From assembly GCA_964016885.1 (NCBI GenBank), contig OZ024743.1, positions 333,560,001 to 333,624,000 on the forward strand: a stretch of 64,000 nt of DNA, given 5' to 3'. A model generated the notes under the pieces. That model was not told the DNA's origin, ran no database searches, and saw only the letters and a program-made list of their open reading frames with translations. Positions 1-64,000 of this stretch are shown here, in pieces. Source of the DNA: Eledone cirrhosa. Lineage: Eukaryota. The translations under genes and the position numbers were made by a program. Position 1 is the stretch's first letter; every line of letters begins with the position of its first letter.

Positions 1-3000
1 TAGTGCCCCATCATGGCTGCAGTTTGATGACTGAAACCAGTAAAGAGTGTAGTGCCCCATGATGGCTGCAGTTTGATGACTGAAACCAGTAAAGAGTGTG
101 GTGCCCCAGCATGGCTGCAGTTTAATGACTGAAACCAGTAAAGAGTGTAGTGCCCCATCATGGCTGCAGTTTGATGACTGAAACCAGTAAAGAGTGTGGT
201 GCCCCAGCATGGCTGCAGTTTAATGACTGAAACCTGTAAAGAGTGTAGTGCCCCAGCATGGCTGCAGTTTGATGACTGAAACCAGTAAAGAGTGTGGTGC
301 CCCAGCATGGCTGCAGTTTAATGACTGAAACCAGTAAAGAGTGTAGTGCCCCATCATGGCTGCAGTTTGATGACTGAAACCAGTAAAGAGTGTGGTGCTC
401 CAGCATGGCTGCAGTTTGATGACTGAAACCAGTAAAGAGTGTAGTGCCCCATCATGGCTGCAGTTTGATGACTGAAACCAGTAAAGAGTGTGGTGCTCCA
501 GCATGGCTGCAGTTTGATGACTGAAACCAGTAAAGAGTGTAGTGCCCCAGCATGGCTGCAGTTTGATGACTGAAACCAGTAAAGAGTGTGGTGCTCCAGC
601 ATGGCTGCAGTTTGATGACTGAAACCAGTAAAGAGTGTAGTGCCCCAGCATGGCTGCAGTTTGATGACTGAAACCAGTAAAGAGTGTAGTGCCCCAGCAT
701 GGCTGCAGTTTGATGACTGAAACCAGTAAAGAGTGTAGTGCCCCATCATGGCTGCAGTTTGATGACTGAAACCAGTAAAGAGTGTAGTGCCCCAGCACGG
801 CTGCAGTTTGATGACTGAAACCAGTAAAGAGTGTAGTGCCCCAGCATGGCTGCAGTTTGATGACTGAAACCAGTAAAGAGTGTAGTGCCCCAGCATGGCT
901 GCAGTTTGATGACTGAAACCAGTAAAGAGTGTAGTGCCCCAGCATGGCTGCAGTTTAATGACTGAAACCAGTAAAGAGTGTAGTGCCCCAGCATGGCTGC
1001 AGTTTGATGACTGAAACCAGTAAAGAGTGTGGTGCCCCAGCATGGCTGCAGTTTAATGACTGAAACCAGTAAAGAGTGTAGTGCCCCATCATGGCTGCAG
1101 TTTGATGACTGAAACCAGTAAAGAGTGTGGTGCCCCAGCATGGCTGCAGTTTAATGACTGAAACCAGTAAAGAGTGTAGTGCCCCAGCACGGCTGCAGTT
1201 TGATGACTGAAACCAGTAAAGAGTGTAGTGCCCCAGCATGGCTGCAGTTTGATGACTGAAACCAGTAAAGAGTGTAGTGCCCCAGCATGGCTGCAGTTTG
1301 ATGACTGAAACCAGTAAAGAGTGTAGTGCCCCAGCATGGCTGCAGTTTAATGACTGAAACCAGTAAAGAGTGTAGTGCCCCATCATGGCTGCAGTTTGAT
1401 GACTGAAACCAGTAAAGAGTGTGGTGCCCCAGCATGGCTGCAGTTTAATGACTGAAACCAGTAAAGAGTGTAGTGCCCCATCATGGCTGCAGTTTGATGA
1501 CTGAAACCAGTAAAGAGTGTGGTGCCCCAGCATGGCTGCAGTTTAATGACTGAAACCAGTAAAGAGTGTAGTGCCCCAGCATGGCTGCAGTTTGATGACT
1601 GAAACCAGTAAAGAGTGTGGTGCCCCAGCATGGCTGCAGTTTAATGACTGAAACCAGTAAAGAGTGTAGTGCCCCATCATGGCTGCAGTTTAATGACTGA
1701 AACCAGTAAAGAATGTGGTGCTCCAGCATGGCTGCAGTTTGATGACTGAAACCAGTAAAGAGTGTGGTGCTCCAGCATGGCTGCAGTTTGATGACTGAAA
1801 CCAGTAAAGAGTGTAGTGCCCCAGCATGGCTGCAGTTTGATGACTGAAACCAGTAAAGAGTGTAGTGCCCCAGCATGGCTGCAGTTTGATGACTGAAACC
1901 AGTAAAGAGTGCGGTGCTCCAGCATGGCTGCAGTTTGATGACTGAAACCAGTAAAGAGTGTAGTGCCCCATCATGGCTGCAGTTTGATTACTGAAACCAG
2001 TAAAGAGTGTAGTGCTCCATCATGGCTGCAGTTTGATGACTGAAACCAGTAAAGAGTGTAGTGCCCCAGCATGGCTGCAGTTTGATGACTGAAACCAGTA
2101 AAGAGTGTGGTGCTCCAGCATGGCTGCAGTTTGATGACTGAAACCAGTAAAGAGTGTAGTGCCCCAGCATGGCTGCAGTTTGATGACTGAAACCAGTAAA
2201 GAGTGTGGTGCCCCAGCATGGCTGCAGTTTGATGACTGAAACCAGTAAAGAGTGTGGTGCTCCAGCATGGCTGCAGTTTGATGACTGAAAACAGTAAAGA
2301 GTGTAGTGCCCCAGCATGGCTGCAGTTTGATGACTGAAACCAGTAAAGAGTGTGGTGCCCCAGCATGGCTGCAGTTTGATGACTGAAACCAGTAAAGAGT
2401 GTAGTGCCCCAGCATGGCTGCAGTTTAATGACTGAAACCAGTAAAGAGTGTAGTGCCCCATCATAGCTGCAGTTTGATGACTGAAACCAGTAAAGAGTGT
2501 AGTGCCCCAGCATGGCTGCAGTTTGATGACTGAAACCAGTAAAGAGTGTAGTGCCCCATCATGGCTGCAGTTTAATGACTGAAACCAGTAAAGAGTGTAG
2601 TGCCCCAGCATGGCTGCAGTTTGATGACTGAAACCAGTAAAGAGTGTAGTGCCCCAGCATAGCTTCAGTTTAATGACTGAAACCAGTAAAGAGTGTAGTG
2701 CCCCATCATGGCTGCAGTTTGATGACTGAAACCAGTAAAGAGTGTGGTGCCCCAGCATGGCTGCAGTTTGATGACTGAAACCAGTAAAGAGTGTGGTGCT
2801 CCAGCATGGCTGCAGTTTGATGACTGAAACCAGTAAAGAGTGTAGTGCCCCAGCATGGCTGCAGTTTGATGACTGAAACCAGTAAAGAGTGTGGTGCCCC
2901 AGCATGGCTGCAGTTTGATGACTGAAACCAGTAAAGAGTGTAGTGCCCCAGCATGGCTGCAGTTTAATGACTGAAACCAGTAAAGAGTGTAGTGCCCCAT

Positions 3001-6000
3001 CATAGCTGCAGTTTGATGACTGAAACCAGTAAAGAGTGTAGTGCCCCAGCATGGCTGCAGTTTGATGACTGAAACCAGTAAAGAGTGTAGTGCCCCATCA
3101 TGGCTGCAGTTTAATGACTGAAACCAGTAAAGAGTGTAGTGCCCCAGCATGGCTGCAGTTTGATGACTGAAACCAGTAAAGAGTGTAGTGCCCCAGCATG
3201 GCTGCAGTTTAATGACTGAAACCAGTAAAGAGTGTAGTGCCCCATCATGGCTGCAGTTTGATGACTGAAACCAGTAAAGAGTGTAGTGCCCCATCATGGC
3301 TGCAGTTTGATGACTGAAACCAGTAAAGAGTGTGGTGCCCCAGCATGGCTGCAGTTTAATGACTGAAACCAGTAAAGAGTGTAGTGCCCCATCATGGCTG
3401 CAGTTTTATGACTGAAACCAGTAAAGAGTGTGGTGCCCCAGCATGGCTGCAGTTTGATGACTGAAACCAGTAAAGAGTGTAGTGCCCCATCATGGCTGCA
3501 GTTTGATGACTGAAACCAGTAAAGAGTGTAGTGCCCCATGATGGCTGCAGTTTGATGACTGAAACCAGTAAAGAGTGTGGTGGCCCAGCATGGCTGCAGT
3601 TTAATGACTGAAACCAGTAAAGAGTGTAGTGCCCCATCATGGCTGCAGTTTGATGACTGAAACCAGTAAAGAGTGTGGTGCCCCAGCATGGCTGCAGTTT
3701 AATGACTGAAACCTGTAAAGAGTGTAGTGCCCCAGCATGGCTGCAGTTTGATGACTGAAACCAGTAAAGAGTGTGGTGCCCCAGCATGGCTGCAGTTTAA
3801 TGACTGAAACCAGTAAAGAGTGTAGTGCCCCATCATGGCTGCAGTTTGATGACTGAAACCAGTAAAGAGTGTGGTGCTCCAGCATGGCTGCAGTTTGATG
3901 ACTGAAACCAGTAAAGAGTGTAGTGCCCCATCATGGCTGCAGTTTGATGACTGAAACCAGTAAAGAGTGTGGTGCTCCAGCATGGCTGCAGTTTGATGAC
4001 TGAAACCAGTAAAGAGTGTAGTGCCCCAGCATGGCTGCAGTTTGATGACTGAAACCAGTAAAGAGTGTGGTGCTCCAGCATGGCTGCAGTTTGATGACTG
4101 AAACCAGTAAAGAGTGTAGTGCCCCAGCATGGCTGCAGTTTGATGACTGAAACCAGTAAAGAGTGTAGTGCCCCAGCATGGCTGCAGTTTGATGACTGAA
4201 ACCAGTAAAGAGTGTAGTGCCCCATCATGGCTGCAGTTTGATGACTGAAACTAGTAAAGAGTGTAGTGCCCCAGCACGGCTGCAGTTTGATGACTGAAAC
4301 CAGTAAAGAGTGTAGTGCCCCAGCATGGCTGCAGTTTGATGACTGAAACCAGTAAAGAGTGTAGTGCCCCAGCATGGCTGCAGTTTGATGACTGAAACCA
4401 GTAAAGAGTGTAGTGCCCCAGCATGGCTGCAGTTTAATGACTGAAACCAGTAAAGAGTGTAGTGCCCCAGCATGGCTGCAGTTTAATGACTGAAACCAGT
4501 AAAGAGTGTAGTGCCCCAGCATGGCTGCAGTTTGATGACTGAAACCAGTAAAGAGTGTAGTGCTCCAGCATGGCTGCAGTTTGATGACTGAAACCAGTAA
4601 AGAGTGTAGTGCCCCATCATGGCTGCAGTTTGATGACTGAAACCAGTAAAGAGTGTAGTGCTCCAGCTTGGCTGCAGTTTGATGACTGAAACCAGTAAAG
4701 AGTGTAGTGCCCCATCATGGCTGCAGTTTGATGACTGAAACCAGTAAAGAGTGTAGTGCCCCAGCATGGCTGCAGTTTAATGACTGAAACCAGTAAAGAG
4801 TGTAGTGCCCCAGCATGGCTGCAGTTTGATGACTGAAACCAGTAAAGAGTGTAGTGCTCCAGCATGGCTGCAGTTTGATGACTGAAACCAGTAAAGAGTG
4901 TAGTGCCCCAGCATGGCTGCAGTTTAATGACTGAAACCAGTAAAGAGTGTAGTGCCCCAGCATGGCTGCAGTTTGATGACTGAAACCAGTAAAGAGTGTG
5001 GTGCTCCAGCATGGCTGCAGTTTGATGACTGAAACCAGTAAAGAGTGTAGTGCCCCATCATGGCTGCAGTTTGATGACTGAAACCAGTAAAGAGTGTAGT
5101 GCCCCATCATGGCTGCAGTTTGATGACTGAAACCAGTAAAGAGTGTGGTGCTCCATCATGGCTGCAGTTTGATGACTGAAACCAGTAAAGAGTGTAGTGC
5201 CCCATCACGGCTGCAGTTTGATGACTGAAACCAGTAAAGAGTGTAGTGCCCCATCATGGCTGCAGTTTGATGACTGAAACCAGTAAAGAGTGTAGTGCCC
5301 CAGCATGGCTGCAGTTTGATGACTGAAACCAGTAAAGAGTGTAGTGCCCCATCATGGCTGCAGTTTAATGACTGAAACCAGTAAAGAGTGTAGTGCCCCA
5401 GCATGGCTGCAGTTTGATGACTGAAACCAGTAAAGAGTGTAGTGCCCCATCATGGCTGCAGTTTAATGACTGAAACCAGTAAAGAGTGTAGTGCCCCATC
5501 ATGGCTGCAGTTTGATGACTGAAACCAGTAAAGAGTGTAGTGCCCCATCATGGCTGCAGTTTGATGACTGAAACCAGTAAAGAGTGTGGTGCCCCAGCAT
5601 CGCTGCAGTTTAATGACTGAAACCAGTAAAGAGTGTAGTGCCCCATCATGGCTGCAGTTTTATGACTGAAACCAGTAAAGAGTGTGGTGCCCCAGCATGG
5701 CTGCAGTTTGATGACTGAAACCAGTAAAGAGTGTAGTGCCCCATCATGGCTGCAGTTTGATGACTGAAACCAGTAAAGAGTGTAGTGCCCCATGATGGCT
5801 GCAGTTTGATGACTGAAACCAGTAAAGAGTGTGGTGCCCCAGCATGGCTGCAGTTTAATGACTGAAACCAGTAAAGAGTGTAGTGCCCCATCATGGCTGT
5901 AGTTTGATGACTGAAACCAGTAAAGAGTGTGGTGCCCCAGCATGGCTGCAGTTAAATGACTGAAACCTGTAAAGAGTGTAGTGCCCCAGCATGGCTGCAG

Positions 6001-9000
6001 TTTGATGACTGAAACCAGTAAAGAGTGTGGTGCCCCAGCATGGCTGCAGTTTAATGACTGAAACCAGTAAAGAGTGTAGTGCCCCATCATGGCTGCAGTT
6101 TGATGACTGAAACCAGTAAAGAGTGTAGTGCCCCATCATGGCTGCAGTTTGATGACTGAAACCAGTAAAGAGTGTAGTGCCCCAGCATGGCTGCAGTTTG
6201 ATGACTGAAACCAGTAAAGAGTGTAGTGCCCCATCATGGCTGCAGTTTAATGACTGAAACCAGTAAAGAGTGTAGTGCCCCAGCATGGCTGCAGTTTGAT
6301 GACTGAAACCAGTAAAGAGTGTGGTGCTCCAGCATGGCTGCAGTTTGATGACTGAAACCAGTAAAGAGTGTAGTGCCCCATCATGGCTGCAGTTTGATGA
6401 CTGAAACCAGTAAAGAGTGTGGTGCTCCAGCATGGCTGCAGTTTGATGACTAAAACCAGTAAAGAGTGTAGTGCCCCATCATGGCTGCAGTTTGATGACT
6501 GAAACCAGTAAAGAGTGTAGTGCCCCATCATGGCTGCAGTTTGATGACTGAAACCAGTAAAGAGTGTGGTGCCCCAGCATGGCTGCAGTTTAATGACTGA
6601 AACCAGTAAAGAGTGTAGTGCCCCATCATGGCTGCAGTTTGATGACTGAAACCAGTAAAGAGTGTAGTGCCCCATCATGGCTGCAGTTTGATGACTGAAA
6701 CCAGTAAAGAGTGTGGTGCCCCAGCATGGCTGCAGTTTAATGACTGAAACCAGTAAAGAGTGTAGTGCCCCATCATGGCTGCAGTTTGATGACTGAAACC
6801 AGTAAAGAGTGTGGTGCCCCAGCATGGCTGCAGTTTAATGACTGAAACCAGTAAAGAGTGTAGTGCCCCAGCATGGCTGCAGTTTGATGACTGAAACCAG
6901 TAAAGAGTGTGGTGCTCCAGCATGGCTGCAGTTTGATGACTGAAACCAGTAAAGAGTGTAGTGCCCCATCATGGCTGCAGTTTGATGACTGAAACCAGTA
7001 AAGAGTGTAGTGCCCCATCATGGCTGCAGTTTGATGACTGAAACCAGTAAAGAGTGTGGTGCTCCAGCATGGCTGCAGTTTGATGACTGAAACCAGTAAA
7101 GAGTGTAGTGCCCCAGCATGGCTTCAGTTTAATGACTGAAACCAGTAAAGAGTGTAGTGCCCCATCATGGCTGCAGTTTGATGACTGAAACCAGTAAAGA
7201 GTGTGGTGCCCCAGCATGGCTGCAGTTTGATGACTGAAACCAGTAAAGAGTGTGGTGCTCCAGCATGGCTGCAGTTTGATGACTGAAACCAGTAAAGAGT
7301 GTAGTGCCCCAGCATGGCTGCAGTTTGATGACTGAAACCAGTAAAGAGTGTGGTGCCCCAGCATGGCTGCAGTTTGATGACTGAAACCAGTAAAGAGTGT
7401 AGTGCCCCAGCATGGCTGCAGTTTAATGACTGAAACCAGTAAAGAGTGTAGTGCCCCATCATAGCTGCAGTTTGATGACTGAAACCAGTAAAGAGTGTAG
7501 TGCCCCAGCATGGCTGCAGTTTGATGACTGAAACCAGTAAAGAGTGTAGTGCCCCATCATGGCTGCAGTTTAATGACTGAAACCAGTAAAGAGTGTAGTG
7601 CCCCAGCATGGCTGCAGTTTGATGACTGAAACCAGTAAAGAGTGTAGTGCCCCAGCATGGCTGCAGTTTAATGACTGAAACCAGTAAAGAGTGTAGTGCC
7701 CCATCATGGCTGCAGTTTGATGACTGAAACCAGTAAAGAGTGTAGTGCCCCATCATGGCTGCAGTTTGATGACTGAAACCAGTAAAGAGTGTGGTGCCCC
7801 AGCATGGCTGCAGTTTAATGACTGAAACCAGTAAAGAGTGTAGTGCCCCATCATGGCTGCAGTTTTATGACTGAAACCAGTAAAGAGTGTGGTGCCCCAG
7901 CATGGCTGCAGTTTGATGACTGAAACCAGTAAAGAGTGTAGTGCCCCATCATGGCTGCAGTTTGATGACTGAAACCAGTAAAGAGTGTAGTGCCCCATGA
8001 TGGCTGCAGTTTGATGACTGAAACCAGTAAAGAGTGTGGTGCCCCAGCATGGCTGCAGTTTAATGACTGAAACCAGTAAAGAGTGTAGTGCCCCATCATG
8101 GCTGCAGTTTGATGACTGAAACCAGTAAAGAGTGTGGTGCCCCAGCATGGCTGCAGTTTAATGACTGAAACCTGTAAAGAGTGTAGTGCCCCAGCATGGC
8201 TGCAGTTTGATGACTGAAACCAGTAAAGAGTGTGGTGCCCCAGCATGGCTGCAGTTTAATGACTGAAACCAGTAAAGAGTGTAGTGCCCCATCATGGCTG
8301 CAGTTTGATGACTGAAACCAGTAAAGAGTGTGGTGCTCCAGCATGGCTGCAGTTTGATGACTGAAACCAGTAAAGAGTGTAGTGCCCCATCATGGCTGCA
8401 GTTTGATGACTGAAACCAGTAAAGAGTGTGGTGCTCCAGCATGGCTGCAGTTTGATGACTGAAACCAGTAAAGAGTGTAGTGCCCCAGCATGGCTGCAGT
8501 TTGATGACTGAAACCAGTAAAGAGTGTGGTGCTCCAGCATGGCTGCAGTTTGATGACTGAAACCAGTAAAGAGTGTAGTGCCCCAGCATGGCTGCAGTTT
8601 GATGACTGAAACCAGTAAAGAGTGTAGTGCCCCAGCATGGCTGCAGTTTGATGACTGAAACCAGTAAAGAGTGTAGTGCCCCATCATGGCTGCAGTTTGA
8701 TGACTGAAACCAGTAAAGAGTGTAGTGCCCCAGCACGGCTGCAGTTTGATGACTGAAACCAGTAAAGAGTGTAGTGCCCCAGCATGGCTGCAGTTTGATG
8801 ACTGAAACCAGTAAAGAGTGTAGTGCCCCAGCATGGCTGCAGTTTGATGACTGAAACCAGTAAAGAGTGTAGTGCCCCAGCATGGCTGCAGTTTAATGAC
8901 TGAAACCAGTAAAGAGTGTAGTGCCCCAGCATGGCTGCAGTTTAATGACTGAAACCAGTAAAGAGTGTAGTGCCCCAGCATGGCTGCAGTTTGATGACTG

Positions 9001-12000
9001 AAACCAGTAAAGAGTGTAGTGCTCCAGCATGGCTGCAGTTTGATGACTGAAACCAGTAAAGAGTGTAGTGCCCCATCATGGCTGCAGTTTGATGACTGAA
9101 ACCAGTAAAGAGTGTAGTGCTCCAGCTTGGCTGCAGTTTGATGACTGAAACCAGTAAAGAGTGTAGTGCCCCATCATGGCTGCAGTTTGATGACTGAAAC
9201 CAGTAAAGAGTGTAGTGCCCCAGCATGGCTGCAGTTTAATGACTGAAACCAGTAAAGAGTGTAGTGCCCCAGCATGGCTGCAGTTTGATGACTGAAACCA
9301 GTAAAGAGTGTAGTGCTCCAGCATGGCTGCAGTTTGATGACTGAAACCAGTAAAGAGTGTAGTGCCCCAGCATGGCTGCAGTTTAATGACTGAAACCAGT
9401 AAAGAGTGTAGTGCCCCAGCATGGCTGCAGTTTGATGACTGAAACCAGTAAAGAGTGTGGTGCTCCAGCATGGCTGCAGTTTGATGACTGAAACCAGTAA
9501 AGAGTGTAGTGCCCCATCATGGCTGCAGTTTGATGACTGAAACCAGTAAAGAGTGTAGTGCCCCATCATGGCTGCAGTTTGATGACTGAAACCAGTAAAG
9601 AGTGTGGTGCTCCATCATGGCTGCAGTTTGATGACTGAAACCAGTAAAGAGTGTAGTGCCCCATCACGGCTGCAGTTTGATGACTGAAACCAGTAAAGAG
9701 TGTAGTGCCCCATCATGGCTGCAGTTTGATGACTGAAACCAGTAAAGAGTGTAGTGCCCCAGCATGGCTGCAGTTTGATGACTGAAACCAGTAAAGAGTG
9801 TAGTGCCCCATCATGGCTGCAGTTTAATGACTGAAACCAGTAAAGAGTGTAGTGCCCCAGCATGGCTGCAGTTTGATGACTGAAACCAGTAAAGAGTGTA
9901 GTGCCCCATCATGGCTGCAGTTTAATGACTGAAACCAGTAAAGAGTGTAGTGCCCCATCATGGCTGCAGTTTGATGACTGAAACCAGTAAAGAGTGTGGT
10001 GCTCCAGCATGGCTGCAGTTTGATGACTGAAACCAGTAAAGAGTGTAGTGCCCCATCATGGCTGCAGTTTGATGACTGAAACCAGTAAAGAGTGTGGTGC
10101 TCCAGCATGGCTGCAGTTTGATGACTGAAACCAGTAAAGAGTGTAGTGCCCCAGCATGGCTGCAGTTTAATGACTGAAACCAGTAAAGAGTGTAGTGCCC
10201 CATCATGGCTGCAGTTTGATGACTGAAACCAGTAAAGAGTGTGGTGCCCCAGCATGGCTGCAGTTTGATGACTGAAACCAGTAAAGAGTGTGGTGCCCCA
10301 GCATGGCTGCAGTTTGATGACTGAAACCAGTAAAGAGTGTAGTGCCCCAGCATGGCTGCAGTTTGATGACTGAAACCAGTAAAGAGTGTGGTGCCCCAGC
10401 ATGGCTGCAGTTTAATGACTGAAACCAGTAAAGAGTGTAGTGCCCCATCATGGCTGCAGTTTGATGACTGAAACCAGTAAAGAGTGTGGTGCTCCAGCAT
10501 GGCTGCAGTTTGATGACTGAAACCAGTAAAGAGTGTAGTGCCCCATCATGGCTGCAGTTTGATGACTGAAACCAGTAAAGAGTGTGGTGCTCCAGCATGG
10601 CTGCAGTTTGATGACTGAAACCAGTAAAGAGTGTAGTGCCCCATCATGGCTGCAGTTTGATGACTGAAACCAGTAAAGAGTGTAGTGCCCCAGCATGGCT
10701 GCAGTTTGATGACTGAAACCAGTAAAGAGTGTAGTGCCCCATCATGGCTGCAGTTTAATGACTGAAACCAGTAAAGAGTGTAGTGCCCCAGCATGGCTGC
10801 AGTTTGATGACTGAAACCAGTAAAGAGTGTAGTGCCCCATCATGGCTGCAGTTTAATGACTGAAACCAGTAAAGAGTGTAGTGCCCCATCATGGCTGCAG
10901 TTTGATGACTGAAACCAGTAAAGAGTGTGGTGCTCCAGCATGGCTGCAGTTTGATGACTGAAACCAGTAAAGAGTGTAGTGCCCCATCATGGCTGCAGTT
11001 TGATGACTGAAACCAGTAAAGAGTGTGGTGCTCCAGCATGGCTGCAGTTTGATGACTGAAACCAGTAAAGAGTGTAGTGCCCCAGCATGGCTGCAGTTTA
11101 ATGACTAAAACCAGTAAAGAGTGTAGTGCCCCATCATGGCTGCAGTTTGATGACTGAAACCAGTAAAGAGTGTGGTGCCCCAGCATGGCTGCAGTTTGAT
11201 GACTGAAACCAGTAAAGAGTGTGGTGCCCCAGCATGGCTGCAGTTTGATGACTGAAACCAGTAAAGAGTGTAGTGCCCCAGCATGGCTGCAGTTTGATGA
11301 CTGAAACCAGTAAAGAGTGTGGTGCCCCAGCATGGCTGCAGTTTAATGACTGAAACCAGTAAAGAGTGTAGTGCCCCATCATGGCTGCAGTTTGATGACT
11401 GAAACCAGTAAAGAGTGTGGTGCTCCAGCATGGCTGCAGTTTGATGACTGAAACCAGTAAAGAGTGTAGTGCCCCATCATGGCTGCAGTTTGATGACTGA
11501 AACCAGTAAAGAGTGTGGTGCTCCAGCATGGCTGCAGTTTGATGACTGAAACCAGTAAAGAGTGTAGTGCCCCAGCATGGCTGCAGTTTGATGACTGAAA
11601 CCAGTAAAGAGTGTGGTGCTCCAGCATGGCTGCAGTTTGATGACTGAAACCAGTAAAGAGTGTAGTGCCCCAGCATGGCTGCAGTTTGATGACTGAAACC
11701 AGTAAAGAGTGTGGTGCTCCAGCATGGCTGCAGTTTGATGACTGAAACCAGTAAAGAGTGTAGTGCCCCAGCATGGCTGCAGTTTGATGACTGAAACCAG
11801 TAAAGAGTGTAGTGCCCCAGCATGGCTGCAGTTTGATGACTGAAACCAGTAAAGAGTGTAGTGCCCCATCATGGCTGCAGTTTGATGACTGAAACCAGTA
11901 AAGAGTGTAGTGCCCCAGCACGGCTGCAGTTTGATGACTGAAACCAGTAAAGAGTGTAGTGCCCCAGCATGGCTGCAGTTTGATGACTGAAACCAGTAAA

Positions 12001-15000
12001 GAGTGTAGTGCCCCAGCATGGCTGCAGTTTAATGACTGAAACCAGTAAAGAGTGTAGTGCCCCAGCATGGCTGCAGTTTAATGACTGAAACCAGTAAAGA
12101 GTGTAGTGCCCCAGCATGGCTGCAGTTTGATGACTGAAACCAGTAAAGAGTGTAGTGCTCCAGCATGGCTGCAGTTTGATGACTGAAACCAGTAAAGAGT
12201 GTAGTGCCCCATCATGGCTGCAGTTTGATGACTGAAACCAGTAAAGAGTGTAGTGCTCCAGCTTGGCTGCAGTTTGATGACTGAAACCAGTAAAGAGTGT
12301 AGTGCCCCATCATGGCTGCAGTTTGATGACTGAAACCAGTAAAGAGTGTAGTGCCCCAGCATGGCTGCAGTTTAATGACTGAAACCAGTAAAGAGTGTAG
12401 TGCCCCAGCATGGCTGCAGTTTGATGACTGAAACCAGTAAAGAGTGTAGTGCTCCAGCATGGCTGCAGTTTGATGACTGAAACCAGTAAAGAGTGTAGTG
12501 CCCCAGCATGGCTGCAGTTTAATGACTGAAACCAGTAAAGAGTGTAGTGCCCCAGCATGGCTGCAGTTTGATGACTGAAACCAGTAAAGAGTGTGGTGCT
12601 CCAGCATGGCTGCAGTTTGATGACTGAAACCAGTAAAGAGTGTAGTGCCCCATCATGGCTGCAGTTTGATGACTGAAACCAGTAAAGAGTGTAGTGCCCC
12701 ATCATGGCTGCAGTTTGATGACTGAAACCAGTAAAGAGTGTGGTGCTCCATCATGGCTGCAGTTTGATGACTGAAACCAGTAAAGAGTGTAGTGCCCCAT
12801 CACGGCTGCAGTTTGATGACTGAAACCAGTAAAGAGTGTAGTGCCCCATCATGGCTGCAGTTTGATGACTGAAACCAGTAAAGAGTGTAGTGCCCCAGCA
12901 TGGCTGCAGTTTGATGACTGAAACCAGTAAAGAGTGTAGTGCCCCATCATGGCTGCAGTTTAATGACTGAAACCAGTAAAGAGTGTAGTGCCCCAGCATG
13001 GCTGCAGTTTGATGACTGAAACCAGTAAAGAGTGTAGTGCCCCATCATGGCTGCAGTTTAATGACTGAAACCAGTAAAGAGTGTAGTGCCCCATCATGGC
13101 TGCAGTTTGATGACTGAAACCAGTAAAGAGTGTAGTGCCCCATCATGGCTGCAGTTTGATGACTGAAACCAGTAAAGAGTGTGGTGCCCCAGCATCGCTG
13201 CAGTTTAATGACTGAAACCAGTAAAGAGTGTAGTGCCCCATGATGGCTGCAGTTTGATGACTGAAACCAGTAAAGAGTGTGGTGCCCCAGCATGGCTGCA
13301 GTTTAATGACTGAAACCAGTAAAGAGTGTAGTGCCCCATCATGGCTGTAGTTTGATGACTGAAACCAGTAAAGAGTGTGGTGCCCCAGCATGGCTGCAGT
13401 TTAATGACTGAAACCTGTAAAGAGTGTAGTGCCCCAGCATGGCTGCAGTTTGATGACTGAAACCAGTAAAGAGTGTGGTGCCCCAGCATGGCTGCAGTTT
13501 AATGACTGAAACCAGTAAAGAGTGTAGTGCCCCATCATGGCTGCAGTTTGATGACTGAAACCAGTAAAGAGTGTGGTGCTCCAGCATGGCTGCAGTTTGA
13601 TGACTGAAACCAGTAAAGAGTGTAGTGCCCCATCATGGCTGCAGTTTGATGACTGAAACCAGTAAAGAGTGTGGTGCTCCAGCATGGCTGCAGTTTGATG
13701 ACTGAAACCAGTAAAGAGTGTAGTGCCCCATCATGGCTGCAGTTTGATGACTGAAACCAGTAAAGAGTGTAGTGCCCCATCATGGCTGCAGTTTGATGAC
13801 TGAAACCAGTAAAGAGTGTGGTGCCCCAGCATGGCTGCAGTTTAATGACTGAAACCAGTAAAGAGTGTAGTGCCCCATCATGGCTGCAGTTTGATGACTG
13901 AAACCAGTAAAGAGTGTAGTGCCCCATCATGGCTGCAGTTTGATGACTGAAACCAGTAAAGAGTGTGGTGCCCCAGCATGGCTGCAGTTTAATGACTGAA
14001 ACCAGTAAAGAGTGTAGTGCCCCATCATGGCTGCAGTTTGATGACTGAAACCAGTAAAGAGTGTGGTGCCCCAGCATGGCTGCAGTTTAATGACTGAAAC
14101 CAGTAAAGAGTGTAGTGCCCCAGCATGGCTGCAGTTTGATGACTGAAACCAGTAAAGAGTGTGGTGCTCCAGCATGGCTGCAGTTTGATGACTGAAACCA
14201 GTAAAGAGTGTAGTGCCCCATCATGGCTGCAGTTTGATGACTGAAACCAGTAAAGAGTGTAGTGCCCCATCATGGCTGCAGTTTGATGACTGAAACCAGT
14301 AAAGAGTGTGGTGCCCCAGCATGGCTGCAGTTTAATGACTGAAACCAGTAAAGAGTGTAGTGCCCCATCATGGCTGCAGTTTGATGACTGAAACCAGTAA
14401 AGAGTGTAGTGCCCCATCATGGCTGCAGTTTGATGACTGAAACCAGTAAAGAGTGTGGTGCCCCAGCATGGCTGCAGTTTAATGACTGAAACCAGTAAAG
14501 AGTGTGGTGCTCCAGCATGGCTGCAGTTTGATGACTGAAACCAGTAAAGAGTGTAGTGCCCCATCATGGCTGCAGTTTGATTACTGAAACCAGTAAAGAG
14601 TGTAGTGCTCCATCATGGCTGCAGTTTGATGACTGAAACCAGTAAAGAGTGTAGTGCCCCAGCATGGCTGCAGTTTGATGACTGAAACCAGTAAAGAGTG
14701 TGGTGCTCCAGCATGGCTGCAGTTTGATGACTGAAACCAGTAAAGAGTGTAGTGCCCCATCATGGCTGCAGTTTGATGACTGAAACCAGTAAAGAGTGTA
14801 GTGCCCCAGCATGGCTGCAGTTTGATGACTGAAACCAGTAAAGAGTGTAGTGCCCCAGCATGGCTGCAGTTTGATGACTGAAACCAGTAAAGAGTGTGGT
14901 GCCCCAGCATGGCTGCAGTTTGATGACTGAAACCAGTAAAGAGTGTGGTGCTCCAGCATGGCTGCAGTTTGATGACTGAAACCAGTAAAGAGTGTAGTGC

Positions 15001-18000
15001 CCCAGCATGGCTGCAGTTTGATGACTGAAACCAGTAAAGAGTGTGGTGCCCCAGCATGGCTGCAGTTTGATGACTGAAACCAGTAAAGAGTGTAGTGCCC
15101 CAGCATGGCTGCAGTTTAATGACTGAAACCAGTAAAGAGTGTAGTGCCCCATCATAGCTGCAGTTTGATGACTGAAACCAGTAAAGAGTGTAGTGCCCCA
15201 GCATGGCTGCAGTTTGATGACTGAAACCAGTAAAGAGTGTAGTGCCCCATCATGGCTGCAGTTTAATGACTGAAACCAGTAAAGAGTGTAGTGCCCCAGC
15301 ATGGCTGCAGTTTGACGACTGAAACCAGTAAAGAGTGTAGTGCCCCAGCATGGCTTCAGTTTAATGACTGAAACCAGTAAAGAGTGTAGTGCCCCATCAT
15401 GGCTGCAGTTTGATGACTGAAACCAGTAAAGAGTGTGGTGCCCCAGCATGGCTGCAGTTTGATGACTGAAACCAGTAAAGAGTGTAGTGCCCCATCATGG
15501 CTGCAGTTTGATGACTGAAACCAGTAAAGAGTGTAGTGCCCCATCATGGCTGCAGTTTAATGACTGAAACCAGTAAAGAGTGTAGTGCCCCAGCATGGCT
15601 GCAGTTTGATGACTGAAACCAGTAAAGAGTGTAGTGCCCCAGCATGGCTGCAGTTTAATGACTGAAACCAGTAAAGAGTGTAGTGCCCCATCACGGCTGC
15701 AGTTTGATGACTGAAACCAGTAAAGAGTGTAGTGCCCCATCATGGCTGCAGTTTGATGACTGAAACCAGTAAAGAGTGTAGTGCCCCATCATGGCTGCAG
15801 TTTGATGACTGAAACCAGTAAAGAGTGTAGTGCCCCAGCATGGCTGCAGTTTGATGACTGAAACCAGTAAAGAGTGTAGTGCCCCATCATGGCTGCAGTT
15901 TAATGACTGAAACCAGTAAAGAGTGTAGTGCCCCATCATGGCTGCAGTTTGATGACTGAAACCAGTAAAGAGTGTAGTGCCCCAGCATGGCTGCAGTTTG
16001 ATGACTGAAACCAGTAAAGAGTGTAGTGCCCCATCATGGCTGCAGTTTAATGACTGAAACCAGTAAAGAGTGTAGTGCCCCAGCATGGCTGCAGTTTGAT
16101 GACTGAAACCAGTAAAGAGTGTAGTGCCCCATCATGGCTGCAGTTTAATGACTGAAACCAGTAAAGAGTGTAGTGCCCCATCATGGCTGCAGTTTGATGA
16201 CTGAAACCAGTAAAGAGTGTAGTGCCCCATCATGGCTGCAGTTTGATGACTGAAACCAGTAAAGAGTGTGGTGCCCCAGCATCGCTGCAGTTTAATGACT
16301 GAAACCAGTAAAGAGTGTAGTGCCCCATCATGGCTGCAGTTTTATGACTGAAACCAGTAAAGAGTGTGGTGCCCCAGCATGGCTGCAGTTTGATGACTGA
16401 AACCAGTAAAGAGTGTAGTGCCCCATCATGGCTGCAGTTTGATGACTGAAACCAGTAAAGAGTGTAGTGCCCCATGATGGCTGCAGTTTGATGACTGAAA
16501 CCAGTAAAGAGTGTGGTGCCCCAGCATGGCTGCAGTTTAATGACTGAAACCAGTAAAGAGTGTAGTGCCCCATCATGGCTGTAGTTTGATGACTGAAACC
16601 AGTAAAGAGTGTGGTGCCCCAGCATGGCTGCAGTTTAATGACTGAAACCTGTAAAGAGTGTAGTGCCCCAGCATGGCTGCAGTTTGATGACTGAAACCAG
16701 TAAAGAGTGTGGTGCCCCAGCATGGCTGCAGTTTAATGACTGAAACCAGTAAAGAGTGTAGTGCCCCATCATGGCTGCAGTTTGATGACTGAAACCAGTA
16801 AAGAGTGTGGTGCTCCAGCATGGCTGCAGTTTGATGACTGAAACCAGTAAAGAGTGTAGTGCCCCATCATGGCTGCAGTTTGATGACTGAAACCAGTAAA
16901 GAGTGTAGTGCCCCATCATGGCTGCAGTTTGATGACTGAAACCAGTAAAGAGTGTGGTGCCCCAGCATGGCTGCAGTTTAATGACTGAAACCAGTAAAGA
17001 GTGTAGTGCCCCATCATGGCTGCAGTTTGATGACTGAAACCAGTAAAGAGTGTAGCGCCCCATCATGGCTGCAGTTTGATGACTGAAACCAGTAAAGAGT
17101 GTGGTGCCCCAGCATGGCTGCAGTTTAATGACTGAAACCAGTAAAGAGTGTAGTGCCCCATCATGGCTGCAGTTTGATGACTGAAACCAGTAAAGAGTGT
17201 GGTGCCCCAGCATGGCTGCAGTTTAATGACTGAAACCAGTAAAGAGTGTAGTGCCCCAGCATGGCTGCAGTTTGATGACTGAAACCAGTAAAGAGTGTGG
17301 TGCTCCAGCATGGCTGCAGTTTGATGACTGAAACCAGTAAAGAGTGTAGTGCCCCATCATGGCTGCAGTTTGATGACTGAAACCAGTAAAGAGTGTAGTG
17401 CCCCATCATGGCTGCAGTTTGATGACTGAAACCAGTAAAGAGTGTGGTGCCCCAGCATGGCTGCAGTTTAATGACTGAAACCAGTAAAGAGTGTAGTGCC
17501 CCATCATGGCTGCAGTTTGATGACTGAAACCAGTAAAGAGTGTAGTGCCCCATCATGGCTGCAGTTTGATGACTGAAACCAGTAAAGAGTGTGGTGCCCC
17601 AGCATGGCTGCAGTTTAATGACTGAAACCAGTAAAGAGTGTGGTGCTCCAGCATGGCTGCAGTTTGATGACTGAAACCAGTAAAGAGTGTAGTGCCCCAT
17701 CATGGCTGCAGTTTGATTACTGAAACCAGTAAAGAGTGTAGTGCTCCATCATGGCTGCAGTTTGATGACTGAAACCAGTAAAGAGTGTAGTGCCCCAGCA
17801 TGGCTGCAGTTTGATGACTGAAACCAGTAAAGAGTGTGGTGCTCCAGCATGGCTGCAGTTTGATGACTGAAACCAGTAAAGAGTGTAGTGCCCCATCATG
17901 GCTGCAGTTTGATGACTGAAACCAGTAAAGAGTGTAGTGCCCCAGCATGGCTGCAGTTTGATGACTGAAACCAGTAAAGAGTGTAGTGCCCCAGCATGGC

Positions 18001-21000
18001 TGCAGTTTGATGACTGAAACCAGTAAAGAGTGTGGTGCCCCAGCATGGCTGCAGTTTGATGACTGAAACCAGTAAAGAGTGTGGTGCTCCAGCATGGCTG
18101 CAGTTTGATGACTGAAACCAGTAAAGAGTGTAGTGCCCCAGCATGGCTGCAGTTTGATGACTGAAACCAGTAAAGAGTGTGGTGCCCCAGCATGGCTGCA
18201 GTTTGATGACTGAAACCAGTAAAGAGTGTAGTGCCCCAGCATGGCTGCAGTTTAATGACTGAAACCAGTAAAGAGTGTAGTGCCCCATCATAGCTGCAGT
18301 TTGATGACTGAAACCAGTAAAGAGTGTAGTGCCCCAGCATGGCTGCAGTTTGATGACTGAAACCAGTAAAGAGTGTAGTGCCCCATCATGGCTGCAGTTT
18401 AATGACTGAAACCAGTAAAGAGTGTAGTGCCCCAGCATGGCTGCAGTTTGACGACTGAAACCAGTAAAGAGTGTAGTGCCCCAGCATGGCTTCAGTTTAA
18501 TGACTGAAACCAGTAAAGAGTGTAGTGCCCCATCATGGCTGCAGTTTGATGACTGAAACCAGTAAAGAGTGTGGTGCCCCAGCATGGCTGCAGTTTGATG
18601 ACTGAAACCAGTAAAGAGTGTAGTGCCCCATCATGGCTGCAGTTTGATGACTGAAACCAGTAAAGAGTGTAGTGCCCCATCATGGCTGCAGTTTAATGAC
18701 TGAAACCAGTAAAGAGTGTAGTGCCCCAGCATGGCTGCAGTTTGATGACTGAAACCAGTAAAGAGTGTAGTGCCCCAGCATGGCTGCAGTTTAATGACTG
18801 AAACCAGTAAAGAGTGTAGTGCCCCAGCATGGCTGCAGTTTGATGACTGAAACCAGTAAAGAGTGTGGTGCTCCAGCATGGCTGCAGTTTGATGACTGAA
18901 ACCAGTAAAGAGTGTAGTGCCCCATCATGGCTGCAGTTTGATGACTGAAACCAGTAAAGAGTGTAGTGCCCCATCATGGCTGCAGTTTGATGACTGAAAC
19001 CAGTAAAGAGTGTGGTGCTCCATCATGGCTGCAGTTTGATGACTGAAACCAGTAAAGAGTGTAGTGCCCCATCACGGCTGCAGTTTGATGACTGAAACCA
19101 GTAAAGAGTGTGGTGCCCCAGCATGGCTGCAGTTTAATGACTGAAACCAGTAAAGAGTGTAGTGCCCCATCATGGCTGCAGTTTGATGACTGAAACCAGT
19201 AAAGAGTGTGGTGCTCCAGCATGGCTGCAGTTTGATGACTGAAACCAGTAAAGAGTGTAGTGCCCCATCATGGCTGCAGTTTGATGACTGAAACCAGTAA
19301 AGAGTGTGGTGCTCCAGCATGGCTGCAGTTTGATGACTGAAACCAGTAAAGAGTGTAGTGCCCCATCATGGCTGCAGTTTGATGACTGAAACCAGTAAAG
19401 AGTGTAGTGCCCCATCATGGCTGCAGTTTGATGACTGAAACCAGTAAAGAGTGTGGTGCCCCAGCATGGCTGCAGTTTAATGACTGAAACCAGTAAAGAG
19501 TGTAGTGCCCCATCATGGCTGCAGTTTGATGACTGAAACCAGTAAAGAGTGTAGTGCCCCATCATGGCTGCAGTTTGATGACTGAAACCAGTAAAGAGTG
19601 TGGTGCCCCAGCATGGCTGCAGTTTAATGACTGAAACCAGTAAAGAGTGTAGTGCCCCATCATGGCTGCAGTTTGATGACTGAAACCAGTAAAGAGTGTG
19701 GTGCCCCAGCATGGCTGCAGTTTAATGACTGAAACCAGTAAAGAGTGTAGTGCCCCAGCATGGCTGCAGTTTGATGACTGAAACCAGTAAAGAGTGTGGT
19801 GCTCCAGCATGGCTGCAGTTTGATGACTGAAACCAGTAAAGAGTGTAGTGCCCCATCATGGCTGCAGTTTGATGACTGAAACCAGTAAAGAGTGTAGTGC
19901 CCCATCATGGCTGCAGTTTGATGACTGAAACCAGTAAAGAGTGTGGTGCCCCAGCATGGCTGCAGTTTAATGACTGAAACCAGTAAAGAGTGTAGTGCCC
20001 CATCATGGCTGCAGTTTGATGACTGAAACCAGTAAAGAGTGTAGTGCCCCATCATGGCTGCAGTTTGATGACTGAAACCAGTAAAGAGTGTGGTGCCCCA
20101 GCATGGCTGCAGTTTAATGACTGAAACCAGTAAAGAGTGTGGTGCTCCAGCATGGCTGCAGTTTGATGACTGAAACCAGTAAAGAGTGTAGTGCCCCATC
20201 ATGGCTGCAGTTTGATTACTGAAACCAGTAAAGAGTGTAGTGCTCCATCATGGCTGCAGTTTGATGACTGAAACCAGTAAAGAGTGTAGTGCCCCAGCAT
20301 GGCTGCAGTTTGATGACTGAAACCAGTAAAGAGTGTGGTGCTCCAGCATGGCTGCAGTTTGATGACTGAAACCAGTAAAGAGTGTAGTGCCCCATCATGG
20401 CTGCAGTTTGATGACTGAAACCAGTAAAGAGTGTAGTGCCCCAGCATGGCTGCAGTTTGATGACTGAAACCAGTAAAGAGTGTAGTGCCCCAGCATGGCT
20501 GCAGTTTGATGACTGAAACCAGTAAAGAGTGTGGTGCCCCAGCATGGCTGCAGTTTGATGACTGAAACCAGTAAAGAGTGTGGTGCTCCAGCATGGCTGC
20601 AGTTTGATGACTGAAACCAGTAAAGAGTGTAGTGCCCCAGCATGGCTGCAGTTTGATGACTGAAACCAGTAAAGAGTGTGGTGCCCCAGCATGGCTGCAG
20701 TTTGATGACTGAAACCAGTAAAGAGTGTAGTGCCCCAGCATGGCTGCAGTTTAATGACTGAAACCAGTAAAGAGTGTAGTGCCCCATCATAGCTGCAGTT
20801 TGATGACTGAAACCAGTAAAGAGTGTAGTGCCCCAGCATGGCTGCAGTTTGATGACTGAAACCAGTAAAGAGTGTAGTGCCCCATCATGGCTGCAGTTTA
20901 ATGACTGAAACCAGTAAAGAGTGTAGTGCCCCAGCATGGCTGCAGTTTGATGACTGAAACCAGTAAAGAGTGTAGTGCCCCAGCATGGCTTCAGTTTAAT

Positions 21001-24000
21001 GACTGAAACCAGTAAAGAGTGTAGTGCCCCATCATGGCTGCAGTTTGATGACTGAAACCAGTAAAGAGTGTGGTGCCCCAGCATGGCTGCAGTTTGATGA
21101 CTGAAACCAGTAAAGAGTGTAGTGCCCCATCATGGCTGCAGTTTGATGACTGAAACCAGTAAAGAGTGTAGTGCCCCATCATGGCTGCAGTTTAATGACT
21201 GAAACCAGTAAAGAGTGTAGTGCCCCAGCATGGCTGCAGTTTGATGACTGAAACCAGTAAAGAGTGTAGTGCCCCAGCATGGCTGCAGTTTAATGACTGA
21301 AACCAGTAAAGAGTGTAGTGCCCCAGCATGGCTGCAGTTTGATGACTGAAACCAGTAAAGAGTGTGGTGCTCCAGCATGGCTGCAGTTTGATGACTGAAA
21401 CCAGTAAAGAGTGTAGTGCCCCATCATGGCTGCAGTTTGATGACTGAAACCAGTAAAGAGTGTAGTGCCCCATCATGGCTGCAGTTTGATGACTGAAACC
21501 AGTAAAGAGTGTGGTGCTCCATCATGGCTGCAGTTTGATGACTGAAACCAGTAAAGAGTGTAGTGCCCCATCACGGCTGCAGTTTGATGACTGAAACCAG
21601 TAAAGAGTGTAGTGCCCCATCATGGCTGCAGTTTGATGACTGAAACCAGTAAAGAGTGTAGTGCCCCAGCATGGCTGCAGTTTGATGACTGAAACCAGTA
21701 AAGAGTGTAGTGCCCCATCATGGCTGCAGTTTAATGACTGAAACCAGTAAAGGGTGTAGTGCCCCAGCATGGCTGCAGTTTGATGACTGAAACCAGTAAA
21801 GAGTGTAGTGCCCCATCATGGCTGCAGTTTAATGACTGAAACCAGTAAAGAGTGTAGTGCCCCATCATGGCTGCAGTTTGATGACTGAAACCAGTAAAGA
21901 GTGTGGTGCCCCAGCATGGCTGCAGTTTAATGACTGAAACCAGTAAAGAGTGTAGTGCCCCATCATGGCTGCAGTTTTATGACTGAAACCAGTAAAGAGT
22001 GTGGTGCCCCAGCATGGCTGCAGTTTGATGACTGAAACCAGTAAAGAGTGTAGTGCCCCATCATGGCTGCAGTTTGATGACTGAAACCAGTAAAGAGTGT
22101 AGTGCCCCATGATGGCTGCAGTTTGATGACTGAAACCAGTAAAGAGTGTGGTGCCCCAGCATGGCTGCAGTTTAATGACTGAAACCAGTAAAGAGTGTAG
22201 TGCCCCATCATGGCTGCAGTTTGATGACTGAAACCAGTAAAGAGTGTAGTGCCCCATCATGGCTGCAGTTTGATGACTGAAACCAGTAAAGAGTGTGGTG
22301 CCCCAGCATGGCTGCAGTTTAATGACTGAAACCAGTAAAGAGTGTAGTGCCCCATCATGGCTGCAGTTTGATGACTGAAACCAGTAAAGAGTGTGGTGCC
22401 CCAGCATGGCTGCAGTTTAATGACTGAAACCAGTAAAGAGTGTAGTGCCCCAGCATGGCTGCAGTTTGATGACTGAAACCAGTAAAGAGTGTGGTGCTCC
22501 AGCATGGCTGCAGTTTGATGACTGAAACCAGTAAAGAGTGTAGTGCCCCATCATGGCTGCAGTTTGATGACTGAAACCAGTAAAGAGTGTAGTGCCCCAG
22601 CATGGCTGCAGTTTAATGACTGAAACCAGTAAAGAGTGTAGTGCCCCATCATGGCTGCAGTTTGATGACTGAAACCAGTAAAGAGTGTAGTGCCCCATCA
22701 TGGCTGCAGTTTGATTACTGAAACCAGTAAAGAGTGTAGTGCTCCATCATGGCTGCAGTTTGATGACTGAAACCAGTAAAGAGTGTAGTGCCCCAGCATG
22801 GCTGCAGTTTGATGACTGAAACCAGTAAAGAGTGTGGTGCTCCAGCATGGCTGCAGTTTGATGACTGAAACCAGTAAAGAGTGTAGTGCCCCATCATGGC
22901 TGCAGTTTGATGACTGAAACCAGTAAAGAGTGTAGTGCCCCAGCATGGCTGCAGTTTGATGACTGAAACCAGTAAAGAGTGTAGTGCCCCAGCATGGCTG
23001 CAGTTTGATGACTGAAACCAGTAAAGAGTGTGGTGCCCCAGCATGGCTGCAGTTTGATGACTGAAACCAGTAAAGAGTGTGGTGCTCCAGCATGGCTGCA
23101 GTTTGATGACTGAAACCAGTAAAGAGTGTAGTGCCCCAGCATGGCTGCAGTTTGATGACTGAAACCAGTAAAGAGTGTGGTGCCCCAGCATGGCTGCAGT
23201 TTGATGACTGAAACCAGTAAAGAGTGTAGTGCCCCAGCATGGCTGCAGTTTAATGACTGAAACCAGTAAAGAGTGTAGTGCCCCATCATAGCTGCAGTTT
23301 GATGACTGAAACCAGTAAAGAGTGTAGTGCCCCAGCATGGCTGCAGTTTGATGACTGAAACCAGTAAAGAGTGTAGTGCCCCAGCATGGCTTCAGTTTAA
23401 TGACTGAAACCAGTAAAGAGTGTAGTGCCCCATCATGGCTGCAGTTTGATGACTGAAACCAGTAAAGAGTGTGGTGCCCCAGCATGGCTGCAGTTTGATG
23501 ACTGAAACCAGTAAAGAGTGTAGTGCCCCATCATGGCTGCAGTTTGATGACTGAAACCAGTAAAGAGTGTAGTGCCCCATCATGGCTGCAGTTTAATGAC
23601 TGAAACCAGTAAAGAGTGTAGTGCCCCAGCATGGCTGCAGTTTGATGACTGAAACCAGTAAAGAGTGTAGTGCCCCAGCATGGCTGCAGTTTAATGACTG
23701 AAACCAGTAAAGAGTGTTATGCCCCAGCATGGCTGCAGTTTGATGACTGAAACCAGTAAAGAGTGTGGTGCTCCAGCATGGCTGCAGTTTGATGACTGAA
23801 ACCAGTAAAGAGTGTAGTGCCCCATCATGGCTGCAGTTTGATGACTGAAACCAGTAAAGAGTGTAGTGCCCCATCATGGCTGCAGTTTGATGACTGAAAC
23901 CAGTAAAGAGTGTGGTGCTCCATCATGGCTGCAGTTTGATGACTGAAACCAGTAAAGAGTGTAGTGCCCCATCACGGCTGCAGTTTGATGACTGAAACCA

Positions 24001-27000
24001 GTAAAGAGTGTAGTGCCCCATCATGGCTGCAGTTTGATGACTGAAACCAGTAAAGAGTGTAGTGCCCCAGCATGGCTGCAGTTTGATGACTGAAACCAGT
24101 AAAGAGTGTAGTGCCCCATCATGGCTGCAGTTTAATGACTGAAACCAGTAAAGAGTGTAGTGCCCCAGCATGGCTGCAGTTTGATGACTGAAACCAGTAA
24201 AGAGTGTAGTGCCCCATCATGGCTGCAGTTTAATGACTGAAACCAGTAAAGAGTGTAGTGCCCCATCATGGCTGCAGTTTGATGACTGAAACCAGTAAAG
24301 AGTGTAGTGCCCCATCATGGCTGCAGTTTGATGACTGAAACCAGTAAAGAGTGTGGTGCCCCAGCATGGCTGCAGTTTAATGACTGAAACCAGTAAAGAG
24401 TGTAGTGCCCCATCATGGCTGCAGTTTTATGACTGAAACCAGTAAAGAGTGTGGTGCCCCAGCATGGCTGCAGTTTAATGACTGAAACCAGTAAAGAGTG
24501 TAGTGCCCCATCATGGCTGCAGTTTTATGACTGAAACCAGTAAAGAGTGTGGTGCCCCAGCATGGCTGCAGTTTGATGACTGAAACCAGTAAAGAGTGTA
24601 GTGCCCCATCATGGCTGCAGTTTGATGACTGAAACCAGTAAAGAGTGTAGTGCCCCATCATGGCTGCAGTTTGATGACTGAAACCAGTAAAGAGTGTGGT
24701 GCCCCAGCATGGCTGCAGTTTAATGACTGAAACCAGTAAAGAGTGTAGTGCCCCATCATGGCTGCAGTTTTATGACTGAAACCAGTAAAGAGTGTGGTGC
24801 CCCAGCATGGCTGCAGTTTGATGACTGAAACCAGTAAAGAGTGTAGTGCCCCATCATGGCTGCAGTTTGATGACTGAAACCAGTAAAGAGTGTAGTGCCC
24901 CATGATGGCTGCAGTTTGATGACTGAAACCAGTAAAGAGTGTGGTGCCCCAGCATGGCTGCAGTTTAATGACTGAAACCAGTAAAGAGTGTAGTGCCCCA
25001 TCATGGCTGCAGTTTGATGACTGAAACCAGTAAAGAGTGTAGTGCCCCATCATGGCTGCAGTTTGATGACTGAAACCAGTAAAGAGTGTGGTGCCCCAGC
25101 ATGGCTGCAGTTTAATGACTGAAACCAGTAAAGAGTGTAGTGCCCCATCATGGCTGCAGTTTGATGACTGAAACCAGTAAAGAGTGTGGTGCCCCAGCAT
25201 GGCTGCAGTTTAATGACTGAAACCAGTAAAGAGTGTAGTGCCCCAGCATGGCTGCAGTTTGATGACTGAAACCAGTAAAGAGTGTGGTGCTCCAGCATGG
25301 CTGCAGTTTGATGACTGAAACCAGTAAAGAGTGTAGTGCCCCATCATGGCTGCAGTTTGATGACTGAAACCAGTAAAGAGTGTAGTGCCCCAGCATGGCT
25401 GCAGTTTAATGACTGAAACCAGTAAAGAGTGTAGTGCCCCATCATGGCTGCAGTTTGATGACTGAAACCAGTAAAGAGTGTAGTGCCCCATCATGGCTGC
25501 AGTTTGATGACTGAAACCAGTAAAGAGTGTGGTGCCCCAGCATGGCTGCAGTTTAATGACTGAAACCAGTAAAGAGTGTAGTGCCCCAGCATGGCTGCAG
25601 TTTGATGACTGAAACCAGTAAAGAGTGTGGTGCTCCAGCATGGCTGCAGTTTGATGACTGAAACCAGTAAAGAGTGTAGTGCCCCATCATGGCTGCAGTT
25701 TGATGACTGAAACCAGTAAAGAGTGTAGTGCCCCAGCATGGCTGCAGTTTAATGACTGAAACCAGTAAAGAGTGTAGTGCCCCATCATGGCTGCAGTTTG
25801 ATGACTGAAACCAGTAAAGAGTGTAGTGCCCCATCATGGCTGCAGTTTGATGACTGAAACCAGTAAAGAGTGTGGTGCCCCAGCATGGCTGCAGTTTAAT
25901 GACTGAAACCAGTAAAGAGTGTAGTGCCCCATCATGGCTGCAGTTTGATGACTGAAACCAGTAAAGAGTGTGGTGCCCCAGCATGGCTGCAGTTTAATGA
26001 CTGAAACCAGTAAAGAGTGTAGTGCCCCATCATGGCTGCAGTTTGATGACTGAAACCAGTAAAGAATGTGGTGCTCCAGCATGGCTGCAGTTTGATGACT
26101 GAAACCAGTAAAGAGTGTGGTGCTCCAGCATGGCTGCAGTTTGATGACTGAAACCAGTAAAGAGTGTAGTGCCCCATCATGGCTGCAGTTTGATGACTGA
26201 AACCAGTAAAGAGTGTAGTGCCCCAGCATGGCTGCAGTTTGATGACTGAAACCAGTAAAGAGTGTGGTGCTCCAGCATGGCTGCAGTTTGATGACTGAAA
26301 CCAGTAAAGAGTGTAGTGCCCCATCATGGCTGCAGTTTGATTACTGAAACCAGTAAAGAGTGTAGTGCTCCATCATGGCTGCAGTTTGATGACTGAAACC
26401 AGTAAAGAGTGTAGTGCCCCAGCATGGCTGCAGTTTGATGACTGAAACCAGTAAAGAGTGTAGTGCCCCAGCATGGCTGCAGTTTGATGACTGAAACCAG
26501 TAAAGAGTGTAGTGCCCCATCATGGCTGCAGTTTGATTACTGAAACCAGTAAAGAGTGTAGTGCTCCATCATGGCTGCAGTTTGATGACTGAAACCAGTA
26601 AAGAGTGTAGTGCCCCAGCATGGCTGCAGTTTGATGACTGAAACCAGTAAAGAGTGTGGTGCTCCAGCATGGCTGCAGTTTGATGACTGAAACCAGTAAA
26701 GAGTGTAGTGCCCCATCATGGCTGCAGTTTGATGACTGAAACCAGTAAAGAGTGTAGTGCCCCAGCATGGCTGCAGTTTGATGACTGAAACCAGTAAAGA
26801 GTGTAGTGCCCCAGCATGGCTGCAGTTTGATGACTGAAACCAGTAAAGAGTGTGGTGCCCCAGCATGGCTGCAGTTTGATGACTGAAACCAGTAAAGAGT
26901 GTGGTGCTCCAGCATGGCTGCAGTTTGATGACTGAAACCAGTAAAGAGTGTAGTGCCCCAGCATGGCTGCAGTTTGATGACTGAAACCAGTAAAGAGTGT

Positions 27001-30000
27001 GGTGCCCCAGCATGGCTGCAGTTTGATGACTGAAACCAGTAAAGAGTGTAGTGCCCCATCATGGCTGCAGTTTGATGACTGAAACCAGTAAAGAGTGTAG
27101 TGCCCCAGCATGGCTGCAGTTTGATGACTGAAACCAGTAAAGAGTGTGGTGCCCCAGCATGGCTGCAGTTTGATGACTGAAACCAGTAAAGAGTGTAGTG
27201 CCCCATCATAGCTGCAGTTTGATGACTGAAACCAGTAAAGAGTGTAGTGCCCCAGCATGGCTGCAGTTTGATGACTGAAACCAGTAAAGAGTGTAGTGCC
27301 CCATCATGGCTGCAGTTTAATGACTGAAACCAGTAAAGAGTGTAGTGCCCCAGCATGGCTGCAGTTTGATGACTGAAACCAGTAAAGAGTGTAGTGCCCC
27401 AGCATGGCTTCAGTTTAATGACTGAAACCAGTAAAGAGTGTAGTGCCCCATCATGGCTGCAGTTTGATGACTGAAACCAGTAAAGAGTGTGGTGCCCCAG
27501 CATGGCTGCAGTTTGATGACTGAAACCAGTAAAGAGTGTAGTGCCCCATCATGGCTGCAGTTTGATGACTGAAACCAGTAAAGAGTGTAGTGCCCCATCA
27601 TGGCTGCAGTTTAATGACTGAAACCAGTAAAGAGTGTAGTGCCCCAGCATGGCTGCAGTTTGATGACTGAAACCAGTAAAGAGTGTAGTGCTCCAGCATG
27701 GCTGCAGTTTGATGACTGAAACCAGTAAAGAGTGTAGTGCCCCAGCATGGCTGCAGTTTAATGACTGAAACCAGTAAAGAGTGTAGTGCCCCAGCATGGC
27801 TGCAGTTTGATGACTGAAACCAGTAAAGAGTGTGGTGCTCCAGCATGGCTGCAGTTTGATGACTGAAACCAGTAAAGAGTGTAGTGCCCCATCATGGCTG
27901 CAGTTTGATGACTGAAACCAGTAAAGAGTGTAGTGCCCCATCATGGCTGCAGTTTGATGACTGAAACCAGTAAAGAGTGTGGTGCCCCAGCATGGCTGCA
28001 GTTTGATGACTGAAACCAGTAAAGAGTGTAGTGCCCCATCATGGCTGCAGTTTGATGACTGAAACCAGTAAAGAGTGTAGTGCCCCATCATGGCTGCAGT
28101 TTGATGACTGAAACCAGTAAAGAGTGTAGTGCCCCATCATGGCTGCAGTTTGATGACTGAAACCAGTAAAGAGTGTGGTGCTCCATCATGGCTGCAGTTT
28201 GATGACTGAAACTAGTAAAGAGTGTAGTGCCCCATCACGGCTGCAGTTTGATGACTGAAACCAGTAAAGAGTGTAGTGCCCCATCATGGCTGCAGTTTGA
28301 TGACTGAAACCAGTAAAGAGTGTAGTGCCCCAGCATGGCTGCAGTTTGATGACTGAAACCAGTAAAGAGTGTAGTGCCCCAGCATGGCTGCAGTTTGATG
28401 ACTGAAACCAGTAAAGAGTGTAGTGCCCCATCATGGCTGCAGTTTGATTACTGAAACCAGTAAAGAGTGTAGTGCTCCATCATGGCTGCAGTTTGATGAC
28501 TGAAACCAGTAAAGAGTGTAGTGCCCCAGCATGGCTGCAGTTTGATGACTGAAACCAGTAAAGAGTGTGGTGCTCCAGCATGGCTGCAGTTTGATGACTG
28601 AAACCAGTAAAGAGTGTAGTGCCCCATCATGGCTGCAGTTTGATGACTGAAACCAGTAAAGAGTGTAGTGCCCCAGCATGCCTGCAGTTTGATGACTGAA
28701 ACCAGTAAAGAGTGTAGTGCCCCAGCATGGCTGCAGTTTGATGACTGAAACCAGTAAAGAGTGTGGTGCCCCAGCATGGCTGCAGTTTGATGACTGAAAC
28801 CAGTAAAGAGTGTGGTGCTCCAGCATGGCTGCAGTTTGATGACTGAAACCAGTAAAGAGTGTAGTGCCCCAGCATGGCTGCAGTTTGATGACTGAAACCA
28901 GTAAAGAGTGTGGTGCCCCAGCATGGCTGCAGTTTGATGACTGAAACAAGTAAAGAGTGTAGTGCCCCATCATAGCTGCAGTTTGATGACTGAAACCAGT
29001 AAAGAGTGTAGTGCCCCAGCATGGCTGCAGTTTGATGACTGAAACCAGTAAAGAGTGTGGTGCCCTAGCATGGCTGCAGTTTGATGACTGAAACCAGTAA
29101 AGAGTGTAGTGCCCCATCATAGCTGCAGTTTGATGACTGAAACCAGTAAAGAGTGTAGTGCCCCAGCATGGCTGCAGTTTGATGACTGAAACCAGTAAAG
29201 AGTGTAGTGCCCCATCATGGCTGCAGTTTAATGACTGAAACCAGTAAAGAGTGTAGTGCCCCAGCATGGCTGCAGTTTGATGACTGAAACCAGTAAAGAG
29301 TGTAGTGCCCCAGCATGGCTTCAGTTTAATGACTGAAACCAGTAAAGAGTGTAGTGCCCCATCATGGCTGCAGTTTGATGACTGAAACCAGTAAAGAGTG
29401 TGGTGCCCCAGCATGGCTGCAGTTTGATGACTGAAACCAGTAAAGAGTGTAGTGCCCCATCATGGCTGCAGTTTGATGACTGAAACCAGTAAAGAGTGTA
29501 GTGCCCCATCATGGCTGCAGTTTAATGACTGAAACCAGTAAAGAGTGTAGTGCCCCAGCATGGCTGCAGTTTGATGACTGAAACCAGTAAAGAGTGTAGT
29601 GCTCCAGCATGGCTGCAGTTTGATGACTGAAACCAGTAAAGAGTGTAGTGCCCCAGCATGGCTGCAGTTTAATGACTGAAACCAGTAAAGAGTGTAGTGC
29701 CCCAGCATGGCTGCAGTTTGATGACTGAAACCAGTAAAGAGTGTGGTGCTCCAGCATGGCTGCAGTTTGATGACTGAAACCAGTAAAGAGTGTAGTGCCC
29801 CATCATGGCTGCAGTTTGATGACTGAAACCAGTAAAGAGTGTAGTGCCCCATCATGGCTGCAGTTTGATGACTGAAACCAGTAAAGAGTGTGGTGCCCCA
29901 GCATGGCTGCAGTTTGATGACTGAAACCAGTAAAGAGTGTAGTGCCCCATCATGGCTGCAGTTTGATGACTGAAACCAGTAAAGAGTGTAGTGCCCCATC

Positions 30001-33000
30001 ATGGCTGCAGTTTGATGACTGAAACCAGTAAAGAGTGTAGTGCCCCATCATGGCTGCAGTTTGATGACTGAAACCAGTAAAGAGTGTGGTGCTCCATCAT
30101 GGCTGCAGTTTGATGACTGAAACTAGTAAAGAGTGTAGTGCCCCATCACGGCTGCAGTTTGATGACTGAAACCAGTAAAGAGTGTAGTGCCCCATCATGG
30201 CTGCAGTTTGATGACTGAAACCAGTAAAGAGTGTAGTGCCCCAGCATGGCTGCAGTTTGATGACTGAAACCAGTAAAGAGTGTAGTGCCCCATCATGGCT
30301 GCAGTTTAATGACTGAAACCAGTAAAGAGTGTAGTGCCCCAGCATGGCTGCAGTTTGATGACTGAAACCAGTAAAGAGTGTAGTGCCCCATCATGGCTGC
30401 AGTTTAATGACTGAAACCAGTAAAGAGTGTAGTGCCCCATCATGGCTGCAGTTTGATGACTGAAACCAGTAAAGAGTGTAGTGCCCCATCATGGCTGCAG
30501 TTTGATGACTGAAACCAGTAAAGAGTGTGGTGCCCCAGCATGGCTGCAGTTTAATGACTGAAACCAGTAAAGAGTGTAGTGCCCCATCATGGCTGCAGTT
30601 TGATTACTGAAACCAGTAAAGAGTGTAGTGCCCCATCATGGCTGTAGTTTGATGACTGAAACCAGTAAAGAGTGTGGTGCCCCAGCATGGCTGCAGTTTA
30701 ATGACTGAAACCTGTAAAGAGTGTAGTGCCCCAGCATGGCTGCAGTTTGATGACTGAAACCAGTAAAGAGTGTGGTGCCCCAGCATGGCTGCAGTTTAAT
30801 GACTGAAACCAGTAAAGAGTGTAGTGCCCCATCATGGCTGCAGTTTGATGACTGAAACCAGTAAAGAGTGTAGTGCCCCATCATGGCTGCAGTTTGATGA
30901 CTGAAACCAGTAAAGAGTGAGGTGCCCCAGCATGGCTGCAGTTTTATGACTGAAACCAGTAAAGAGTGTGGTGCCCCAGCATGGCTGCAGTTTGATGACT
31001 GAAACCAGTAAAGAGTGTAGTGCCCCATCATGGCTGCAGTTTGATGACTGAAACCAGTAAAGAGTGTAGTGCCCCATGATGGCTGCAGTTTGATGACTGA
31101 AACCAGTAAAGAGTGTGGTGCCCCAGCATGGCTGCAGTTTAATGACTGAAACCAGTAAAGAGTGTAGTGCCCCATCATGGCTGTAGTTTGATGACTGAAA
31201 CCAGTAAAGAGTGTGGTGCCCCAGCATGGCTGCAGTTTAATGACTGAAACCTGTAAAGAGTGTAGTGCCCCAGCATGGCTGCAGTTTGATGACTGAAACC
31301 AGTAAAGAGTGTGGTGCCCCAGCATGGCTGCAGTTTAATGACTGAAACCAGTAAAGAGTGTAGTGCCCCATCATGGCTGCAGTTTGATGACTGAAACCAG
31401 TAAAGAGTGTGGTGCTCCAGCATGGCTGCAGTTTGATGACTGAAACCAGTAAAGAGTGTAGTGCCCCATCATGGCTGCAGTTTGATGACTGAAACCAGTA
31501 AAGAGTGTGGTGCTCCAGCATGGCTGCAGTTTGATGACTGAAACCAGTAAAGAGTGTAGTGCCCCATCATGGCTGCAGTTTGATGACTGAAACCAGTAAA
31601 GAGTGTAGTGCCCCATCATGGCTGCAGTTTGATGACTGAAACCAGTAAAGAGTGTGGTGCCCCAGCATGGCTGCAGTTTAATGACTGAAACCAGTAAAGA
31701 GTGTAGTGCCCCATCATGGCTGCAGTTTGATGACTGAAACCAGTAAAGAGTGTAGTGCCCCATCATGGCTGCAGTTTGATGACTGAAACCAGAAAAGAGT
31801 GTGGTGCCCCAGCATGGCTGCAGTTTAATGACTGAAACCAGTAAAGAGTGTAGTGCCCCATCATGGCTGCAGTTTGATGACTGAAACCAGTAAAGAGTGT
31901 GGTGCCCCAGCATGGCTGCAGTTTAATGACTGAAACCAGTAAAGAGTGTAGTGCCCCATCATGGCTGCAGTTTGATGACTGAAACCAGTAAAGAATGTGG
32001 TGCTCCAGCATGGCTGCAGTTTGATGACTGAAACCAGGAAAGAGTGTGGTGCTCCAGCATGGCTGCAGTTTGATGACTGAAACCAGTAAAGAGTGTAGTG
32101 CCCCATCATGGCTGCAGTTTGATGACTGAAACCAGTAAAGAGTGTAGTGCCCCAGCATGGCTGCAGTTTGATGACTGAAACCAGTAAAGAGTGTGGTGCT
32201 CCAGCATGGCTGCAGTTTGATGACTGAAACCAGTAAAGAGTGTAGTGCCCCATCATGGCTGCAGTTTGATTACTGAAACCAGTAAAGAGTGTAGTGCTCC
32301 ATCATGGCTGCAGTTTGATGACTGAAACCAGTAAAGAGTGTGGTGCCCCAGCATGGCTGCAGTTTGATGACTGAAACCAGTAAAGAGTGTGGTGCTCCAG
32401 CATGGCTGCAGTTTGATGACTGAAACCAGTAAAGAGTGTAGTGCCCCATCATGGCTGCAGTTTGATGACTGAAACCAGTAAAGAGTGTAGTGCCCCAGCA
32501 TGGCTGCAGTTTGATGACTGAAACCAGTAAAGAGTGTAGTGCCCCAGCATGGCTGCAGTTTGATGACTGAAACCAGTAAAGAGTGTGGTGCCCCAGCATG
32601 GCTGCAGTTTGATGACTGAAACCAGTAAAGAGTGTGGTGCTCCAGCATGGCTGCAGTTTGATGACTGAAACCAGTAAAGAGTGTAGTGCCCCAGCATGGC
32701 TGCAGTTTGATGACTGAAACCAGTAAAGAGTGTGGTGCCCCAGCATGGCTGCAGTTTGATGACTGAAACCAGTAAAGAGTGTAGTGCCCCAGCATGGCTG
32801 CAGTTTAATGACTGAAACCAGTAAAGAGTGTAGTGCCCCATCATAGCTGCAGTTTGATGACTGAAACCAGTAAAGAGTGTAGTGCCCCAGCATGGCTGCA
32901 GTTTGATGACTGAAACCAGTAAAGAGTGTAGTGCCCCATCATGGCTGCAGTTTAATGACTGAAACCAGTAAAGAGTGTAGTGCCCCAGCATGGCTGCAGT

Positions 33001-36000
33001 TTGATGACTGAAACCAGTAAAGAGTGTAGTGCCCCAGCATGGCTTCAGTTTAATGACTGAAACCAGTAAAGAGTGTAGTGCCCCATCATGGCTGCAGTTT
33101 GATGACTGAAACCAGTAAAGAGTGTGGTGCCCCAGCATGGCTGCAGTTTGATGACTGAAACCAGTAAAGAGTGTGGTGCTCCAGCATGGCTGCAGTTTGA
33201 TGACTGAAACCAGTAAAGAGTGTAGTGCCCCAGCATGGCTGCAGTTTGATGACTGAAACCAGTAAAGAGTGTGGTGCCCCAGCATGGCTGCAGTTTGATG
33301 ACTGAAACCAGTAAAGAGTGTAGTGCCCCAGCATGGCTGCAGTTTAATGACTGAAACCAGTAAAGAGTGTAGTGCCCCATCATAGCTGCAGTTTGATGAC
33401 TGAAACCAGTAAAGAGTGTAGTGCCCCAGCATGGCTGCAGTTTGATGACTGAAACCAGTAAAGAGTGTAGTGCCCCATCATGGCTGCAGTTTGATGACTG
33501 AAACCAGTAAAGAGTGTAGTGCCCCAGCATGGCTGCAGTTTGATGACTGAAACCAGTAAAGAGTGTAGTGCCCCAGCATGGCTGCAGTTTAATGACTGAA
33601 ACCAGTAAAGAGTGTAGTGCCCCATCATGGCTGCAGTTTGATGACTGAAACCAGTAAAGAGTGTAGTGCCCCATCATGGCTGCAGTTTTATGACTGAAAC
33701 CAGTAAAGAGTGTGGTGCCCCAGCATGGCTGCAGTTTGATGACTGAAACCAGTAAAGAGTGTAGTGCCCCAGCATGGCTGCAGTTTGATGACTGAAACCA
33801 GTAAAGAGTGTAGTGCTCCATGATGGCTGCAGTTTGATGACTGAAACCAGTAAAGAGTGTGGTGCCCCAGCATGGCTGCAGTTTAATGACTGAAACCAGT
33901 AAAGAGTGTAGTGCCCCATCATGGCTGCAGTTTGATGACTGAAACCAGTAAAGAGTGTGGTGCCCCAGCATGGCTGCAGTTTAATGACTGAAACCTGTAA
34001 AGAGTGTAGTGCCCCAGCATGGCTGCAGTTTGATTACTGAAACCAGTAAAGAGTGTGGTGCCCCAGCATGGCTGCAGTTTAATGACTGAAACCAGTAAAG
34101 AGTGTAGTGCCCCATCATGGCTGCAGTTTGATGACTGAAACCAGTAAAGAGTGTGGTGCCCCATGATGGCTGCAGTTTGATGACTGAAACCAGTAAAGAG
34201 TGTGGTGCCCCAGCATGGCTGCAGTTTAATGACTGAAACCAGTAAAGAGTGTAGTGCCCCATCATGGCTGCAGTTTGATGACTGAAACCAGTAAAGAGTG
34301 TGGTGCCCCAGCATGGCTGCAGTTTAATGACTGAAACCTGTAAAGAGTGTAGTGCCCCAGCATGGCTGCAGTTTGATGACTGAAACCAGTAAAGAGTGTG
34401 GTGCCCCAGCATGGCTGCAGTTTAATGACTGAAACCAGTAAAGAGTGTAGTGCCCCATCATGGCTGCAGTTTGATGACTGAAACCAGTAAAGAGTGTGGT
34501 GCTCCAGCATGGCTGCAGTTTGATGACTGAAACCAGTAAAGAGTGTAGTGCCCCATCATGGCTGCAGTTTGATGACTGAAACCAGTAAAGAGTGTGGTGC
34601 TCCAGCATGGCTGCAGTTTGATGACTGAAACCAGTAAAGAGTGTAGTGCCCCAGCATGGCTGCAGTTTGATGACTGAAACCAGTAAAGAGTGTGGTGCTC
34701 CAGCATGGCTGCAGTTTGATGACTGAAACCAGTAAAGAGTGTAGTGCCCCAGCATGGCTGCAGTTTGATGACTCAAACCAGTAAAGAGTGTAGTGCCCCA
34801 GCATGGCTGCAGTTTGATGACTGAAACCAGTAAAGAGTGTAGTGCCCCATCGTGGCTGCAGTTTGATGACTGAAACCAGTAAAGAGTGTAGTGCCCCAGC
34901 ACGGCTGCAGTTTGATGACTGAAACCAGTAAAGAGTGTAGTGCCCCAGCATGGCTGCAGTTTGATGACTGAAACCAGTAAAGAGTGTAGTGCCCCAGCAT
35001 GGCTGCAGTTTGATGACTGAAACCAGTAAAGAGTGTAGTGCCCCAGCATGGCTGCAGTTTAATGACTGAAACCAGTAAAGAGTGTAGTGCCCCAGCATGG
35101 CTGCAGTTTAATGACTGAAACCAGTAAAGAGTGTAGTGCCCCAGCATGGCTGCAGTTTGATGACTGAAACCAGTAAAGAGTGTAGTGCTCCAGCATGGCT
35201 GCAGTTTGATGACTGAAACCAGTAAAGAGTGTAGTGCCCCATCATGGCTGCAGTTTGATGACTGAAACCAGTAAAGAGTGTAGTGCTCCAGCTTGGCTGC
35301 AGTTTGATGACTGAAACCAGTAAAGAGTGTAGTGCCCCATCATGGCTGCAGTTTGATGACTGAAACCAGTAAAGAGTGTAGTGCCCCAGCATGGCTGCAG
35401 TTTAATGACTGAAACCAGTAAAGAGTGTAGTGCCCCAGCATGGCTGCAGTTTGATGACTGAAACCAGTAAAGAGTGTAGTGCTCCAGCATGGCTGCAGTT
35501 TGATGACTGAAACCAGTAAAGAGTGTAGTGCCCCAGCATGGCTGCAGTTTAATGACTGAAACCAGTAAAGAGTGTAGTGCCCCAGCATGGCTGCAGTTTG
35601 ATGACTGAAACCAGTAAAGAGTGTGGTGCTCCAGCATGGCTGCAGTTTGATGACTGAAACCAGTAAAGAGTGTAGTGCCCCATCATGGCTGCAGTTTGAT
35701 GACTGAAACCAGTAAAGAGTGTAGTGCCCCATCATGGCTGCAGTTTGATGACTGAAACCAGTAAAGAGTGTGGTGCTCCATCATGGCTGCAGTTTGATGA
35801 CTGAAACCAGTAAAGAGTGTAGTGCCCCATCACGGCTGCAGTTTGATGACTGAAACCAGTAAAGAGTGTAGTGCCCCATCATGGCTGCAGTTTGATGACT
35901 GAAACCAGTAAAGAGTGTGGTGCTCCATCATGGCTGCAGTTTGATGACTGAAACCAGTAAAGAGTGTAGTGCCCCATCATGGCTGCAGTTTGATGACTGA

Positions 36001-38808
36001 AACCAGTAAAGAGTGTAGTGCCCCATCATGGCTGCAGTTTGATGACTGAAACCAGTAAAGAGTGTGGTGCTCCATCATGGCTGCAGTTTGATGACTGAAA
36101 CCAGTAAAGAGTGTAGTGCCCCATCATGGCTGCAGTTTGATGACTGAAACCAGTAAAGAGTGTAGTGCCCCAGCATGGCTGCAGTTTGATGACTGAAACC
36201 AGTAAAGAGTGTGGTGCTCCAGCATGGCTGCAGTTTGATGATTGAAACCAGTAAAGAGTGCAGTGCCCCATCATGGCTGCAGTTTAATGACTGAAACCAG
36301 TAAAGAGTGCAGTGCCCCATCATGGCTGCAGTCTGATGACTGAAACCAGTAAAGAGTGTGGTGCTCCAGCATGGCTGCAGTTTGATGACTGAAACCAGTA
36401 AAGAGTGTAGTGCCCCATCATGGCTGCAGTTTGATGACTGACACCAGTAAAGAGTGTAGTGCCCCAGCATGGCTGCAGTTTGATGACTGAAACCAGTAAA
36501 GAGTGTGGTGCTCCAGCATGGCTGCAGTTTGATGACTGAAACCAGTAAAGAGTGTGGTGCCCCATCATGGCTGCAGTTTGATGACTGAAACCAGTAAAGA
36601 GTGTAGTGCCCCAGCATGGCTGCAGTTTGATGACTGAAACCAGTAAAGAGTGTAGTGCCCCAGCATGGCTGCAGTTTGATGACTGAAACCAGTAAAGAGT
36701 GTAGTGCCCCATCATGGCTGCAGTTTGATGACTGAAACCAGTAAAGAGTGTAGTGCCCCAGCATGGCTGCAGTTTAATGACTGAAACCAGTAAAGAGTGT
36801 GGTGCTCCAGCATGGCTGCAGTTTGATGACTGAAACCAGTAAAGAGTGTAGTGCCCCAGCATGGCTGCAGTTTGATGACTGAAACCAGTAAAGAGTGTAG
36901 TGACCCATCATGGCTGCAGTTTGATGAATGAAACCAGTAAAGAGTGTAGTGCCCCAGCATGGCTGCAGTTTGATGACTGAAACCAGTAAAGAGTGTAGTG
37001 CCCCATCATGGCTGCAGTTTGATGACTGAAACTAGTAAAGAGTGTAGTGCCCCAGCATGGCTGCAGTTTGATGACTGAAACCAGTAAAGAGTGTAGTGCC
37101 CCAGCATGGCTGCAGTTTGATGACTGAAACCAGTAAAGAGTGTGGTGCTCCAGCATCGCTGCAGTTTGATGACTGAAACCAGTAAAGAGTGTAGTGCCCC
37201 ATTATGGCTGCAGTTTGATGACTGAAACCAGTAAAGAGTGTAGTGCCCCAGCATGGCTGCAGTTTGATGACTGAAACCAGTAAAGAGTGTGGTGCTCCAG
37301 CATGGCTGCAGTTTGATGACTGAAACCAGTAAAGAGTGTAGTGCCCCAGCATGGCTGCAGTTTGATGACTGAAACCAGTAAAGAGTGTAGTGCCCCAGCA
37401 TGGCTGCAGTTTGATGACTGAAACCAGTAAAGAGTGTAGTGCCCCAGCATGGCTGCAGTTTGATGACTGAAACCAGTAAAGAGTGTAGTGCTCCAGCATG
37501 GCTGCAGTTTGATGACTGAAACCAGTAAAGAGTGTGGTGCTCCAGCATGGCTGCAGTTTGATGACTGAAACCAGTAAAGAGTGTGGTGCTCCAGCATGGC
37601 TGCAGTTTGATGACTGAAACCAGTAAAGAGTGTGGTGCTCCAGCATGGCTGCAGTTTGATGACTGAAACCAGTAAAGAGGGTGGTGCCCCAGCATGGCTG
37701 CAGTTTGATGACTGAAACCAGTAAAGAGTGTGGTGCCCCAGCATGGCTGCAGTTTGATGACTGAAACCAGTAAAGAGTGTAGTGCCCCAGCATGGCTGCA
37801 GTTTGATGACTGAAACCAGTAAAGAGTGTAGTGCCCTATCATGGCTGCAGTTTGATGACTGAAACCAGTAAAGAGTGTAGTGCCCCATCATGGCTGCAGT
37901 TTGATGACTGAAACCAGTAAAGAGTGTGGTGCCCCAGCATGGCTGCAGTTTGATGACTGAAACCAGTAAAGAGTGTGGTGCTCCAGCATGGCTGCAGTTT
38001 GATGACTGAAACCAGTCAAGAGTGTGGTGCTCCAGCATGGCTGCAGTTTGATGACTGAAACCATTAAAGAGTGTAGTGCTGCAGCATGGCTGCAATTTGA
38101 TGACTGAAACCAGTAAAGAGTGTGGTGCCCCAGCATGGCTGCAGTTTGATTACTGAAACCAGTAAAGAGTGTGGTGCCCCAGCATGGCTGCAGTTTGATG
38201 ACTGAAACCAGTAAAGAGTGTGGTGCCCCAGCATGGCTGCAGTTTGATGACTGAAACCAGTAAAGAGTGTAGTGCTCCAGCATGGCTGCAGTTTGATGAC
38301 TGAAACCAGTAAAGAGTGTGGTGCTCCAGCATGGCTGCAGTTTGATGACTGAAACCAGTAAAGAGTGTGGTGCTCCAGCATGGCTGCAGTTTGATGACTG
38401 AAACCAGTAAAGAGTGTAGTGCCCCAGCATGGCTGCAGTTTAATGACTGAAACCAGTAAAGAGTGTGGTGCTCCAGCATGGCTGCAGTTTGATGACTGAA
38501 ACCAGTAAAGAGTGTAGTGCCCCAGCATGGCTGCAGTTTGATGACTGAAACCAGTAAAGAGTGTAGTGCCCCATCATGGCTGCAGTTTGATGAATGAAAC
38601 CAGTAAAGAGTGTAGTGCCCCAGCATGGCTGCAGTTTGATGACTGTAACCAGTAAAGAGTGTGGTGCCCCATCATGGCTGCAGTTTGATGACTGAAACCA
38701 GTAAAGAGTGTGGTGCCCCAGCATGGCTGCAGTTTGATGACTGAAACCAGTAAAGAGTGTAGTGCCCCAACATGGCTGCAGTTTGATGACTGAAACCAGT
38801 AAAAGAGT
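1..38808. repeat. 49-bp tandem satellite/minisatellite array, 792 monomers in the window, continuing past the left edge. Consensus TRGTGCYCCAKCATGGCTGCAGTTTRATGACTGAAACCAGTAAAGAGTG
   Basis: Read directly from the sequence. The monomer starting at position 1 recurs in exact phase at 38760 (=1+791x49). About 47% GC, with a PstI site (CTGCAG) in nearly every unit. Common variable sites are monomer positions 2 (A/G), 7 (C/T), 11 (T/G) and 26 (G/A). ATG starts in the ORF track differ by multiples of 49 (e.g. 38724-406=782x49). Confidence 0.99.
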
Positions 38809-38824
38809 AAAAAAAAAAGAAAAG
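38760..38824 (+). mobile_element. Putative 3' terminus and A-rich tail of a non-LTR retroposon (SINE/LINE), probable seed of the 49-bp satellite
   Basis: The last monomer ends ...ATGACTGAAACCAGTAAAAGAGT (4 A's versus 3 in the other units), followed by A10-G-AAAA-G, which is a typical retroposon tail. The monomer resembles, from memory only, the 3' end of an abundant Octopus SINE-type repeat (GGCGGTGCTCCAGCATGGCCGCAGTCAAATGACTGAAACAAGTAAAAGAG). This has not been checked against a database. Confidence 0.55.
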
Positions 38825-38857
38825 TAATCTATATATTTATTTGTTTATTTTATTCAG
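38824..38857 (+). promoter_or_regulatory. Spliceosomal 3' splice site: candidate branch point, T-rich tract and CAG acceptor
   Basis: GTAATCTATATATTTATTTGTTTATTTTATTCAG. A TAAT branch-like motif has its A at about 38827, 30 nt upstream of the AG at 38856-38857. There is no other AG in between, and the tract is T-rich. Confidence 0.82.
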
Positions 38858-38977
38858 AAATTCCCTGACAATGAAGGGCCACACGACATGCCATATGAAT
38901 CTAAGTTCATAAAATGCTCAAAATGTCTTCGGATAAATAATGCTGATGCCCGTTTCTGTGATTGGTGTGGTAACAGG
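38858..38977 (+). CDS. Internal coding exon (120 bp, phase 0-0) encoding a C4 zinc-ribbon motif; tentatively from a double zinc ribbon and ankyrin repeat protein (DZANK1-like)
   Basis: Translation KFPDNEGPHDMPYESKFIKCSKCLRINNADARFCDWCGNR contains C-x2-C-x3-N-x3-ARF-C-x2-CG, the zinc-ribbon/DZR signature. Only this frame is open; the other two + frames hit TAA or TGA. It is flanked by TTCAG| and |GTAAGT. The DZANK1 assignment rests on motif resemblance only. Confidence 0.85.
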
Positions 38978-38983
38978 GTAAGT
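38975..38983 (+). promoter_or_regulatory. 5' splice donor AGG|GTAAGT
   Basis: Perfect GTAAGT intronic consensus at 38978-38983, directly after codon 40 of the open frame. Confidence 0.87.
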
Positions 38984-38996
38984 GCTTTATTTAATA

Positions 38997-39029
38997 ACTA
39001 ACTGGTCCCGTGCTGTCAAAAATGATGGC
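38997..39029 (-). mobile_element. Possible decayed Helitron-type 3' terminus (hairpin, 10 nt, then TTAG|T)
   Basis: GCTGTCA-AAAA-TGATGGC (39012-39029) becomes the perfect hairpin GCCGTCA-AAAA-TGACGGC if two CpG>TpG changes are reversed. On the minus strand it is followed 10 nt later by TTAG then T, one mismatch from the Helitron CTRR|T end. The match is short and could be chance. Confidence 0.22.
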
Positions 39030-39210
39030 TAATTGTAGTATTTTATATATAGAAAGGGTGCAAAACCAAGTTTTTAGTTTCAACCCTTTAGTATTTACAA
39101 TACTCTATATTTACTATTGTATTTTCATGGTAACAGCTTTATCTTACATAATATTGAATCTATGAGAACAATACCTTAACATCAGTATAAGCAGCCAGTT
39201 ACAGCCGATT

Positions 39211-42200
39211 AATACTGTTGACCAATACTGTCATTATTGTCTACTTCTGTTGACCAATACTTTCATTATTGTCTACTTCTGTTGATCAATAGTGTTATTA
39301 TTGTCTACTAGTGTTGACCAATACTGTCATTATTGTCTACTACTGTTGACTAATACTGTCATTATTGTCTACTTCTGTTGATCAATAGTGTTATTATTGT
39401 CTACTTCTGTTGACCAATACTGTTATTATTGTCTACTACTGTTGACCAATACTGTCATTATTGTCTACTACTGTTGACCAATATTGTCATTATTGTCTAC
39501 TTCTGTTGACCTATACTGTCATTATTGCTTACTACTGTTGACCTATACTGTCATTATTGTCCACTTCTGTTGACCAATACTGTCATTATTGTCTACTACT
39601 GTTGACCAATACTGTCATTATTGTCTACTACTGTTGATCAATACTGTCATTATTGTCTACTACTGTTGACCAATACTGTCATTGTCTACTACTGTTGACC
39701 AATACTGTCATTATTGTCTACTTCTGTTGACCAATACTGTCATTGTCTACTACTGTTGACCAATACTGTCATTATTGTCTACTTCTGTTGACCTATACTG
39801 TCATTATTGCCTACTACTGTTGACCTATACTGTCATTATTGTCCACTTCTGTTGACCAATACTGTCATTATTCTCTACTACTGTTGACCAATACTTTGAT
39901 TATTGTCTACTACTGTTGACCAATACTATTATTATTATCTACTACTGTTGACCAATACTTTGATTATTGTCTACTACTGTTGACCAATACTGTCATTATT
40001 GTCTACTACTGTTGACCAATACTGTCATTATTGTCTACTACTGTTGACCAATACTGTCATTATTGTCTACTACTGTTGACCAATACTTTGATTATTGTCT
40101 ACTACTGTTGACCAATACTGTCATTATTGTCTACTTCTGTTGAACTATACTGTCATTATTGCCTACTACTGTTGACCTATACTGTCATTATTGTCTACTA
40201 GTGTTGACCAATACTTTCATTATTGTGTACTACTGTTGACCAATACTGTCTTTATTGTCTACTACTGTTGACAAATACTGTCATTATTGTCTACTTCTGT
40301 TGACCAATACTGTCATTATTGTCTACTACTGTTGACCAATACTGTCATTATTGTCTACTTCTGTTGACCTATACTGTTATTATTGCCTACTACTGTTGAC
40401 CTATACTGTCATTATTGTCCACTTCTGTTGACCAATACTGTCATTATTCTCTACTACTGTTGACCAATACTTTGATTATTGTCTACTGTTGACCAATACT
40501 GTCATTATTGTCTACTTCTGTTGACCTATACTGTCATTATTGCCTACTACTGTTGACCAATACTGTCATTGTCTACTACTGTTCACCAATACTGTCATTG
40601 TCTACTACTGTTGACCAATACTGTCATTATTGTCTACTACTGTTGACCAATACTGTCATTGTCTACTACTGTTGACCAATACTGTCATTATTGCCTACTA
40701 CTGTTGATCTATACTGTCATTATTGCCTACTACTGTTGACCTATACTGTCATTATTGTCCACTTCTGTTGACCAATACTGTCATTATTCTCTACTACTGT
40801 TGACCAATACTGTCATTATTGTCTACTACTGTTGACCAATACTGTCATTATTGTCTACTTCTGTTGACCTATACTGTCATTATTGCCTACTACTGTTGAC
40901 CAACACTGTCATTGTTTACTACTGTTGACCAATACTGTCATTGTCTACTACTGTTGACCAATACTGTCATTATTGTCTACTACTGTTGACCAATACTGTC
41001 ATTATTGTCTACTACTGTTGACCAATATGGCATTGTCTACTACTGTTGACCAATACTGTCATTATTCTCTACTACTGTTGACCAATACTGTCATTGTCTA
41101 CTACTGTTGACCAATACTGTCATTATTGTCTACTACTGTTGACCAATACTGTCATTGTCTACTACTGTTGACCAATACTGTCATTATTGTCTACTACTGT
41201 TGACCAATACTGTCATTATTGTCTACTTCTGTTGACCAATACTGTCATTATTGTCTACTACTGTTGACCAATACTGTCATTATTGTCTACTTCTGTTGAC
41301 CAATAATGTCATTATTGTCTACTACTGTTGATCAATACTTTCATTATTGACTACTACTGTTGACCAATACTGTCATTATTGTCTACTACTGTTGACCAAT
41401 ACTGTTATTATAGTCTACTTCTGTTGACCTATACTGTCATTATTGTCTACTTCTGTTGACCAATAATGTCATTATTGTCTACTACTGTTGACCAATACTG
41501 TCATTATTGCCTACTACTGTTGACCTATACTGTCATTATTGTCTACTACTGTTGACCAGTACTGTCATTATTGTCTACTACTGTTGACCAATACTGTCAT
41601 TATTGTCTACTTCTGTTGACCAATACTGTCATTATTGTCTACTTCTGTTGACCAATAATGTCATTATTGTCTACTACTGTTGATCAATACTTTCATTATT
41701 GACTACTACTGTTGACCAATACTGTCATTATTGTCTACTACTGTTGACCAATACTGTTATTATTGTCTACTTCTGTTGACCTATACTGTCATTATTGTCT
41801 ACTTCTGTTGACCAATAATGTCATTATTGTCTACTACTGTTGACGAATACTGTCAATATTGCCTACTACTGTTGACCTATACTGTCATTATTGTCCACTT
41901 CTGTTGACCAATACTGTCATTATTGTCTACTACTGTTGACCAATACTGTCATTATTGTCTACTACTGTTGACCAATACTGTCATTGTCTACTACTGTTGA
42001 CCAATACTTACATTATTGTCTACAACTGTTGATCAATACTGTCAATATTGTCTACTACTGTTGACCAATACTTTCATTATTGTCTACTACTGTTGACCAA
42101 TACTGTCATTATTGTCTACTCTGTTGATCAATACTGTCATTATTGTCTACTTCTGTTGACCAATACTGTCATTATTGTCTACTACTGTTGACCAATACTG

Positions 42201-45200
42201 TCATTATTGTCTACTACTGTTGACCAATACTGTCATTATTGTCTACTACTGTTGACCAATACTGTCATTATTGTCCACTTCTGTTGACCAATACTGTCAT
42301 TATTGTCTACTACTGTTGACCAATACTGTATATTATTGTCTACTAGTGTTGACCAATACTTTCATTATTGTCTACTACTGTTGACCAATACTGTCATTAT
42401 TGTCTACTACTGTTGACCAATTCTGTCATTATTGTCTACTACAGTTGACCAATACTTTCATTATTGTCTACTACTGTTGACCAATATCTTCATTATTGTC
42501 TACTACTGTTGACCAATACTGTCCTTATTCTCTACTACTGTTGACCAATACTTTCATTATTGTCTACTTCTGTTGACCAATACTGTCATTATTGTCTACT
42601 ACTGCTGACCAATAATGTCATTATTGTCAACTACTGTTGACCAATACTGTTATTATTGTCTACTTCTGTTGACCAATACTGTCATTATTCTCTACTACTG
42701 TTGACCAATAATGTCATCATTCTCTACTACTGTTGACCAATACTGTCATTATTGTCTACTACTGTTGACCAATACTTTCATTATTGTCTCCTACTGTTGA
42801 CCAATACTGTCATTGTCTACTACTGTTGACCAATAATGTCATTATTCTCTACTACTGTTGACCAATACTTTCATTATTGACTACTACTGTTGACCAATAC
42901 TGTCATATATGTCTACTACTGTTGACCAATACTGTCATTATTGTCTACTACTGTTGACCAATACTTACATTATTGTCTACAACTGTTGATCAATACTTTC
43001 ATTGTCTACTACTGTTGACCAATACTGTCAATATTGTCTACTACTGTTGACCAATAATGTCATTATTGTCTACTACTGTTGACCAATACTGTCATTATTG
43101 TCTACTTCTGTTGATCAATACTGTCATTATTGTCTACTACTGTTGACCAATACTGTCATTATTGTCTACTACTGTTGACCAATACTTTCATTATTGTCTA
43201 CTACTGTTGACCAATAATGTCATTATTCTCTACTACTGTTGACCAATACTTTCATTATTGACTACTACTGTTGACCAATACTGTCATTATTGTCTACTAC
43301 TGTTGACCAATACTGTCATTATTGTCTACTACTGTTGACCAATACTGTCATTATTGTCTACTACTGTTGACCAATACTATCATTATTGTCCACTTCTGTT
43401 GACCAATACTGTCATTACTGTCTACTAGTGTTGACCAATACTTTCATTATTGTGTACTACTGTTGACCAATACTGTCTTTATTGTCTACTACTGTTGACA
43501 AATACTGTCATTATTGTCTACTTCTGTTGACCAATACTGTCATTATTGTCTACTTCTGTTGACCTATACTGTTATTATTGCCTACTACTGTTGACCTATA
43601 CTGTCATTATTGTCCACTTCTGTTGACCAATACTGTCATTATTCTCTACTACTGTTGACCAATACTTTGATTATTGTCTACTGTTGACCAATACTGTCAT
43701 TATTGTCTACTTCTGTTGACCTATACTGTCATTATTGCCTACTACTGTTGACCAATACTGTCATTGTCTACTACTGTTGACCAATACTGTCATTGTCTAC
43801 TACTGTTGACCAATACTGTCATTATTGTCTACTACTGTTGACCAATACTGTCATTGTCTACTACTGTTGACCAATACTGTCATTATTGCCTACTACTGTT
43901 GATCTATACTGTCATTATTGCCTACTACTGTTGACCTATACTGTCATTATTGTCCACTTCTGTTGACCAATACTGTCATTATTCTCTACTACTGTTGACC
44001 AATACTGTCATTATTGTCTACTACTGTTGACCAATACTGTCATTATTGTCTACTTCTGTTGACCTATACTGTCATTATTGCCTACTACTGTTGACCAACA
44101 CTGTCATTGTTTACTACTGTTGACCAATACTGTCATTGTCTACTACTGTTGACCAATACTGTCATTATTGTCTACTACTGTTGACCAATACTGTCATTAT
44201 TGTCTACTACTGTTGACCAATATGGCATTGTCTACTACTGTTGACCAATACTGTCATTATTCTCTACTACTGTTGACCAATACTGTCATTGTCTACTACT
44301 GTTGACCAATACTGTCATTATTGTCTACTACTGTTGACCAATACTGTCATTGTCTACTACTGTTGACCAATACTGTCATTATTGTCTACTACTGTTGACC
44401 AATACTGTCATTATTGTCTACTTCTGTTGACCAATACTGTCATTATTGTCTACTACTGTTGACCAATACTGTCATTATTGTCTACTTCTGTTGACCAATA
44501 ATGTCATTATTGTCTACTACTGTTGATCAATACTTTCATTATTGACTACTACTGTTGACCAATACTGTCATTATTGTCTACTACTGTTGACCAATACTGT
44601 TATTATAGTCTACTTCTGTTGACCTATACTGTCATTATTGTCTACTTCTGTTGACCAATAATGTCATTATTGTCTACTACTGTTGACCAATACTGTCATT
44701 ATTGCCTACAACTGTTGACCTATACTGTCATTATTGTCTACTACTGTTGACCAATACTGTCATTATTGTCTACTACTGTTGACCAATACTGTCATTATTG
44801 TCTACTTCTGTTGACCAATACTGTCATTATTGTCTACTACTGTTGACCAATACTGTCATTATTGTCTACTTCTGTTGACCAATAATGTCATTATTGTCTA
44901 CTACTGTTGATCAATACTTTCATTATTGACTACTACTGTTGACCAATACTGTCATTATTGTCTACTACTGTTGACCAATACTGTTATTATTGTCTACTTC
45001 TGTTGACCTATACTGTCATTATTGTCTACTTCTGTTGACCAATAATGTCATTATTGTCAACTACTGTTGACTAATACTGTCAATATTGCCTACTACTGTT
45101 GACCTATACTGTCATTATTGTCCACTTCTGTTGACCAATACTGTCATTATTGTCTACTACTGTTGACCAATACTGTCATTATTGTCTACTACTGTTGACC

Positions 45201-48200
45201 AATACTGTCATTATTGTCTACTACTGTTGACCAATACTGTCATTGTCTACTACTGTTGACCAATACTTACATTATTGTCTACAACTGTTGATCAATACTG
45301 TCAATATTGTCTACTACTGTTGACCAATACTTTCATTATTGTCTACTACTGTTGACCAATACTGTCATTATTGTCTACTCTGTTGATCAATACTGTCATT
45401 ATTGTCTACTTCTGTTGACCAATACTGTCATTATTGTCTACTACTGTTGACCAATACTGTCATTATTGTCTACTACTGTTGACCAATACTGTCATTATTG
45501 TCTACTACTGTTGACCAATACTGTCATTATTGTCCACTTCTGTTGACCAATACTGTCATTATTGTCTACTACTGTTGACCAATACTGTATATTATTGTCT
45601 ACTAGTGTTGACCAATACTTTCATTATTGTCTACTACTGTTGACCAATACTGTCATTATTGTCTACTACTGTTGACCAATTCTGTCATTATTGTCTACTA
45701 CAGTTGACCAATACTTTCATTATTGTCTACTACTGTTGACCAATATCTTCATTATTGTCTACTACTGTTGACCAATACTGTCCTTATTCTCTACTACTGT
45801 TGACCAATACTTTCATTATTGTCTACTTCTGTTGACCAATACTGTCATTATTGTCTACTACTGCTGACCAATAATGTCATTATTGTCAACTACTGTTGAC
45901 CAATACTGTTATTATTGTCTACTTTTGTTGACCAATACTGTCATTATTCTCTACTAATGTTGACCAATAATGTCATTATTCTCTACTACTGTTGACCAAT
46001 ACTGTCATTGTCTACTACTGTTGACCAATACTTTCATTATTGTCTCCTACTGTTGACCAATACTGTCATTGTCTACTACTGTTGACCAATAATGTCATTA
46101 TTCTCTACTACTGTTGACCAATACTTTCATTATTGACTACTACTGTTGACCAATACTGTCATATATGTCTACTACTGTTGACCAATACTGTCATTATTGT
46201 CTACTACTGTTGACCAATACTTACATTATTGTCTACAACTGTTGATCAATACTTTCATTGTCTACTACTGTTGACCAATACTGTCAATATTGTCTACTAC
46301 TGTTGACCAATAATGTCATTATTGTCTACTACTGTTGACCAATACTGTCATTATTGTCTACTTCTGTTGATCAATACTGTCATTATTGTCTACTACTGTT
46401 GACCAATACTGTCATTATTGTCTAATACTGTTGACCAATACTTTCATTATTGTCTACTACTGTTGACCAATAATGTCATTATTCTCTACTACTGTTGACC
46501 AATACTTTCATTATTGACTACTACTGTTGACCAATACTGTCATTATTGTCTACTACTGTTGACCAATACTGTCATTATTGTCTACTACTGTTGACCAATA
46601 GTGTCATTATTGTCTACTACTGTTGACCAATACTGTCATTATTGTCCACTTCTGTTGACCAATACTGTCATTATTGTCTACTACTGTTGACCAATACTGT
46701 ATATTATTGTCTACTAGTGTTGACCAATACTTTCATTATTGTCTACTACTGTTGACCAATACTGTCATTATTGTCTACTACTGTTGACCAATTCTGTCGT
46801 TATTGTCTACTACTGTTGACCAATACTTTCATTATTGTCTACTACTGTTGACCAATATCTTCATTATTGTCTACTACTGTTGACCAATACTGTCCTTATT
46901 CTCTACTACTGTTGACCAATACTTTCATTATTGTCTACTTCTGTTGACCAATACTGTCATTATTGTCTACTACTACTGACCAATAATGTCATTATTGTCA
47001 AATACTGTTGACCAATACTGTTATTATTGTCTACTTCTGTTGACCAATACTGTCATTATTGTCTACTACTGTTGACCAATAATGTCATTATTCTCTACTA
47101 CTGTTGACCAATACTGTCATTATTGTCTACTACTGTTGACCAATACTTTCATTATTGTCTCCTACTGTTGACCAATACTGTCATTGCCTACTACTGTTGA
47201 CCAATAATGTCATTATCCTCTACTACTGTTGACCAATACTTTCATTATTGACTACTACTGTTGACCAATACTGTCATATATGTCTACTACTGTTGACCAA
47301 TACTGTCATTATTGTCTACTACTGTTGACCAATACTTACATTATTGTCTACAACTGTTGATCAATACTTTCATTATTGTCTACTTCTGTTGACCAATACT
47401 GTCATTATTGTCTACTACTGCTGACCAATAATGTCATTATTGTCAACTACTGTTGACCAATACTGTTATTATTGTCTACTTCTGTTGACCAATACTGTCA
47501 TTATTGTCTACTACTGTTGACCAATACTGTCATTATTGCCTACTACTGTTGATCTATACTGTCATTATTGCCTACTACTGTTGACCTATACTGTCATTAT
47601 TGTCCACTTCTGTTGACCAATACTGTCATTATTCTCTACTACTGTTGACCAATACTGTCATTATTGTCTACTACTGTTGACCAATACTGTCATTATTGTC
47701 TACTTCTGTTGACCTATACTGTCATTATTGCCTACTACTGTTGACCAACACTGTCATTGTTTACTACTGTTGACCAATACTGTCATTGTCTACTACTGTT
47801 GACCAATACTGTCATTATTGTCTACTACTGTTGACCAATACTGTCATTATTGTCTACTACTGTTGACCAATATGGCATTGTCTACTACTGTTGACCAATA
47901 CTGTCATTATTCTCTACTACTGTTGACCAATACTGTCATTGTCTACTACTGTTGACCAATACTGTCATTATTGGCTACTACTGTTGACCAATACTGTCAT
48001 TGTCTACTACTGTTGACCAATACTGTCATTATTGTCTACTACTGTTGACCAATACTGTCATTATTGTCTACTTCTGTTGACCAATACTGTCATTATTGTC
48101 TACTACTGTTGACCAATACTGTCATTATTGTCTACTTCTGTTGACCAATAATGTCATTATTGTCTACTACTGTTGATCAATACTTTCATTATTGACTACT

Positions 48201-51200
48201 ACTGTTGACCAATACTGTCATTATTGTCTACTACTGTTGACCAATACTGTTATTATAGTCTACTTCTGTTGACCTATACTGTCATTATTGTCTACTTCTG
48301 TTGACCAATAATGTCATTATTGTCTACTACTGTTGACCAATACTGTCATTATTGCCTACTACTGTTGACCTATACTGTCATTGTCTACTACTGTTGACCA
48401 ATACTGTCATTATTGTCTACTACTGTTGACCAATACTGTCATTATTGTCTACTTCTGTTGACCAATACTGTCATTATTGTCTACTACTGTTGACCAATAC
48501 TGTCATTATTGTCTACTTCTGTTGACCAATAATGTCATTATTGTCTACTACTGTTGATCAATACTTTCATTATTGACTACTACTGTTGACCAATACTGTC
48601 ATTATTGTCTACTACTGTTGACCAATACTGTTATTATTGTCTACTTCTGTTGACCTATACTGTCATTATTGTCTACTTCTGTTGACCAATAATGTCATTA
48701 TTGTCTACTACTGTTGACCAATACTGTCAATATTGCCTACTACTGTTGACCTATACTGTCATTATTGTCCACTTCTGTTGACCAATACTGTCATTATTGT
48801 CTACTACTGTTGACCAATACTGTCATTATTGTCTACTACTGTTGACCAATACTGTCATTATTGTCTACTACTGTTGACCAATACTGTCATTGTCTACTAC
48901 TGTTGACCAATACTTACATTATTGTCTACAACTGTTGATCAATACTGTCAATATTGTCTACTACTGTTGACCAATACTTTCATTATTGTCTACTACTGTT
49001 GACCAATACTGTCATTATTGTCTACTCTGTTGATCAATACTGTCATTATTGTCTACTTCTGTTGACCAATACTGTCATTATTGTCTACTGTTGACCAATA
49101 CTGTCATTATTGTCTACTACTGTTGACCAATACTGTCATTATTGTCTACTACTGTTGACCAATACTGTCATTATTGTCTACTTCTGTTGATCAATACTGT
49201 CATTATTGTCTACTACTGTTGACCAATACTGTCATTATTGTCTACTACTGTTGACCAATACTTTCATTATTGTCTACTACTGTTGACCAATAATGTCATT
49301 ATTCTCTACTACTGTTGACCAATACTTTCATTATTGACTACTACTGTTGACCAATACTTTCATTATTGTCTACTACTGTTGACCAATATCTTCATTATTG
49401 TCTACTACTGTTGACCAATACTGTCCTTATTCTCTACTACTGTTGACCAATACTTTCATTATTGTCTACTTCTGTTGACCAATACTGTCATTATTGTCTA
49501 CTACTGCTGACCAATAATGTCATTATTGTCAACTACTGTTGACCAATACTGTTATTATTGTCTACTTCTGTTGACCAATACTGTCATTATTCTCTACTAC
49601 TGTTGACCAATAATGTCATTATTCTCTACTACTGTTGACCAATACTGTCATTATTGTCTACTACTGTTGACCAATACTTTCATTATTGTCTCCTACTGTT
49701 GACCAATACTGTCATTGTCTACTACTGTTGACCAATAATGTCATTATTGACTACTACTGTTGACCAATACTGTCATATATGTCTACTACTGTAGACCAAT
49801 ACTGTCATTATTGTCTACTACTGTTGACCAATACTTACATTATTGTCTACAACTGTTGATCAATACTTTCATTGTCTACTACTGTTGACCAATACTGTCA
49901 ATATTGTCTACTACTGTTGACCAATAATGTCATTATTGTCTACTACTGTTGACCAATACTGGCATTATTGTCTACTTCTGTTGATCAATACTTTCATTAT
50001 TGACTACTACTGTTGACCAATACTGTCATTATTGTCTACTACTGTTGACCAATACTGTCATTATTGTCTACTACTGTTGACCAATAGTGTCATTATTGTC
50101 TACTACTGTTGACCAATACTGTCATTATTGTCCACTTCTGTTGACCAATACTGTCATTATTGTCTACTACTGTTGACCAATACTGTATATTATTGTCTAC
50201 TAATGTTGACCAATACTTTCATTATTGTCTACTACTGTTGACCAATACTGTCATTATTGTCTACTACTGTTGACCAATTCTGTCATTATTGTCTACTACT
50301 GTTGACCAATACTTTCTTTATTGTCTACTACTGTTGACCAATATCTTCATTATTGTCTACTACTGTTGACCAATACTGTCCTTATTCTCTACTACTGTTG
50401 ACCAATACTTTCATTATTGTCTACTTCTGTTGACCAATACTGTCATTATTGTCTACTACTACTGACCAATAATGTCATTATTGTCAACTACTGTTGACCA
50501 ATACTGTTATTATTGTCTACTTCTGTTGACCAATACTGTCATTATTGTCTACTACTGTTGACCAATAATGTCATTATTCTCTACTACTGTTGACCAATAC
50601 TGTCATTATTGTCTACTAATGTTGACCAATACTTTCATTATTGTCTCCTACTGTTGACCAATACTGTCATTGTCTACTACTGTTGACCAATAATGTCATT
50701 ATTCTCTACTACTGTTGAAAAATACTTTCATTATTGACTACTACTGTTGACCAATACTGTCATATATGTCTACTACTGTTGACCAATACTGTCATTATTG
50801 TCTACTACTGTTGACCAATACTTACATTACTGTCTACAACTGTTGATCAATACTTTCATTATTGTCTACTTCTGTTGACCAATACTGTCATTATTGTCTA
50901 CTACTGCTGACCAATAATGTCATTATTGTCAACTACTGTTGACCAATACTGTTATTATTGTCTACTTCTGTTGACCAATACTGTCATTATTGTCTACTAC
51001 TGTTGACCAATACTGTCATTATTGTCTACTACTGCTGACCAATAATGTCATTATTGTCAACTACTGTTGACCAATACTGTTATTATTGTCTACTTCTGTT
51101 GACCAATACTGTCATTATTGTCTACTACTGTTGACCAATACTGTCATTATTGTCTACTACTGTTGACCAATACTGTCATTATTGTCTACTACTGTTGACC

Positions 51201-54200
51201 AATACTTTCATTATTGTCTACTACTGTTGACCAATAATGTCATTATTCTCTACTACTGTTGACCAATACTTACATTATTGTCTACAACTGTTGATCAATA
51301 CTGTCAATATTGTCTACTACTGTTGACCAATACTGTCATTATTGTCTACTACTGTTGACCAATACTTAAATTATTGTCTACAACTGTTGATCAATACTGT
51401 CAATATTGTCTACTACTGTTGACCAATACTGTCATTGTCTACTACTGTTGACCAATACTGTCATTATTGTCTACTACTGTTGACCAATATGGCATTGTCT
51501 ACTACTGTTGACCAATACTGTCATTATTCTCTACTACTGTTGACCAATACTGTCATTGTCTACTACTGTTGACCAATACTGTCATTATTGGCTACTACTG
51601 TTGACCAATACTGTCATTGTCTACTACTGTTGACCAATACTGTCATTATTGTCTACTACTGTTGACCAATACTGTCATTATTGTCTACTTCTGTTGACCA
51701 ATACTGTCATTATTGTCTACTACTGTTGACCAATACTGTCATTATTGTCTACTTCTGTTGACCAATAATGTCATTATTGTCTACTACTGTTGATCAATAC
51801 TTTCATTATTGACTACTACTGTTGACCAATACTGTCATTATTGTCTACTACTGTTGACCAATACTGTTATTATAGTCTACTTCTGTTGACCTATACTGTC
51901 ATTATTGTCTACTTCTGTTGACCAATAATGTCATTATTGTCTACTACTGTTGACCAATACTGTCATTATTGTCTACTACTGTTGACCAATACTGTCATTA
52001 TTGTCTACTTCTGTTGACCAATACTGTCATTATTGTCTACTACTGTTGACCAATACTGTCATTATTGTCTACTTCTGTTGACCAATAATGTCATTATTGT
52101 CTACTACTGTTGATCAATACTTTCATTATTGACTACTACTGTTGACCAATACTGTCATTATTGTCTACTACTGTTGACCAATACTGTTATTATTGTCTAC
52201 TTCTGTTGACCTATACTGTCATTATTGTCTACTTCTGTTGACCAATAATGTCATTATTGTCTACTACTGTTGACCAATACTGTCAATATTGCCTACTACT
52301 GTTGACCTATACTGTCATTATTGTCCACTTCTGTTGACCAATACTGTCATTATTGTCTACTACTGTTGACCAATACTGTCATTATTGTCTACTACTGTTG
52401 ACCAATACTGTCATTATTGTCTACTACTGTTGACCAATACTGTCATTGTCTACTACTGTTGACCAATACTTACATTATTGTCTACAACTGTTGATCAATA
52501 CTGTCAATATTGTCTACTACTGTTGACCAATACTTTCATTATTGTCTACTACTGTTGACCAATACTGTCATTATTGTCTACTCTGTTGATCAATACTGTC
52601 ATTATTGTCTACTTCTGTTGACCAATACTGTCATTATTGTCTACTGTTGACCAATACTGTCATTATTGTCTACTACTGTTGACCAATACTGTCATTATTG
52701 TCTACTTCTGTTGACCAATACTGTCATTATTGTCCACTTCTGTTGACCAATACTGTCATTATTGTCTACTACTGTTGACCAATACTGTATATTATTGTCT
52801 ACTAGTGTTGACCAATACTTTCATTATTGTCTACTACTGTTGACCAATACTGTCATTATTGTCTACTACTGTTGACCAATTCTGTCATTATTGTCTACTA
52901 CAGTTGACCAATACTTTCATTATTGTCTACTACTGTTGACCAATATCTTCATTATTGTCTACTACTGTTGATCAATACTGTCCTTATTCTCTACTACTGT
53001 TGACCAATACTGTTATTATTGTCTACTTCTGTTGACCAATACTGTCATTATTCTCTACTACTGTTGACCAATAATGTCATTATTCTCTACTACTGTTGAC
53101 CAATACTGTCATTATTGTCTACTACTGTTGACCAATACTTTCATTATTGTCTCCTACTGTTGACCAATACTGTCATTGTCTACTACTGTTGACCAATAAT
53201 GTCATTATTCTCTACTACTGTTGACCAATACTTTCATTATTGACTACTACTGTTGACCAATACTGTCATATATGTCTACTACTGTTGACCAATACTGTCA
53301 TTATTGTCTACTGTTGACCAATACTTACATTATTGTCTACAACTGTTGATCAATACTTTCATTGTCTACTACTGTTGACCAATACTGTCAATATTGTCTA
53401 CTACTGTTGACCAATAATGTCATTATTGTCTACTACTGTTGACCAATACTGTCATTATTGTCTACTTCTGTTGATCAATACTGTCATTATTGTCTACTAC
53501 TGTTGACCAATACTGTCATTATTGTCTACTACTGTTGACCAATACTTTCATTATTGTCTACTACTGTTGACCAATAATGTCATTATTCTCTACTACTGTT
53601 GACCAATACTTTCATTATTGACTACTACTGTTGACCAATACTGTCATTATTGTCTACTATTGTTGACCAATACTGTCATTATTGTCTACTACTGTTGACC
53701 AATAGTGTCATTATTGTCTACTACTGTTGACCAATACTGTCATTATTGTCCACTTCTGTTGACCAATACTGTCATTATTGTCTACTACTGTTGACCAATA
53801 CTGTATATTATTGTCTACTAGTGTTGACCAATACTTTCATTATTGTCTACTACTGTTGACCAATACTGTCATTATTGTCTACTACTGTTGACCAATTCTG
53901 TCATTATTGTCTACTACTGTTGACCAATACTTTCATTATTGTCTACTACTGTTGACCAATATCTTCATTATTGTCTACTACTGTTGACCAATACTGTCCT
54001 TATTCTCTACTACTGTTGACCAATACTTTCATTATTGTCTACTTCTGTTGACCAATACTGTCATTATTGTCTACTACTACTGACCAATAATGTCATTATT
54101 GTCAACTACTGTTGACCAATACTGTTATTATTGTCTACTTCTGTTGACCAATACTGTCATTATTGTCTACTACTGTTGACCAATAATGTCATTATTCTCT

Positions 54201-57200
54201 ACTACTGTTGACCAATACTGTCATTATTGTCTACTACTGTTGACCAATACTTTCATTATTGTCTCCTACTGTTGACCAATACTGTCATTGTCTACTACTG
54301 TTGACCAATAATGTCATTATTCTCTACTACTGTTGAACAATACTTTCATTATTGACTACTACTGTTGACCAATACTGTCATATATGTCTACTACTGTTGA
54401 CCAATACTGTCATTATTGTCTACTACTGTTGACCAATACTTACATTATTGTCTACAACTGTTGATCAATACTTTCATTATTGTCTACTTCTGTTGACCAA
54501 TACTGTCATTATTGTCTACTACTGCTGACCAATAATGTCATTAATGTCTACTTCTGTTGATCAATACTGTCATTATTGTCTACTACTGTTGACCAATACT
54601 GTCATTATTGTCTACTACTGTTGACCAATACTTTCATTATTGTCTACTACAGTTGACCAATAATGTCATTATTCTCTACTACTGTTGACCAATACTTACA
54701 TTATTGTCTACAACTGTTGATCAATACTGTCAATATTGTCTACTACTGTTGACCAATACTGTCATTATTGTCTACTACTGTTGACCAATACTTAAATTAT
54801 TGTCTACAACTGTTGATCAATACTGTCAATATTGTCTACTACTGTTGACCAATACTGTCATTGTCTACTACTGTTGACCAATACTGTCATTATTGTCTAC
54901 TTCTGTTGACCAATACTGTTATTATTGTCTACTACTGTTGACCAATACTGTCATTATTGTCTACTACTGTTGACCAATATCTTCATTATTGTCTACTACT
55001 GTTGACCAATACTGTCCTTATTCTCTACTACTGTTGACCAATACTTTCATTATTGTCTACTTCTGTTGACCAATACTGTCATTATTGTCTACTACTGCTG
55101 ACCAATAATGTCATTATTGTCAACTACTGTTGACCAATACTGTCATTATTGTCTACTACTGTTGACCAATACTTTCATTATTGTCTCCTACTGTTGACCA
55201 ATACTGTCATTGTCTACTACTGTTGACCAATAATGTCATTATTCTCTACTACTGTTGACCAATACTTTCATTATTGACTACTACTGTTGACCAATACTGT
55301 CATATATGTCTACTACTGTTGACCAATACTGTCATTATTGTCTACTACTGTTGACCAATACTTACATTATTGTCTACAACTGTTGATCAATACTTTCATT
55401 GTCTACTACTGTTGACCAATACTGTCATTATTGTCTACTTCTGTTGATCAATACTGTCATTATTGTCTACTACTGTTGACCAATACTGTCATTATTGTCT
55501 ACTACTGTTGACCAATACTTTCATTATTGTCTACTACTGTTGACCAATAATGTCATTATTCTCTACTACTGTTGACCAATACTTTCATTATTGACTACTA
55601 CTGTTGACCAATACTGTCATTATTGTCTACTACTGTTGACCAATACTGTCATTGTCTACTTCTGTTGACCAATACTGTCATTATTGTCTACTACTGTTGA
55701 CCAATACTTACATTATTGTCTACAACTGTTGATCAATACTGTCAATATTGTCTACTACTGTTGACCAATACTGTAATTATTGTCTACTACTGTTGACCAA
55801 TACTGTCATTGTCTACTACTGTTGACCAATACTGTCATTATTGTCTACTTCTGTTGACCAATACTGTTATTATTGTCTACTACTGTTGACCAATACTGTC
55901 ATTATTGTCTACTACTGTTGACCAATACTTTCATTATTGCCTACTACTGTTGACCAATACTGTCATTATTGTCTACTACTGTTGACCAATACTGTCATTA
56001 TTGTCTACTACTGTTGATCAATACTGTCATTATTGTCTACTTCTGTTGACCAATACTGTCATTATTGTCTACTACTGTTGACCAATACTGTCATTATTGT
56101 CTACTACTGTTGACCAATACTGTCATTATTGTCTACTACTGTTGACCAATACTTAAATTATTGTCTACAACTGTTGATCAATACTGTCAATATTGTCTAC
56201 TACTGTTGACCAATACTGTCATTGTCTACTACTGTTGACCAATACTGTCATTATTGTCTACTTCTGTTGACCAATACTGTTATTATTGTCTACTACTGTT
56301 GACCAATACTGTCATTATTGTCTACTACTGTTGACCAATACATTCATTATTGCCTACTACTGTTGACCAATACTGTCATTATTGTCTACTACTGTTGACC
56401 AATACTGTCATTATTGTCTACTACTGTTGATCAATACTGTCATTATTGTCTACTTCTGTTGACCAATACTGTCATTATTGTCTACTACTGTTGACCAATA
56501 CTGTCATTATTGTCTACTACTGTTGACCAATACTTTCATTATTGTCTACTACTGTTGATCAATACTGTCATTATTCTCTACTACTGTTGACCAATACTGT
56601 CTTTATTGTCTACTTCTGTTGACCAATACTGTCCTTATTCTCTACTACTGTTGACCAATACTTTCATTATTGTCTACTTCTGTTGACCAATACTGTCATT
56701 ATTGTCTACTACTGTTGACCAATACTGTCTTTATTGTCTACTACTGTTGACCAATACTGTCATTATTGTCTACTTCTGTTGACCAATACTGTCATTATTG
56801 TCTACTACTGTTGACCAATACTGTCATTATTGTTTACTACTGTTGACCAATACTTTCATTATTGTCTACTACTGTTGACCAATACTGTCATTATTGTCTA
56901 CTTCTGTTGATCAATACTGTCATTATTCTCTACTACTGTTGACCAATAGTCATTATTGTCTACTTCTGTTGACCAATACTGTCCTTATTCTCTACTACTG
57001 TTGACCAATACTTTCATTGTTGTCTACTACTGTTGACCAATACTGTCATTATTGTCTACTACTGTTGACCAATACTGTCATTATTGTCTACTTCTGTTGA
57101 CCAATACTGTCATTATTGTCTACTACTGTTGACCAATACTGTCATTATTGTCTACTTCTGTTGACCAATAATGTCATTATTGTCTACTACTGTTGATCAA

Positions 57201-60200
57201 TACTTTCATTATTGACTACTACTGTTGACCAATACTGTCATTATTGTCTACTACTGTTGACCAATACTTTCATTATTGTCTACTACTGTTGACAAATACT
57301 GTCATTATTGTCTACTTCTGTTGACCAATACTGTCATTATTGTCTACTTCTGTTGACCAATACTGTCATTATTGTCTACTACTGTTGACCAATACTGTCA
57401 TTATTGTCTACTACTGTTGACCAATACTGTCATTATTGTCTACTACTGTTGACCAATACTGTCATTATTGTCCACATCTGTTGACCAATACTGTCATTAT
57501 TTTCTACTACTGTTGACCAATACTGTATATTATTGTCTACTACTGTTGACCAATATCTTCATTATTGTCTACTACTGTTGACCAATACTGTCCTTATTCT
57601 CTACTACTGTTGACCAATACTTTCATTATTGTCTACTTCTGTTGACCAATACTGTCATTATTGTCTACTACTGCTGACCAATAATGTCATTATTGTCAAC
57701 TACTGTTGACCAATACTGTTATTATTGTCTACTTCTGTTGACCAATACTGTCATTATTCTCTACTACTGTTGACCAATAATGTCATTATTCTCTACTACT
57801 GTTGACCAATACTGTCATTATTGTCTACTACTGTTGACCAATACTTTCATTATTGTCTCCTACTGTTGACCAATACTGTCATTGTCTACTACTGTTGACC
57901 AATAATGTCATTATTCTCTACTACTGTTGACCAATACTTTCATTATTGACTACTACTGTTGACCAATACTGTCATATATGTCTACTACTGTTGACCAATA
58001 CTGTCATTATTGTCTACTACTGTTGACCAATACTTACATTATTGTCTACAACTGTTGATCAATACTTTCATTGTCTACTACTGTTGACCAATACTGTCAA
58101 TATTGTCTACTACTGTTGACCAATAATGTCATTATTGTCTACTACTGTTGACCAATACTGTCATTATTGTCTACTTCTGTTGATCAATACTGTCATTATT
58201 GTCTACTACTGTTGACCAATACTGTCATTATTGTCTACTACTGTTGACCAATACTTTCATTATTGTCTACTACTGTTGACCAATAATGTCATTATTCTCT
58301 ACTACTGTTGACCAATACTTTCATTATTGACTACTACTGTTGACCAATACTGTCATTATTGTCTACTACTGTTGACCAATACTGTCATTATTGTCTACTT
58401 CTGTTGACCAATACTGTCATTATTGTCTACTACTGTTGACCAATACTTACATTATTGTCTACAACTGTTGATCAATACTGTCAATATGGTCTACTACTGT
58501 TGACCAATACTGTAATTATTGTCTACTACTGTTGACCAATACTGTCATTGTCTACTACTGTTGACCAATACTGTCATTATTGTCTACTTCTGTTGACCAA
58601 TACTGTTATTATTGTCTACTACTGTTGACCAATACTGTCATTATTGTCTACTACTGTTGACCAATACTTTCATTATTGCCTACTACTGTTGACCAATACT
58701 GTCATTATTGTCTACTACTGTTGACCAATACTGTCATTATTGTCTACTACTGTTGATCAATACTGTCATTATTGTCTACTTCTGTTGACCAATACTGTCA
58801 TTATTGTCTACTACTGTTGACCAATACTGTCATTATTGTCTACTACTGTTGACCAATACTTTCATTATTGTCTACTACTGTTGATCAATACTGTCATTAT
58901 TCTCTACTACTGTTGACCAATACTGTCTTTATTGTCTACTTCTGTTGACCAATAATGTCCTTATTCTCTACTACTGTTGACCAATACTTTCATTATTGTC
59001 TACTTCTGTTGACCAATACTGTCATTATTGTCTACTACTGTTGACCAATACTGTCTTTATTGTCTACTACTGTTGACCAATACTGTCATTATTGTCTACT
59101 TCTGTTGACCAATACTGTCATTATTGTCTACTACTGTTGACCAATACTGTCATTATTGTTTACTACTGTTGACCAATACTTTCATTATTGTCTACTACTG
59201 TTGACCAATACTGTCATTGTCTACTACTGTTGACCAATACTTACATTATTGTCTACAACTGTTGATCAATACTGTCAATATTGTCTACTACTGTTGACCA
59301 ATACTTTCATTATTGTCTACTACTGTTGACCAATACTGTCATTATTGTCTACTCTGTTGATCAATACTGTCATTATTGTCTACTTCTGTTGACCAATACT
59401 GTCATTATTGTCTACTGTTGACCAATACTGTCATTATTGTCTACTACTGTTGACCAATACTGTCATTATTGTCTACTTCTGTTGACCAATACTGTCATTA
59501 TTGTCCACTTCTGTTGACCAATACTGTCATTATTGTCTACTACTGTTGACCAATACTGTATATTATTGTCTACTAGTGTTGACCAATACTTTCATTATTG
59601 TCTACTACTGTTGACCAATACTGTCATTATTGTCTACTACTGTTGACCAATTCTGTCATTATTGTCTACTACAGTTGACCAATACTTTCATTATTGTCTA
59701 CTACTGTTGACCAATATCTTCATTATTGTCTACTACTGTTGATCAATACTGTCCTTATTCTCTACTACTGTTGACCAATACTGTTATTATTGTCTACTTC
59801 TGTTGACCAATACTGTCATTATTCTCTACTACTGTTGACCAATAATGTCATTATTCTCTACTACTGTTGACCAATACTGTCATTATTGTCTACTACTGTT
59901 GACCAATACTTTCATTATTGTCTCCTACTGTTGACCAATACTGTCATTGTCTACTACTGTTGACCAATAATGTCATTATTCTCTACTACTGTTGACCAAT
60001 ACTTTCATTATTGACTACTACTGTTGACCAATACTGTCATATATGTCTACTACTGTTGACCAATACTGTCATTATTGTCTACTGTTGACCAATACTTACA
60101 TTATTGTCTACAACTGTTGATCAATACTTTCATTGTCTACTACTGTTGACCAATACTGTCAATATTGTCTACTACTGTTGACCAATAATGTCATTATTGT

Positions 60201-63200
60201 CTACTACTGTTGACCAATACTGTCATTATTGTCTACTTCTGTTGATCAATACTGTCATTATTGTCTACTACTGTTGACCAATACTGTCATTATTGTCTAC
60301 TACTGTTGACCAATACTTTCATTATTGTCTACTACTGTTGACCAATAATGTCATTATTCTCTACTACTGTTGACCAATACTTTCATTATTGACTACTACT
60401 GTTGACCAATACTGTCATTATTGTCTACTATTGTTGACCAATACTGTCATTATTGTCTACTACTGTTGACCAATAGTGTCATTATTGTCTACTACTGTTG
60501 ACCAATACTGTCATTATTGTCCACTTCTGTTGACCAATACTGTCATTATTGTCTACTACTGTTGACCAATACTGTATATTATTGTCTACTAGTGTTGACC
60601 AATACTTTCATTATTGTCTACTACTGTTGACCAATACTGTCATTATTGTCTACTACTGTTGACCAATTCTGTCATTATTGTCTACTACTGTTGACCAATA
60701 CTTTCATTATTGTCTACTACTGTTGACCAATATCTTCATTATTGTCTACTACTGTTGACCAATACTGTCCTTATTCTCTACTACTGTTGACCAATACTTT
60801 CATTATTGTCTACTTCTGTTGACCAATACTGTCATTATTGTCTACTACTACTGACCAATAATGTCATTATTGTCAACTACTGTTGACCAATACTGTTATT
60901 ATTGTCTACTTCTGTTGACCAATACTGTCATTATTGTCTACTACTGTTGACCAATAATGTCATTATTCTCTACTACTGTTGACCAATACTGTCATTATTG
61001 TCTACTACTGTTGACCAATACTTTCATTATTGTCTCCTACTGTTGACCAATACTGTCATTGTCTACTACTGTTGACCAATAATGTCATTATTCTCTACTA
61101 CTGTTGAACAATACTTTCATTATTGACTACTACTGTTGACCAATACTGTCATATATGTCTACTACTGTTGACCAATACTGTCATTATTGTCTACTACTGT
61201 TGACCAATACTTACATTATTGTCTACAACTGTTGATCAATACTTTCATTATTGTCTACTTCTGTTGACCAATACTGTCATTATTGTCTACTACTGCTGAC
61301 CAATAATGTCATTAATGTCTACTTCTGTTGATCAATACTGTCATTATTGTCTACTACTGTTGACCAATACTGTCATTATTGTCTACTACTGTTGACCAAT
61401 ACTTTCATTATTGTCTACTACAGTTGACCAATAATGTCATTATTCTCTACTACTGTTGACCAATACTTACATTATTGTCTACAACTGTTGATCAATACTG
61501 TCAATATTGTCTACTACTGTTGACCAATACTGTCATTATTGTCTACTACTGTTGACCAATACTTAAATTATTGTCTACAACTGTTGATCAATACTGTCAA
61601 TATTGTCTACTACTGTTGACCAATACTGTCATTGTCTACTACTGTTGACCAATACTGTCATTATTGTCTACTTCTGTTGACCAATACTGTTATTATTGTC
61701 TACTACTGTTGACCAATACTGTCATTATTGTCTACTACTGTTGACCAATATCTTCATTATTGTCTACTACTGTTGACCAATACTGTCCTTATTCTCTACT
61801 ACTGTTGACCAATACTTTCATTATTGTCTACTTCTGTTGACCAATACTGTCATTATTGTCTACTACTGCTGACCAATAATGTCATTATTGTCAACTACTG
61901 TTGACCAATACTGTCATTATTGTCTACTACTGTTGACCAATACTTTCATTATTGTCTCCTACTGTTGACCAATACTGTCATTGTCTACTACTGTTGACCA
62001 ATAATGTCATTATTCTCTACTACTGTTGACCAATACTTTCATTATTGACTACTACTGTTGACCAATACTGTCATATATGTCTACTACTGTTGACCAATAC
62101 TGTCATTATTGTCTACTACTGTTGACCAATACTTACATTATTGTCTACAACTGTTGATCAATACTTTCATTGTCTACTACTGTTGACCAATACTGTCATT
62201 ATTGTCTACTTCTGTTGATCAATACTGTCATTATTGTCTACTACTGTTGACCAATACTGTCATTATTGTCTACTACTGTTGACCAATACTTTCATTATTG
62301 TCTACTACTGTTGACCAATAATGTCATTATTCTCTACTACTGTTGACCAATACTTTCATTATTGACTACTACTGTTGACCAATACTGTCATTATTGTCTA
62401 CTACTGTTGACCAATACTGTCATTGTCTACTTCTGTTGACCAATACTGTCATTATTGTCTACTACTGTTGACCAATACTTACATTATTGTCTACAACTGT
62501 TGATCAATACTGTCAATATTGTCTACTACTGTTGACCAATACTGTAATTATTGTCTACTACTGTTGACCAATACTGTCATTGTCTACTACTGTTGACCAA
62601 TACTGTCATTATTGTCTACTTCTGTTGACCAATACTGTTATTATTGTCTACTACTGTTGACCAATACTGTCATTATTGTCTACTACTGTTGACCAATACT
62701 TTCATTATTGTCTACTACTGTTGACCAATACTGTCATTATTGTCTACTTCTGTTGATCAATACTGTCATTATTCTCTACTACTGTTGACCAATAGTCATT
62801 ATTGTCTACTTCTGTTGACCAATACTGTCCTTATTCTCTACTACTGTTGACCAATACTTTCATTGTTGTCTACTACTGTTGACCAATACTGTCATTATTG
62901 TCTACTACTGTTGACCAATACTGTCATTATTGTCTACTTCTGTTGACCAATACTGTCATTATTGTCTACTACTGTTGACCAATACTGTCATTATTGTCTA
63001 CTTCTGTTGACCAATAATGTCATTATTGTCTACTACTGTTGATCAATACTTTCATTATTGACTACTACTGTTGACCAATACTGTCATTATTGTCTACTAC
63101 TGTTGACCAATACTTTCATTATTGTCTACTACTGTTGACAAATACTGTCATTATTGTCTACTTCTGTTGACCAATACTGTCATTATTGTCTACTTCTGTT

Positions 63201-64000
63201 GACCAATACTGTCATTATTGTCTACTACTGTTGACCAATACTGTCATTATTGTCTACTACTGTTGACCAATACTGTCATTATTGTCTACTACTGTTGACC
63301 AATACTGTCATTATTGTCCACATCTGTTGACCAATACTGTCATTATTTTCTACTACTGTTGACCAATACTGTATATTATTGTCTACTACTGTTGACCAAT
63401 ATCTTCATTATTGTCTACTACTGTTGACCAATACTGTCCTTATTCTCTACTACTGTTGACCAATACTTTCATTATTGTCTACTTCTGTTGACCAATACTG
63501 TCATTATTGTCTACTACTGCTGACCAATAATGTCATTATTGTCAACTACTGTTGACCAATACTGTTATTATTGTCTACTTCTGTTGACCAATACTGTCAT
63601 TATTCTCTACTACTGTTGACCAATAATGTCATTATTCTCTACTACTGTTGACCAATACTGTCATTATTGTCTACTACTGTTGACCAATACTTTCATTATT
63701 GTCTCCTACTGTTGACCAATACTGTCATTGTCTACTACTGTTGACCAATAATGTCATTATTCTCTACTACTGTTGACCAATACTTTCATTATTGACTACT
63801 ACTGTTGACCAATACTGTCATATATGTCTACTACTGTTGACCAATACTGTCATTATTGTCTACTACTGTTGACCAATACTTACATTATTGTCTACAACTG
63901 TTGATCAATACTTTCATTGTCTACTACTGTTGACCAATACTGTCAATATTGTCTACTACTGTTGACCAATAATGTCATTATTGTCTACTACTGTTGACCA
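39211..64000. repeat. 32-bp AT-rich tandem satellite/minisatellite array, roughly 780 monomers, continuing past the right edge. Consensus TACTGTTGACCAATACTGTCATTATTGTCTAC
   Basis: Read directly from the sequence. About 34% GC, with a HincII site (GTTGAC) in most units. Recurrent variants include 29-bp units (loss of TAT or TAC), 30-, 31- and 33-bp units, and substitutions (TTC/TAC, TTT/TGT, GATC/GACC, CCTAT/CCAAT). Confidence 0.99.

Follow-up and report, generated by a model that had tools for sequence, protein, structure and literature searches.

A 64,000-nucleotide stretch of the Eledone cirrhosa genome (C4:333560001-333624000, here called the window) consists almost entirely of two different tandem repeats, with a short island of other sequence between them in which a single coding exon can be recognized. 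This raises the question of whether the exon belongs to an intact gene and, if so, how introns of this kind arose and whether they serve a function. An initial annotation, made from the sequence alone, compared the locus with the satellite-filled giant introns of Drosophila Y-linked fertility genes, which need a dedicated transcription and splicing program. What we observed is a real exon of DZANK1 between two very large locus-specific minisatellite arrays.

The exon between the arrays belongs to DZANK1

Tandem Repeats Finder, applied to the window, leaves a 404-nt island between a 49-bp array (positions 1 to 38808) and a 32-bp array (positions 39213 to 64000). The island begins with an A-rich end like the terminal repeats of the SINE-like element described below, followed by a polypyrimidine tract and an AG acceptor at 38856-57 (together 38809 to 38857, plus strand). 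The coding exon comprises 120 nt (38858-38977, plus strand, phase 0/0), and the donor of the next intron lies at 38978 to 38985 on the same strand, with GTAAGT beginning at 38978. The encoded peptide of 40 amino acids contains a CxxC...CxxC pattern. As the initial annotation had suggested, we searched for homologs of this peptide. The sole homolog found was DZANK1 of O. sinensis, in which residues 354 to 393 are the counterpart, with 31 of 40 positions identical (78%; E 2.5e-15), so the coding likeness is not a chance one. Over the last 22 residues, 21 match, and all four cysteines are kept. The intact in-frame exon with canonical splice sites that had been proposed is confirmed by these results.

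Two other statements of the initial annotation hold only in part. It described an intact four-cysteine zinc ribbon; the cysteines are there, but they correspond to positions 1-20 of the 45 in Pfam DZR, below the curated cut-off, and the second half of the double zinc ribbon is encoded by exon 10, 101 kb downstream (Pfam DZR at residues 373-419 of the O. sinensis protein). It also considered the 400 bp unique, which is true of the exon, with a depth of 10-14 in two runs, but not of about 39082-39206. This part is a piece of a dispersed repeat with many copies, with up to 17 overlapping BLAST hits in the 1.07 Mb of other loci searched and a depth of 1e5-1e6 in the two runs. Exon 9 had no cover in two runs that we guess to be RNA and from another organism, which is evidence neither way.

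When the O. sinensis DZANK1 protein (XP_029638162.1, 785 aa) was searched against the genome, every part of the gene was found on C4, on the plus strand and in order, from 333431751 to 333739735 (307,985 nt, or 308 kb), as one locus. An 18-exon model encodes 778 aa with GT-AG at all junctions and no internal stop, and 634 of 777 aligned residues (81.6%) are identical to the O. sinensis protein. The one gap of the model is filled by a coding microexon of 25 nt with strong splice sites (C4:333701749-333701773, plus strand), which was the best of 356 candidates tested locally, with a score of 175 versus 136 without the microexon. This brings DZANK1 to 19 coding exons, and the window exon is number 9. 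Homology extends over the full length of a protein with Fn3-associated, double zinc ribbon, and ankyrin Pfam domains, with the domain order shared at ~82% identity, and the conservation of exon 9 (31/40) is on par with that of the rest of the gene. Compared with the known DZANK1, the protein is unremarkable, and the intron content alone is unusual here. We rejected the reading of exon 9 as an orphan or pseudo-exon because the full DZANK1 gene lies in order around it. A 709-aa form of DZANK1 in O. vulgaris lacks the last 77 residues and keeps the counterpart of exon 9. DZANK1 has been described as a cilia and dynein-1 transport protein (PMC4617706), and it has been linked to dynein-1 transport and the ciliary transition zone (10.64898/2026.06.11.731632).

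Two introns are filled by unrelated minisatellites

Intron 8 measures 146,756 nt, of which 144,700 nt (98.6%) form the 49-bp array (C4:333454109-333598808, about 2,950 units), and the window holds the 3' part of this array on the plus strand. Intron 9 measures 101,003 nt, of which 100,728 nt (99.7%) form the 32-bp array (C4:333599213-333699940, about 3,170 units), with its 5' part in the window, also on the plus strand. In the window, Tandem Repeats Finder gave the first array a period of 98/147; by monomer analysis, 2,949 of 2,952 monomers are 49 bp long. Minus their arrays, the two introns would come to 2,056 and 275 nt, similar to the other introns of DZANK1. Smaller arrays occupy 21,374 nt of intron 15 (a 39-mer) and 5,608 nt of intron 1 (a 48-mer; both in the 18-exon numbering). 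Introns make up 305,648 of the 307,985 nt of the gene (about 99%), and the four arrays account for 272,410 of these intron bases (89%).

The initial annotation put the tandem repeat around the exon at more than 63 kb. It was right about the repeat and fell short on the size, which is 245 kb, or about 99% of both introns. Its view that each intron grew its own satellite agrees with our results, as the 49-bp and 32-bp units are unrelated and both are locus specific. All 1,738 genome matches of the 49-mer tandem junction fell in the DZANK1 region, and so did all 1,136 matches of a 25-nt probe from the 32-mer. The units differ on average by 2.7% (49-bp array) and 4.2% (32-bp array) from the majority unit.

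Growth of the arrays and soundness of the assembly

The two big arrays hold 142 and 156 distinct monomer types, with divergence even along each. Identical blocks of 248, 219, 213, 184, and 138 units occur at many spacings; the longest identical runs reach 138 and 248 units in the two arrays, and the longest exact internal repeats measure 6,844 and 7,911 nt. From the many spacings of the identical blocks, we infer that both arrays grew by nested multikilobase duplications.

The arrays might be real and yet be overstated or misplaced by the assembly. Such an error would be in keeping with the internal stretches of 6.8 and 7.9 kb that are duplicated exactly and with the short-read contigs, none of which spans an array-exon junction by at least 31 letters on each side. 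In runs X3 and X4, which are one sample and possibly the assembly's own source, the contigs that match exactly cover 38786-39031 only and extend 21-23 nt into the 49-bp array. However, typical accurate long reads are longer than 6.8-7.9 kb, so that the exact repeats are shorter than such reads, and no N base was found in the 334-kb and 440-kb regions (754 kb in all). The exon order is perfect across both arrays, and short-read depth rises to as much as 1e4 in 32-mer bins, against 10-14 at the exon, a rough comparison that gives no copy number. The variety of monomers, their even divergence, and the block pattern argue against gross misassembly as well, and we consider it quite improbable that the arrays are overstated or misplaced.

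Origins of the two repeat units

The 16-nt core of the 49-mer has 1,051 exact matches in the genome, 335 of them local and 716 elsewhere, on both strands, while the reversed control has none. In the 31 dispersed copies that we inspected, one or both of two common upstream body motifs were present in 20, and neither in 11. Most of these copies have short A-rich repeats directly after the unit, and further upstream there are CORE-like (4/31) and B-box-like (2/31) motifs. The dispersed core matches and the common body motifs identify the 49-bp unit as the 3' end of a dispersed element, whose tail it matches. The parent element is probably a SINE. In octopus, the element OR1 has been classed as a CORE-SINE (PMC4824008).

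A locus on C12 (L186:5000-5260, minus strand) has a SINE-like body with three tandem tails as in the 49-bp array, and the linkers of this three-copy array resemble those of the long one. Judging from these features, we regard it as an independent early stage of a tail tandem array. Two further loci, L195 and L196, hold three and four tail cores. The long array has a tail-like 3' end, and the body of the parent element is absent at its 5' end.

For the 32-bp array, the acceptor of intron 9 offers a candidate origin. The last 40 nt of the intron align to the 32-bp unit with a score of 26, compared with 10-21 for the other 16 acceptors; a score of 26 was reached by 4 of 2,000 shuffles. This score suggests one of two histories: growth of the array from the acceptor tract, or recruitment of a decayed last unit as the acceptor tract.

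Splice signals within the arrays

On the sense strand, polypyrimidine-YAG motifs are absent from the 245 kb of the two big arrays, compared with 84 in 33 kb (2.5 per kb) of the other DZANK1 introns. The 32-bp unit itself has no AG, and its array has 0.9 AG per kb on the sense strand versus 56 in ordinary intron DNA. GTRAG occurs eight times in the 49-bp array and not at all in the 32-bp array. This scarcity of decoy sites, which rests on two units, would ease the recognition of exon 9. The 39-bp array of intron 15 contains 39 acceptor-like motifs, and the 48-bp array of intron 1 contains 23 donor-like GTRAG motifs. As only two units are depleted and two other arrays carry decoys, we rejected decoy depletion as proof of selection. 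No recursive-splicing (ratchet) sites were found with a strict pattern in the four DZANK1 arrays. Transcription and splicing across the arrays are predicted from the intact and conserved reading frame.

Neighboring genes and a candidate far-upstream promoter

There are genes on both sides of the DZANK1 locus. A gene divergent from DZANK1 has Pfam PIH1 and PIH1_CS domains (L155:5741-7540 and L150:8227-9672, minus strand), and we take it to be DNAAF2/kintoun, a cilia gene; a half X-box and an ETS-like motif lie just upstream of its start. A malate dehydrogenase gene, of which three exons with short gaps were seen (L058:348-8973, minus strand), stands tail to tail with DZANK1. The interval between the PIH1-domain gene and the ATG exon of DZANK1 contains four more arrays (C4:333098209-333397066), with units of 61 bp (166 kb), 28 bp (62 kb), 41 bp (3.6 kb), and 53 bp (51 kb).

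The ATG exon has an acceptor 30 nt upstream, so DZANK1 probably has a non-coding first exon. In the 440 kb that we scanned for X-boxes, the sole strict X-box-like site is at C4:333096542, directly before the 166-kb array. A background of 400 kb also yielded one match to the strict pattern, and a looser pattern had seven matches in the interval's 71.6 kb of non-array DNA. If C4:333096542 were the promoter, a 335-kb first intron would hold the four additional arrays (283 kb). A half X-box 3.4 kb upstream was dropped because it sits in a reverse-transcriptase remnant.

No host gene was found between the PIH1-domain gene and DZANK1 in 564 codon-score segments, 18 of which were taken to Pfam, a search that is weak for short exons. 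An 84-aa candidate exon in the upstream islands was rejected: it has no homolog and no Pfam hit and lies opposite a sequence that we take to be a LINE-like remnant. POLR3F, presumably the neighbor of DZANK1 in human, was rejected as a host of the upstream arrays, since it is located on C3. Two long open frames near the PIH1-domain gene (L115:2220-2999 and L149:2304-3404), one with a CG-1 hit, lie amid repeats and are possibly transposon related.

Tandem arrays elsewhere in the genome

Over 333.000-333.754 Mb of C4, arrays of nine units make up 556,703 of 754,000 nt (74%). We compared 10-kb samples, 20 taken within 1.2 Mb of DZANK1 and 40 spaced over C1-C5, C7, and C12. Wholly tandem samples numbered 7/20 nearby (two of them in one array) versus 2/40 at a distance (Fisher p 0.004), and samples that were at least 70% tandem numbered 8/20 versus 5/40 (Fisher p 0.02), both p values being indicative only.

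We also took samples from seven large intervals that separate myosin-head or dynein hits, a choice biased to size. A 314-kb gap on C3 (C3:886075-1200575) contained 48-, 29-, 44-, and 40-bp arrays in 4/6 samples, although the two myosin-head hits that bound it may belong to separate genes. A 67-kb gap between myosin-head hits on C6 (C6:99955519-100022879) contained a 45-bp array in 2/3 samples. A myosin gap on C11 and a dynein gap on C2 were partly tandem, and three of the seven gaps (6 of 20 samples) had little tandem DNA. Using DHC_N2, we found 87 hits in 19 dynein heavy-chain clusters; the median of the 68 gaps was 1,156 nt and the longest measured 27,398 nt, which indicates that the sampled part of the kl-3/kl-5 family is not gigantic here. 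Two DHC_N2 clusters at C19:6705821-6811056 lie ~100 kb apart in opposite orientation with near-identical hit patterns, and they are either an inverted duplication or an assembly duplicate.

Among 21 arrays of at least 3 kb, all units were different. Units of 4/21 matched dispersed repeats in at least four loci, while reversed controls gave 0/21, so a SINE origin is not general among the arrays. Dispersed repeats match the 48-bp unit of intron 1 at 18 loci and the 45-bp unit of L215 at 16. Unit sizes of about 48 bp and of 39-41 bp recur among unrelated arrays. We see DZANK1 as an extreme case of a tendency that is shared more widely in this genome and most marked in this part of C4, not as a gene-specific device.

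Explanations for the arrays

The explanation we favor, and hold to be probable, is a near-neutral, locus-by-locus growth of minisatellites in introns of ordinary size, with ordinary transcription and splicing predicted. Intron 8 would have been seeded by duplication of the tail of a SINE-like element; in intron 9, the intron's own acceptor tract would have been duplicated, or a decayed last unit reused as the tract. Growth would have followed by repeated tandem duplication, nested and multikilobase, with little counterselection. Both arrays may have been tolerated because neither the 49-bp nor the 32-bp unit has a strong decoy splice site, and exon 9, 120 nt long and with strong sites, would be recognized cotranscriptionally by exon definition.

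The arrays could instead be functional, as in Drosophila Y-loop genes, with long repeat transcripts that form loops, recruit dedicated RNA-binding proteins, and time or gate the expression of a gene for cilia, for instance, while sperm develop. Arrays do make up 89% of the intron DNA of DZANK1, 283 kb more may lie in a 5' untranslated region intron, and the upstream neighbor with PIH1 and PIH1_CS domains is presumably a cilia gene. DZANK1 itself is a cilia and dynein-1 transport protein (PMC4617706, 10.64898/2026.06.11.731632), and kl-3 and kl-5 are cilia genes too (PMC6508621). However, arrays of this kind also turned up in gaps within myosin genes, which are not ciliary, and in samples taken at even spacing, the DHC_N2 gaps are short, and the 21 different units share no common binding sequence. 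We regard a function of this kind as highly improbable. A link to a dedicated program of the Drosophila type, which the initial annotation brought up, is likewise not supported: the introns are more than 10 times smaller than those of kl-3, their units are 32-49 bp long and not 5-bp satellites, similar arrays occur in the neighboring DNA and in myosin gaps, and giant introns are absent from the dynein heavy-chain regions that we sampled. It is also conceivable that the expansions are recent and harmful, with exon 9 now left out in frame from most transcripts, or with repeat chromatin reducing or abolishing expression of the gene. The length of exon 9 is a multiple of three, so skipping would keep the frame; the arrays are homogeneous (2.7% and 4.2%) and hence probably young; and an intronic variable-number tandem repeat (VNTR) haplotype has been tied to lower CACNA1C expression (PMC11118589). 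Yet exon 9 has kept strong splice sites, its four cysteines, and 21/22 of its last residues, and the whole DZANK1 frame is intact, and harmful expansion therefore seems unlikely to us.

Tentatively, intron gigantism could be genome-wide, with many ordinary genes having introns of 20-170 kb filled by their own 28-67-bp minisatellites, some seeded by SINE ends or acceptors, with DZANK1 as the extreme and with decoy-free units favored by selection. We think this possible but doubtful.

Comparison with known systems and significance

Drosophila kl-3 measures at least 4.3 Mb and has introns of (AATAT)n; it is expressed in spermatogenesis only and requires Blanks and Heph, and its splicing is cotranscriptional (PMC6508621, PMC11207136). 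DZANK1 resembles kl-3 and kl-5, as these are described there, in that small exons of a cilia-related gene are separated by introns of ~99% tandem repeat, with repeats that differ by intron or gene. As in Y-loop-type genes, ~99% of the gene is intron, mostly tandem repeat, but these are not megabase introns (146,756 and 101,003 nt). The gene is 0.3 Mb long with introns of 0.10-0.15 Mb, compared with at least 4.3 Mb for kl-3, and it has locus-specific 32- and 49-bp units, in contrast to the simple 5-bp satellites (AATAT, AAGAC), also present in heterochromatin, described for Drosophila. DZANK1 has ordinary genes around it and sits 45 Mb short of the end of its contig, which is 379 Mb long. Because the size and the repeat type do not fit, we do not class DZANK1 with the Drosophila Y-loop genes.

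Human intronic VNTRs measure kilobases to tens of kilobases; the DZANK1 arrays are far longer, take up 99% of their introns, and stand on either side of a single exon. The repeats of CACNA1C intron 3 (PMC11118589) and ABCA7 intron 18 (PMC13747324) are similarly described as locus specific, with large internal duplications and sometimes beside a splice site. SINE-derived satellites (sSats) of reptiles reach up to 1,000 units, and their occurrence elsewhere is given as uncertain (PMC10702118). As in squamate sSats, the unit comes from a SINE end, there are short starter arrays with a body (here L186), and there are long homogeneous arrays (PMC10702118). Compared with the account given there, the array of intron 8 is found in a mollusc, has about 2,950 units, is confined to one intronic locus, and is not obviously subtelomeric (PMC10702118). 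It also has no parent body at its 5' end, and reptile variants without an extended terminal unit are reported as well (PMC10702118). In the titles and abstract openings that we searched, such cephalopod introns were not found; supplements, which could bear on this, and most subscription journals were outside that scope.

Transcription through long pure tandem DNA has been studied almost solely in Drosophila Y genes, in which repeats are hard to delete and heterochromatin and sex linkage are confounded. DZANK1 is a conserved single-copy gene with two repeat introns of known ends, whose unique units are specific fluorescence in situ hybridization (FISH) probes and for both of which an origin is visible. 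With C4:333096542 as the promoter, the transcription unit would extend over ~640 kb and include nine arrays totaling ~555 kb of pure tandem repeat, which would all be transcribed and spliced. Should the arrays be neutral, they would be of interest mainly for genome evolution. The locus indicates that satellites can be seeded by SINE tails in a mollusc. It also suggests that genes may be missed or broken up at arrays of this kind in short-read cephalopod assemblies and annotations. If intron gigantism is genome-wide, this genome would provide a natural series beyond Drosophila in which to study how satellite DNA is crossed by polymerase II and the spliceosome.
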